A stretch of DNA of 51,652 nt from Thermoproteota archaeon. GTDB lineage: Archaea; Korarchaeota; Korarchaeia; Korarchaeales; Korarchaeaceae. The notes under the pieces are model-generated. The model was not told where the DNA came from, made no database searches, and saw only the letters and a list, made by a program, of their open reading frames with translations. Position 1 is the stretch's first letter. The number at the start of each line of letters is the position of its first letter. Made by a program: the position numbers and the translations under genes. Shown here piece after piece: positions 1-51,652 of this stretch. The stretch is taken from positions 1-51,652 of the forward strand of contig JAOZFH010000002.1 in NCBI GenBank assembly GCA_027491415.1. Direction: 5' to 3'.

Positions 1-13
1 GTACGCCGCCCTG

Positions 14-859
14 ATGTTCGCCTCCTCACCGGAGCACATCGAGACCGAGTTCCTGGGCCCGCCTGAGATCTCTCAGAACGAGACGGTCCTGGCCGACCCG
101 CTGAACAGGGGGAGGATGGTCGAGTACGGGGGGGCCGTGGTAACGAGGGTCCTCGTCAACCTGTCGACCGCCGAGTACGTCCGGGACCTGGGCGGCGGGA
201 GGTACGAGATCAAGATCGTGGATCCGTTCACCGCCAGGGACCCCAGGAGCTGGATAGACGTCCTGAAGATCTCGTGGGACGAGGGAGTGGAGGTGCTGAA
301 CGTCGAGTGGGTCCCCAGCTCCGCCTCCGGCCCTACTGAGCGGGGAGACGGGTACCTCCTCTGGCTCAACTACAACGAGCCTTCCGCCCCGGACGCCTAC
401 GTACTGACAGCGCGCCTCCCCGGCCTGATGGTCGCCCCTCCCCCCGGGCTCTCCGTCAGGTTGGAGGCCAGCAGGGTGGGCGACGTCGTCGAGGTCAGGG
501 TGTCCTCCGACCGAGTGAAGTACGCGGTGGTCAGGATAGTCGGCCCCGGCGAGGATCAGGCCAGGGGCGTCTCGCTAGACGTGGGAGGGTGGAGAACCGT
601 CAGGTTCTACGCAGGCGCCCGCGACCTGAGGGCGGAGGTCTACGTCGGCGGCAGGAAGGTCGCCGAGGCGCCCGTCAGCGAGGGCCCCCCCACGGGAGTG
701 GGTGGGGAGAGCCCGAACGCCTCTCAGAGCCCTTTGCCGGCCCTCCTGCTGGTGCTTGGCATCTTGACCTTCCTGGCTGGTCTCAGTCTCGGTGGGAGAG
801 GTCGCAGGGAGAAAGAGGAGGGCCGGTTCGGCTGGCAGGTGGCCTGGGAGACCTGGTAG
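14..859 (+). CDS. Membrane-anchored surface protein of unknown function (probably truncated at the 5' end by the window)
   Basis: Beta-rich ORF with a Pro/Gly linker, C-terminal hydrophobic helix (LPALLLVLGILTFLAGLSL) and a charged tail; the frame is open toward the window start. Confidence 0.6.
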   Translation: MFASSPEHIETEFLGPPEISQNETVLADPLNRGRMVEYGGAVVTRVLVNLSTAEYVRDLGGGRYEIKIVDPFTARDPRSWIDVLKISWDEGVEVLNVEWVPSSASGPTERGDGYLLWLNYNEPSAPDAYVLTARLPGLMVAPPPGLSVRLEASRVGDVVEVRVSSDRVKYAVVRIVGPGEDQARGVSLDVGGWRTVRFYAGARDLRAEVYVGGRKVAEAPVSEGPPTGVGGESPNASQSPLPALLLVLGILTFLAGLSLGGRGRREKEEGRFGWQVAWETW

Positions 860-870
860 GCGACTCCCGC

Positions 871-1503
871 CTAAGGCCTCGGGGAGTTGATAAGAGCCTG
901 CCGATCGTCCTCAATGAACTGAAGGAGCGCCGCCAGGGCGAGGGAGTACATCCCCTCCCCGACCTCCGCGATCACGCACTCCGCCAGCTTGGGGACCCAC
1001 CTCAGCAGGTGCCTCTCCAGCAGGGAGAGCTGGGACCTGATCATGGACTCGACCCTCTCCCTGTCCGCCGATGCGTCGGCCATCTCCTGCTGGTAGGCCA
1101 AGACGTACATGAGGCCCAGCTGACCCGGGAGCGAGTCCAGGTCCAAGCTCTCCACTCCAGCGGACCTCGCGAGCTCCGAGAGCGCGAGCTGAGAGTACTC
1201 ACCCGACTCCACATAGGCGGACTCTCGAGGTCTACACCTCTCGGAGGCGCGTTCTCTCTCCTCCGTCAGTCTCGACACGGATGGTTGATCAACGACGAGC
1301 CTCGTGACCAGCTCCCTCAGGGGGCCCGTCCTGTAGCCCATCGACTCGAGCGCCCCCATCGAGCGACCAAGGGACTCCACCACCCAAGAGACGTCCCGGT
1401 CGGGCTCCTCCCTCAGATCGCCGACAAGAGCCGACAGGGCAGCGTAAACCTCGGCCCTGGCCGCCGAGAGACCCGGGGGCCAGGCCGCCCTCCCTGAACC
1501 CAT
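871..1503 (-). CDS. TorD/DmsD-family molybdoenzyme chaperone-like protein
   Basis: RESAY, DSLPGQLGLMYVL and ERHLLRWVPKLA match the ES.Y, DH...EL.F and HL..W motifs of TorD/DmsD. Confidence 0.65.
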   Translation of the reverse strand: MGSGRAAWPPGLSAARAEVYAALSALVGDLREEPDRDVSWVVESLGRSMGALESMGYRTGPLRELVTRLVVDQPSVSRLTEERERASERCRPRESAYVESGEYSQLALSELARSAGVESLDLDSLPGQLGLMYVLAYQQEMADASADRERVESMIRSQLSLLERHLLRWVPKLAECVIAEVGEGMYSLALAALLQFIEDDRQALINSPRP

Positions 1504-1563
1504 CCCGGATGCCGGTCGGCGAGACGTTAAAACCGGGCGGCGGAGCCAAGCCCCGGTGGTCCC

Positions 1564-2226
1564 TTGGTCCTCGGTCTGGTCGATCTAGCCGCGGCCCTAA
1601 GCGAGCTGGTGAACTCCTCGCCAGACCTCACCTCGGGTCTCGTCAGGGAGGAGGGGGACGGGGAGTTCCTGGTCGCGTTCGACGTCAGGTGGTCCGCTCT
1701 AGAGGACCCGGAAGGTGAGCTCAAGGAGTTCGAGGCGGCGTACTCAGGCTACCGGGTCGTGGGCAGGGGGACCGAGGGCAGAGAGGACGCCTGGATAATC
1801 GTCAGGTCAGACTTCGGCGAGCTTGAAGACCTACTGGAGAGGATCAGCGAGCGAGGGGACGTAGTCGGGGTCCTTTCGGTGAGGGGGAACTCCGCGGAGG
1901 TCGTCGTCTACCCGCAGCGGGCGGCCAGCGCCGCCGCCGTGGGGCTCGCCGGGGAGCTGGTCGAGGCTCTGCTCGAGAGGCTGGGCTGGCCCGACGGGGT
2001 CTTCTACAGCCTGATAGGATACGAGGTCATCTCTGGCGGGCTGAGGCTCCACGCTTCCCTGGCGGTCGACGAGTGTCCCTCCTGGGTGATCCACGAGCAC
2101 GGGGAGGACCACGCGCACGGGCGAGAGCGCGGGGCGCGTGATGGACAAGCCGACTACGGGGGACGGGGCGACGAGCCGGGCTCAGGTGTCGGGGGCGTCC
2201 TGCTCCCTGGGGGGTGGCCCGATTGA
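1564..2226 (+). CDS. Hypothetical protein with a His-rich patch
   Basis: 220-aa ORF with host-like codon usage, TTG start, upstream TTAAAA; contains HEHGEDHAH. Confidence 0.55.
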   Translation: MVLGLVDLAAALSELVNSSPDLTSGLVREEGDGEFLVAFDVRWSALEDPEGELKEFEAAYSGYRVVGRGTEGREDAWIIVRSDFGELEDLLERISERGDVVGVLSVRGNSAEVVVYPQRAASAAAVGLAGELVEALLERLGWPDGVFYSLIGYEVISGGLRLHASLAVDECPSWVIHEHGEDHAHGRERGARDGQADYGGRGDEPGSGVGGVLLPGGWPD

Positions 2227-2771
2227 TGGATCTGTCCCACCTCGTCGGGGTCCTCAGGAGGCTATCGGAGGATCCCAGCGTGGTCTCGGCAACCTTAGAT
2301 CTCGGCCTTCGGAGGATAACCGTCGAGGTCAGGCTTCCAGACCTGGCTCCACTCCTCGAGTCGGCGGCCGAGGAGTACAGAGCCGTGGGGTGGCGGGTTG
2401 ACTTCGATCTCAGCGGAGACTCGCCTACCGTCGTCGTCAGGGCTCCCCGGAGAGAGGTCGGTCGGGTCCTCTCCCTGGCCAGGGGTAGGGGCGACTCGAT
2501 TCTGGAGGTTAGAGTCCCCTCCGGCGGCTCCCGGGACGTCGAGGTGAGGATTGAGGCGTCGGGGGCCACAGTCGGCGAGGTGGCCGCGGTCGAGGCCAGG
2601 GAGGCGCTGAGAAGGGCCGGTCTCCCCGGCGCCGACGGCATGCCCGCCGAGCTTGAGACTGTCACGAGGGACGCGAGCGTCCCCGTGTTCCTGCCAACGG
2701 GAACCGGCAGCACCCGCGGCCTCGTCGCCTCCGTCTCGGTGTGCCTCCCGCCGAGGATCGGAGAGTCCTAG
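2214..2771 (+). CDS. Hypothetical protein, possible paralog of the upstream ORF
   Basis: Overlaps the upstream stop; ESAAEEYRAVG resembles EAAYSGYRVVG of the upstream ORF. Confidence 0.55.
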   Translation: MARLMDLSHLVGVLRRLSEDPSVVSATLDLGLRRITVEVRLPDLAPLLESAAEEYRAVGWRVDFDLSGDSPTVVVRAPRREVGRVLSLARGRGDSILEVRVPSGGSRDVEVRIEASGATVGEVAAVEAREALRRAGLPGADGMPAELETVTRDASVPVFLPTGTGSTRGLVASVSVCLPPRIGES

Positions 2772-2777
2772 GGGGCG

Positions 2778-3887
2778 CTACCTCCTCCCCAGCCTGCTGG
2801 CGAGCCTCTTGGCGACCGCCAGGGGAACCCTGGTCCACACCCACCTCCAGAACTCCCGGAACTCCAGCTCCCCGACGTTGGCGAGGGTGTACCTCCTCGC
2901 TATCTCCGGGTCCGACGCCATGTAGTCGTAGAACCTCTTCATCCTCGGCAGGACCACGTTGGCCGCCTTGGCCCTGAGCTCCAAGTCCTGAAGCAGCGGC
3001 CCCAGTAGTCTCTCGTAGAGGCCGGGATCTCCGCTGAGAATGGCCTGGGACGCGGCCCGAGCGCTCACCAGCGCCTGGTATATGCCCTCTCCGGTGAGGG
3101 GGTCGGCGAGGCCCGCGGCGTCGCCCACCAGGAGCACCCTCCCGGACGCGAGCCGCCTGCTCCGGCCAATGGGTATGACGCCGTACTCCACCGGCGTGTC
3201 CAACCTGAGGCCCAGCGACCTCACGTACCTCTCCAGGTGACCCTTCAAGTTCTCCATGAGGGGGAGCATTCCCCCAACGCCCACGGTCACCCTCCCGGAG
3301 AGGGGGAAGGCCCAGCCGTACCCCCCGCGAGGGACGGCGTCCATCTGGAACAGGGCCACGTCGTATCCTCCCGAGGGCCTCGACTCGACCGCCGCGATGA
3401 GTTCTCCCGGCGGATAGCCGGACCTCAGCCCGACCCACCTCCCGACCGAACCGGCCACGCCGTCGGCGCCGATCACCCAGTCCGCCGAGTAGGCGTTCCG
3501 GCGCGTCCTCACCACCAGCCCCTCCCCCCCGGTGGACACCCCGATCGCCGGCTCCCCATCCAGGAACTCCGCACCCTCCGCTTCGGCCCAGTGGACCAGC
3601 GAGGCATCGAAGTCGGCCCTGTCGACCGTGGCGATCACCCAGGGGTTGTGGAACACCTCCACGGAGCGGCCCCACCCCCGAACCAGGACCCTGTCCAAGA
3701 GCCTCTGGATCGGGAGCTCCGACTGGTGGAAGCCGAACTCCTCCAGCAGCCTCACGGTCTTCAGAGTCAGGCCGCCCCCGCACGGCTTGTCTCTTGGGAA
3801 CCTGCGCATCTCGAGGAGGAGCACCTTCAGGCCCGACCTTGCCAGCAGGGCCGCCGAGGCGCTGCCGGCGGGACCCGCGCCGACCAC
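2778..3887 (-). CDS. Geranylgeranyl reductase family FAD-dependent oxidoreductase
   Basis: VVGAGPAG Rossmann motif, PRDKPCGGG, GADG, GYGWAFP, VGDAAGLADPLTGEGIYQA. The true start is uncertain. Confidence 0.9.
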   Translation of the reverse strand: MVGAGPAGSASAALLARSGLKVLLLEMRRFPRDKPCGGGLTLKTVRLLEEFGFHQSELPIQRLLDRVLVRGWGRSVEVFHNPWVIATVDRADFDASLVHWAEAEGAEFLDGEPAIGVSTGGEGLVVRTRRNAYSADWVIGADGVAGSVGRWVGLRSGYPPGELIAAVESRPSGGYDVALFQMDAVPRGGYGWAFPLSGRVTVGVGGMLPLMENLKGHLERYVRSLGLRLDTPVEYGVIPIGRSRRLASGRVLLVGDAAGLADPLTGEGIYQALVSARAASQAILSGDPGLYERLLGPLLQDLELRAKAANVVLPRMKRFYDYMASDPEIARRYTLANVGELEFREFWRWVWTRVPLAVAKRLASRLGRR

Positions 3888-3946
3888 GGCGACGTCGAAT
3901 CGTCTCGTGGGCGCTCAACCCCCCCAATCACTTCGTTACAACCGCG

Positions 3947-4654
3947 TCACGGGCCGAACTTCTCCAGGACCTCCTCGAGCCGCGCCCTGATCTCGGCCTG
4001 GACCTCCTCGACGCCCCTCTCCCTGCCGCCTTCTACCTCGTCGACCTCGATGACCGTGACCCCCTCCGCCCTGAGGTCGTCCAGGAGCCTCCTGAAGTTA
4101 CGATAGGTCTCCATTAGGTCGGCCCTGTTCTCGTAGATCTGCCACGTCCACCTGGACCTCCTTATCCGCGAGGCCGAGACGTCCGGGGGAACGTCCAGGT
4201 AGACCACCACGTCAGGGAGCGGGGCGTACCTGTTCACCTCCCTCACCCAGTCGAGATCCACGCTCAGGGAGAGGGTACCAACGTCCCTTCCGCCCTGGTA
4301 GGCCATGGAGGAGATCACGTACCTGTCCGAGATGACCACGTAACCCTCCTTGAGGGCCGAAAGGATTCCCCTGTGCCTGGGTCCCGGGCCGTAGGGATCC
4401 TCGTAGAGGTGGTAGAGCCTGTCCGCCGCGAAGAGGAGGGCCATCACGTGGGGGTAGGGGGTTATGTTTACCTGCCTGCTCATTATACCCCTTAGGAGGA
4501 AGCCTATCATCGACTCGGTGGGCTCCTTCGTGAGGAATACCTTCTCTAAGCCCTTCTCCTCAATCAACCACTTCTCAACGAGTCTGGAGTGGGTGGTCAG
4601 CCCGGCGCCGTCTATCCCCTCAAAGGCTATGAAGAGACCCTTCCAATCCCCCAT
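3947..4654 (-). CDS. tmk: Thymidylate kinase
   Basis: FIAFEGIDGAGLTT P-loop, TKEPT, LLFAADR, ISDRY..SSMAYQG, PDVVVYLDV; GGAGGTG RBS precedes the ATG at 4654. Confidence 0.9.
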   Translation of the reverse strand: MGDWKGLFIAFEGIDGAGLTTHSRLVEKWLIEEKGLEKVFLTKEPTESMIGFLLRGIMSRQVNITPYPHVMALLFAADRLYHLYEDPYGPGPRHRGILSALKEGYVVISDRYVISSMAYQGGRDVGTLSLSVDLDWVREVNRYAPLPDVVVYLDVPPDVSASRIRRSRWTWQIYENRADLMETYRNFRRLLDDLRAEGVTVIEVDEVEGGRERGVEEVQAEIRARLEEVLEKFGP

Positions 4655-4938
4655 CGACGCACCTCCCGTCGCCGGGTCCCGCCCCATTAATGAATTTCTC
4701 TCGGACCCGGCGACCTCGAATCTGAGGAGCTGCGATCTTGATGGGGATCGGGCCAATGCTGGCACGGCCTTGAGCTGACAGCCCGCGTCCTACGCCAGCT
4801 AGGCGGAAGCCCCTTTCGTCGGGCCACTAGGATCACATGGTTTGAATTTTTAACAAAAAGCCGGACCAGCTCGCTGAATGGGTTAAGTTTTAGAGTGGAC
4901 GAGAATGGGTCCGGCAGCCTCCAAAGGAGGTGCACCTA

Positions 4939-6579
4939 ATGAGAAGGAGGAGCGGAATATCCAGGGCCGCGGTAGGCGCCCTGATCGTTGTGGTGCTGCT
5001 GATCTTGGTCGGCGCCTACCTGGCCATGAGGCCTAGCCCCGCCCCAACGACGGCTCCGCCCGCGACGACGACCGGGGCGCCCCCGACATCCCCCCCAGCG
5101 CCCAAGTACGCCGACACCATCATCATCGGGGTGACTGACAAGGTCTCGGACCTCGACCCCGCGATGGCTTACGACTTCTACACGTGGGAGGTCTTCAACA
5201 ACATAGGGGAGGGGCCGTTCAAGTACAAGCCCGGGACGACCGAGCTCATCCCCGGGATAATAGAGAGCTACGAGGTGCAGGAGGGAGGGAAGGTCTACAT
5301 CCTCCACCTCAGGCAGAACCTGAAGTTCGCGGACGGGACCCCCTGCACCGCCCAGACCCTGAAGTGGTCCATAGACAGGGTAGCGAGGATCCAGGGAGAC
5401 CCAGCGTGGTTCGTGCTGGACTTCGTAAACTACACCGAGGTAGTCGACGACTACACGCTCAAGATAGTGCTCCAGCAGCCCGTCGCCTTCTTCCCGGCCG
5501 TCCTGGCCGTGCCGACCTACTTCCCGATCCCGCCTGACAAGTATCCGGCCGATCAGGTGTCCTCCGACAATACCGCCGGAAGCGTCGGGCCCTACAAAAT
5601 CGTCAAGTGGGTGAGGGATCAGGAACTCGTCCTGGAGGCGAATCCCTACTACTACGGTGAGCCGCCGAAGACGAAGAGGATCATAGTCAGGTTCTACAAG
5701 GACGCGACATCCCTGAGGATGGCCCTAGAGGCAGGGGAAATCGACATAGCCTGGAGGACGCTGAATCCCACCGACATTAAGGACCTCAGGAGCAAGCCGG
5801 GAATCAAGATCTACGAGAATCCGGGCTCCTTCATCAGGTACATCGTCATAAATACGAACATCCCGCCCTTCGACAACAAGCTCGTGAGGCAGGCCCTGGC
5901 GGCCGCCCTGAACAGGCAGGCGATCTGCGACACCGTGTTCATGGGGACCACCGAGCCCCTCTACAGCCTGGTGCCGAACGGCATGTGGAGTCACGTCGAC
6001 GCTTTCAAGGAGAAGTACGGAGACCACAACATAGAACTCGCCAGGCAGCTCCTGCAGCAGGCCGGATACTCCGAGGAGAACAAGCTGGTCGTTGACCTCT
6101 GGTACACCACGACGCACTACGGCGACACCGAGGCGGACGTGGCGGCGCTGATCAAGGCGGCCTGGGAGGAGACCGGAATGATTCAGGTGAACGTCCACAG
6201 CGCCGAGTGGTCCACCTACCTCGACCTCACCAGGCAGGGCCAGCTACCCGTGACGCTGTACGGGTGGTACCCGGACTACATAGACCCCGACAACTTCCTG
6301 TACCCGTTCCTGCACACCGGGTCGAACCGCTGGCTTGGCGAGCCCTACAGCAACCCTGACCTAGACGCCCTGCTTGAGCAGGCGCAGGTGGAGCTGGACC
6401 AGAACGTCAGGGCTCAGCTATATCAGCAGATCCAGCAAATACTCGCAGAGGACGCCCCAATCATACCCATCTTCCAAGGTAAGCTCGTCCTGGCCGCCAA
6501 GGATAACGTCCAGGGCATAGTACTGGATCCCGTCATGCTGCTTAGGTACTATCTGCTCGTGAAGCTGGCGGAGGGCTGA
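4939..6579 (+). CDS. dppA: Peptide/nickel ABC transporter substrate-binding protein (family 5)
   Basis: N-terminal TM anchor and Pro/Thr linker, LDPA, LKFADGTP, GPYK, VRQALAAALNR, GWYPDYIDPDNFL; GGAGG RBS. Confidence 0.92.
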   Translation: MRRRSGISRAAVGALIVVVLLILVGAYLAMRPSPAPTTAPPATTTGAPPTSPPAPKYADTIIIGVTDKVSDLDPAMAYDFYTWEVFNNIGEGPFKYKPGTTELIPGIIESYEVQEGGKVYILHLRQNLKFADGTPCTAQTLKWSIDRVARIQGDPAWFVLDFVNYTEVVDDYTLKIVLQQPVAFFPAVLAVPTYFPIPPDKYPADQVSSDNTAGSVGPYKIVKWVRDQELVLEANPYYYGEPPKTKRIIVRFYKDATSLRMALEAGEIDIAWRTLNPTDIKDLRSKPGIKIYENPGSFIRYIVINTNIPPFDNKLVRQALAAALNRQAICDTVFMGTTEPLYSLVPNGMWSHVDAFKEKYGDHNIELARQLLQQAGYSEENKLVVDLWYTTTHYGDTEADVAALIKAAWEETGMIQVNVHSAEWSTYLDLTRQGQLPVTLYGWYPDYIDPDNFLYPFLHTGSNRWLGEPYSNPDLDALLEQAQVELDQNVRAQLYQQIQQILAEDAPIIPIFQGKLVLAAKDNVQGIVLDPVMLLRYYLLVKLAEG

Positions 6580-6600
6580 ACCCTCCTCCCCGCCCCCTCC

Positions 6601-6605
6601 TTTTT
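6601..6605 (+). terminator. Possible archaeal oligo-T terminator or attenuator after the binding-protein gene
   Basis: Pyrimidine tract ending in TTTTT directly after the stop codon. Confidence 0.35.
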
Positions 6606-6665
6606 CCCAAGGCATGGGCGCGGCTGCTTTTTAGGTAGAGTTCTGGGCCGGGGTGTGGTGGTCCG

Positions 6666-7679
6666 TTGGCCTCGCTGAGGGCTTACGTCCTGACGAGGAT
6701 CCTCTTGACGATTCCCATGATCTTCATCCTACTGACCGTGGTGTTTCTCGTGATGAGGGTTCTTCCAGGAAACCCAGTGATAGCGATGGTCGGCATGAAG
6801 GCTTCAGAGGAACAGATCAGGCAGCTGATGCACCAGTTGGGGCTGGACAAGCCCCTCTGGAGGCAGTACCTCGACTACCTCTCCAAGGTGCTACGGGGGG
6901 ACCTGGGCAACTCTATGATTTGGGGCAGGAGGCCCGTCATCGACGAGATCATGGATCACTTCCCGGCCACCATCGAGCTGACCATATCCGGCTTCGCCGT
7001 GAGCGTCCTACTGGGGATAGTCACGGGGACCGCGGCCGGCCTCAGGAGGGGAACCGGATTGGACCTGGCCATGAGGGTCTACAGCATCGTGGTCTACGCC
7101 CTCTTCATACCGTGGCTGGGCATGATGCTCCAGTACGTATTTGGTGTCAAGCTGGGCTGGTTTCCCGTGGGCGGGAGGATAGGGCCCATGATGGAGCCCG
7201 AGCACGTGACGGGCCTCTACGTGCTCGACTCCATACTCACCCTGAACTGGGGCAGCCTGGCCAGCGCCCTGAGGTACCTGACGCTCCCGTCTCTGACCCT
7301 TGGCGTGGTGCTCTCGGGGGTGTACACCAGGCTGGTCAGGACGAGCCTCAGCGAGGTCTTGGAGCAGGACTTCATCCGGGCCGCCAGGTCCAGGGGGGTG
7401 TCGGAGCGGGTCGTCCTCTTCAGGCACGCCCTGAAGAACGCCTTCATACCCATCCTGACCATGATGGGCCTCCAGTTCGCCCTCCTGCTCGCAGGCGCGG
7501 TGCTGACGGAGACGACCTTCTCGTGGCCGGGCATGGGAACCTTCCTCATGGAGAGGATAATCTACAGGGACTTCACGACGGTGCAGGGGACTATAGTGTT
7601 CTACGCCCTCTTCGTGGCCCTGGTGAGCCTATTGGTCGACCTGATCTACGCGTACATCGACCCGAGGATAAGGTACTGA
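6666..7679 (+). CDS. dppB: Peptide ABC transporter permease
   Basis: LPGNP, GLDKPLWRQY, GDLGNS, FPATIEL, RAARSRG, HALKNA, IDPRIRY. Confidence 0.93.
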   Translation: MASLRAYVLTRILLTIPMIFILLTVVFLVMRVLPGNPVIAMVGMKASEEQIRQLMHQLGLDKPLWRQYLDYLSKVLRGDLGNSMIWGRRPVIDEIMDHFPATIELTISGFAVSVLLGIVTGTAAGLRRGTGLDLAMRVYSIVVYALFIPWLGMMLQYVFGVKLGWFPVGGRIGPMMEPEHVTGLYVLDSILTLNWGSLASALRYLTLPSLTLGVVLSGVYTRLVRTSLSEVLEQDFIRAARSRGVSERVVLFRHALKNAFIPILTMMGLQFALLLAGAVLTETTFSWPGMGTFLMERIIYRDFTTVQGTIVFYALFVALVSLLVDLIYAYIDPRIRY

Positions 7680-7689
7680 GGGGGTGGCG

Positions 7690-8556
7690 ATGTCCGGGGT
7701 CTTCGGGCGGCTCGCCGGGGGTAAGCTGGCGACCCTGGGGAGGGCCAGGGGGATAGAGAGGTTCATGCTCGGGGTAGGGCTCGCAATCGTACTGCTGGTT
7801 ATAGGGATGGCCGCGTTCGCCGACGTCCTGTCGCCATATGACCCCATAGAGATAGCCGACAGGCCGATCCTGCCGCCCTCCAGAGGGCACCCACTGGGGA
7901 CCGACTCACTCGGGAGAGACGTATTCAGCCGGGTGCTCCACGGGTCCAGGACGATGCTCACAGTCGTCTCGCTGTCGACGCTCATCTCGCTCTTCGTCGG
8001 CGTGCCGCTGGGTCTCCTCTCGGGGTACAGGGGAGGGGTGTTGGACAGGGCCCTCTCGCTGGTCATGGACAGCATATACGCATTCCCGGGACTCATACTG
8101 GCGATAGCCGTCGCTGCCATGCTAGGGCCCGGAGTCTACAACACGGCCATATCGATAGCGGTGGTCTACATGCCGACGTACTTTAGAATGGTCAGGGGAG
8201 AGGTCCTGAGCCTCAAGGAGAGGACCTTCGTCGAGGCGGCCAGGGCGCTGGGGGCCAGGGACCGGACGATCCTGAGGAGGTACCTCCTCCCCAACGTCCT
8301 GCCCACCATACTCGTGGTCTTCTCCCTCAACGTGGCCGACGCGGTCCTCACCGAGGCCGGCCTGAGCTTCCTGGGTTTGAGCGTCCCGTCTCCAACCCCC
8401 GACTGGGGGTTCGACATGAGGAACGGGCAGAGGTACTTCCTCTCGGGATACTGGTGGCTCGTCACCTTTCCCGGCCTCATGATAATCCTGCTCTGCGTGG
8501 GATTCAGTCTGCTCGGCGAGGGACTGGACGCCATCCTGAACCCGCGGGAGGCGTGA
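7690..8556 (+). CDS. dppC: Peptide ABC transporter permease
   Basis: HPLGTDSLGRDVFSR, EAARALGA EAA loop, EAGLSFLGL, PDWG. Confidence 0.93.
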   Translation: MSGVFGRLAGGKLATLGRARGIERFMLGVGLAIVLLVIGMAAFADVLSPYDPIEIADRPILPPSRGHPLGTDSLGRDVFSRVLHGSRTMLTVVSLSTLISLFVGVPLGLLSGYRGGVLDRALSLVMDSIYAFPGLILAIAVAAMLGPGVYNTAISIAVVYMPTYFRMVRGEVLSLKERTFVEAARALGARDRTILRRYLLPNVLPTILVVFSLNVADAVLTEAGLSFLGLSVPSPTPDWGFDMRNGQRYFLSGYWWLVTFPGLMIILLCVGFSLLGEGLDAILNPREA

Positions 8557-8559
8557 CCG

Positions 8560-9582
8560 ATGGGGGGCGAACTCCTGAGGATAGAGGACCTCAAGGTTCA
8601 CTACTTCACCTCGGGAGGGGTGGTGAGGGCCGTCGACGGGGTCGACCTGGAGGTGGGGCGAGGGGAGCTGGTCGGCCTCGTTGGGGAGTCCGGGAGCGGC
8701 AAGAGCACCCTCGGCCTGGCCATCCCTAGGCTGATCCCTCCCCCGGGGAGGATCGTGGGGGGCAGTATAGTGTTCGACGGCCTCGACCTCACCGAACTCA
8801 GCGAGGAGGGGATGCGCGATATCAGGGGGAGGAGGATAGGGATGGTCTTCCAGGACCCCATGACCTCCCTCGACCCCCTCATGAAGGTGGGGGACCAGAT
8901 AGCCGAGACCATCCTGGCCCACGAGGACGTCTCCAAGTCAGAGGCGAGGGCGAGGGCCGAGGAACTCCTCGAGGCGGTGGGCATACCCCGCGACAGGTAC
9001 GACGACTACCCCCACCAGTTCAGCGGCGGAATGAGGCAGAGGGTCATGATCGCGTCGGCAATAGCGCTCAAGCCGGACCTCCTCATAGCCGACGAGCCCA
9101 CCACGGCGCTGGACGTCATAGTCCAGGCTCAGATCCTGCACCTCTTCAGGGAGCTCCAGAGGAGCATGGGGATGAGCGTGATACTCATCACGCACGACAT
9201 GGCGCTTGAGATGCAGGTGGCCGACAGGATAGCCGTCATGTACGGCGGGTGGATCGTGGAGTACTCTCCCGCGGCTGCGATGGCGAGAAACCCGCTAAAT
9301 CCCTACACGGCCGAACTCCTGAAGGCCATACCGAATATCGAGCTGGAGGATCAGAGGCTGGTCTCGATACCGGGCTCTCCGCCCGACCTGAGGGCCCCGC
9401 CCCCGGGGTGCAGGTTCCACCCCAGGTGCCGCAGGAGGTTCGAGCCCTGCGCCACTGAGGAGCCCCCGCTAGTCGAGGTCGACGGGAGATTAGTGAAGTG
9501 CCACCTCTACGCTTCGGGAGGGCCGGACTCGGCTGGAGGATCGGAGAGAGGTGAGGGGGAGAGGGAGAATGGGCGAGGATGA
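8560..9582 (+). CDS. dppD: Peptide ABC transporter ATPase
   Basis: [27 protein letters not shown]-terminal GCRFHPRC. Confidence 0.93.
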
Positions 9583-10561
9583 GGAGCTGGTCAGGGTCGA
9601 GGGGCTGAAGAAGTACTTCCCCGTCGAGAGGGGGTTCGTGGAGAGGCTCCTGACCCGTCGGAGGAGGTTCGTCAGGGCCGTCGACGGGGTGACGTTCGGC
9701 ATAAGGAGGGGGGAGGTCCTCTCCCTCGTAGGGGAGACCGGGAGCGGTAAGAGCACGACGGGGAAGCTCATCCTCAGGCTGATAGACCCGACGGAGGGGA
9801 GGATCTACTTCGACGGGGAGGACATCACCGACCTAAGGGGGGAGGAGCTGAGGAGGCTCAGGAGGAGGATGCAGATAATCTACCAAGATCCCTACGCCTC
9901 TCTCAACCCTAGGATGAGGGTAGGCGATGCCATAGCCCACCCGCTCGAGATCCACGGCATGGCCGACAGAGAGGAGAGGAGGGAGGCTGTCCTGGAGATG
10001 CTGGAGAGGGTGGGCCTCGTGCCGGCCGAAGAGTTCTACGACAGGTTCCCGGCCCAGCTCTCAGGGGGACAGCGGCAGAGGGTGGCGATAGCCAGGGCGG
10101 TCATAACCAGGCCCGAGTTCATAGTGGCGGACGAGCCCGTCTCGTCCATAGACGTCTCGCTCAGGGCGTCGATACTTGAGCTCATGATGGACCTCAAGGA
10201 AGAGTTCGGCCTCTCCTACCTGTTCATCACCCACGACCTCGCCGTCGCCAAGTACATCTCCAGCAGGATAGCCGTCATGTACCTGGGCAAGGTTGTGGAG
10301 GTGGGCCCGGTGGAGGAGGTGTTCAGGAATCCGGCTCACCCCTACACCAGAGCCCTGCTGGCGGCCGTGCCGGTGCCGGATCCCGCGAGGGGGCTGGCCC
10401 CCGTTGAACTCAAGGGGGAGATTCCCTCCGCCATCGACATCCCACCCGGGTGCCGGTTCCACCCCAGGTGCCCCGAGGCGAGCGACGTGTGCGGGGAGCG
10501 CGAGCCGGAGATGGTCGAGGTCGGGCCGGACCACTTCGTCGCTTGCCACCTGTACTCCTGA
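9569..10561 (+). CDS. dppF: Peptide ABC transporter ATPase
   Basis: [41 protein letters not shown]. Confidence 0.93.
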   Translation: MGEDEELVRVEGLKKYFPVERGFVERLLTRRRRFVRAVDGVTFGIRRGEVLSLVGETGSGKSTTGKLILRLIDPTEGRIYFDGEDITDLRGEELRRLRRRMQIIYQDPYASLNPRMRVGDAIAHPLEIHGMADREERREAVLEMLERVGLVPAEEFYDRFPAQLSGGQRQRVAIARAVITRPEFIVADEPVSSIDVSLRASILELMMDLKEEFGLSYLFITHDLAVAKYISSRIAVMYLGKVVEVGPVEEVFRNPAHPYTRALLAAVPVPDPARGLAPVELKGEIPSAIDIPPGCRFHPRCPEASDVCGEREPEMVEVGPDHFVACHLYS

Positions 10562-10584
10562 CTCAACTGGGTGCCCGTTCGACT

Positions 10585-11652
10585 TCATGGGGTCATAACC
10601 GGAACAGAGCCAAATCTCCCCAAGTCCACCCAGTCGCCGGGTCTTGCGTCGGCCAGGATCAGTCTCAACCCCAAGGGCCTCCCTTTGATGGCCGCAGCCG
10701 CGAGGACATCCATCATCAGCTTAGCCAAGGTAGGGGGGTTGAAGAGCGGAAGCGCCACCATGTCAACTCCGGCCACGCACACCGTTGACAGGCCGACTAG
10801 ATCCCTCAGTCTGAGTTTGCCACGCGAGGCAAGCTCCTTAAGTCGGTCGTCCTCGGCAACGGGCAGCATGACCTCCGAGAAGCCAACCGTCGGTGCGTAG
10901 TCTCTCAGAGAGGAGAGAATGGCGTTCAGTCGCCAGATCGCCCAGTAGGTGCCTGGCCCGCCGAACTCCTCTTCCGTGAGGGACTCTATCAGGGCCGCGA
11001 CGGACTCCTCCATCCACGGCGACACGGACGGGTCTACGCCGAGGAACTCTATGCCAGAGGACATGGCTATTCTCCTGCCAGCCTCCGTGGCCCAATTCAC
11101 GATTTCGATAATCCTCTGTTTCAGTTGCCTCCAGGATCCGGTCTGCGCGGCCACCCTGAGATCTCCCGCGTAGAGCAGGCTGAGGGAAATGCCCTCCCTC
11201 TCTGAAGCTGTGGACGGGAAGTAGGGCGTCTCGACGAGTCCCCCCAGCCCAAAGGCAATCCTCGTGAGGGCTTCGGGTCCATGGTCTTCGAACACGGAGT
11301 GTAGAAGCCTGGCGAGCTTAGTCGCGAACTCGGGTCGCGGTCGCCTGACCTCGATCCCCACGAAGATCGCGTCGGAGACGGAAAGGAGAGCCGGCGCCCC
11401 GCCAGCCTGATCCAAGCTTAGGGGGATGGAGAGGTACTCCGCACCTGCTTCAGTCGCGCGGTCGTAGACCTCGGCGACGAGGTCCGGGCTCCGCGCCCAA
11501 GGCCCCCTGGGGAGGACGATCCTCTTGGTCCAGGCCAGGTCGCCCGAGGCCGAAAAGGCGGGCTCGGATTTGGCTAGGATGAGGTCCGAGATAGTGTCGA
11601 TTTTCTCAGGATCGACGGGCGGTGCGTGGAAGGCGAGAGCCCTGATCCTCAA
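10585..11652 (-). CDS. DUF711 family protein
   Basis: TPYFP, GVDPSVSPW, VGFSEVMLPVAEDDRL, VCVAGVDMVALP and KGRPLGLRL motifs. Confidence 0.8.
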   Translation of the reverse strand: MRIRALAFHAPPVDPEKIDTISDLILAKSEPAFSASGDLAWTKRIVLPRGPWARSPDLVAEVYDRATEAGAEYLSIPLSLDQAGGAPALLSVSDAIFVGIEVRRPRPEFATKLARLLHSVFEDHGPEALTRIAFGLGGLVETPYFPSTASEREGISLSLLYAGDLRVAAQTGSWRQLKQRIIEIVNWATEAGRRIAMSSGIEFLGVDPSVSPWMEESVAALIESLTEEEFGGPGTYWAIWRLNAILSSLRDYAPTVGFSEVMLPVAEDDRLKELASRGKLRLRDLVGLSTVCVAGVDMVALPLFNPPTLAKLMMDVLAAAAIKGRPLGLRLILADARPGDWVDLGRFGSVPVMTP

Positions 11653-11988
11653 GGCTCAACACCTCGTCATGGGCCCGCCGGATCACGAAAAATCTCTGCT
11701 GCGTGCGTCCAGAACGCGCATGGTCTCGCGTGCCCCCTGGTGGGAACCGGGTCGATAGAGATGTGGCCGAGACGCCCAATGCCTCTTCCCAGGGACGATC
11801 AACCTCGCGCTCGAAGAGAGGAACTTAGTGGTCGTGAAGTCCCGCAGCGATCCCGCCTTGGTTCGGCTCAGAGCTGCGCGGTTGCGGGAGGTCTGAGTCA
11901 GGGAGATCTATGCGCGTCGACAAGGCGGCTGCTTGATTTTTTGGGCCCTCCCTCGCACGACGGTTTGCCCCTCGCGCTTCTCTGAGTG

Positions 11989-12083
11989 CACCGATATATC
12001 CGCCGAATTCTTGGATCAAGAATTGCCCGCCGCGTATGAAGGAACAGACGCGTTCTGCGAGGAGAGGTGCGGATATATCGGTG
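11989..12083. repeat. Perfect 15-bp inverted repeat with a 65-bp spacer that contains a nested 8-bp inverted repeat
   Basis: CACCGATATATCCGC (11989-12003) and GCGGATATATCGGTG (12069-12083); inner AATTCTTG-GAT-CAAGAATT (12006-12024). Confidence 0.9.
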
Positions 12084-12568
12084 AACCCAATAGGAGGAGA
12101 TCTGCGACTCTTTGGAGGCACAGACGGCGGGGAACTTGAGTCTTCTGGAAGGAGTGTCAGAATTACGGGTGGGGCGCGCTGGCAAGACTGTAAAAGGCGA
12201 ACTTCTGCCGGAGGGTACATACTACCCTGTCAGATGAGGAAAGCTCTCCTAGCCTGGCGTGCCCGCCCCAGGCCTCACCGATTGGTGTGGCGAATCGGCG
12301 TGTCCCGCAGACGCAGGGAACATCCCAGAGAGTGGAGCTAGAGGTAAGAGATAACTTGGGAAGCCCTCGAGGGCCCTCGAGGCCCCCTTTTGGCACAGGG
12401 CCATTCTCATCCGTCATAAGGGGTCCCCCAAGGGGCCGAAGTTGGGGACTACCTTGACCATAGAGGAGAGCTACGGGGGACCAAGACCGGCCGCTGCGGT
12501 CACGCTCTTCCTATTTAATCAGGGGTGCCACAACTCCCCCGAGGTGATCGAGAGTTCGGGTTAAGGTA

Positions 12569-14065
12569 ATGCCCGAGAGCTTTCCGGCAGGCCGTAGGAT
12601 AATACTCCTCTCGGCTCAGGATGCCAGGGAGGCAGGCCTGAGACCGTACGACAGGGTTAGAGTTAGCCTGGACAGCAAGAGCGCGACTGCCCTGCTCTCC
12701 GTGGTCGAGGGGATGATCCCACCCGGAGAGGCCGTACTATCGCTGGAACTCAGGGGGGCCCTCGAGGTTCAGTCTGGAGAAGAGGTCACTCTCAGCCTAG
12801 CTGGCAGGCCCAAATCCTTCGACGCCATACGGAAGAAGATGCGGGGGGAGGAGCTGACCCCCGAGGAGATAAGGGCCATAGTGTTTGACGCGGCGAACTA
12901 CGAGATAGGCGAGCTGGAGATAGCCGCCTTCCTGCTGGCTCAGGAGTTCAAGGGAATGAACATGAACGAGATAGTGGCCCTCACGAAGGCCATGGTGGAG
13001 GCGGGCTCCACGGTGGACTTCGGAAGGCCCGTCTACGAGAAGCACTCCATAGGCGGCGTGCCCGGGAACAAGGTCAGCCTCCTAATAGTCCCGATAGCTG
13101 CGTCGCTGGGAGTCTTCATCCCCAAGACCAGCAGCAGGGCGATAACCAGCCCGGCTGGCACCGCTGACACGATGGAGGTCTTAGCCCCGGTGGAGTTCGA
13201 CCTTGAGGAGTACAAGGAGGTGGCCCTCAAGGCAGGAGGGTGCATAGTCTGGGGTGGAAAGCTCGACCTGGCGCCGGTTGACGACATATTCATCAGGATA
13301 GAGCACCCCCTCGGCATAGACCCGAGGAGTCAGATGCTCGCCAGCATATTCTCCAAGAAGCTGGCCGTCGGCATACAGGGGCTCGTCATGGACATACCAA
13401 CGGGGAAGGGGGCCAAGGTTGAGGATCTGAAGGATGCGGAGGCCCTCGCGAGCCAGTTCATCGAGCTGGGCAGGAGGTTTGACGTCAGAGTTCAGTGCGG
13501 CATAACCTACGGGGGACAGCCCGTGGGCCACGCCGTCGGCCCCGCGCTGGAGGCCAGAGAGGCCCTCGAGGCCCTCATGGGCGGGGGGCCGGCCAGCCTG
13601 ATAGAGAAGTCGACTAGCCTGGCCGGCCTGCTGCTGGAGCTCTCCGGCGTGACTACCAAGGGGGCCGGCCAGGATGCCGCGAAGGAGGCCCTAAGGACGG
13701 GAAGGGCGCTTGATAAGATGAGGGAGATAATCGAGGCCCAGGGCGGGGATCCCAAGGTCGAGCCCGGGGACATCCCCGTCGGGGAGTACAGGGTGGAGCT
13801 TAGGGCGCCAGCCGACGGCTACGTTACCGACGTGGACAACGCGTCGATCGCGACGATAGCCAGGCTCGCCGGAGCCCCAAGCGAGAAGGGCGCCGGCGTG
13901 CTCCTCCACGCCAAGCAGGGGTACAAGGTGAAGAAGGGGGATGTGCTCCTCGAGATCTTTGCCGAGAGGGAGTCTAAGCTTACAGAAGCCTATGAGGCTG
14001 CCGTGAGGTTGAGGCCAGTAACCGTCGAGGGCATGCTCCTCCGGAGGGTCCCGGAGTACCTGTGA
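12569..14065 (+). CDS. AMP phosphorylase (archaeal thymidine phosphorylase family)
   Basis: KHSIGGVPGNK, PKTSSRAITSPAGTADTME, DIPTGKGAK, QPVGHAVGPALEA, plus the archaeal N-terminal extension. Confidence 0.93.
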   Translation: MPESFPAGRRIILLSAQDAREAGLRPYDRVRVSLDSKSATALLSVVEGMIPPGEAVLSLELRGALEVQSGEEVTLSLAGRPKSFDAIRKKMRGEELTPEEIRAIVFDAANYEIGELEIAAFLLAQEFKGMNMNEIVALTKAMVEAGSTVDFGRPVYEKHSIGGVPGNKVSLLIVPIAASLGVFIPKTSSRAITSPAGTADTMEVLAPVEFDLEEYKEVALKAGGCIVWGGKLDLAPVDDIFIRIEHPLGIDPRSQMLASIFSKKLAVGIQGLVMDIPTGKGAKVEDLKDAEALASQFIELGRRFDVRVQCGITYGGQPVGHAVGPALEAREALEALMGGGPASLIEKSTSLAGLLLELSGVTTKGAGQDAAKEALRTGRALDKMREIIEAQGGDPKVEPGDIPVGEYRVELRAPADGYVTDVDNASIATIARLAGAPSEKGAGVLLHAKQGYKVKKGDVLLEIFAERESKLTEAYEAAVRLRPVTVEGMLLRRVPEYL

Positions 14066-14403
14066 TTTACCGCGCGCGAGACTTGGAGGGGCCTCTAGGC
14101 CGCGTCGAGTACGCCAGCATGGGCGGGCGCTACTTCGCGGCCAGGCTGGCGGTGACGGAGGCCCGAGAGAGAGGGCAAGCGAGGGTCCTCGTCCTCGGGG
14201 AGATCCACCGTGATCAGCTCACGCCCCTAAGGGGTCTGGCTTGTGAGGGAGGGCTTGAGGTCCACCCTGCGCGAGAGGCCCCGCGAGGTTCTACAGCCTC
14301 GAGGAGGCAGGTCGGCACCTCGACCTCCCGCTCCGCTTCTGGGTCTGGGTCTCCGAGACCCTCGGGGGAATGTAGGCAGGGGACCCTATCCAAGTACCTG
14401 TGA
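14062..14403 (+). CDS. Small hypothetical ORF, possibly a degenerate gene
   Basis: GTGA overlap with the AMP phosphorylase stop; plausible N-terminal half, low-complexity C-terminal half. Confidence 0.3.
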   Translation: MIYRARDLEGPLGRVEYASMGGRYFAARLAVTEARERGQARVLVLGEIHRDQLTPLRGLACEGGLEVHPAREAPRGSTASRRQVGTSTSRSASGSGSPRPSGECRQGTLSKYL

Positions 14404-14410
14404 GCCCGGC

Positions 14411-15340
14411 CTACTGTCCCAGCTGCCTCGCTATGTCCTCCAGGGCCCTGAGCCTGTCCACGATGTTAGGGTGTGTGGAGAATATCCCGAGGATCCTCTC
14501 CGACACCGTAAGCTTCTTCTCCATCAGCGCCCTCCTTAGCTCAGCCGGATCCACTGGGGGGAGCATCGGGTCGGATATGAAGAGCGGGCGTGCCTGGGCA
14601 GCCCGGATCCCCAAGCTGGGATTAGAGCGGGCCGCTATCTTCACCAGCGCGTGTTGGAGCCTCCTGGCGCCCCCGGGAATCACCGTCGCGGCGTGTGCGT
14701 CGGCGTAGTACTCCCTAAGCCTGCTCAGCCTGAGCGACACGAGCCAGAGCACGGTGGCCAGGGCGATCGCCAGGCCTCCGGCGAGGACCAGCTGCCCCCT
14801 GTCGTCCCTGTCCCCCAGGTAGGAAGAGTAGTATAGCGACCTGCCGATGTGGTAGAAGATCGCTGGCAGGGTCGAGGCGAGCATCATCACCTGCATGTCG
14901 CCGTGGGCGACGTGCCCGACCTCGTGAGCAAGGACGGCCTCGACCTCCTCGGGGGAGAGGGTCGAGAGGAGCCCCTCCGTCACGGCCACCCTGTAGCCGG
15001 AGATGGGTGTCCCGTAGGCGAACGCGTTCGGCACGTTGAGCGGAACCAGGACGAGCTTCGGCTTCCTGACTCCGCTCTCCGCCGAGATCCTCTCCAGCGC
15101 CTCGTGGAGCCACGGGGCCTCCGAGGGCTTGAGCTCCCTGGCCCTGTACATGAGCTCGATCAGCGACGGCGAGGTGAGCCACATGAGGAAGTTGAAGGCG
15201 ACGGCCAGGGCGACGGCGGCGAGGGGGTTGACGAACCTCGTGAGCGCCGCGAAGGCCAGCGTCGCCAGCCCTATCAGCAGAGCAAGCGTCCCGAACATCT
15301 CGAAGCGGAGCCTGCCCAAGTTCGCTATTCTGGTGGACAT
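14411..15340 (-). CDS. htpX: HtpX-family zinc metalloprotease (M48)
   Basis: PNAFAYG, VAVTEGLL, AVLAHEVGH, SRLREYYADA, FSTHP. Confidence 0.9.
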   Translation of the reverse strand: MSTRIANLGRLRFEMFGTLALLIGLATLAFAALTRFVNPLAAVALAVAFNFLMWLTSPSLIELMYRARELKPSEAPWLHEALERISAESGVRKPKLVLVPLNVPNAFAYGTPISGYRVAVTEGLLSTLSPEEVEAVLAHEVGHVAHGDMQVMMLASTLPAIFYHIGRSLYYSSYLGDRDDRGQLVLAGGLAIALATVLWLVSLRLSRLREYYADAHAATVIPGGARRLQHALVKIAARSNPSLGIRAAQARPLFISDPMLPPVDPAELRRALMEKKLTVSERILGIFSTHPNIVDRLRALEDIARQLGQ

Positions 15341-15383
15341 ACTCGTGGTTGAGGGGTGGGAGGGGGTAAAAAAGTTGGGGGGC

Positions 15384-16829
15384 TCACGGGAGCTCGCCCA
15401 CTATTGGGAGGCTCCCTATCTGGTCGACCAGCTTGCCCCCCATCCTCACCTCCAGCTTGACCGCGGACCTGAGGGGTCCCTGGAACGTGAGGGTCACCAC
15501 CGCCACCCGAGACGGAGGAACGTTCACCTCTAGGGTGGTGCTGTTCAGGTACCTCCCGCCCATGATCGGGACGCCGGCGGTTATCGTCAGGTTCGCCCAG
15601 TCCTGCCCGAAGTTGGCCACGGTCACCACCACGGTCGCCACTCTGGTGGAGGATTGCCAGATCACGCCGACCCTATTCCTGACGAGGACGGGCATGGGGA
15701 TGCTCTCAAGCTTCGGGAAGAGGAAGATCGGGTGCTCGTAGTCGAGGTATTCTGGAAGGAGGGGTTCCCCGAGCAGCAGGCCCGGCTGAGTGGCGTCGAT
15801 GTAGTAGTACGTGGTCCCGTTGATGTCCCATCTGAGACCCTGCCCCCTGTCAAGCGCGACGGCGACGCCCATGTGTCCCGCGGGGAATCCCGGCTTTCCC
15901 CAGACGATGACGAGGGCGACATCGTACCCCATCTCCATGTACAGCGTCGCCAGGAGGATGGCGTGATCCTCGCAGTCGCCCCCGTAGTCCATCAGAGTCT
16001 CTATGGGGAACCTGGGGTACTCGCCCGACGCCATTATCACGTCCTTCTCCAGGTTGTAGGGTATGTGCTGGACGAAGGCTGCGAGGAATTCGAGGGTCTG
16101 AATCCCGTTGTATCCCTGGGACCTCGCCATGGAGAGGAGCTTGTTCAGGAGGCTCCTTATGTAGGGCCGGGAGAGGGGGTCAGACGCCAGGACGGCCCAG
16201 TCCTCGTAGGGTATCTGATGCTCTGAGGAGACGTAGTACAGGTAGAGGTCCTTTGGGACGGTGAGTCCCATGGAGAACTCCTGGCCTGCGTACGTCCACC
16301 TGAACTCCCTGCTGGCCACCTCGGCTGTCTTGTAGCCGAAGGGAGAGACCTCCGATATCCTGCTCGGGTAGAGTATCCAGTCCTGATACCCTCCCTGTTC
16401 GAAGAGCATGACTGCCTGGTAGGTCTCGACCCTCGTGTGGCCCGCCAGGACCACGTAGTGCCTTCCGTCCACGTTCCTGATGAAGAAGTTGAAGTAGCCG
16501 GACCTCTTCAAGAGCAATTCGCTCTCCAGGTCGGTCAGAATCCGGGACGATATCTCGCCGACTCCCTCGTAGGCCTCCGGACCCCCGAGGACGAATATCG
16601 CGGTCGCCAGATCCTCCACCTGATCCAACCCTGAGGCAGAGACGACGACCACCTCTGCGCCCCTGCCGGAGAGGAACTGGGATAGGGCCTCGGCCGCTCT
16701 CGCGTCTGCCTCGTTGGAGACGATCACGGCCAGGGGGCCGGGTGTTCCGGCCCCCATGTGCGCCGTTGGCAGGAGGAACAGGAGGGTCAGCGCGAGGACC
16801 ATCCCCATTCCCACAGGCGCGCGGCTCAT
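15384..16829 (-). CDS. Secreted transglutaminase-like cysteine protein with an N-terminal cell-surface binding domain
   Basis: Signal peptide; IFVLGGPEA and VVLAGHTRVET resemble cell-wall-binding-2 repeats; FVQHIPY, GDCEDHAIL, GHMGVAV, YYIDAT supply a Cys-His-Asp triad. Confidence 0.75.
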   Translation of the reverse strand: MSRAPVGMGMVLALTLLFLLPTAHMGAGTPGPLAVIVSNEADARAAEALSQFLSGRGAEVVVVSASGLDQVEDLATAIFVLGGPEAYEGVGEISSRILTDLESELLLKRSGYFNFFIRNVDGRHYVVLAGHTRVETYQAVMLFEQGGYQDWILYPSRISEVSPFGYKTAEVASREFRWTYAGQEFSMGLTVPKDLYLYYVSSEHQIPYEDWAVLASDPLSRPYIRSLLNKLLSMARSQGYNGIQTLEFLAAFVQHIPYNLEKDVIMASGEYPRFPIETLMDYGGDCEDHAILLATLYMEMGYDVALVIVWGKPGFPAGHMGVAVALDRGQGLRWDINGTTYYYIDATQPGLLLGEPLLPEYLDYEHPIFLFPKLESIPMPVLVRNRVGVIWQSSTRVATVVVTVANFGQDWANLTITAGVPIMGGRYLNSTTLEVNVPPSRVAVVTLTFQGPLRSAVKLEVRMGGKLVDQIGSLPIVGELP

Positions 16830-16927
16830 CAGGCGGCTACGGGGGTGGGCCGTATTAACGATCGCTCGGCCCGTGCCCGGGGTCGGTAACCTTCTTTTCT
16901 GAGCAACCCAGGAGGCGGGGGTATTCC

Positions 16928-17671
16928 ATGTGCAGGATGATCGCCGCCATCTCGCCTTCGGCGATGCCCGTCTACGCGCCGCTCGAACTCGTCGATGCGC
17001 TCGGCCGCCTCGCGCTGCGCGGGAAAAGCAGTGACGGCCTGGGGCACCCCCACGGTTGGGGAATCCTCGGGCTCAGGAGGGGTCACGTGGTGGAGTACCA
17101 CAGGTCTACCGAGCCGGCGTGGAGGGCGAGTCTCGACGAAGCCTTCAGGGCAGACCTCCTGATACTGCACGCCCGAAAGGCGTCCAAGGGAGAGGTCAGG
17201 CTGGAGAACACCCATCCGCTGGTCAGACTCGTTGGCGGGAGGTTCTGGGGGCTGGCCCACAACGGAACCATTCACGGGTGGGAGGGCCTACTGGAGGAGG
17301 GTGAGAGGGAGGAGATGCTGGGAAGCACCGACACGGAGGCCCTCCTAATTCACCTGTCAAAGGCCGGAGACCTTCAATCGGTGATGGAGAGACTCTCGGA
17401 GCTGAAGGATGACGTCGATCGCCTTGGAGTCGAATCGATCACGTGCCTGCTCACGGATGGGTCGTCCCTGCTTGCCTGCCGCGGGGCCTCGAAGAGGCGA
17501 GACTACTACACCCTCAGCTGGACCGGGAGGGAGTGGGAGGGCATCGAGTCGCTGGTGTTCTCATCCGAGCCCCTTGAGGGCTGGGGAGCCTGGACTCCCC
17601 TGAGGAATTGGTCCGCGCTGCTCGTCAGGCGCGTTGCAGGTGGATTGGAGGTCGACGATGTGGACCTCTGA
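16928..17671 (+). CDS. Class II glutamine amidotransferase family protein
   Basis: N-terminal MCRM nucleophile Cys, HGWG, HARKAS, NTHP, AHNGTI, GSTDTE, SSEP. Confidence 0.9.
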   Translation: MCRMIAAISPSAMPVYAPLELVDALGRLALRGKSSDGLGHPHGWGILGLRRGHVVEYHRSTEPAWRASLDEAFRADLLILHARKASKGEVRLENTHPLVRLVGGRFWGLAHNGTIHGWEGLLEEGEREEMLGSTDTEALLIHLSKAGDLQSVMERLSELKDDVDRLGVESITCLLTDGSSLLACRGASKRRDYYTLSWTGREWEGIESLVFSSEPLEGWGAWTPLRNWSALLVRRVAGGLEVDDVDL

Positions 17672-17720
17672 CCCGACCCCGAGGGGCGCCGCGGGTCGGA
17701 GGGAGGGCGCTCTGGCTCGG

Positions 17721-18155
17721 TCACTCTCCGAGAACGGTGACCTTGACGCGCCGCTTCCGGGGACCGTCCAGCTCCACGAGGAGGACGGCCTGCCAGGTCC
17801 CGAGGTCGAGGTCCCCCGAGCTGACCGGGAGGGTGATCCCCGGCCGTATCATAGAGGACAGGATGTGGGCGTGCGCGTTCTGCTCCCCAGGCAGGCGGGA
17901 GTACTTGGCGTTGTGCCTGTAGTCGCCCTCCACGGGTACGAGCCTGGCGAGGGTCTCCAGGATGTCCTCCCACAGGTCCGGGTCGGGCTCGTTGACCGTC
18001 AGCGCGGCGGTGGTGTGCGGGACCCAGGCGCTCGCGAGCCCCTCGGAGATCCCGCTCTCCCTCACGAGCCGGCGGACTTCCCGGGTCACGTCGATGACCT
18101 CAAGCCTTCGGGAGGATCTCACGCTGACCTCTCCCCTCCAGAGCCTCAAGCTCAA
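17721..18155 (-). CDS. yjbQ: YjbQ/UPF0047 family protein
   Basis: PHTTAALTVNE, NAHAHI, LGTWQAVLLVELDGPR. Confidence 0.9.
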   Translation of the reverse strand: MSLRLWRGEVSVRSSRRLEVIDVTREVRRLVRESGISEGLASAWVPHTTAALTVNEPDPDLWEDILETLARLVPVEGDYRHNAKYSRLPGEQNAHAHILSSMIRPGITLPVSSGDLDLGTWQAVLLVELDGPRKRRVKVTVLGE

Positions 18156-18203
18156 CCCCAGGCGCGCGCCGGTCAGCCATTTTAACGACCGCGGGGGGAC
18201 ATA

Positions 18204-18986
18204 GTGAGGCGAGGTCGCTTGACCTGCATCGTCGACGTGGTGGGGGGGCTCCCGAGAACCGAGAGGATCTACATCAGGGACTCCTACGCGAGAGAGTGCA
18301 GGTCAGAGGTGCTCAGGGTGGTCAGGGACCGGGGCGCAAAGAGGTATCTGGTGCTGGACAGGACCGTCTTCCACCCCCTGGAGGGGGGTCAGCCCAGCGA
18401 CAGGGGTGAGATAGTCGGGGAGAGGTTCAGTCTCACGGTGAAGAAGGCCCTGTCGTCCGCGGGCGTCGTGGCGCACTACGGCACCATAAGCGGCGAGGAC
18501 CCACAGCCGGGAGACGCCGTCACCTGCCGACTGGACTGGGAGAGGCGCTACCTCATAATGAGGCTCCACACCGCCGGCCACATCCTAGACGCGGCCGTGA
18601 GCGAGGTCTTCGGAGGTCCGGTGAACACCCTCGGCGCTAACCACGGCCCACCGGAGGCCCACGTAGACTACGCCGCGAGGCTCCCCTCGGAGGACGAGCT
18701 GGGCCGCATAGAGAGGATCGCGAGCGAGATTGTGTCCGACGACCTGCAGGTGAGGGTCAGGTTCGTCGTCCCGGAGGAGCTGGAGTCTTCCGCCTACAAC
18801 GCCCCAAACCTCGACAGGCTCCCGGAGGCCCCAGTTTACAGGCTGGTAGAGATCCCCGGGAGGAACTCCATCCCGTGCACGGGGACGCACGTCGCCAGGA
18901 CCGGCGAGGTCGGGGGAGTCAGGGTGCTCGGGGCCACGCCCCTGCGGGGTGGGTTCAGGCTCTCTTACTGGGTTACCCGGCCCTAG
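18204..18986 (+). CDS. alaX: AlaX alanyl-tRNA editing protein (start may be near 18237)
   Basis: LDRTVFHPLEGGQPSDRG, DWERRY..MRLHTAGHIL, PCTGTHV Zn-binding motifs. Confidence 0.9.
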   Translation: MRRGRLTCIVDVVGGLPRTERIYIRDSYARECRSEVLRVVRDRGAKRYLVLDRTVFHPLEGGQPSDRGEIVGERFSLTVKKALSSAGVVAHYGTISGEDPQPGDAVTCRLDWERRYLIMRLHTAGHILDAAVSEVFGGPVNTLGANHGPPEAHVDYAARLPSEDELGRIERIASEIVSDDLQVRVRFVVPEELESSAYNAPNLDRLPEAPVYRLVEIPGRNSIPCTGTHVARTGEVGGVRVLGATPLRGGFRLSYWVTRP

Positions 18987-19022
18987 CTGCAGGCCCTTCG
19001 ACGGACCTCGAGCCGCCAACGA

Positions 19023-19682
19023 TTGCCTGAAGGTCCTCCGCCTACGGACTGTCGCGCCTTAAAGAGAGGGCGGGCCGGACATCAGGCTTTGCCCGGTCGA
19101 GGAGTCGTTGAGGTCGTATCGGTGGCGCTGTCTCCCGCCACCATGGGCGCCGTCGCGGCGGTCGCCCTCGCCAGCGGGGGCTGGTCCGAGCTGGCGGTGG
19201 CCCCCGCGCTCGGGTTCCTGATGGGCGTGGCCTTCCTAAGCATCCTCCCAATGGCCCCAATCGCGGTCGAAGGCGGCGTTTACGGCCTGATGAGTCAGAG
19301 GCTCGAGAGCGAGGAGAAGAGGATCGCGGTTCTAACGTGGTCGGCCCCAGTCTACGCCGGGGGGTCCGTCGCGTTCGTTGCGGTGGGTTGGGACAGCATG
19401 GCGTACCTCGCGGCGTGCTACGCCGTAGCCTCTGCCATGCTGGCGGCGATCACGCTGAGGCTCAGGGTCAGCCTCCACGCCGCCGGAGTCTCGCTCCCCG
19501 CCGTCGCCCTCGCCCTGACGAGGGGCCTCCCCTGGTCCGCGCTCCTTCTCCTCCTCCCGGTAGTCGCCTGGGCAAGGATCAGGGCGGGCGTCCACACGCC
19601 CCGTCAGGTGGCGGTAGGCGCCGTGGCCGGGGGACTCGTCCCGCTGGCCCTATGGCTCCTCCTACTCAGACCTCACCCTTGA
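19023..19682 (+). CDS. PAP2-like membrane protein (start uncertain)
   Basis: Several TM helices; RVSLHAAG and WARIRAGVHTPRQV motifs. Confidence 0.65.
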   Translation: MPEGPPPTDCRALKRGRAGHQALPGRGVVEVVSVALSPATMGAVAAVALASGGWSELAVAPALGFLMGVAFLSILPMAPIAVEGGVYGLMSQRLESEEKRIAVLTWSAPVYAGGSVAFVAVGWDSMAYLAACYAVASAMLAAITLRLRVSLHAAGVSLPAVALALTRGLPWSALLLLLPVVAWARIRAGVHTPRQVAVGAVAGGLVPLALWLLLLRPHP

Positions 19683-20747
19683 GACGTAGGCGCAGGCGAG
19701 CAGCACGCCTAGAACGAGCGGGTCAAGTCCCGTCTCAACCGCCACCGTGAGGTACGCCAGCGCGAGCGCGCCGGACGATCCCTCACCCGAGTCCCTTAGG
19801 GCTACCCCTACGGCCAGGGCCTCCAGCGGAGCCAAGAGGCCGAAGTCTCCCACGGGTTGGCCCATGATGAAGTAGGTGTACCTGGTGGCTCCCCTGCCGA
19901 ACAGCCTCGCCACCTCCCGTCGGGGGTCTGTGGAGACCAGCAGGCTCCCGTGGAACAGACCCCAGGGGAGGCTGTTCAGGGCGATAGTCTCGTACACCCA
20001 GTAGGTAAAGGAGGCCCTGCTTACCACGCCGAGGGGGTCCGGCTTCCCTGTCATCCCCCTCATCGCGCCCAATGCCGCGCCCCCAACCGCCACCACGGCC
20101 GCAAACGTGAGGAGCCTCTTCCAGCTGCCTGAACTCCCGCGCGGGGCCGCCCAAGCCAGGGCAGGGAGGGTCGCGTACGATCGGAACCCCGTAAGGAGCC
20201 CCAAGGCTGAGGAGGTTGCCGCCAGCGGGGCGCTACCGGATAGGACAGTGGCAGAGGTAAGGAGGAGCGTGGCCAGTCCAAACACCCGAGAAACGTCTCC
20301 CGCTCGACTAGCGCCCTCTTGTATTAGTGGAAGCCCAAAGACGACGGCCCCCGCCGAGTAGACAACTAATCCGGCAGCCAAGGCCAAGAGGGCGTTTGAG
20401 GGAGATCGGGTCCTGGCCGACCTGATCCTCTCCTCCAGAGGTCTTCTGACGGCCGCGAAGGCCAAGGTCAGGAGGGTCACGAGCGCAAGGCCCGCGGGGG
20501 ATCTGCCAAGCGTCCCCAGGGCCAGGAGCGAGATCGCCGCGGCGTAGGTCCAGCCGGGAGGTGAGGGCACCAGCGCGTAGCCGGCGGCCAGCGCGGCCCA
20601 CCCCGCCAGAGCCAGCAGGAGGGGGAGGGGCTCCAGCGGACGCCCTCTGAGGGCAGCCCCGAGGGAGGCCAGGGCTAGATATCCGAAGAAGAGGAGGGAG
20701 AGGAGGGTCAGGGAGTTGGGGCGTATCGATTCCCCCCTCCCGAGCAT
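19662..20747 (-). CDS. DUF70 / oligosaccharide repeat unit polymerase-like membrane protein
   Basis: Multi-TM protein with GFRS, RASFTYWVY and TYFIMGQPVGDFG. Confidence 0.55.
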   Translation of the reverse strand: MLGRGESIRPNSLTLLSLLFFGYLALASLGAALRGRPLEPLPLLLALAGWAALAAGYALVPSPPGWTYAAAISLLALGTLGRSPAGLALVTLLTLAFAAVRRPLEERIRSARTRSPSNALLALAAGLVVYSAGAVVFGLPLIQEGASRAGDVSRVFGLATLLLTSATVLSGSAPLAATSSALGLLTGFRSYATLPALAWAAPRGSSGSWKRLLTFAAVVAVGGAALGAMRGMTGKPDPLGVVSRASFTYWVYETIALNSLPWGLFHGSLLVSTDPRREVARLFGRGATRYTYFIMGQPVGDFGLLAPLEALAVGVALRDSGEGSSGALALAYLTVAVETGLDPLVLGVLLACAYVSRVRSE

Positions 20748-20785
20748 CCGCCCACCTCTCCCGCCTTTGGCGCCACGGGCCCGGC

Positions 20786-21856
20786 CTACAGCCTTATGGC
20801 CAGGGTCAGCTCGGGGGATGCGTAGACCTTGATCGACTTTCCGACGGGCACCTCCTCGTCCGGGTCGACCTCTATGACGAAGGGCGCGTCCCCGGCCCTG
20901 GCCTGGACCCTCAGGGAGTTCCCCAGGAAGGACACGTGGTAGACCTCCACCTCGAACTCGTTCGAGTCCCTTGTCTCTGGGGCCAGCTCGAACGACTCGG
21001 GCCTTACCATGACCAAGACTCTGTCACCCACATCTGGATTGGCCTCGGGGTGCGATGGAACTGCCAGAACCTCCTTCTCGATGGCCTCCAGCCTCACTTT
21101 CAGCCTCTCCCCATCCTTCGCGACGACCTCCCCGTAGAGGAACGTGCCCTGCCCGATGAACCTCGCCACGAACTCGTTCTTCGGGTGCTTGTAGATCTCC
21201 TGCGGGGTACCGATCTGCATGACCCTGCCCTGGTTCATGACCGCGATCCTGTCGGAGATGCTCATGGCCTCCTCCTGGTCGTGGGTGACGTAGAGCGTCG
21301 TTATCCCGAGCTCCCTCTGGAGCCTCTTCAGCTCGGCCCTCATCTCTATCCTGAGCTTGGCGTCGAGGTTGCTGAGGGGCTCGTCGAACAGCAGCACCTT
21401 CGGGTTGATGACTATGGCCCTCGCCAGCGCGACCCTCTGCTGCTGCCCGCCTGAAAGCTGGTGTGGCGTCCTGTTCTCCATCCCCTCGAGCTTGACGAGC
21501 TTGAGGACCTCCATCACCCTCTTCCTGATCTCCTCCTTCTTGTACCCCCTGATCTTGAGTCCGTAGGCGATGTTGTCGAAGACGTTCATGTGGGGCCACA
21601 GTGCGTAGTTCTGGAACACCATCCCCGTGTCCCTCTTGTGGGGCGGGACCTCGGTGACCTCCTGATCGTCGAAGTAGACCTTCCCCTCGTCCGGGAGCTC
21701 AAGCCCGGCTATGCAGCGGAGGAAGGTGGTCTTGCCGCATCCGCTGGGGCCCAGCAGCGTGAAGAACTCGCCGTGCTGGATCTCGAGGCTGACGTGGTCG
21801 ACCGCCACGACCTCCCCGAAGCGCTTCGTAAGATCGACGGTCCGTATCTTTACCAT
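20786..21856 (-). CDS. ABC transporter ATPase (FbpC/PotA type)
   Basis: GPSGCGKTT, VFQNYALWPH, LSGGQQQRVALARA, DEPLSNLDAKLR, TOBE-like tail. Confidence 0.93.
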   Translation of the reverse strand: MVKIRTVDLTKRFGEVVAVDHVSLEIQHGEFFTLLGPSGCGKTTFLRCIAGLELPDEGKVYFDDQEVTEVPPHKRDTGMVFQNYALWPHMNVFDNIAYGLKIRGYKKEEIRKRVMEVLKLVKLEGMENRTPHQLSGGQQQRVALARAIVINPKVLLFDEPLSNLDAKLRIEMRAELKRLQRELGITTLYVTHDQEEAMSISDRIAVMNQGRVMQIGTPQEIYKHPKNEFVARFIGQGTFLYGEVVAKDGERLKVRLEAIEKEVLAVPSHPEANPDVGDRVLVMVRPESFELAPETRDSNEFEVEVYHVSFLGNSLRVQARAGDAPFVIEVDPDEEVPVGKSIKVYASPELTLAIRL

Positions 21857-21866
21857 GCGATCACCC

Positions 21867-23762
21867 TCAGACTCCTATCAGGGCCGTCGCCCGCTTCCTC
21901 AGCAATAAGTTTGCACCGACTATGAAGACGAACTGCAGGCCCATGAGCATGAAGCCCATCGCCGCGGGCTGGGCCAGGCCGCCGGCCAGGCCGTGGAACA
22001 GCATGTCGTACATCTTCCATGTCATGGGGGCGTCCCTGTGGTTCGCGTCTCCCACCACTATCCCGGTGCTGACCTCGGACATGGAGTAGATGAAGGACAG
22101 CATCCCGCCGGCGAGGACGTTGAGCGCGATCAGCGGCAGGATTATTGTGAAGAAGGTCCTTGTCCTGCTGGCCCCCACGGTCCACGCGACCTCGTCCAGG
22201 GCCTTGTCTGTCTGCTCCAGCCCCGAGAACACCGATCGAACGGTGAACGGGATCTTCCTGACCGTGTATGAGGCTATGAGGAGCGGCGCCCCGCTTATGG
22301 TCGGGCTGAGGGGCGTCCCGAGGTACGTGAGGAAGAGGCCCGTCGCCACCGCAATGCCCGGGACCGCTATGGGCAGAGTTACGAGCAGGTCCAGGGCCTC
22401 TATGCCGGGCACCCCCTTCTTCCTGGACACCAGGTAGGCCGCGCTCACGCCGAGGATCACCATGAACACCGTGGCTATCCCAGAGTAGACCAGGCTGTTC
22501 ACTATGCTTCTCCTGGCCTGCTCGTCTGCCAAGACGGCCTTGAAGTTGTTCAGCGTGTAGCTCTCGGGCAGGATCGTGGTACCCCACTCCTTGGAGAACG
22601 CGAGGAGCGTCACCCCGATGTGCGGCAGGGTGGCAAAGAAGAGAACGGCGAAGACGAACACGTAGACGAGCACGACGGTCTTGTTGGACAGCCTCCGCCT
22701 CCTGGGCCTCCATATCCCTCCCTTGCCGAGCATGGCGTACCGCCTGAGGCTCACGTACCTCCTGACGGCCACGAACACGACCGCCGATATGACCAGGAGT
22801 ATGAGCGCCAGCGTAGTGGCCTCCTGCGAGATCAGCCCGGCTGGGGTGAATATCCTGTTGAATATCTGGAAGGTAAGGACCTTCTCGGCGACGGTCCCCT
22901 TGAACACTATCGGGGTGCCCAGGTCCTCCAGTGCCAGGATAAAGACCAGGAGGGCGCCGGCCTCGACTCCTGGGGTCGCCAGCGGGAGAGTTATCGTCCT
23001 GAAGAGGCGGAACCCGCTCGCCCCCATGTTTATTGCCTGCTCCTCGAGCGAGGGATCAAGGCTTATCAGGGCCGTGTAGGCGTTCAGCATGACTATCGGG
23101 TAGAATATGAGGGTCTGGACCATTATCACGGCCGGCAGGCCGGTGATCTCTACCTTGAAGGGGATCACCCGCAGGATGTCGTGGAACAGGACGTTGAGCA
23201 CCCCGTCGGAGACTATCATCCTCTTGAGCCCGATGGCGCCGACGAAGGGGGTGGAGAGGAGCGGTATGAGGGAGATTATCCTGAGGGCCTCGGCCCCGGG
23301 AAACTTGTACTTGGCGAAGATGAAGGCCAGCGTGAATCCCAAGACCGTGGAGAGGATTGCCGTCGAGGTGGCGACGACCAGCGAGTTCACCAGGACGCCG
23401 AAGTCCCACCCGGTTATGTAGATGATCTTGACGACCTCTCCCGTGGGCCTGGTGTACTCCACGACGTGGTAGAGGCTGCCCCTGACTCCCTCCATGGAGA
23501 TGAATGGGAAGTCGCTCGTCAGGTGGACCCTCAGGGGGAAGTAGTAGTCGTCAGTCAGTACGAGCTTCAGGGAGTCGAGCGTGAACCCGCCGGAGGTGTA
23601 GAACGACCGGACGATGACCATCCCCAGCGGGATCAGCATGAAGGCGGCGAACGCCGCAAGGACTATGAAGAGCTGGCTCCACGAGAAGGGGTCCATCTCC
23701 CACTTGAGCCTTCTCAACGACCTCTTCAGCCTCTCCTCCAGCCCCTCGGCCCGAGAACCCAT
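21867..23762 (-). CDS. ABC transporter permease (FbpB/AfuB type, duplicated domain)
   Basis: Two EAA loops (SLEEQAINMGA and LDEVAWTVGA) and many TM helices. Confidence 0.9.
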   Translation of the reverse strand: MGSRAEGLEERLKRSLRRLKWEMDPFSWSQLFIVLAAFAAFMLIPLGMVIVRSFYTSGGFTLDSLKLVLTDDYYFPLRVHLTSDFPFISMEGVRGSLYHVVEYTRPTGEVVKIIYITGWDFGVLVNSLVVATSTAILSTVLGFTLAFIFAKYKFPGAEALRIISLIPLLSTPFVGAIGLKRMIVSDGVLNVLFHDILRVIPFKVEITGLPAVIMVQTLIFYPIVMLNAYTALISLDPSLEEQAINMGASGFRLFRTITLPLATPGVEAGALLVFILALEDLGTPIVFKGTVAEKVLTFQIFNRIFTPAGLISQEATTLALILLVISAVVFVAVRRYVSLRRYAMLGKGGIWRPRRRRLSNKTVVLVYVFVFAVLFFATLPHIGVTLLAFSKEWGTTILPESYTLNNFKAVLADEQARRSIVNSLVYSGIATVFMVILGVSAAYLVSRKKGVPGIEALDLLVTLPIAVPGIAVATGLFLTYLGTPLSPTISGAPLLIASYTVRKIPFTVRSVFSGLEQTDKALDEVAWTVGASRTRTFFTIILPLIALNVLAGGMLSFIYSMSEVSTGIVVGDANHRDAPMTWKMYDMLFHGLAGGLAQPAAMGFMLMGLQFVFIVGANLLLRKRATALIGV

Positions 23763-23835
23763 CGCATCACCACCGGCTTGAGTCCAAAAAGGACCGCGTC
23801 GTGAGGAATAAAAAGAGGGTGAGGGTGAGTCCGGC

Positions 23836-25242
23836 TCACGGCTCGGGTATCTGCTCGTAGATCGCCTCGTACCTCTGGAGGGCCGCGTCCCTCCAGACGG
23901 CCTGCATCTGGGAGGCGAACGCCGGATCGGTCTTCATGCGCTCGTTGATCTGCTTGGCGAACTCCAGCGTGAAGGTCATCTGCTGCCCTTTCTCCTCCCA
24001 GGACAGCGGCTTTCCTAACTCGTGAGCGAACTGCTCGAACTGCTCCTCAGTGATCTTCCCTGCCTCGTAGGCGTCGACCAGCTTCTTCCAGACCCTGACG
24101 AGCTCGTCGTGCCTGTCGCACAGCACCGCGTCGAAGTAGTAGGCGACGGAGAAGTACACCTGGCCGGCGAGGCCCTCGTCGAACTCAATCGTCTGGAGGT
24201 TGATGGTCTCGTTGAACTTCTCGTAGAGGTCGGTCCTCTGCCTGCCCTCCGGGGTCTGGAACACCTTCGGAGATATCGGGAGCCTGTTCACCTTGGGGTC
24301 GAGCCAGATCTTCTGGCCATCGGTGAGCACCCACCTTATGAAGGCCTGTGCGGCCTCCGGGTGCTCGGACGTGGCGCAGAGCGCTATCGGATCGCCGTTG
24401 ACGATGCTGTTGGGCGGGGTCACGTAGACGAAGTCTGGAGACTTGGTCTGCAGCTCGTAGCCGTAGAAGTCTATCATGATCCCTATGGGAACCTCCCCCG
24501 TCTGGACGGCGAACTGGGCCTCCACAGACCCGCCGTAGGGTCTTCCGTTGGCGGCGAGCCTGGTGAGCAGCACCCAGCCGTCCTCCCAGCCGTAGGCCTG
24601 CAGGATGATCTGATAGATCCTGGAGTGGGAGGTCGAGGTGGTGGACCTCGCGAAGGATATCGCGGGCATCGGGAGCATCTTGGCGTACACGGGGCTGGCC
24701 AGGTCGTCCCACGTCGCGGGCTCGGGCAGCCCCCTCTCGGCGAGCTGCTTCTTGTTGTAGGTGAATCCGAAGGACGAGATGGCGGCCGCGACCCAGGTGA
24801 CCTGACCGTCGTCGTACCTCTTCATGGCGGACCCGCTTATCGTGTCTGGGATCTCTGAGATCACTTGTAGGAGCTCCGGGTCGGTCATCGGCTGCAGGAG
24901 TCCCTTGTCGGCCAGGTCGTTGAAGACGGTGGGGCCCCCGCCCCACGCCACGTCGATCTTCTCCTTCTTGATCACATCCGGCCACAGGGCCGCGTTCGGG
25001 CCGTAGAAGCGAATGTCGACTATGTTGTACTGCTTGGCCAGGTCGGACTTGAGGAATTCCTCCTTAGTCAGCAGCCAAATGGTGCTGGCGTGCCTGGTTA
25101 TCACCTTCAGGGTGATACCCTGCTTGGACGGTCCGGCGGTCGGGGTGGGCCCGGCGCCTCCCCCTCCCCTCGTGAGGAAGAGGGCTGCGCCTATAAGTAC
25201 GATGACGACCGCCAGGATGGCCACTAAGTACTTGGCTCCCAA
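23836..25242 (-). CDS. ABC transporter substrate-binding protein (AfuA/FbpA type)
   Basis: TM anchor, IDVAWGGGP, PATWDDL, DFYG, DPIA, AQAFIRWVL. Confidence 0.88.
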   Translation of the reverse strand: MGAKYLVAILAVVIVLIGAALFLTRGGGGAGPTPTAGPSKQGITLKVITRHASTIWLLTKEEFLKSDLAKQYNIVDIRFYGPNAALWPDVIKKEKIDVAWGGGPTVFNDLADKGLLQPMTDPELLQVISEIPDTISGSAMKRYDDGQVTWVAAAISSFGFTYNKKQLAERGLPEPATWDDLASPVYAKMLPMPAISFARSTTSTSHSRIYQIILQAYGWEDGWVLLTRLAANGRPYGGSVEAQFAVQTGEVPIGIMIDFYGYELQTKSPDFVYVTPPNSIVNGDPIALCATSEHPEAAQAFIRWVLTDGQKIWLDPKVNRLPISPKVFQTPEGRQRTDLYEKFNETINLQTIEFDEGLAGQVYFSVAYYFDAVLCDRHDELVRVWKKLVDAYEAGKITEEQFEQFAHELGKPLSWEEKGQQMTFTLEFAKQINERMKTDPAFASQMQAVWRDAALQRYEAIYEQIPEP

Positions 25243-25395
25243 GACTCACCACCCCGCAGACGAGGATCAGCTGCACGCCTCCACTATAAAGGCGCCCTTC
25301 CGGGTCTCTCTGGGAGGGGCCCTTTCGACCTACCCGCACGCTCGGGAGACCTGAAAAGGAACAGCGAGTAGAAAGAAAATAGGAGGGGGAGGCCC

Positions 25396-26418
25396 TCACT
25401 TCTTCTTGAGGGCCAGCGCGGCGCCGACGATGATCACGATCACCACGACGGCGATCGCTATGTAGGTCATCGGGATGGCCGGGCCGGCGCTCTCCTCGGT
25501 GAGTCCCCAGGCGAAGGCGTTCTTGGCGAAGGTGGCTCCCTGGAGCTCGACGCCGTGGTACTCAGGGGTGATGATAACCCTGTCTCCGAGCAGGGACTCT
25601 CCGGTGACGATTACCTTGCTGTACTTGTTGCCGACCTTGATCTTCTCGGCGGCGGCCTCGACGAACTGGCCGGTCTCGCCGACCGCGTGCGCCTTCGGGT
25701 CGACGCCGTCGTGGCTCACCACGGTGCCGCTGGGCGAGGAGCGGTAGAGCCACGTCACGGTCTCGCCGTTGTCCACCTCACTGAACGGTACGAACTGACC
25801 GTTCTTGCATCCGACGACAAAGGTCGGGCCGTGGAACAGGACCTTGGGAGCGCCGGCTGTTATCTGAGCGGCCCAGCCCTGCGTGTTGGCCTCGTAGCTG
25901 ATGACCCTGTAGCCCGCGCCGGCGTTGGACTCGGGGTCCTCGAGGCTGCCGTACTCAAGCCTCAGGCTGGAGCCGATGGCCTCGAGGATCTTGTTGGGCT
26001 CACCGGCCTTGAAGGAGGTGTCCTCGGGGTTCAGGTAGGGCTCAACGTAGTCGGAGTCTGCCCCCACCCACAGGAACTTGCCTCCCTCCTTGAACCAGTT
26101 GGCTATGGCCTGAACCTCGGCGGAGGAGAAGCCGCTGTCGTAGTCCTTCATCTTGCCGATGACTAGGGCGTCGACTCCCTCGAGAGCTGCCGGGGTTATC
26201 TCGGTAAGTTCCTTCACCTGATAGCCCGCGGAGGTCAGCAGGTCCTTCAGGGCCTGGAGGTTCTTCTGCCCCCACTCGCTGTCTAGGTCCTTGACCCTGC
26301 CTGGGGTGAGGTCCAGCGCGACGACCTTCTGATCCTGGGCGGACACGCTGGTGCCGAACCACACACCCACGGAGAGTGCGAAGAGGGCCACCAAAGCCAG
26401 AGCAAGCAGCTTCTTCAT
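25396..26418 (-). CDS. Secreted, C-terminally anchored protein with a GATase-like (DUF4350-like) domain
   Basis: Signal peptide, EVQAIANWFKEGGKFLWVGADSD, C-terminal TM helix plus KKK. Confidence 0.6.
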   Translation of the reverse strand: MKKLLALALVALFALSVGVWFGTSVSAQDQKVVALDLTPGRVKDLDSEWGQKNLQALKDLLTSAGYQVKELTEITPAALEGVDALVIGKMKDYDSGFSSAEVQAIANWFKEGGKFLWVGADSDYVEPYLNPEDTSFKAGEPNKILEAIGSSLRLEYGSLEDPESNAGAGYRVISYEANTQGWAAQITAGAPKVLFHGPTFVVGCKNGQFVPFSEVDNGETVTWLYRSSPSGTVVSHDGVDPKAHAVGETGQFVEAAAEKIKVGNKYSKVIVTGESLLGDRVIITPEYHGVELQGATFAKNAFAWGLTEESAGPAIPMTYIAIAVVVIVIIVGAALALKKK

Positions 26419-26610
26419 TGTGCCCTCACTGAGGGGGGTCTGACCAGCGACTGCTATTAATGTTTGGCTGGAGGCATTGCAGGTCCGTAGCTAATTTCCA
26501 TTAGAAGTAAGGTGCCGGATTGTCTTACGAACCTATTGGGCGTTTCGAATAAAAAAATCTCAAAAAGCCGAGGGCTCAGCCGCTGATTTTCGACTCTCGC
26601 CTTTTCCAGT

Positions 26611-28356
26611 TTAGCGCCTCAACTTATAGGCGACAGCCATAGCAGCCGCCGCCAGAATCGCCACGCCGATCATCCAGATCGGGAAGTGAGCCTTCTCTGC
26701 CCCTGTCTCGCCCGTCGGTCCGGTGGGCGATTCCCAGCTGATCACCTTCTCCACGGTGGTCGCCCTGCCAGACAGGTCGACGGCCTCCACCCTGAAGCTG
26801 GCCTGACCCACCTCCCGGGGCACCTGTGTGGTCGCGAGGAAGGTGTCCTCGTCGAGCCTGAGGAGTTCCACCTCTTGCCAGCTCTGACCGTCGGTTGACA
26901 CCCGAAGTCTGACGTCTGAGACCCCCGAGACGTCGTCTCTGACCGTCAGGTTGACTCGAATGACCACCGTGCCGCCCACCTTCGGCTCAGCCTGGAACTC
27001 GACCGCCGGAGGGCTTGAGTCCTCCTCTGCCCAGACCTTCACCACCTTATCCTGTCCCGGGGGAACGGTCACGGCCACGTACGCCACACTGTAGCCGAGT
27101 CTGGAATCCCTGATCACCAGAAGGTCCCCTCCCTCGACATCCACGCTGCCGCTACCGCTTATCCGGGCCACCAGCGTTCCGTTGAGCGGCCACGGAGACC
27201 TGTTGATCACCCTGGCCGAGAAGCCCCCGGCGCTCCCGTCGTTGACCTGGTAGTGCTCCACCTCGAACCAGTTCAGCGGGATCGGTTTCTCCACACCTCC
27301 GAGCCACCTCAGGCTGCCGTCCGGCTCGATCGTGAAGATCCTGTACCCGGGTACGGCCTTCTCGGCCGCCTTCTCCACCTCTCCGTAGGAGTTGGGATTC
27401 GTCACCATCAGTATTGGCTCCGTATAGACGTAGTTCTCGTGCATGTGCCCAGAGAGAGCAGCCGTCACGCCCCGCTCGGCCATCAGCTGGATCACGGTGT
27501 CAGAGTCGGCCCCGGACACGGCCTCTAGGTTCCAGGGCGGGTGGTGGAACAGCACTATCTTCACGGTCGCGTTGGTGGCCGACAGGTCCCGATCGAGCCA
27601 AGAGATCTGGTCAACGCTCAGTTTGCCCTCAAGTGATCCCGGACCAGTATCCACGCTCACGACGTGTACCTCTGGCCCGATGTCGAGGCTTAGATTGGAT
27701 GGGGCCAGGTACACGACGAAGGGCGCGCCCTTGATCGAGTGGTCGTGGTTTCCGGGTATCAGGACGATGGGGACGTCGAACGCGGGCATCAGCCTGCGGA
27801 GTCCCTGAAATATGACCTCGTGGGGGTTGTTGCACACGTCGCCCGTGTGGATCACGAAGTCCGGCCTGAGGAAGTTGATCAGCCAGATGTCTCTAACGAA
27901 CTGGGCCGCCTGGTGGAGTTGTCCGGGCCTGTTGTCGTAGTGGGTGTCGGAGATCCAGAAGACCGTGAAGGGAGGGTCGGAGTCCTCCAGCACCGCCACC
28001 GAGTTTGGCTCGCGCCTCGCCTCGCCGCCCTCCAGCTCCACGACGAGGTCGTACAGCCCGGGAGGCGCCTCCGGCGGCAAAGCCGCCTCGACCTCGGTCT
28101 TTCCGTCGGCGGCCGTGGTCTCCTCGACGGACAGCTCGTACTCCCCAAACTCGTTCTCTATCCTCACGGCGCCGACCGAGACCTCACCGACGAGCTTGAT
28201 CCTTATCCCGCTCCCCGGAGCGGTGAATGCAGGGAAGCCGATTCTCGGGAACTCGATGCCGGAGAGTGGCGACTCGCCCGATGCGACGACATAAACAGAT
28301 GCAGCGGATACGGTGAGAGAGAGGAGGAGGGCGGCTGCCCCGCTCCTCCAGCTCAC
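26611..28356 (-). CDS. Secreted, membrane-anchored calcineurin-like metallophosphoesterase
   Basis: SDTH, HTGD, PGNHD, FHHP, SGHMH; signal peptide and C-terminal TM helix with a basic tail. Confidence 0.88.
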   Translation of the reverse strand: MSWRSGAAALLLSLTVSAASVYVVASGESPLSGIEFPRIGFPAFTAPGSGIRIKLVGEVSVGAVRIENEFGEYELSVEETTAADGKTEVEAALPPEAPPGLYDLVVELEGGEARREPNSVAVLEDSDPPFTVFWISDTHYDNRPGQLHQAAQFVRDIWLINFLRPDFVIHTGDVCNNPHEVIFQGLRRLMPAFDVPIVLIPGNHDHSIKGAPFVVYLAPSNLSLDIGPEVHVVSVDTGPGSLEGKLSVDQISWLDRDLSATNATVKIVLFHHPPWNLEAVSGADSDTVIQLMAERGVTAALSGHMHENYVYTEPILMVTNPNSYGEVEKAAEKAVPGYRIFTIEPDGSLRWLGGVEKPIPLNWFEVEHYQVNDGSAGGFSARVINRSPWPLNGTLVARISGSGSVDVEGGDLLVIRDSRLGYSVAYVAVTVPPGQDKVVKVWAEEDSSPPAVEFQAEPKVGGTVVIRVNLTVRDDVSGVSDVRLRVSTDGQSWQEVELLRLDEDTFLATTQVPREVGQASFRVEAVDLSGRATTVEKVISWESPTGPTGETGAEKAHFPIWMIGVAILAAAAMAVAYKLRR

Positions 28357-30230
28357 TTGGACCCCCTCCTGAGGGCTAGGAGGGCGGCGACGGCGACCAC
28401 GACTATGCCAGCTATCCAGAGCACTAGGTTGGAGGCCAGGCCAGCCCCTTCCTCGGGGCCTGGCTGGGGCGTCGGCGCCGGGGTGGTCGTGGCCGGAGCC
28501 AGCTTGCTTATCTCGCCAAAGAACTCCGCCTCGTTGCCCGCAGCGTCCGTGGCCGTGATCTTGAAGTAGCGGTACTGGTCTGGCGAAACCCTCCAGACTG
28601 GCCAGCCCGTGTCGAACTCCGGCTCCAGCTCGCTCCAGGTGGAGTTGTCCGGCGAGACGTAGACCCTGTACTCAAGCACGCCGAGGCCCTCGTCGGTGAT
28701 CCTGGGCCAGATCTCCTTGCGACCGTCTTTCGCATCCTTCAGGTCTGCAGATATCTTCGGCGGCGCCCGGTCAGGCTTTAGGTAGATCTTCACGACCCTC
28801 TCCTCGCCTGGGGCCAAGGCGACCGTGAGCTCGTAGGCCCCCTTGCCGGAAGCCCCGTAGGCTGCCGAGAGTTCGGCGCCCTCGACCTTGGGGCTGGGGT
28901 CGAAGGACGAGAGCACCACGGGCAGCCTCAGGGTCACCTCCTCCTGCCCCCTGTTCCAGACCCGGATGGCCACGGCGTAGGAACTACCGTCGTAGGCCTG
29001 GAGGTACTCGGCGCCGAGCTCGGAGACTGAGGGGGAGGAGGGCTGATACCAGAAGCCCCCGTCTGCGGTGAACCTCAGGTGCCTGTAGTGCCCGAAGTCG
29101 CCCTCAGGACCCCCGTAGCTGGTTCCGTGATCATGCTGCCCGGCTTCGGTGACCAAGCACAGTACGTCGCCGAACGCACCCTGATCGTCGCTGTGCCAGT
29201 GGCCAGTGAGGACGACGGGCGCGTTGGCCATGTGCGCTATGTCGACGACCCTCTGCACCGTCTGGTTATAGTCGAGGGTGCCCTGGAACTTCCCATCTGG
29301 ACCGTAGAGCCATACCCTTATGTCCTGATCCATGAGAGGATAATGCGTGAGCACGGCCCCGGTACCACCCTTTCCCTCTAGCAGAGACTCGATCAGGTCG
29401 AACTGGTATCCGAAGATCTTTCCCGTGTCCGAGTCGATCTGGACGAAGTGAAAGTTAGGCCCCACGTCCACGACCCCGTAGAACGGGCCAAAGTACTTCT
29501 CCCAGTAGTACTGCTTCTTCTCCACGGCCGTGTAGTCGTTGTTTCCCTCAACGGCTATCAGGGGGACTCGAAGCCTCACGAGATCCCTGTACGCCTCTCT
29601 AAACGGGTCCTCCTCGTCAGGCCTAGCAATCGCGTCTATGACATCTCCGGTGTGGACCACGACGTCGGGCCTCAGGCCGTTTATGGTCGCCACCAGCATC
29701 CTGAAGAGCTGCTGATTCCTGTGGTGCTTTGGTATGTCCCTCGTCCCGTAGTGCGTGTCGGTGAACTGGACGACGCGGATCTCCGTGGGATAGGAATCTC
29801 CGAAGACGTAGACCGAGTTGGGCTCGGTGAACCTGAGTCCCGACCCCTCTACCGTCAGGTTGTACAGGCCAGGCGGAACATCCTCGGGCACCCTGACGGT
29901 CACCCACCACCCGCCCACGCCGTCGTCGAATCCCTGGTCGACCGCGTCTAGGGCGTAGCGCCAATCCTCGGTGAACGCCGACTCCAGGTAGGCGCTCCAT
30001 GTCACCGAGGACGGGAGATCGTCGGTCCTTGCGATCCAGGCGGTGAGGGCGTCTCCGTAGGCGACGAAGGCTGGAGATGTCAGGCGGGGGTACAATATGT
30101 GATTCAGCGGCGTCACGTGGTACTCCGGGAACGGCGGCTGCGGGGCTGACGAGAACTCGGCGGTGGTCGAGGGGGCGACGAACAGGACGAGCAGGGAGAC
30201 TGACAGCAGGCCTCCAGCCCTGACCCTCAA
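28353..30230 (-). CDS. Secreted, membrane-anchored calcineurin-like metallophosphoesterase (GNND variant)
   Basis: TDTH, HTGD, EGNND, THYP, TGHWH; signal peptide, Pro/Thr linker, C-terminal TM helix. Confidence 0.88.
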   Translation of the reverse strand: MRVRAGGLLSVSLLVLFVAPSTTAEFSSAPQPPFPEYHVTPLNHILYPRLTSPAFVAYGDALTAWIARTDDLPSSVTWSAYLESAFTEDWRYALDAVDQGFDDGVGGWWVTVRVPEDVPPGLYNLTVEGSGLRFTEPNSVYVFGDSYPTEIRVVQFTDTHYGTRDIPKHHRNQQLFRMLVATINGLRPDVVVHTGDVIDAIARPDEEDPFREAYRDLVRLRVPLIAVEGNNDYTAVEKKQYYWEKYFGPFYGVVDVGPNFHFVQIDSDTGKIFGYQFDLIESLLEGKGGTGAVLTHYPLMDQDIRVWLYGPDGKFQGTLDYNQTVQRVVDIAHMANAPVVLTGHWHSDDQGAFGDVLCLVTEAGQHDHGTSYGGPEGDFGHYRHLRFTADGGFWYQPSSPSVSELGAEYLQAYDGSSYAVAIRVWNRGQEEVTLRLPVVLSSFDPSPKVEGAELSAAYGASGKGAYELTVALAPGEERVVKIYLKPDRAPPKISADLKDAKDGRKEIWPRITDEGLGVLEYRVYVSPDNSTWSELEPEFDTGWPVWRVSPDQYRYFKITATDAAGNEAEFFGEISKLAPATTTPAPTPQPGPEEGAGLASNLVLWIAGIVVVAVAALLALRRGSK

Positions 30231-30331
30231 GGCTCAAACCCAAAAACTTTCCCCCGGCGACAGTCTATAAACGATTGGGGGGTCGGGAGAACTCTGCCGA
30301 CCGCGACGCCGGGAGCTGACTTGGGGGCTCG

Positions 30332-31039
30332 TTACAGGCCCAGATAGGCGGTTCTGACGTGATCGTTCTGTAGAAGCTCTTCCCCCGATCCCTCCAGCAC
30401 TATCCTCCCGGTCTCGATCACGTAACCCCTGTCGGCTACGGAGAGCGCCTGCTGAACATTCTGCTCAACCAGCAGGACGGCAACCCCTTCTTCTCGGATC
30501 CGCTCGACGGCACTCAAGACCTCTTGGACTATCTTGGGGGCCAGACCCAGGCTCTGCTCGTCGAGCATCAGCAGCTTGGGGGAGGACATGAGGCCCCTTG
30601 CTATGGCCAGCATCTGCTGCTCCCCCCCGCTGAGAGTGCCGGCCAGCTGGTCCCTCCTCTCCTTGAGAATGGGGAACAGTGAGTAGACCATCTCCAGCCT
30701 GTCCTTGACGTCCCCCTCGGCCAGGTACGCCCCCATCCTGAGGTTCTCGTACACCGTCATCTTCGGGAAGAGCCTCCTGCCCTCGGGGACCATGCTTATC
30801 CCGAGCCTCACTATCTCGTGGGCTGGCCTCCCGGTTATGTCCGCGCCGTCGAAGGTGATCCTGCCGGACATCGGCTTGAGTAGGCCCGATATCGTCCTCA
30901 GGGTAGTGGTCTTGCCGGCGCCGTTCGAACCCAGGAGCGCCACTATCTCCCTCTCCTCCACGCGGAGTGAGATCCCCCAGAGCACTTGGACGTCCCCGTA
31001 TCCGGCCTCCAGGTCGTCAACCGACAACATTCTGGTCAC
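30332..31039 (-). CDS. livF: Branched-chain amino acid ABC transporter ATPase
   Basis: GSNGAGKTT, VPEGRRLF, LSGGEQQMLAI, LVEQN, AYLG. Confidence 0.92.
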   Translation of the reverse strand: MTRMLSVDDLEAGYGDVQVLWGISLRVEEREIVALLGSNGAGKTTTLRTISGLLKPMSGRITFDGADITGRPAHEIVRLGISMVPEGRRLFPKMTVYENLRMGAYLAEGDVKDRLEMVYSLFPILKERRDQLAGTLSGGEQQMLAIARGLMSSPKLLMLDEQSLGLAPKIVQEVLSAVERIREEGVAVLLVEQNVQQALSVADRGYVIETGRIVLEGSGEELLQNDHVRTAYLGL

Positions 31040-31829
31040 CTAAGTATGCCTCAATGACCCTCGGGTCGCTTGCTATCTCCTTGGGCGTTCCCTCCGCGAT
31101 CTTCTCCCCGTGGTGGAGCACCGCGACCCTGTCGCTGAAGTTCATGATGGCCTTCATGACGTGCTCTATCATCACTATCGTCAACCCCCTCTCCTCCTTA
31201 ACCTGCCTGAGCATCCCCAGCTCCCACTCAACCTCGGCAGGCGAGAGTCCGGCCATTACCTCGTCCAGCAGCAGTATTTGGGGGCTGACGGCCAGGGCCC
31301 TAGCCAGCTCGAGCCTCTTCCTCTCGACCACCGTCAGGCTGTGTCCCGGCTGGTATCTCTTATCCCTCAGACCGACCATCTCGAGAATCCTGACGGCCTC
31401 TTCCTTCAGATCGGAGAGACCCCTCCTAACCCTGCTCGAGACGCGGCCTGAGAAGAGAAGGCCGACTAGCACGTTCTCCAGGACGCTGAGCCCCTCGAAA
31501 GGCTTCGTGATCTGGAAGGTCCTGGCCACGCCCAGCCTGCTGAGCAGGTGGGGTCTCTTGCCGGTGACGTCCCTGCCGAATACCAGAACCCGACCCCTGT
31601 CGGGAGGGAGGAAGCCCGTCATCACGTTGAACAACGTGGTCTTCCCCGCGCCGTTCGGGCCTATGACCCCCAGGACCTCCCCCCTCTGAACCTCAAGGGT
31701 CACCCCGCGCAGGGCCTGAAGTCCCCCGAATCGCTTCCAGACATCCTCTACCTTCAATATCACGCCGTCGTATTCGGCATCGGGCGGCCTGGATATCGCC
31801 ACTATTCCCCCCTTCCCCATGTCGAGCAC
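31017..31829 (-). CDS. livG: Branched-chain amino acid ABC transporter ATPase
   Basis: FGGLQAL, GPNGAGKTT, ARTFQ, LELARALA, IEHVM, VIEAYLG. Confidence 0.92.
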   Translation of the reverse strand: MLDMGKGGIVAISRPPDAEYDGVILKVEDVWKRFGGLQALRGVTLEVQRGEVLGVIGPNGAGKTTLFNVMTGFLPPDRGRVLVFGRDVTGKRPHLLSRLGVARTFQITKPFEGLSVLENVLVGLLFSGRVSSRVRRGLSDLKEEAVRILEMVGLRDKRYQPGHSLTVVERKRLELARALAVSPQILLLDEVMAGLSPAEVEWELGMLRQVKEERGLTIVMIEHVMKAIMNFSDRVAVLHHGEKIAEGTPKEIASDPRVIEAYLGDQNVVG

Positions 31830-31989
31830 CTCCCCGCCTAGACCTCTTCATCCCTTCGAACTGTTGAGATCGGTGCGCCATTGGTTCGACGGTCTCGACG
31901 ACACCCGCCGATCTTGGGAGAGGCCAAGATCGAACTCTTTAAGATTTGCCCGCGGTGGCATCGGACAACTCCCTCTGGAGGCGGTTAGT

Positions 31990-33204
31990 ATGGATTGGAA
32001 GCCTCTCGTGGCCGTAGTTGCCATACTCGTGATACTCGGGGGGATTTACTACATCTACTCGGGCAGGGAGAAGGGACCAGAGAGCGTCAGGATCGGAATC
32101 GTCCTGCCGCTCTCCACCGCGTCGTTCGCCTCGGCCGGTCAGGAGTGCTATAGGGGCATGCAGATGGCCGTCGAGGAGATCAACTCAAACGGCGGCGTCC
32201 TAGGCAAGCCGATCGAGCTGGTGGTCAAGGATGACAAGGGAGACCCGAACACGGCCATAACTGTGGCGACGGATCTGATCACCAACGAGCAGGTCCCGAT
32301 AATCGTGGGCTTCTACTCCTCCACTGTGACCTACGCCACCATGAACGCCATCAAGCAGTACCAGCCAATAGTGTTCGTCATGGGGGCCTCCTCGGTCAAG
32401 GTCGAGAGCCTGGTCGGTAAGGAGCGCTGGTTCTTCCACATGCACCCGTGGGACTACCACAGGCAGGGCACCGTGATCGACTACTTCCTCCACTACATCG
32501 AACCGACCCCGCAGAAGATCTTCGTCGCCTATGAGGACGGAGTGTACGGCTCCACCAGCTACAGCTACTTCGTCAACATGAGCAGGGAGGTCGGCGCCCC
32601 CTGGGACATCAAAGGAGAGCCGTTCAAGTCCGGCAGCTCGGACTTCTCCGCCATAATCCTGAAGGCCAAGGACTACGACCCGGACGTGTTCTACATCGTA
32701 GGCTACCCGGCGGACTATCCGGTGTTCTTCAGGAACGCCAAGGAGAACGACTTCAACCCCAAGCTGATCTTCATAGTCGCTCCTGAGTTCCCGGAGTACC
32801 CGAAGGACATCGGCGACTACGTGGCGGGCGTGGACGTCTGGAGCCCATACCTCGACATCCCGCAGGCCAAGGACTTCGTGGCCAAGTTCCAGTCCCAGTA
32901 CGGCAGGCTGCCCGAGTACTGGGCCCCGTTCTGCTACACCGCCATCAAGATGGTCGCCCAGGGCATCGAGAAGGCGGGCAGCCTGGACAGGGAGGCTCTG
33001 ATATCCGGCCTTGAGAGCGTCCAAATGGACTCCCCGCTGGGGCCGGTGAGCTTCAAGCAGACGGGCAACACGCTCCACCAGGTGGTCGACAAGCTCTACG
33101 TCGTGCAGTGGCAGGGCGGCACCGTAGTGATACTCTACCCGGATGAGTTCAAGACCGGGGAGCTGATCTACCCCGTCCCAACCTGGGCCGAGAGGGGAGG
33201 GTGA
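31990..33204 (+). CDS. livK: Branched-chain amino acid ABC transporter substrate-binding protein
   Basis: TM anchor, AVEEINSNGGVLGKPIELVVKDD, DFSAII; start taken at the ATG at 31990. Confidence 0.88.
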   Translation: MDWKPLVAVVAILVILGGIYYIYSGREKGPESVRIGIVLPLSTASFASAGQECYRGMQMAVEEINSNGGVLGKPIELVVKDDKGDPNTAITVATDLITNEQVPIIVGFYSSTVTYATMNAIKQYQPIVFVMGASSVKVESLVGKERWFFHMHPWDYHRQGTVIDYFLHYIEPTPQKIFVAYEDGVYGSTSYSYFVNMSREVGAPWDIKGEPFKSGSSDFSAIILKAKDYDPDVFYIVGYPADYPVFFRNAKENDFNPKLIFIVAPEFPEYPKDIGDYVAGVDVWSPYLDIPQAKDFVAKFQSQYGRLPEYWAPFCYTAIKMVAQGIEKAGSLDREALISGLESVQMDSPLGPVSFKQTGNTLHQVVDKLYVVQWQGGTVVILYPDEFKTGELIYPVPTWAERGG

Positions 33205-33253
33205 GCCCCTCCCCAAAACCTCTTTTTGGGATCCAGAGGGGGTCCGAGGACAA

Positions 33254-34123
33254 ATGAACGTTGACCTTCTCGTCCAGGCAGTCGCAAACGGCGTCCTCCT
33301 GGCGGGCTTCTACGCGCTGGTAACCCTCGGCCTCAACCTTCTCTTCGGGGTCTTGGAGATCACGAACTTCGCCCACGGCGACCTCATCATGATGGGGGCG
33401 TACGCGACCCTCTGGCTGAACAGGCTCGCCGGGGTGGACCCGATCGCCTCAATTCCCATGGTGTTCCTCATCCTGTTCGGCGTCGGGCTGGCCGTCTACC
33501 TGCTCTTCTTCAAGCCCATCCTGAAGGCGCCGGCCCACAACCAGATAGCGCTGACCTTCGGCCTCTCGGTGTTCCTCCAGAGCCTAGCCCTGATAGCCTG
33601 GGGGTCGGACCTGAGGACGCTCGACATACCCTACGTGTCGAAGACGGTCTCTATAGGCCCGGTGACCCTCGGGTACGGGAGGCTCATAGCCTTCTCCATA
33701 GCGGCAGCCTTCACCCTGGGATTCTTCGCCTTCCTGAAGTGGTCGAAGCTGGGTTACGCCGTCAGGGCTGTGAGCCAGGATCCCGAGGCCGCTTCCCTGC
33801 TCGGAGTTAACGTGAACAGGATATACGCCTTGGTGTCGGGGCTGGCGGCGGCCCTTGGTGGGGTGGCGGGAGTGCTCGTCGCCATCAACCTCTACATCCA
33901 CCCCTACGTCGGCGTGGAGCTCACGCTGAAGGCGTTCAGCGTCGTGATCCTCGGCGGGATGGGGAGCTACGTGGGCATGCTCGTGGCGAGCCTGGTGCTC
34001 GGCATCTCTGAGTCGCTGGTGGGCGCGCTCTTTCCGCAGGGCTCTGGGCTGGCGCCGGGCGTTGCGTTCGCGATCATCGTGCTCGTCCTGGCCTTGAAGC
34101 CCGAGGGCCTCTTCAGGAGGTGA
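33254..34123 (+). CDS. livH: Branched-chain amino acid ABC transporter permease
   Basis: NFAHGD, RAVSQDPEAASLLGVN, ILGGMGS, KPEGLF. Confidence 0.92.
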   Translation: MNVDLLVQAVANGVLLAGFYALVTLGLNLLFGVLEITNFAHGDLIMMGAYATLWLNRLAGVDPIASIPMVFLILFGVGLAVYLLFFKPILKAPAHNQIALTFGLSVFLQSLALIAWGSDLRTLDIPYVSKTVSIGPVTLGYGRLIAFSIAAAFTLGFFAFLKWSKLGYAVRAVSQDPEAASLLGVNVNRIYALVSGLAAALGGVAGVLVAINLYIHPYVGVELTLKAFSVVILGGMGSYVGMLVASLVLGISESLVGALFPQGSGLAPGVAFAIIVLVLALKPEGLFRR

Positions 34124-34124
34124 C

Positions 34125-35087
34125 GTGGAAGTGGCCGTCGCCGAGGCGTGGCTCGAAAAGAGGGCGCCTGTAATCTGGATCTTGGGGATGGCCGTCGCGC
34201 TGCTGCCCGCATTCCTCGGGCCCTACCCGGCTCGGCTCGGGATAAACGTCCTGAAGTTCATAGTGCTGGCCATCAGCTTCGACATCCTCGCTAGGGCCGG
34301 TCAGATGAGCGTTGGCCACGCGGCGTTCTACGGCATAGGTGCCTACGCCATAGCCATGCTCTCCGTTCACAAGGGAGTGCCGGTGGAGCTCGGCCCCCTG
34401 GTCGGCGGGCTGTCCGCCGCGGCCGTGGCGGTCGGGCTGGGCTTCCTGACCCTGAGGATCAAGGGGGCCTACTTCTCCATAGGCACGCTCGCGTTCGCCG
34501 AGGCCCTGAAGGTCATCTTCCTCTACGCGAGGAAGTACACGTTCGGGGCCCAGGGCATAGGGATCGAGCCTCTCTTCGGCGGAAACGTGCTCCTGTCTTA
34601 CGCCTGCATACTCGGCCTCGTGGTCGCCTCGGCCGCCGTAGTCAGGCTCCTCGAGGTGACGGGGGTCAACTACGCGCTCGCGGCCATAAGGGAGGACGAG
34701 GATGCGGCGGCCATGCTGGGAATCGACACGACCAAGTACAAGGTGCTCGCCTTCGCAATCAGCGCGTCCCTGGCGGGGGCGGCCGGGGGATTCGACGCCG
34801 GCTACACCACGTACGTCTACCCCTATGAAGTGTTCAGCGTCGCGATATCCGTGGCCGCCATGATAATGCCCATCTTCGGCGGGCTGTACACGCTCTCGGG
34901 GCCAATAATGGGCGCGGTCTCGGTGTACCTGGCCGAGGAGATCTTGAGGAAGTGGATCCCGCAGGGATACACCATCGTCTACGGGCTCGTCCTGATGGTG
35001 TCCATCCTCTACCTCCCGAGGGGGCTGAGGGGCCTCCTCCTGGAGAGGGTCGCTCCGGCCCTTAGGGGTAGGGAGGGGGCTTCGTGA
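34125..35087 (+). CDS. livM: Branched-chain amino acid ABC transporter permease
   Basis: GQMSVGHAAFYGIGAY, GAYFSIGTLAF, AIREDEDAA, PRGL. Confidence 0.92.
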   Translation: MEVAVAEAWLEKRAPVIWILGMAVALLPAFLGPYPARLGINVLKFIVLAISFDILARAGQMSVGHAAFYGIGAYAIAMLSVHKGVPVELGPLVGGLSAAAVAVGLGFLTLRIKGAYFSIGTLAFAEALKVIFLYARKYTFGAQGIGIEPLFGGNVLLSYACILGLVVASAAVVRLLEVTGVNYALAAIREDEDAAAMLGIDTTKYKVLAFAISASLAGAAGGFDAGYTTYVYPYEVFSVAISVAAMIMPIFGGLYTLSGPIMGAVSVYLAEEILRKWIPQGYTIVYGLVLMVSILYLPRGLRGLLLERVAPALRGREGAS

Positions 35088-35144
35088 GTCTCTGACGCCG
35101 CCCCTCCACATCTTTCACTTCCCAGCTAAGCCTTGGTCCGAGGC

Positions 35145-35474
35145 TCACTCCCGCCCCTCAGGTTCGGAGATGACGGCCGTTCCCCACGCGTTTATCACGA
35201 TGGCTCCCTGCAGGAGTTCGGTCGTCTCGAAGTCTATGCCCACGATGGCGTTGGCCCCCATCTCTGCAGCCTTGGAGATCAACCTCTGCAGGCACTCCGA
35301 CCTGGCCTTCTCCACCTCCGTGACGTAAGCGCGCACCTCCCCGCCCACGAGGCTCTGGAGGGCCGCAGCGAGCTGGCCTCCAACCCCCCTAGTCCTGACA
35401 GAAGTCGCGTGTACGAGTCCCACCACCCGGGCAACCCTGTGACCGGGTATGCGGGGAGTCGTCACCGCGATCAT
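35145..35474 (-). CDS. YbjQ/UPF0145 family protein
   Basis: VTTPRIPG, LVGGEVRAY, GANAIVGI, GTAV. Confidence 0.88.
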   Translation of the reverse strand: MIAVTTPRIPGHRVARVVGLVHATSVRTRGVGGQLAAALQSLVGGEVRAYVTEVEKARSECLQRLISKAAEMGANAIVGIDFETTELLQGAIVINAWGTAVISEPEGRE

Positions 35475-35540
35475 GCCGCGCCCCACTGAGCGCGCCCCAC
35501 AGAAATATCTTACCGACAGACCGACGCCCGAGGACAGGAG

Positions 35541-35948
35541 ATGAGGGCGAGGGTGAGGCTGCTGGGTGAGATGACCTTCGTCGGGGATGCCGACGGTCCA
35601 GGTATAGTCGTTGACGGAAAGGGGAGGCTCGGCCCGTCCCCCATGCAGCTAGTCCTCATGGGGGTGGCGGGGTGCACCGCCGTCGACGTCGCCGAGATCC
35701 TCGGGAGGAACGGGCAGGTCTTCGAGAGGTTGGAGGTCGTGGCCGAGGCTGAGAGGGCGCCGGAGCCTCCGAGGGTGTTCACGAGGGTGAAGATAAGGTA
35801 CGTGGTGCACGGAGATGTCGACGAAAACATCCTGAGAGACGCCATCAAGCTCTCGCAGGCCAGGTACTGCTCCGCCAGCATCATGGTGAAGAGATCGGGG
35901 GCAGAGGTCACGACCGAGTACGAGATAGTCAGGGGTCGCGAGAACTGA
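35541..35948 (+). CDS. OsmC/YhfA family protein
   Basis: GPSPMQLVLMGVAGCTAVD and LSQARYCSAS. Confidence 0.88.
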   Translation: MRARVRLLGEMTFVGDADGPGIVVDGKGRLGPSPMQLVLMGVAGCTAVDVAEILGRNGQVFERLEVVAEAERAPEPPRVFTRVKIRYVVHGDVDENILRDAIKLSQARYCSASIMVKRSGAEVTTEYEIVRGREN

Positions 35949-36603
35949 GGGACCTGAGGAGGGAGGGGAGCTCCCAGATCCCGGGGATGACGTGATCTGC
36001 CCCCTTCCTCCTCAGCCTCTCTTCAGGCTCCAGGCCGGTCAGCACGCCGATCGACAGGACGCCGGCCAGCTTGGCCGACTCGACATCGACCCAGTAGTCC
36101 CCCACGAACACGGCCTCCTCCGGCGAGGCTCTGAAGTCCTCCAGGATCTTTTGGATCAGCTCGTGTCGGTGCCAAAGCCCGCCAGAGTTTGGTTCGTGCT
36201 GGCCTAAGGTGTAGACCTCGTCTACCAAGTCGGACAGGCCGAACCGCCTGAGCTCCCCCCAGAGGGCCTCCTTGGTGGTCCGCCTGCCCGTGGTGACCAC
36301 GATCCTCAGCCCCATCGTCCTGAGCTCCTCGAGGGCCTCCCTCGCACCCCCTATGAGCCTATCCTCAGGGTGCCTCAACTCGGCGTGCCTCTTGGCGAAC
36401 TCCCGCCAGAACTCGGCCTTGTCTACTCCCTCGGGGATGTACTCGTCCAGCCTGTCCTCCGCGTACATCCTCACGAACTCCTCCCAGCCGGGAGGTCTCC
36501 CGCCGACCTTCGTGAGCACCTCCGAAAAGGCGACGTGGAACCTCCGGAGGGTGTCCAACAGCGTCTGGTCGAGGTCCAGTATCGCGAGCTTGAGTCTCGG
36601 CAT
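35929..36603 (-). CDS. HAD-superfamily hydrolase
   Basis: DLDQTL, VVTT, FVGDYWVDVESAKLAG. Confidence 0.9.
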   Translation of the reverse strand: MPRLKLAILDLDQTLLDTLRRFHVAFSEVLTKVGGRPPGWEEFVRMYAEDRLDEYIPEGVDKAEFWREFAKRHAELRHPEDRLIGGAREALEELRTMGLRIVVTTGRRTTKEALWGELRRFGLSDLVDEVYTLGQHEPNSGGLWHRHELIQKILEDFRASPEEAVFVGDYWVDVESAKLAGVLSIGVLTGLEPEERLRRKGADHVIPGIWELPSLLRSLSSRDP

Positions 36604-36610
36604 TTCTGGG

Positions 36611-37804
36611 TCACCTCTTGAGCACTCTCTCGACCGCCTCGGCGACTCGCTGGGCGTACTCCGGCCTGGTATAAACCCTCACAGCCTTTATCGCAGCCAC
36701 GAGAACCTCCGGGGGAATGACCCCGTCACGCACGGACTCCAATGGATCGACGGAACCGTCCTCCTCCACGACGCCGATGAGCCCCGCGTGGTCGGCGGAC
36801 GGCAGGGAGGGAGACCCCACTAGGACCCAGTGCGCCGGGACCCCAGCCTCCTCTGCTATCCCCTCGTGGCCCACCTCCGCGAGCCTGTCCCCCTCCTCGC
36901 CCCCTCTCTCCGCCACGAGCCTGACGGGCCTCCTCGCCTCCAGGTCCGAGAGGATCTCGTCTACCTGCTCGGACTCGACCGACGCGGCCCTCAGGGAGCA
37001 GATGACGGAGTGATCGTCGAACCGCGCCCAGCCAGAGAGTTCGACCAGCTTCAGGACCTCCTCGCCGGTGGGGAGGCCGACTATATCTCTCGCGAGCTCG
37101 TAGGTCCTTTGGAGCATCAGCTCGAAAGCGACGACGGTCTTGTGAAGGTAGACCGCCCTGAACATGAAGGTCCTGCTGAGGAGGAAGTGCTCTAACGCGT
37201 GGAGGGACCTCCTCGGGATGCTGAGCACCGGAGAGCCACCCAGCTCGGCCTTTCTCACCACCCTGAGAATCCTCTGGACGTCCGGCCTCCCGTAGGTAAC
37301 GCCGGTGTGGAGTGAATCTCTCAACAGGTAATCTAGGCGGTCAGCGTCCAGTGGAGAAGAGATGAGGAGAGATTCTGGCCTCCTGCGGCCCCACGCCACT
37401 TCTGCAACCTCCTCCGGACTATACCCCGCGGCGGAGAGGGCGTCGGCCAGCTCCCCGCTCCGGAGCACCGCCCTACCCAGCCGCTCGTGGCTCACCCCCA
37501 GGGTAGCCTCAAGGGTGTGGGAGAAGGGCGGGTGGCCAACGTCGTGGAGGAGGGCCGCCAGCCTGACCAGCTGAATGTTCGCCTCAGGGAGGGCGCTCCT
37601 AGCTAGGGCCTCGGCCAGGTGCATTACGCCGAGGCTGTGGGCAAATCTGGTATGGGTGGCCCCGGGGTAGACGAGGTGAGCCGGGCCCAGCTGCGATATC
37701 CTACGGAGCCTCTGAAAGGTTGATGTGTCGACCACCGATACCTCCGCCTCGGTCAGACCTATGTACCCGTGGACATTGTCGTACACGTGCTTGACGAATC
37801 TCAT
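36611..37804 (-). CDS. HD-domain phosphohydrolase (SAMHD1/YdhJ-like)
   Basis: FQRLRRISQLG, HTRFAHSLG, LLHDVGHPPFSH, DADRLDYLLRDS, VYLHK. Confidence 0.9.
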   Translation of the reverse strand: MRFVKHVYDNVHGYIGLTEAEVSVVDTSTFQRLRRISQLGPAHLVYPGATHTRFAHSLGVMHLAEALARSALPEANIQLVRLAALLHDVGHPPFSHTLEATLGVSHERLGRAVLRSGELADALSAAGYSPEEVAEVAWGRRRPESLLISSPLDADRLDYLLRDSLHTGVTYGRPDVQRILRVVRKAELGGSPVLSIPRRSLHALEHFLLSRTFMFRAVYLHKTVVAFELMLQRTYELARDIVGLPTGEEVLKLVELSGWARFDDHSVICSLRAASVESEQVDEILSDLEARRPVRLVAERGGEEGDRLAEVGHEGIAEEAGVPAHWVLVGSPSLPSADHAGLIGVVEEDGSVDPLESVRDGVIPPEVLVAAIKAVRVYTRPEYAQRVAEAVERVLKR

Positions 37805-37892
37805 CGCTCGGGCCCTAGGTCTGGCGGAATAATTATTGATTGATAGGCCTGCGAAAAAGGAGCGAGGGCTTCTCTTTGAGGTGCCTCCCCAA

Positions 37893-39896
37893 TTAGGAGC
37901 TGAGCCTCCTGTAGAGGACTGCTGCCAGCGCGCCGACTATCACAAGAGGGAGGGCGAGGAACCAGCGTGGGAGCACATTCACCCGCAGCTCACCATCTGC
38001 AAGGAGGTGTCCCTGGGCAAGGACCCGGACGTAGATCCAGTGGGTGCCCTCGAGGAGGGTAGTCGACACCGAAGCCTCTCCTCCTGGACCTACTGAGAGG
38101 TTCCTGGAGACAATCCGACTTCCGTCCACGAATACCTCCAGCGTGAGGTTGAGGGTGAGCTCGTACGGGTTCTCGACTGTCGCGGAGAGCCTCCAAGATC
38201 CTATCTCGAATCTGCCTGGAGTGGATATCCTCAGCGGGATGGTTGGGCCGATCACCGCGACGTTGACTTGCCTCACGGCGAGGGTAACGCCAGCCGGGCC
38301 CACGACCCTTATCGTCAAGTCGTAAAGCCCTGGATCGAGGGAGATCCTCCACGATTTATAGAGGACGCCCGGAGAGAGGTTCTGCTCGACCCCCTCTATC
38401 AGCTGGCTGCCTCCCTCTAGGACCTCTATCTTGACAGGGAACTCCAGTGGGTTGGGGTTGGTCAGCGCGACTGTGAGGTTCACGGGCTTTCCTGGTGCTG
38501 AAGAGACCCACGCGGCCAGGCTCAGGTTGGCGATCGACTCGATTCCAACCAGTGCGAAGGACTCCGAACGCAGGGCTGCGCACCGGAGCCTCAGCTCATG
38601 TCTGCCTGGAGAGGTGGTTAAGTTTAGGGGTATCTCGAAGACGCCGCTCGCCGGCACTCTGGCGGCCCCACTCCAGAGCTCCTCCCCGTCGAGCCAAGCG
38701 GAAAGGTTCGCTTCGACGTCTATAGGGAGGGGGTTCGTCAGGTTGACCCTGACTATCCCCCTTCCTTGCGGCAAGACCACGTACTCTGGGGCGATGATCT
38801 CGGTGGGCTTAGTTGCATAGGCTCTCACCCCAAAGAACCCCGACACGTATATCGCCTCTCCTGCCGGAGCCCAGGCCAAGGACAAGGCACCCTCCGGGAG
38901 TTAACCTGAGTCAAGAACAATACGGCCAGATGAGTCGAGTACGACCAGCCGCCTGTCGAGGAGGGCGGCCAGGACGCCTCCATTCGGGCTCCATCGGACT
39001 AGGTTGATCCCTCGACCTAGGGCCCCGGTGGACCAGACGACGCGTCCATGATCGTCGAGAAGGAGCACCTCACTCCCGGAGGCCGCAGCTAGGCCCTCGG
39101 GTCGCCAGTCGAGGGACGACACAGGGCCGGTCAGCGGGGCGGAGGTCCACAGGGTCCGCCCCGATCGGTCGTAACATGAGACCGTCAACGCCAGCTCCCC
39201 ACGGGTCGTCGAGAGGAAGCCCCCTGCCACTGAAGAACCGTCGGGACTCCACGAAACGGACCCCCTGTCGGACCCCAGGAACCTAGCCGTCCTGGGCGCG
39301 GTCGTCCAGGCCTGGACGCAGCCACGCTCAGTAGCCACTATCCTTCCGTTTCCCAGCGCAAAGGTCACCAACGCGCCGTCGGGCGACCAGTTAACTGCAG
39401 TAACGGGTGCCTCCGTCTCGAACCAGCACGTGAGCACCCCCACGGCCGAGACTAGCGCAAACAGGCCTCTACTCCCTGCCGCCTTAGAGGTCTTCGCACC
39501 GACGGCCAGCGTCGAGCAGTTCGGGCCCCAGGCGACAATCCCGCTCCAGGCACTTTCTTTCAGGGAAATAAACCATAGCTTAGCTCCCGACTGGTCGATC
39601 GCCGTGACTGAGTCCATTGAGAGAACCGCCACGAGCCCCTTGGCACAAGCGTCCACCGAGAGCGCCGGTCCGAGCTCAACGGACCACAGGTTCTCCCCGC
39701 TGGACGCGTTTAAGGCGAGTAGACCCTGCTCAGCTGCGACGTAGATGGTTTGGCCGTCCGGAGAGACGGCCAGATCGTATGCCGGCCCTAGATCATCCCT
39801 CTCCCACAGGAGGGGGGCTGTCTGCAGGGGCGCCGCGAGGGCCTGGACCGGGAGGATTAGCGCCAGTGCTGCAGCGAGGGCGATGGCTCCCCTCAC
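37893..39896 (-). pseudogene. Secreted WD40/PQQ beta-propeller protein with Ig-like domains and a C-terminal anchor, interrupted by one in-frame TAA (38901-38903)
   Basis: ORFs 38901-39896 and 37893-38885 share a frame: ...IVLDSG*LPEGALSLAWAPAG...; repeated WSPDG blades, signal peptide, C-terminal TM helix. Confidence 0.75.
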
Positions 39897-40059
39897 AGGT
39901 TAGCCGACCGTAAGAGAGCTTAATTTCGTTTTTGACGGCCATCCGGGGGACCTCTCCTCTGAATTCATGTGTGATCAGGTTCAGCGCGACGACCAATCGT
40001 CTATACCAACCGTGCCGAGCCCTATTAACCCGAGGGCGGCTTAAAGGATTGGTGATCGC

Positions 40060-41814
40060 ATGAGGCGAGCTCGCTTGCTCTGCCTCGTCCTCTTTCCAGT
40101 TATCCTCTTGGTGCTGCCGCTGCAGCTAGCGGAGGCCGCCCAGTCAACCGTCGAGGTAGAGGTCGCCGTCGACGTGTACATAGACGCCTACGACGGGGAG
40201 CTCGACATCACGATATCGGACCCGGACCTGAACTTCAAGCACGGCTCTGACCCCACCCTAATCGTGGGGAAGAGGAAGGAGAACGTCGAGTACGGCAGGA
40301 CGGCCTTCACGGACAACTGGCACGAGGGGTGCGGGTTGCTCGACGCGGAGTGCGTCGGACTCATGGGGGCCAACGAGTACAGGATCCTCCTGAGGCCCAG
40401 CCTGGACGGGATCTCCGGGGTGGTGACGTCGGCCAAGATCGTGCTCACCCTCAAGCAGATGGATCAGGATCACGACGTCGCGATCCTGGCCTACCCGCTG
40501 ACGGCCAACTTCAACGAGGCGGAGGCCACGTGGATCTACAGGGACTCAGGCGTGGAGTGGGCCAACGAGGGGGGCGACTACGACTCGTCCAACCTCCTGG
40601 ACCAGGTCGTGGTGGAGGCCGGATCGCCCCCAGGCACGGTGGTGGAGATAGACGTGACGGACTACGTCCGCGCGGTGAGGCAGGGCCAGTCCCGCAACTA
40701 CGGGATAATCCTCGTCCCCGGGGCAACCCTCGGGTGGGCCGAGTTCTACTCCACCGAGTCCTCGAATCCCAGGGGAAGGCCCAAGCTCGTGGTAGAGACC
40801 TCTCTCCTCGGGGGAGTTGTTGGGCCCCCCCAGCCGCCCGCCACGCAGCCTCCGTTTGGGGGCTGGACCGGGCCAGTGACCCCTCAGTTCTGGTACGTGT
40901 CGGCCTCGCCGTCCGAGGTCACCGTCCTGCAAGGGGCAAGCGTCACTGTGGACGTTAGCGTCGAGGCGCTTGGAGTGAGCCCCACGGTCACGCTCTCGGC
41001 CTCGGGGGTCCCGCCGGGATGCACAGTCAGCTTCAGCCAGACGAGTGGGACGGCCCCCTTCACGGCCAAGCTGAGGATATCCACGTCCAGCTCGACGCCA
41101 GAGGGGGGTTACAACGTAACCGTACAGGCGGTCTCCAGCTCTGGGGAGACGCGCTCCGCCACGCTGAGACTGAGGGTGGTGGGCAGGCCCACCCCAGACT
41201 TCAGGGTCATCGTTAGGCCTCCGGGCGGCGCGGTCCACTCAGGGGAGGCGATAACCTTCAAGGTGGCCGTGGCCCCGGTGTACGGGTTCTCCCAAGCCGT
41301 GACAGTCTCGCTGTTCGATCTCCCGGCCGACTGCTCCTACACGGCGTCGGGGGGCGGCGTCCCTCCACTAGAAGCGTGGGTCAACGTCTCCACCTCGGAA
41401 ACCACCCCACCCGGCGTCTACGAGCTGAGGGTCGAGGTGAGCGGGGGAGGCATCACCAAGGCTGAGAAGTTCGTCCTGATCGTGACGAGCCCCGAGGGAG
41501 CCCAGCAGGGTGCGCAGCCTCCCACGGCAGGGCCGGGAGGTGGCGGAGAGCAGGGGTCTGGCGAGGGGGCCCAGCAGGGAGGAGAAGGCGCGCCCCCGGT
41601 GAGCGGAAGGCCTGAGGAGTCGCCTCGACCCTCTCCACCGACAACTCAGGGGCCCGTCGGGGGGGGTGAGACCGCGTCTCCTAGTGGAGGTTCCCGGGGC
41701 ACCGTGACCCTGCCTGTAGTGGGGGTGACGCTGCCCGTCTGGCTGGCGATCAGTCTGGGGGTGGGGATCCTCCTGTTAATCGCGGGAATCGCTCTGTCAG
41801 CCAGGAAATCCTAA
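40060..41814 (+). CDS. Secreted DNRLRE-domain surface protein with Ig-like repeats and a C-terminal anchor
   Basis: FNEAEATW, WANEGGDY, IDVTDYV, NYGIIL, FYSTES..RPKLVV; two Ser/Thr-rich repeats (TP.G.Y), Pro/Gly linker, TM helix. Confidence 0.75.
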   Translation: MRRARLLCLVLFPVILLVLPLQLAEAAQSTVEVEVAVDVYIDAYDGELDITISDPDLNFKHGSDPTLIVGKRKENVEYGRTAFTDNWHEGCGLLDAECVGLMGANEYRILLRPSLDGISGVVTSAKIVLTLKQMDQDHDVAILAYPLTANFNEAEATWIYRDSGVEWANEGGDYDSSNLLDQVVVEAGSPPGTVVEIDVTDYVRAVRQGQSRNYGIILVPGATLGWAEFYSTESSNPRGRPKLVVETSLLGGVVGPPQPPATQPPFGGWTGPVTPQFWYVSASPSEVTVLQGASVTVDVSVEALGVSPTVTLSASGVPPGCTVSFSQTSGTAPFTAKLRISTSSSTPEGGYNVTVQAVSSSGETRSATLRLRVVGRPTPDFRVIVRPPGGAVHSGEAITFKVAVAPVYGFSQAVTVSLFDLPADCSYTASGGGVPPLEAWVNVSTSETTPPGVYELRVEVSGGGITKAEKFVLIVTSPEGAQQGAQPPTAGPGGGGEQGSGEGAQQGGEGAPPVSGRPEESPRPSPPTTQGPVGGGETASPSGGSRGTVTLPVVGVTLPVWLAISLGVGILLLIAGIALSARKS

Positions 41815-41816
41815 GC

Positions 41817-41823
41817 TTTTTTT
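41817..41823 (+). terminator. Oligo-T terminator candidate
   Basis: T7 run 3 nt after the stop codon of 40060-41814. Confidence 0.45.
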
Positions 41824-41932
41824 AATCTCCCCGCAATTCCATGTAGCGCGCCTGCTCTTACGGTGTTGGGCTGCGTAATGCCGACCCATTAGGGCAAGCG
41901 GCGGTGGCGAGGTGTTCGTCCTACACGACTTT

Positions 41933-42583
41933 ATGAGGACCCTGCTGCTGGCCCTGGCCGCGCTGATCCTCCGCTTGCTCACAGGCGTCCAGGTCGTTAG
42001 GCAGGATCATCCGGCTCTTTGTCAAATTCCCAGCCCCCTCCTTCCTCGTGAGGTTCATCGACAACCCGATTAGGCGGAGAGTTCAGCCGCCCGAGGTTGT
42101 GGTCAGCTGGATGGACGTAGGGGAGGGCATGAGAGTTCTAGAGGTGGGACCGGGGTCTGGAACCTTCACTCTCGAGGCGGCGAGGCGAGTGGGGGGTGGC
42201 GGAGCGGTGTTCGCCGTGGACATCCAGGCGTCAGTCCTCTCTATGCTCAATGCCAGGCTGAAGAGAGAGGGAGTCTCTAGCGTCGAGCCGGTGCCTGCGT
42301 CAGCGTACAGCCTCCCCTTTCGGAGCGGAGCGTTCGATAGGGTGTACATGATTGCCGTTCTGGCCGAGATTCCGGACAAAGTGAGGGCACTCCTCAAGGT
42401 TAAGAGGGTCTTGAGAGATGACGGCCTACTTGCGATAGGGGAGATCCTCTTTGACCCCGACTATCCCAGGAGGACGACCGTGATACGCTGGTGCAGAGAG
42501 GCTGGCTTCGAGCTGGTTCGATCCCACGGGGAATTCTACACTACCTCCTCGTGTTCAAGAACTCAAACGGCGGCCCCAACTAG
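41933..42583 (+). pseudogene. Class I SAM-dependent methyltransferase with two apparent frameshifts
   Basis: VLEVGPGSG, AVDIQ, LPFRSGAFDRV. The N-terminal TM segment (ATG 41933) is out of frame near 41999, and the C-terminal ILHYLLVFK is out of frame at the G-run near 42528-42531. Confidence 0.65.
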
Positions 42584-42715
42584 GCTCGATGCGCGGTCGG
42601 GAGGGGGAACTCCCGTCGCACTATGGTCGGTTGTATGCAAAACCGCGGCGAGCGAGGACCCCGCCCTGGGCAGGGTCGAGAACTGTATTAAATACGGCTG
42701 GCTCGATCTCGCCAA

Positions 42716-43621
42716 TTGTTGAGGGTCCTTCGGCCCTTCGACCCTTGGAAGAGCCCGCTGTGCACCTGTCCGCCTCAGCTCACGCTCAACCCCTACACCG
42801 GCTGCGGTCACAGATGCGCCTACTGCTACATCACGGCATACGTGAGGGACGCCTTCAACCCCAGGCCCAAGAGAGACCTCATCGCCCGGCTGATCTCCGA
42901 CATTAAGCGCCTGAGGCCCGGCACCCTCGTCTCCATGAGCCTCAGCTCCGACCCCTACACCCCCCCAGAGGGGGAGCTGGGGCTGACGGGGCGGGCCCTA
43001 GACCTCTTGCTCAGGGCCGGCGCTAGGGTCCTCGTGGTGACCAAGTCAAGCCTGGTGGTCAGGGACGCCGACGTTCTCTCCCGTGGGCGAGCGGCGGTCA
43101 TGCTCACCGTTACGACGCCCAACGAGGACGTGGCGTCTAGGCTGGAGCCCGGGGCCCCCCCGCCGGGCGACAGGTTCGAGGCCATGGCACACCTTACGGC
43201 GACCGGAGTCCCGGTGGGGCTCAGGCTGGACCCGATCATACCGGGCGTTAACGACTCCCCCGAGGATGTCAGGGAGATCCTGAGGTCGGCGAGGAGCGCC
43301 GGCGCCTCTCACGTGGTCTCTTCCACCTACAAGGCCAGGCCCGGCAGCATGAAGCGCCTCCTTGAGGCCCTACCCGAGGCCGCAGAGGCGCTGAGATCGG
43401 CATACCGTGGAGGAGAGAGGGTTGGGGGTTACGTGTACCTCCCGAGGTCCGAGAGGGTTCGGCTGATGGAGATCGTGAGGAGGGAGGCCCTCGAGCTCGG
43501 GATGACCTTCGCCACCTGCAGAGAGGGGCTCCACCACATGAACACCCCCGGGGTCGCCTGCGACGGGTCCCACCTTACACTGGCCGCGCGGCGGCCGGGC
43601 GTGGCGGAAAAGGGATATTAG
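42716..43621 (+). CDS. SPL-like (Rv2578c-type) radical SAM protein
   Basis: NPYTGCGHRCAYCY CxxxCxxC, SSDPY, VTKS, LEPGAP...R, DPIIPGVND. Confidence 0.88.
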   Translation: MLRVLRPFDPWKSPLCTCPPQLTLNPYTGCGHRCAYCYITAYVRDAFNPRPKRDLIARLISDIKRLRPGTLVSMSLSSDPYTPPEGELGLTGRALDLLLRAGARVLVVTKSSLVVRDADVLSRGRAAVMLTVTTPNEDVASRLEPGAPPPGDRFEAMAHLTATGVPVGLRLDPIIPGVNDSPEDVREILRSARSAGASHVVSSTYKARPGSMKRLLEALPEAAEALRSAYRGGERVGGYVYLPRSERVRLMEIVRREALELGMTFATCREGLHHMNTPGVACDGSHLTLAARRPGVAEKGY

Positions 43622-43642
43622 GAAGACTGTAGAGCCGACCAC

Positions 43643-44290
43643 TTGCCGGGTGCGTCTGGGTTGGGGCTGCACGCGTTCTTCGTTTTTGACGCGTTCACCG
43701 AGTTCTTCAGCGCGCTTACAGCCCTCTTCGTGGCTTACTACTCCCTGAAGGCCTACAAGATCCTGGACGACTCCCGGATGATCTCCCTCAACCTGGGGTT
43801 CTCCGTGCTGGGCGTAGGCATGTTGATTCACGGGGCCGTCAAGGTCAGGATAGCCTTGGCCGTCCTGTCGGGAGTGGCCGTCCCGCCAGCCAGGAGGCTT
43901 CCCCTGGTCAGGCTAGGTTACACCATCGCCTTTGCCACCGAGCTGGCCGCCTACGCTCTGATATTCCTCTCGACGATGAGGAGGCCCCCGTCGACGGAGG
44001 CCGCCCTCGTCCCGCCCCTTGTGACCCCCCTGATCGAGTACGACTTCCGCTCCGAGGGCCTGCTGGCCGCTCTGGCCTTGTTGATCGCGATCAAGGCTGG
44101 GATCAGCTATGCCCAGGGAGATTCTAGGCTCGCGGGGTTGGTGTCGCTGGGCTTCGCGCTGCTGGCTGCTGCCCACCTGCTATTGGTCTTCGGCGGACCT
44201 CTGAAGCTGGTCGCTGCGGACGTGACGAGGCTGCTCGGGTTCGCGTGCCTGCTCTGGATGGTAATCAGGGTGAGCCGGGTGAGAGCATGA
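43643..44290 (+). CDS. Integral membrane protein of unknown function
   Basis: Roughly six hydrophobic segments; coupled to the downstream regulator by an ATGA overlap. Confidence 0.65.
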   Translation: MPGASGLGLHAFFVFDAFTEFFSALTALFVAYYSLKAYKILDDSRMISLNLGFSVLGVGMLIHGAVKVRIALAVLSGVAVPPARRLPLVRLGYTIAFATELAAYALIFLSTMRRPPSTEAALVPPLVTPLIEYDFRSEGLLAALALLIAIKAGISYAQGDSRLAGLVSLGFALLAAAHLLLVFGGPLKLVAADVTRLLGFACLLWMVIRVSRVRA

Positions 44291-44574
44291 CGGCCAGGCA
44301 GAGGTACAGGTCCAAGATGAGGATCTGCTACGACATGCTGAGGGTCATACAGGAGGAGGGCGGAGAGGCAGGCCCCACCCGGATTCTCTACGGCGCGAAC
44401 CTCTCCTACGAGAGGCTCAAGAGGTACCTCGCCGAGCTGATCGAGAAGGGCCTCATTGAGGAGGTGGAGAGAGACGGAAAGAGGATATACAGGCTGACGG
44501 ACAGCGGGCGGATGTTCATCATCCACTTCAGGAAGATGACGGAGTTCGCGAAGGCCTTCGGAATGATCCTATGA
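44287..44574 (+). CDS. Archaeal winged-HTH transcriptional regulator (COG3432-like)
   Basis: RSKMRICYDML, TRILYGANLSY..LKRYL..L...GLI, YRLTDSG. Confidence 0.85.
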   Translation: MTARQRYRSKMRICYDMLRVIQEEGGEAGPTRILYGANLSYERLKRYLAELIEKGLIEEVERDGKRIYRLTDSGRMFIIHFRKMTEFAKAFGMIL

Positions 44575-44639
44575 TCTCGTCGCTAGGCCTCCCGACCGAC
44601 CGCCCAGGTCGCCAGCGAGAGGCGCGCCGCGGTGCGCTG

Positions 44640-45400
44640 GTCCGAACTCCACGTGGAGGCCAGGGGTACGTCCTGTATCGCGCCCTAGCCTCGCCGGCCC
44701 TGATCACGTGGTACGCGCTCCCCCTCTACCTGATGAAGATGGACTACGGCGTCTTGGAGGTCGGGGCCACGTCCACGGCCGCGACCTGTTGAGCGTTCCG
44801 TTCACCGTTCTGCTGGGCAGGAGGTTCACGAGGGTCGACCTGAGGCTTGGGCTGGCCGCCATAGACCTGATGGAGGCGGTCTCCCTCGCCCTCTTCTCAA
44901 TGGCGTACGGTCCGCTGGCCCCCCTGCTCGTTCTGGCGTGGCAGCTGGTGGACGAGGCATCCAGCGTGCTCTATTCCCTCTATCCTGCCTGCGAGAGGAT
45001 CGTGTACCCGGAGGAGAAGTTGAGGGAGGCCATGCTGTGGCACATGGCGGGGCCCGAGCTGTCGGTGGTCCTCACCTACCCGGCGCTCGGCTACGTCCTG
45101 GGGCGGGTCTGCGGTGCCCCCTCCCGCCTAAGACAGGCCTTCGCGGCCTTTGCAGCTACCAGCTGCTCCTGATACCCTAAACCCTCTTGGCGCTCAGGCC
45201 CGTGGTCGTAGAGGGTAAGAGAGATGGCCGGGGGGGAGGGGGAAGGGGAGGGTGAGGGGGAGCGTGGGGATCTGTGGAGGAGGTATGGAGTCTACGTGGT
45301 CCCCGACATCCTCTTCGTCCTGAGCCGAGGCCTGGCCCGAGCTTGGCCATGGTCTACCTTGATATGGAGAGTTTTGCGCGCGTGACGGTCATAACTTGAC
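44640..45400 (+). pseudogene. Degenerate MFS transporter fragment (approximate boundaries)
   Basis: Hydrophobic MFS-like segments spread over several frames (WYALPLYL..GVLEVG; LLSVPFTVLLG...YPACERIVYP), with stops at 44792, 45172 and 45180; incomplete. Confidence 0.6.
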
Positions 45401-45673
45401 TGAGGAGGGTTCATCAACTCTGGAGAGCGTGAGCGGCTGGTCGACTGGCGTGCGGGGGCCTCGAAGGTTGCTTCCTGTGTAAATCCCTGCCCTACCCACC
45501 TTTTCGCAATTCAGTGGACCCATGTAGAAGCCTTCGCTGTACAGAGGCCTCGCCCGTTACCAAAGGCAATTTTAGTCTGAAAAGCCCTTGCCGGACTGTG
45601 TAGGGCGGTCGGGACTCGCTCACCATCCGCCAGTAAAACTTCTCCGCAGCCAGAGAGCCCCGGAGACTCGGAA

Positions 45674-45916
45674 GTGCAAACTTTTCACCTGACCGAGGAG
45701 CAGAGGGCAATATTCAGGATAGCGTCTTCGCTGTCCAGGGTAAACGACGCCATAGAGGTGCTGGAGGACTCCCCGGACGAGCTGCTGGCCGCCAGCGAGG
45801 TCCTCAACCTCCCCGAACTCCAAGCCTACGCCTACACCATCCGCCACGTCGTCGGCATACTCTACGCTCTGCGCGAGAGGCTGGACTCGCTGATCACGGG
45901 AGGCGATGGAGAGTGA
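45674..45916 (+). CDS. Hypothetical helical protein (element)
   Basis: 80-aa ORF coupled to the next gene by a GTGA overlap. Confidence 0.65.
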   Translation: MQTFHLTEEQRAIFRIASSLSRVNDAIEVLEDSPDELLAASEVLNLPELQAYAYTIRHVVGILYALRERLDSLITGGDGE

Positions 45917-46227
45917 GGGCAAGGAGGTACCTCCGCATTCGAATCGGCGGCAGGGAACCCCTGGACGGGGGCGACTTCTGGGGAGTGGACATCTACCGAG
46001 AGGGCAAGAGGCGGTACTGGCTGGTGTACTGGGAGGTCGCAGCTGAGAGGATGCTGGCCGAGGACGAGAGCGGCTGGCTGGAGACTTGGTTCGGCCCGTT
46101 CGTCAGCACCAGCGAGGCCATGAGGTGGTGGGACAGCGTCCCCGAGTACGCTGGCAGGAAGCTCCTGAGCGAGGCCCCTCCACTCCCGAGGGAGGGGAGG
46201 CCCCCGCTGCCCGCCCTGGGGAGGTGA
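45913..46227 (+). CDS. Hypothetical Trp-rich protein (element)
   Basis: 104-aa ORF with GGAGG RBS and overlapping start. Confidence 0.65.
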   Translation: MRARRYLRIRIGGREPLDGGDFWGVDIYREGKRRYWLVYWEVAAERMLAEDESGWLETWFGPFVSTSEAMRWWDSVPEYAGRKLLSEAPPLPREGRPPLPALGR

Positions 46228-46231
46228 CCGC

Positions 46232-46498
46232 ATGACCTGCGACAGGGACAGGCTCACCGCGGCCCTCGCGAGCGTCTTGGTCGCGCTGACGACGGCCTCC
46301 TGCCTCACGTGGGACAGCGCGGAGAGGATGCTGGAGGACTGGCTCAATGAGCTGAGGAGGTGCGGCCTGCTGTCGACGCTCGACAGCCACTACGTGATGG
46401 CCTTCGCTCGAGAGGCCCTGCAGAACAGGGACCTAGCCGACACCTGGCCGGAGGTGCTCGCCAAGCTCCTCGAGGAGAGCGAGGGTGATGAGGAATGA
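46232..46498 (+). CDS. Hypothetical protein (element)
   Basis: 88-aa ORF with GGAGGTGA RBS. Confidence 0.65.
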   Translation: MTCDRDRLTAALASVLVALTTASCLTWDSAERMLEDWLNELRRCGLLSTLDSHYVMAFAREALQNRDLADTWPEVLAKLLEESEGDEE

Positions 46499-46836
46499 CC
46501 GCCAGGGATGACCTCATCGCGGAACTCACATCCAAGGCCGTGCTGGTCCCCGAGGACTGGACGGACAGGGTGATAGCGCTGCTGGACTTCACCTCAGAGC
46601 TGACCAGCGTGGTCGAGATCGAGGTGAGGTGGGGCTCCTGGCGCATCTTCGCCGACGAGCGCACCCTCTGGGTCGTCCGAGACGACGACCTCAGGGCGGT
46701 CTGGGCCGTAGACCTGGACTCCTTGGCAGGCGCCGACGAGCTGCAGGACTGGATAGACCACCCGGACCAGTTCCTCAGCCAGTGGACCGAGCTGATCGTC
46801 AAACTGATCGGTAGGGAGGCGATGGATGGTGGCTGA
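46495..46836 (+). CDS. Hypothetical acidic protein (element)
   Basis: 113-aa ORF with ATGA overlap and GGTGA RBS. Confidence 0.65.
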   Translation: MTARDDLIAELTSKAVLVPEDWTDRVIALLDFTSELTSVVEIEVRWGSWRIFADERTLWVVRDDDLRAVWAVDLDSLAGADELQDWIDHPDQFLSQWTELIVKLIGREAMDGG

Positions 46837-47281
46837 CTTCACGAGGGTCGAGCTGGTCCTCTACCTCGACCGCTACGCGTACCCCAAGCACGGGATGCTC
46901 TGGATAGCCAAGGTCCCGGTGAATGGCAGGAGGTGCATCCGCTCCCTCCGCAGGGGGCAGAAGGCGGCGGTTCCCCTGATCTCCTGGGCCGCCGACGGCC
47001 TCAGGAGACTCCTACACAACCTGGTCAGGCGCGGGGGAGCGCGGTTCGTCGACCACCACTGGCACGGCAGGAGGAGCGTGGCGGTGGTGTTCGACGTGCC
47101 CCCCTCCGTCTCACGCGCGCTCGACAGACTCGCCGAGCTGAGGTTCCGCTACATGGGGCTGGATGGGGAGGACAGGATCGAGGCGTGGAGGGCGTACGAC
47201 CGCTTCGTCCGCTCGCTGCTGGACTGCCAGAGCCAGCGAGACTTCGAGGAGTTGCTCGGCCTCGAGGTGACTGCCCGATGA
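46826..47281 (+). CDS. Hypothetical basic protein (element)
   Basis: 151-aa ORF with GGAGG RBS. Confidence 0.65.
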   Translation: MVADFTRVELVLYLDRYAYPKHGMLWIAKVPVNGRRCIRSLRRGQKAAVPLISWAADGLRRLLHNLVRRGGARFVDHHWHGRRSVAVVFDVPPSVSRALDRLAELRFRYMGLDGEDRIEAWRAYDRFVRSLLDCQSQRDFEELLGLEVTAR

Positions 47282-47478
47282 GGTGGGGCGGCTCCTACAC
47301 GTACTCGCGCGTCCGCGTTCAGATCCTGCACTGCCCCGTCTGCGGCGCTCAGTACCGCCACTATAACATCACGAAGCGGGAGCTTCTGCGCGAGGCCAAG
47401 GAGGAGCCAGAGCTGATGATCTGCAGGCGCTGCGGGGCCAGGCTCGAATGGGCTGGAGCGAGGTGGGAGCGTGTCTGA
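47278..47478 (+). CDS. Small zinc-ribbon protein (element)
   Basis: 66 aa from the ATG at 47278; CPVCG...CRRCG; GAGGTGA RBS. Confidence 0.7.
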   Translation: MRWGGSYTYSRVRVQILHCPVCGAQYRHYNITKRELLREAKEEPELMICRRCGARLEWAGARWERV

Positions 47479-47728
47479 GGAAGAAGTGCCAAACGAGTGG
47501 AACCTGATGCAGCCCCCCGTCCCGGAGGACGCCGACGCCTGCGTCGACCAGTACGAGCCGGAGGATCTCTCGGAGCAGATCTGGGCGATTAACGAGGCCG
47601 CCGAGGAGAGGAACATCCACCCAGTCTGCGCAATGTGCGTCCATGACTGCAAGAAACCCTACTCCTGGTGGAGCTTCCAGATGCCGCCGTGGATGTTCTG
47701 CGAGGACTGGGAGGGAGATGAGGAGTGA
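47471..47728 (+). CDS. Small acidic Cys-rich protein (element)
   Basis: 85 aa with HPVCAMCVHDCKK...FCEDW. Confidence 0.65.
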   Translation: MSEEEVPNEWNLMQPPVPEDADACVDQYEPEDLSEQIWAINEAAEERNIHPVCAMCVHDCKKPYSWWSFQMPPWMFCEDWEGDEE

Positions 47729-48075
47729 GGTCGGCCAAGCCCATCCCTCCCCCCTCCTTCTCTCCCCCTCCTAGGCGCAGGGTCGGCCCGCCGAGCCTCG
47801 CCGAGCGCCTCTCTTGGCTCGCCAGGGAACTCGGCGACCGCTTCCCCAGCCTGGAGGTCAGACCCTACCTGGACAGGCTCGCGGTCAGGGACCCGGATCG
47901 AGGCGTTGCGGCCATACTCGCGCTCCGCGATGGGGCCTGGGTCGTGATCGACGGCTCGGGGAGGCGCAGCTTCGACGACCCCTACTCCGCCATCAGGGAC
48001 CTCGTCACCAGGCTCGGCCTTCCCATCGACCCGCTGTGGCTGTTCGAGGCCATGTTCCCGGGGGTGGTGAGGTAG
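47725..48075 (+). CDS. Hypothetical protein (element)
   Basis: 116-aa ORF with GTGA overlap. Confidence 0.6.
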   Translation: MRSAKPIPPPSFSPPPRRRVGPPSLAERLSWLARELGDRFPSLEVRPYLDRLAVRDPDRGVAAILALRDGAWVVIDGSGRRSFDDPYSAIRDLVTRLGLPIDPLWLFEAMFPGVVR

Positions 48076-49134
48076 GTGCCAGAGATTCCCAGCGCCTACT
48101 CGAGTCTCAAGCGCGCGGCGCGGGTCTATGAAAACTTGGCTCGGTCCCCGAGATTCCTTAACTACACCACCATCATAGACCTCGCCCTCGAGTCCCCCCG
48201 ACCCATCACTGCGAAGGCCATCCAGAGGGAGTTGGACTTCAGGTTCGTCCAGCTGGCCTACTACTACGCCAATAGGCTCGTGGAGCTTGGCCTCCTCAAG
48301 AAGATAAGGCGCGGGGGCAGGGTCTACTACGCACCCACGGACCTCGCCAGGGACTTCGTTAGGCTTGCCGAATTAAAGGCCTCGGCGGGACCGAGGGGGA
48401 CCGAGCCCTGGCTCCGTCGCAGGCCGCGGACCAATTTCCTCCGCCCACGGACCGAGGGGGACCGAGAGGTTGGGGTCAGGACGAGACTTCACGCCGCCAA
48501 GGCCAAGTTCCGCATAATCCAGCGTGGCTCCGATCTCCCCTTCCCCAGGAAGGTCACGAGGATGAGGAACTGGACCCAGGTGACCTACTTCGTCCCCTTC
48601 GAGTCTGGCCGGGTGTCGGTGCAGGTCAACACGCGCCAGGTCGTGGTGGATGTGCCCAGACCCGACAGGCCCCTGCCGCCGGAGGGGTTCAAGGAGTGGG
48701 TCCTGCGCGTGGTGGAGCACGTCCGGGGAGTGCTCGCCGACTGCGGCTGGGAGCTTGAGTTCGTGGGGACCACGGCCGAGGTCGGCGTGAAGGACCCGGT
48801 AGCCAGCCTCGTCGCCAAGGGGGGCATGGTGATCAGGGACACAGTCGGCGCCATGGACGACTCCCCGGGAGGGGGAGAGGGCGAGTTCGACATCTACGAC
48901 GATCCGCTGAACCCCGAGCGGGTCAAGAGGTACATGCTGACCGTCACCGAGATCCTGCCCCGCGGGTATCAGGAGATACTGCACAGGCTGGAGGGGCTGG
49001 AGAAGAGGGTCGACGTGGTCGTAGCGAGCATGAACAAGATCGCGGGGATCTTCGAGAGGCTGCTGCCGCCAGCACAGTCTCAGAGGCAGGGAGGGACGCC
49101 GCAGCTGCCCGAGTACCCCGACTTCGGCTACTGA
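48076..49134 (+). CDS. Winged-HTH protein with a C-terminal domain; candidate replication initiator
   Basis: N-terminal wHTH (ITAKAIQREL..LAYYYANRLVELGLLKK..RVYYAPT), disordered linker with DNA repeats, C-terminal domain (RLH...DDSPG.GEGE) and a coiled-coil tail. Confidence 0.6.
   Translation: MPEIPSAYSSLKRAARVYENLARSPRFLNYTTIIDLALESPRPITAKAIQRELDFRFVQLAYYYANRLVELGLLKKIRRGGRVYYAPTDLARDFVRLAELKASAGPRGTEPWLRRRPRTNFLRPRTEGDREVGVRTRLHAAKAKFRIIQRGSDLPFPRKVTRMRNWTQVTYFVPFESGRVSVQVNTRQVVVDVPRPDRPLPPEGFKEWVLRVVEHVRGVLADCGWELEFVGTTAEVGVKDPVASLVAKGGMVIRDTVGAMDDSPGGGEGEFDIYDDPLNPERVKRYMLTVTEILPRGYQEILHRLEGLEKRVDVVVASMNKIAGIFERLLPPAQSQRQGGTPQLPEYPDFGY
48388..48466 (+). repeat. Two identical 18-bp direct repeats, each made of two GGACCGAG units (iteron-like)
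   Basis: GGACCGAGGGGGACCGAG at 48388-48405 and 48449-48466; an inverted copy CTCGGTCC lies at 48140-48147. Confidence 0.9.
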
Positions 49135-49135
49135 G

Positions 49136-49444
49136 GTGGTGGCCATGGTGGCCATGGTCCGCAGGAACCCGAGGGGGTATGATGACATCATAGAGATCCT
49201 GCTTCAGCTCGGCATCAGGAGCCGCGAGCGAAGGAGAAAGATGGCGTACATGATCGAGTACCTCAGTCAGATTCACGGCAACATCCTCTCGAAGGACTTC
49301 GAGGCAATCGCTGACTTGGCGCTGAGGCAGGGCTACGACCTAAAGTCCGTGGCTGACCTACTTCGGGCCGTCGCAGCCCTGAGATGTGGCAGGCTTCCAC
49401 GAAGGGTCTCCGTGGACTTCGGGAAGGTGAGGGTCCAGTGGTAG
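49136..49444 (+). CDS. Hypothetical protein (element)
   Basis: About 100-aa helical ORF directly after the Rep candidate. Confidence 0.6.
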   Translation: MVAMVAMVRRNPRGYDDIIEILLQLGIRSRERRRKMAYMIEYLSQIHGNILSKDFEAIADLALRQGYDLKSVADLLRAVAALRCGRLPRRVSVDFGKVRVQW

Positions 49445-49719
49445 CTGCCTTCACACCCCTGACCCAGTACCTCGACGATCCTAGAGAGGTATTCAAGCTC
49501 AGAGAGGAGCAGGAGAGGCGCAAGACCGTAAAGGAGAAGATCCTAGAGATACTCCTCGACGGGAAGCCGCACAGCAATAGGGACTTGGTGAAGGTCACAC
49601 ACAGGTTTAGCGCCAGAATCAAGGACCTCCGAGATGAGGGCTGGATCATTCTCTCTTGGCGCGACGAGGAGGACCCCGCCACCTGGTGGTACCAGCTAGT
49701 GGGGAGGGATTCAAAGTGA
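49438..49719 (+). CDS. Small winged-HTH DNA-binding protein of phage type (element)
   Basis: KEKILEILLDGKPHSNRDL...FSARIKDLRDEGWII...WYQL; GTG start at 49438 with GGTGAGG RBS. Confidence 0.75.
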   Translation: MVAAFTPLTQYLDDPREVFKLREEQERRKTVKEKILEILLDGKPHSNRDLVKVTHRFSARIKDLRDEGWIILSWRDEEDPATWWYQLVGRDSK

Positions 49720-50015
49720 ACTACGTCGTAGTCTTCGAGACCGTCAGGACAGAGGAGGAGATCGCTGAGATCTGCGCCCGGAACTTCCCCGACGCCAGGT
49801 GCCTCCGCTGTCCGATGTTCAACACTCCCCAGTGCCCAGCAGAGTTCGTCAACAGGTACTGCCGCACCTGCAGGCACTCTAGGCCCGTCAGCTTCGTCCA
49901 CCCTCTGTTCTCCTCCTCTGAGGACTGCCTATGGTGCGTCAAGAGGGGCAGGGTCGTCAGGCCAGATGACATTTGCCTAGGCTGGCAGAGGAGGGAGGTG
50001 ATGGTCCGTGGTTAG
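49716..50015 (+). CDS. Cys-rich metal-binding protein (element)
   Basis: CLRC...C...CRTCRH...CLWC...C; GTGA overlap start. Confidence 0.7.
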   Translation: MNYVVVFETVRTEEEIAEICARNFPDARCLRCPMFNTPQCPAEFVNRYCRTCRHSRPVSFVHPLFSSSEDCLWCVKRGRVVRPDDICLGWQRREVMVRG

Positions 50016-50796
50016 GATAACCCCGAGCAGGATCGAGTACTTGGCCCACGGCCTGAACTTCGCCAGCTTCTGCACATCGTCCTGCGTCTACTGCTACATG
50101 AACCGCTTCCGCAGGGTGAATCTCGGGCGCGGGAAGCCAGTCGACGAGGACTTAGAGGAACTCGCCAGGCAGCTGGAAACCTTCACGCCCAAGGGGGACA
50201 TCATGATGTCCACGTCCAACGACCCCTTCACGGCTGGCTACTCCCTGGCCAACAGGATTCTCTCCCTTGTGGTCTCAAAGCTCGACGATCTGCGCTCGAG
50301 GGCTGGCGCGGACTTCAACCTCCGGGTTCTGAGCAAGAAGGGGGTCTGGAGGAACCCCATCACCCGCGAGCCCCTCCCCAACCACTCCCTCCTTCTCTTC
50401 GGCCAGACCGTGACCACGCTGAACGACTCCGTGCGCCAGGTCCTGGAGCCCGGCGCCGCGCCAGTCGACGGGAGGATAGAGGCCCTTCGGCAGGCTAGGC
50501 AGGCTGGCTTCCGGGTCTGGCTCAGCGTCGAGCCCGTCTTCGAGGGCATGGACCTCCTGAGGTTGTGCGAGTTGGTGGAGCCTGAGGAGGTCTGGGTCGG
50601 GAAGCTGAACCACTACTCGAGCCAGTTCGCCCTACCGCCTGAGGAGATCCACAGGCAGGTGGAGGAGGCTAGGGCCTCCGGATTCGTGGTGAGGGAGAAG
50701 CGGGAACTCAGGGAGGCATTAAAGATCGAGGAGGAGCGAAAACTCGTCGGTCTAGAGACGTACCTAGTGGAGGCTGGAGCCCAATGCCGGTCCTGA
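50008..50796 (+). CDS. SPL-like radical SAM protein (element-encoded)
   Basis: CTSSCVYC CxxxCxxC, STSNDPF, TVTTL..LEPGAAP..RIEAL, WLSVEP, VGKLNH. Confidence 0.82.
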   Translation: MVRITPSRIEYLAHGLNFASFCTSSCVYCYMNRFRRVNLGRGKPVDEDLEELARQLETFTPKGDIMMSTSNDPFTAGYSLANRILSLVVSKLDDLRSRAGADFNLRVLSKKGVWRNPITREPLPNHSLLLFGQTVTTLNDSVRQVLEPGAAPVDGRIEALRQARQAGFRVWLSVEPVFEGMDLLRLCELVEPEEVWVGKLNHYSSQFALPPEEIHRQVEEARASGFVVREKRELREALKIEEERKLVGLETYLVEAGAQCRS

Positions 50797-51236
50797 GCGT
50801 CAAGGTCTCCGACGACTACGCCAAGAGGGTCAGGGAGTTCGCCAAGTCCAGGGGTATATCCGTCGCCAAGCTGATCAGAGAGGCCCTCGACTCCTATATG
50901 GCTGAGCAGGCCAACTCCCACGAGTCTACCCAGGTAGACCTGACGCAGAGGAGCGATCCCGTTCTCTTGCTCCTCAGCTACGCTTTGGCTCAGCTGGCGA
51001 GTGCGAGAGGGGTAGACCTCCCCAGGGTTCCCGTGGTCGACCCATCGACCCTGCTGGGGCGGGCCGCAGTCGGGGAGGCTCCTTCTTTCGCCTCAGGTGG
51101 GAAGCCTAAGGCGCCTCGGGAGCCCCTTCTGCCCCAGCCTGATCCTGGCCAGGTGTCCATGGACCTCATCGAGGAGTTCGCCCGGGACAACCCCTGGGCA
51201 GAGGTCCTATCAAGGAAAGGAGGCGGGAAGAGTTGA
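50784..51236 (+). CDS. Ribbon-helix-helix (CopG-like) DNA-binding protein with a C-terminal extension
   Basis: VLSVKVSDDYAKRVREFAKSRGISVAKLIREALDSY. Confidence 0.82.
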   Translation: MPVLSVKVSDDYAKRVREFAKSRGISVAKLIREALDSYMAEQANSHESTQVDLTQRSDPVLLLLSYALAQLASARGVDLPRVPVVDPSTLLGRAAVGEAPSFASGGKPKAPREPLLPQPDPGQVSMDLIEEFARDNPWAEVLSRKGGGKS

Positions 51237-51652
51237 CTGTTACGCGCGTAACAGATCTGGAGGCCTTCAGATCTTGGCTGTACGCCAGCAACCTCAGGCC
51301 CGGGACGGTCAAGAAGTACCTAATGTGGGTAAAGCGCTGGCTAGAGAGTGGCAAATCTGCGGTGGACTTCTTAGCGAGTATAGAGAACCCACGCACCAGG
51401 CAGGTGGCGAGGTCGGCGATAACTAGGTACGCTAGATACGCCAGCCTGCGCGTGGAACTTCCATCTGTCAGAACCCCGAAGAGACGCCTCCCACGCTATC
51501 TAGAACCCGATGAGGTACAGAAGCTGATTGCTGCGGCGGACAGCGACCTCCAGAGGCTCGCTATGGGACTTATGTACTACGCTGGCCTGCGGGTGTCGGA
51601 GGCCTGCTCACTACGGTGGGATGATGTGGACTTGGAGACCTCGGCCCTGAGG
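51233..51652 (+). CDS. Tyrosine recombinase/integrase (XerA-like), truncated at the 3' end by the window
   Basis: Manual translation from TTG 51233: ...TVKKY...KRRLPRYLEPDEVQKLI...LMYYAGLRVSEACSLRWDDVDL, containing the box I catalytic Arg. Not in the ORF track because no stop falls inside the window. Confidence 0.9.
   Translation, partial: MTVTRVTDLEAFRSWLYASNLRPGTVKKYLMWVKRWLESGKSAVDFLASIENPRTRQVARSAITRYARYASLRVELPSVRTPKRRLPRYLEPDEVQKLIAAADSDLQRLAMGLMYYAGLRVSEACSLRWDDVDLETSALR
51237..51274. repeat. Two adjacent palindromes at the integrase start
   Basis: CTGTTACGCGCGTAACAG (51237-51254, perfect) and AGATCTGGAGGCCTTCAGATCT (51253-51274, one G-T pair). Confidence 0.85.

Follow-up and report, generated by a model that had tools for sequence, protein, structure and literature searches.

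A candidate DNA-binding protein of a virus-derived archaeal element with a repeat array inside its own gene

Two identical 18-mers lie within the coding sequence of P0001, the largest ORF of a gene block in a korarchaeal genome, and they raise the question of whether this protein recognizes a site in its own gene and what such a site would be used for. A preliminary description of this DNA had proposed that P0001 is a replication initiator and that the repeats form its origin. Here, we describe the repeat, show that it is unique in the genome, and set out the domain layout of the protein, the viral and mobile context of its family, and a comparable in-gene motif in its relatives. The window is the whole 51,652-nucleotide stretch of DNA that was analysed, and the coordinates of its features are collected in Table 1. 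The best explanation of P0001 is a candidate sequence-specific DNA binder of a virus-derived integrated element.

Table 1. Features of the gene block and of the P0001 gene in the window
Feature	Positions	Strand	Remarks
Block of ~15 co-directional genes	45674..51652	+	Tightly packed, mostly small genes; reaches contig end
Gene for P0001, 352 aa	48076..49134	+	GTG start; reading frame confirmed by homologues
N-terminal tail and winged helix-turn-helix, residues 1-103	48076..48384	+	pLDDT 80-93
Inverted GGACCGAG copy	48138..48152	-	8-mer itself 48140-48147; in the part coding for the N-terminal tail
Arg/Pro-rich disordered linker, residues 104-134	48385..48477	+	pLDDT <50 over residues 103-136; insertion
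First 18-mer	48388..48405	+	Unit 1, 48388-48395, and unit 2, 48398-48405, both GGACCGAG
Partial unit GGACCAAT	48428..48435	+	Between the two 18-mers
Second 18-mer	48449..48466	+	Unit 4, 48449-48456; unit 5, 48459-48466
Alpha/beta domain, residues 135-250	48478..48825	+	5-6 strands, one long helix; pLDDT mostly 75-90
Acidic Gly-rich loop, residues 251-279	48826..48912	+	Conserved; D261, S263, E270 invariant (alignments A3, A7); low model confidence
Long helix 280-336, likely coiled coil, then short aromatic tail; residues 280-352	48913..49131	+	From the structure model
Tyrosine recombinase, first 140 residues	51233..51652	+	Phage_integrase E 1e-11; cut at contig end

Repeat array in the P0001 gene

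The 18-mer GGACCGAGGGGGACCGAG occurs exactly twice in the whole window, with a spacing of 61 bp, and each copy contains two GGACCGAG units 10 bp apart. The array thus consists of four exact direct units and one partial unit between 48388 and 48466, all inside the stretch that encodes the disordered linker. The units start at offsets of 0, 10, 40, 61, and 71 bp, which would place them roughly on one face of the helix, and a palindromic copy lies ~250 bp upstream. This inverted copy belongs to an exact 12-nt inverted match (48138-48149 versus 48396-48407) and is also a 5-3-5 palindrome (CTCGG TCC CCGAG). The GGACCGAG copies in the gene use three reading frames, and the two 18-mers are translated in different frames, as G-P-R-G-T-E and as R-T-E-G-D-R-E. 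The ORF, the pair of 18-mers and their inner spacing, the partial and inverted units, and the differing peptides had all been claimed in the preliminary description, and exact matching and translation bear them out, as the structure model does for the placement of the repeats in a linker between the winged helix and the C-terminal part.

The unit is not unusual in number. We counted 7 copies of GGACCGAG in the window, where shuffles predict 7.08, and 131 in the genome, where base composition predicts ~125. The shorter GGACC shows no enrichment either, with 5.0 per kb in the element versus 3.8 in the genome. In the genome-wide count, which had been proposed as a check, it is the clustering that is unique. 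In 1,783,303 bases (the 1.78-Mb genome), this is the sole site with at least three copies per 150 bp, and the only two GGACCGAG pairs no more than 12 bp apart are the ones described here. A genome scan for exact direct repeats of at least 18 nt within 200 bp returned 97 rows, most of them CRISPR repeats. In the remaining rows the spacing is a multiple of 3, the mark of protein repeats, save for two tRNA-like pairs and the 18-mer pair, which is the genome's sole close repeat of at least 18 nt that is neither CRISPR, tRNA-like, nor in frame. A close direct 18-nt repeat appeared in none of 60 shuffles of the gene with 400 bp on each side. The earlier argument that the repeat must be kept at the DNA level stands in part: the repeat exists at the DNA level and is unique in the genome, but unit 5 encodes D-R-E, the same peptide that opens the central domain in distant relatives, and is thus under protein constraint too, not under constraint at the DNA level alone.

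No AT-rich tract adjoins the repeats, as 40-bp windows across 48360-48480 are 57-80% GC. By the same measure the repeat region is the GC-richest part of the gene (65-80% GC), and the least GC-rich 40 bp (50% GC) lie at 48140-48179, beside the inverted copy and ~200 bp from the array. Arg codons in the units are CGG, CGG, and CGA in a genome that uses 57% AGG, which is suggestive only. An ancient 61-bp tandem duplication was ruled out, the 43 bp after each 18-mer being mutually dissimilar. In silico, a hypothetical deletion between the 18-mers produces a frameshift and would give a ~126-aa product with the winged helix alone.

A close homologue, P0002, is 83% identical to P0001 and has the same recognition helix. 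Its capacity for the units was scored from the peptide alone, as the bases that its residues could encode. By this measure, P0002 is unable to encode unit 2 (at best 4/8 bases) or the partial unit (at best 5/8). The residues behind units 1, 4, and 5 and the inverted copy are unchanged (possible 8/8, 8/8, 8/8, and 12/12 bases), so these elements can be intact there. The two proteins differ at 9 of 31 linker residues versus 8 of 103 in the winged-helix part, and the linker changes hit unit 2, the partial unit, and the spacer of the second 18-mer. In lambdoid phages, near-identical O proteins can have 4 or 6 iterons (PMC7466680), and loss of units in P0002 is therefore by itself no refutation of the initiator reading.

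Protein, element, and family

Modeling predicts that P0001 is made up of a MarR/PadR-like winged helix, which we assign with confidence, followed by the linker, an alpha/beta domain, an acidic loop, a coiled coil, and an aromatic tail. The upstream ORF, of 116 aa, ends in a stop codon that abuts the GTG start of the gene. The N-terminal winged helix, already recognized in the preliminary description, is real by pLDDT, by structure, and by profile matches. It gave VIA Z scores of 10-12 to RosR, MarR, TubR, and AspA chains over ~85-96 residues, and residues ~10-105 superpose on MarR, PadR, and RosR structures with an rmsd of 1.7-3.8 Å over 84-96 residues. The best PDB sequence-profile match of P0001 is AspA (E 8e-4). 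Weaker matches in other collections go to Sso10a- and Csa3-type HTH models, and Pfam winged-helix families match 6-9 of the 12 family members (MarR_2 in 9/12, best E 2.4e-6). The linker is an insertion confined to P0001, P0002, and P0003 and absent from 9 of the 12 aligned members (alignment A3).

The alpha/beta domain has no match in Pfam, PHROGs, NCBIfam, or PADLOC, and these collections place the C-terminal part as a whole in no named family, as had been said before. Against the PDB, Foldseek matched the whole model most closely to TBP chains (E 1.8e-3 to 2e-2, probability ~1.0), the best of which is weak, with a TM score of 0.42 by target, an rmsd of ~9 Å, and roughly half of TBP covered. 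TBP-like viral proteins are also among the BFVD fold matches. Any relation to TBP would be one of fold likeness only, with a poor superposition and sequence signal absent, and the fold check that had been suggested for this domain thus yielded weak TBP-like matches and not replication folds. The VIA-align lists for the whole model were taken up by the winged helix, and the ESM Atlas gave no usable match for residues 132-300 of P0001 or residues 92-260 of the family member P0010. At the C-terminus, P0001 and P0002 have the same tail after a variable spacer, and most relatives end in an aromatic and then a hydrophobic residue. Co-folding of the tail with host PCNA scored 0.02 against a mark of 0.32, which is evidence neither way.

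We read the gene block as an integrated mobile element, in keeping with the preliminary description; it ends in a tyrosine recombinase. The recombinase matches a XerA-type model with an E of 1.1e-15, which is below the model cut-off, and the genome has three genes of this kind, this one included. Most ORFs of the block have weak or zero family matches. To its left are host-like genes for a methyltransferase, a radical SAM protein, and an HTH_45 protein, and a fragment related to the block is present in a genome of the same genus (G003). The assembled part of the element has no structural genes, and the genome (a MAG, 96% complete) has neither a TerL match nor a relative of the head protein of the proviruses described below. 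There are no tRNA genes in the window, and hence no attachment site is defined. Rfam gave one match on 43000-51652, at chance level, and the genome's own CRISPR spacers do not match the element.

Relatives of P0001 place it in a viral setting. At E ≤1e-20 the family was matched 47 times in the Bathyarchaeia class, in 30 of the 401 genomes searched and with at most 5 matches per genome. At the Bathyarchaeia loci, the family gene is paired with a conserved winged-helix partner of ~185 aa, and this two-gene module is found at one end of tailed proviruses of ~35 kb, directly upstream of the head gene block, with the integrase at the opposite end. The proviruses encode a head protein, a tail tube protein, TerL, and an integrase. 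Broken family copies are present at 3 of the first 5 loci with DNA. The best viral fold match is A0A1S5Y2Y3, a full-length protein from an uncultured archaeal virus (E 6e-10). Searches of phage and plasmid record collections by tblastn with P0001 and P0010 gave no match, and longer fused forms of the family were not found, which is weak evidence. Literature listings on Hadarchaeota proviruses and on archaeal-plasmid iterons gave nothing on these proteins. P0001 is a member of an undescribed DNA-binding protein family of archaeal viruses and integrated elements.

In-gene motif of the relatives

The preliminary description had proposed to check whether homologues keep linker repeats. Of 12 aligned members, 9 are without the linker, none of the 26 relatives with DNA has a linker-sited repeat comparable to that of the window, and P0002 can keep 3 of the 4 exact units and the inverted copy but cannot encode unit 2 or the partial unit. 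The 18-mer is the longest close direct repeat of the 27 family loci, the others having at most 13 nt. Linker repeats missing from homologues and a C-terminal fold foreign to replication had been named in advance as observations that would speak against the initiator, and both were found in part.

What the relatives have is a motif of another kind. In 13 of 26 family genes with DNA, the 5′ coding part contains a 12-bp palindrome made of two GTCAAA half-sites, and the same 13 genes contain 1-2 extra direct GTCAAA copies in other reading frames. Synonymous diversity is lower in the palindrome stretch than anywhere else in the gene (0.17 versus a mean of 0.46; a value this low came up in 8 of 2000 permutations), and the three Lys columns of the motif have synonymous scores of 0.1, 0, and 0 versus a mean of 0.39 in the 9 other Lys columns. 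One direct copy has been lost by synonymous change in 6 of the 13 loci. The palindrome encodes a conserved peptide, so its conservation is partly at the protein level, and the low synonymous diversity is seen at the 5′ end, a part of the gene in which the start of translation and the structure of the mRNA also reduce diversity. Judged by their sequences, the relatives appear to share a design comparable to that of the window's array, with a different motif.

What the array may do

The case for a replication initiator was examined at the level of the protein and of the element. P0001 has no similarity to an initiator family in Pfam, PHROGs, NCBIfam, or a PDB profile search, and Pfam at E ≤0.1 and at E ≤1 returned winged-helix families only for all 12 members. 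We saw no ATPase, primase, or nuclease motif in the family. Hallmarks of HUH and Rep_trans proteins were not found, as there is no invariant Tyr outside the winged helix (A3, A7), and the His of the R-L-H motif (His139) is Asp in two relatives, L061 and L039. The Rep/ori role inferred in the preliminary description is not supported by these results, as no initiator family or catalytic motif matches and no AT-rich tract adjoins the repeats.

We propose tentatively, and with more doubt than belief, that the array is a self-recognized in-gene site of P0001, most likely an origin. In its favour are the uniqueness of the repeat and its use of three reading frames, its place in the linker-coding stretch, the units that can be intact in P0002, the similar design in the relatives, the viral and mobile setting of the family, and the finding that none of the ~15 ORFs of the element, of which P0001 is the largest, matches a known replication protein. 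The GGACCGAG units (four exact, one partial, and one palindromic) would be putative binding sites of P0001 itself. Bound head to tail through their winged helices, P0001 molecules would be linked by the coiled coil into a higher-order complex. Because the site would lie in a stretch that codes for a disordered, freely evolving peptide, site and binder could be inherited as one unit. The most likely output would be that the excised element begins to replicate, on the pattern of lambda O and ori-lambda. Unit binding, complex formation, and replication start by P0001 are all steps that we infer.

The iterons of lambda are ~19 bp long and have inner symmetry. Lambda O has an N-terminal DNA-binding domain and a second domain with a variable linker, repeated sites in mid-gene that adjoin an AT-rich tract, and a repeat number that varies between close lambdoid relatives and alters the length of the peptide (PMC7466680). 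P0001 resembles lambda O in having candidate sites in its own gene, in the linker-coding stretch between two folded parts. It differs in having no sequence relation to O and in its units, which are direct repeats of 8 bp, rich in GC and without a neighbouring AT-rich tract; nor does the family as a whole keep repeats of the P0001 type at that position. We consider it distinctly unlikely, though worth stating, that P0001 is the first of a new kind of origin-binding initiator that combines a winged helix, a TBP-like saddle, and a coiled coil and has its origin in the coding parts of disordered regions, an arrangement of the lambda O type that would have arisen independently in Archaea and be common to the proviruses of the 30 of 401 genomes.

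The repeat may also have no function. Short-patch repair or template switching at a shared 9-mer could have copied a short stretch within a fast-evolving linker, and the copy would not yet have decayed; the units would then play no part in the role of the protein. A disordered, subgroup-specific insertion is a plausible setting for such an event, and the P0002 changes at 9 of 31 linker residues, with the positions given above, agree with it. The exact identity of the 18-mers suits a recent origin, the 43 bp between them are unlike the 43 bp after the second, and the 8-mer has no genome enrichment. However, the copies are non-adjacent, helically phased, and once inverted, none of which simple slippage gives, and the pair is the sole out-of-frame close repeat of such size besides CRISPR and tRNA-like ones. 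The relatives, with a different motif, comparable design, and lowered synonymous change, also argue for more than chance, and we regard a functionless repeat as somewhat unlikely.

Transcription regulation is the commonest role of winged-helix proteins in archaeal viruses, and P0001 could be a regulator that switches early or late genes of the element or provirus on or off, with in-gene sites for autoregulation or as a roadblock and no replication start. The winged helix is nearest to MarR, PadR, RosR, and ArsR regulators (Z 10-12), and the weaker Sso10a- and Csa3-type HTH matches fit this too. In the proviruses, the position just upstream of the head genes is a frequent place of late-gene activators, and the palindrome of the relatives lies near the 5′ end of the gene. 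MarR/PadR/RosR-type regulators are dimers of 100-150 aa that bind palindromic operators in promoters. P0001 shares their fold over residues ~10-105 but is 2-3 times the size of MarR or PadR, with ~250 extra residues (the alpha/beta domain, acidic loop, and coiled coil), and these extra domains, the acidic loop, and the tail are conserved. Its candidate sites lie in the gene, the direct units 310-390 bp inside it, which is an odd place for an operator, and the upstream stop codon abuts the start and leaves no room for a promoter. On balance, we think a regulator unlikely. The centromere binders TubR and AspA, which bind arrays of sites and form higher-order complexes, have a winged helix of similar shape (Z 10-10.8). 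They differ from P0001 in being ~90-100 aa without further domains, and no ORF for a partner NTPase of the TubZ or ParA kind was found among the scanned ORFs of the element.

Small terminases such as lambda Nu1 have an HTH, an oligomerizing helix, and a tail, often with the pac site inside their own gene, and P0001 shares this order of parts ((w)HTH, oligomerizing helix, short C-terminal tail), a putative cis site in the binder's gene, and a place just upstream of the provirus head genes; it is nevertheless very improbable that P0001 is a small-terminase-like packaging recognition protein with pac-like repeats, and its element perhaps a satellite that diverts helper-virus capsids, given that TerL lies 15-21 kb from the family gene in 6 of 6 proviruses and not beside it, that Pfam and PHROGs give no small-terminase match, that the window's genome (96% complete) is without a TerL match or head-protein relative, and that ~300-350 aa exceeds the usual size of such proteins.

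Recognizable genes for replication or packaging recognition are missing from the majority of archaeal viruses and small integrated elements, and the tailed proviruses described here have so far been without a recognized replication gene. The analysis defines a conserved module of two genes, a P0001-type protein and its ~185-aa winged-helix partner, with a fixed place in proviruses of 30 of 401 genomes of a major uncultured archaeal class, and P0001 extends the P0001-type module to a smaller, integrase-bearing element of another phylum. Even with a neutral repeat, the description of the family, of its partner, and of its provirus setting would remain useful annotation. If the self-recognized site is real, the P0001 gene would show that in Archaea, too, a cis site can be embedded in the coding sequence of the protein that binds it, and if the motifs are the protein's own sites, they would offer a testable handle on how these elements mark their DNA for replication, packaging, or regulation.

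Anatomy and conservation of the in-gene repeat

The repeat within the target gene proved to be as the preliminary description had drawn it, with two identical 18-mers of two units each, a partial unit between them and an inverted copy upstream, the last extending to 12 nt (Table). That the repeat is one of DNA rather than of peptide was also borne out, as the spacing of the pair is not divisible by 3, all three reading frames are open across the repeat and the units are read in all three. In the archaeal genome bin, of which the window is one whole contig (1.78 Mb, 63 contigs, 96% complete), the 8-mer is unremarkable in abundance (131 copies versus about 125 expected; 7 versus 7.08 in the window), but its clustering as in the target gene is the single case in the whole genome. 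Among 97 listed exact direct repeats of at least 18 nt within 200 bp, mostly CRISPR repeats, the non-CRISPR entries have spacings divisible by 3, save for two tRNA-like pairs and the pair in the target gene. Because of this spacing and uniqueness among the close direct repeats of the genome, the repeat is real, neither a protein repeat nor chance.

Features of the target gene and of its product
Feature	Position	Strand	Basis
Target gene, 352 residues	48076-49134	+	ORF list
18-mer GGACCGAGGGGGACCGAG, two exact copies	start 48388 and 48449	+	sequence search
GGACCGAG units, two per 18-mer, spacing 10 bp	inside both 18-mers	+	sequence search
Partial unit	48428	+	sequence search
Inverted unit copy	48140; exact 12-nt inverted match 48138-48149 vs 48396-48407	-	repeat search
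Winged helix	residues 7-103		AlphaFold model, confident
Linker, disordered	residues 103-136		AlphaFold model
Alpha/beta domain	residues 135-248		AlphaFold model, pLDDT mostly 75-90
Acidic loop	between alpha/beta domain and long helix		AlphaFold model, poorly modelled
Long helix	residues 280-336		AlphaFold model

Conservation of linker repeats among homologues, a check named with the initiator proposal, gave a mixed picture. Only about a dozen relatives, including P0002 (83% identity) and P0003 (34%), came out of the protein collections by word-based and full HMMER searching, and the window's phylum is small (43 species genomes). By alignment, the repeat-bearing linker is an insertion found only in the target protein and these two; none of 26 other family loci holds a close direct repeat of more than 13 nt. 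Judged from its peptide, as the best-case encodable bases per unit, P0002 could hold units 1, 4 and 5 and the inverted 12-mer in complete form, but unit 2 to no more than 4 of its 8 bases and the partial unit to no more than 5 of 8; the recognition helices of P0002 and the target protein do not differ. The peptide thus weakens the case for an essential array of five units. The loss is not decisive, since iteron number varies (4 versus 6) among lambdoid phages with near-identical O proteins (PMC7466680).

A different motif recurs in the relatives. In the 5′ coding part of 13 of the 26 other loci, two GTCAAA half-sites form a 12-bp palindrome, accompanied by one or two extra direct GTCAAA copies in other reading frames; 5 further loci hold a degraded form. 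A codon alignment of 19 genes places the gene's minimum of synonymous diversity in this stretch (0.17 versus a mean of 0.46, reached in 8 of 2000 permutations), and the reduction persists within amino-acid classes. Three points temper this result: the stretch is located at the gene's 5′ end, its peptide is conserved, and six loci have lost one direct copy to a silent change. The window's palindromic copy (48138-48152) aligns to a broadly corresponding part of the gene, no more than ~10 codons from the relatives' motif. These patterns suggest that short cis-acting motifs lie within the family genes themselves, in stretches coding for disordered peptide; their obvious reader would be the protein's own winged helix. 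In a single-cell genome, an exact 13-nt inverted pair (L010 9987-9999 and 10102-10114) flanks the first 40 codons of an intact homologue, with a looser direct copy 190 bp upstream; statistics on it are circular, the pattern having been derived from the same sites.

Provirus setting of the family

When 401 genomes of Bathyarchaeia, the class to which loci L010 and L011 belong, were searched in six frames with a profile, 30 of them yielded 47 family matches (E 1e-20 or better), at most 5 in any one genome; in ~150 more the match is confined to the winged helix. The immediate downstream neighbour on the same strand is a partner gene coding for about 160-199 aa, seen in 17 of the 30 short loci and in all 10 of the longer ones; the longer loci were drawn from the same set, so that the two counts are not independent. 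The partner protein starts with a basic segment, contains a coiled coil and ends in a winged helix. Genes for a scaffold/cement protein and for a major head protein of HK97 type follow 4-5 kb beyond the partner, and one region (G408) additionally holds a tail tube protein, large terminase and integrase. All six loci checked, from 5 genomes, share one order on one strand: family gene, 15-21 kb, TerL, 16-33 kb, tyrosine integrase. The family gene therefore lies at the end of a ~35 kb tailed provirus, opposite the integrase. Among predicted viral structures, the best-scoring entry is a full-length protein from an uncultured archaeal virus (E 6e-10), and 3 of the first 5 loci with DNA hold broken or cut family copies.

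Several neighbours were seen in passing. One Bathyarchaeia provirus has a CBASS-type insertion between its family module and head genes, a pair made up of a Cap15 receptor and a SMODS nucleotidyltransferase (L054 11093-12587, minus strand), and a type I restriction-modification block is placed similarly in G408. A RelE/ParE-like ORF, recognized by eye (L002, G009 contig C3, 3-191), sits just upstream of a decayed, N-terminally cut family copy. In three unrelated loci (window 50008-50796; L011 9259-9923; L010 3976-6514), the family gene has radical SAM or DUF5131 genes nearby, which may be coincidence.

The element in the window

From 45674 to the contig end, ~15 co-directional, tightly packed and mostly small genes follow ordinary-looking host genes; among their products are a ribbon-helix-helix protein, a radical SAM protein and a tyrosine recombinase, of which the contig holds the first 140 residues. 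In family databases, the ORFs of the element gave no match to known proteins of replication, packaging or the capsid, and searches of the window's genome for TerL or a relative of the Bathyarchaeia head protein gave no match. A related fragment in G003, of the same genus, holds homologues of the two upstream genes and a putative Cas4-like nuclease, and is uninformative on the repeat because it ends 17 nt past the upstream gene. There, a 223-aa ORF whose C-terminal end bears a cluster of Cys residues, Cas4/RecB-like by eye (L015, contig C132, 662-1333, minus strand), occupies the place of the window's 151-aa and zinc-ribbon ORFs.

A perfect 18-nt palindrome (51237-51254), placed where the ribbon-helix-helix gene meets the start of the recombinase gene, could serve as an operator or belong to an attachment region. 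In the 500-bp gap that borders the element on the left, there is a G-rich run of repeated GGGGA/GGGAG (45225-45270), just before the element's lowest-GC 60-bp windows (45340-45400). CRISPR arrays with a 37-nt repeat lie on five contigs of the genome (C1, C5, C46, C62, C63), mostly at contig ends, and their spacers do not match the element. The ribbon-helix-helix protein (50784-51236) and a 354-aa host protein, encoded between RNA polymerase subunit D and ribosomal protein S11 genes (L013 6327-7391, minus strand), have a common C-terminal peptide of ~17 residues (38 nt at 89% identity, window 51171-51208 versus contig C30 70360-70397), which may be a shared docking peptide. An exact 20-mer is also common to this host protein and the stretch of the target gene that encodes the coiled coil (48996-49015).

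The protein and readings of the repeat

That the C-terminal part belongs to no named family agrees with searches of Pfam, PHROGs, NCBIfam and PADLOC, in which the protein gave only weak winged-helix matches. In the AlphaFold model (12-sequence alignment, mean pLDDT 66), the winged helix resembles RosR, MarR, PadR, TubR and AspA chains (Z 10-12), AspA also being the top PDB sequence-profile match (E 8e-4). The proposed fold search of the C-terminal domain was answered only in part: outside the winged helix, Foldseek on the whole-protein model gave a weak TBP signal (E 1.8e-3, TM 0.42 by target, rmsd 9 Å), and TBP-like viral proteins are also among the predicted-structure matches. Both alignments leave R137, N165, W166, V182, L227, D261, S263, E270 and P295 invariant there. 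A nicking enzyme of rolling-circle type is excluded, since neither alignment has an invariant Tyr outside the winged helix and His139 is Asp in two relatives. Inspection of the alignment revealed no ATPase or primase motif.

We tentatively rank first the reading of the repeat as an origin and the protein as its initiator, because the placement of the sites copies that of lambda O, the element has no other candidate initiator, and the gene has no room for a promoter directly ahead of it. Against this, the protein lacks an initiator signature, the linker is absent from most relatives and, unlike the lambda arrangement, the repeat region is very GC-rich, with no AT-rich tract. Of the original initiator proposal, the anatomy and the lambda analogy stand, but the replication role stays putative, and two of the findings that it had named as contrary were made in part. 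A repeat without function, our second choice, is almost as probable. Third, and not far behind, the protein may be a transcription regulator. Improbable, and fourth, is a packaging-recognition protein. What should last is that an undescribed protein family borne by viruses has been defined, together with its conserved partner and its constant position in proviruses.
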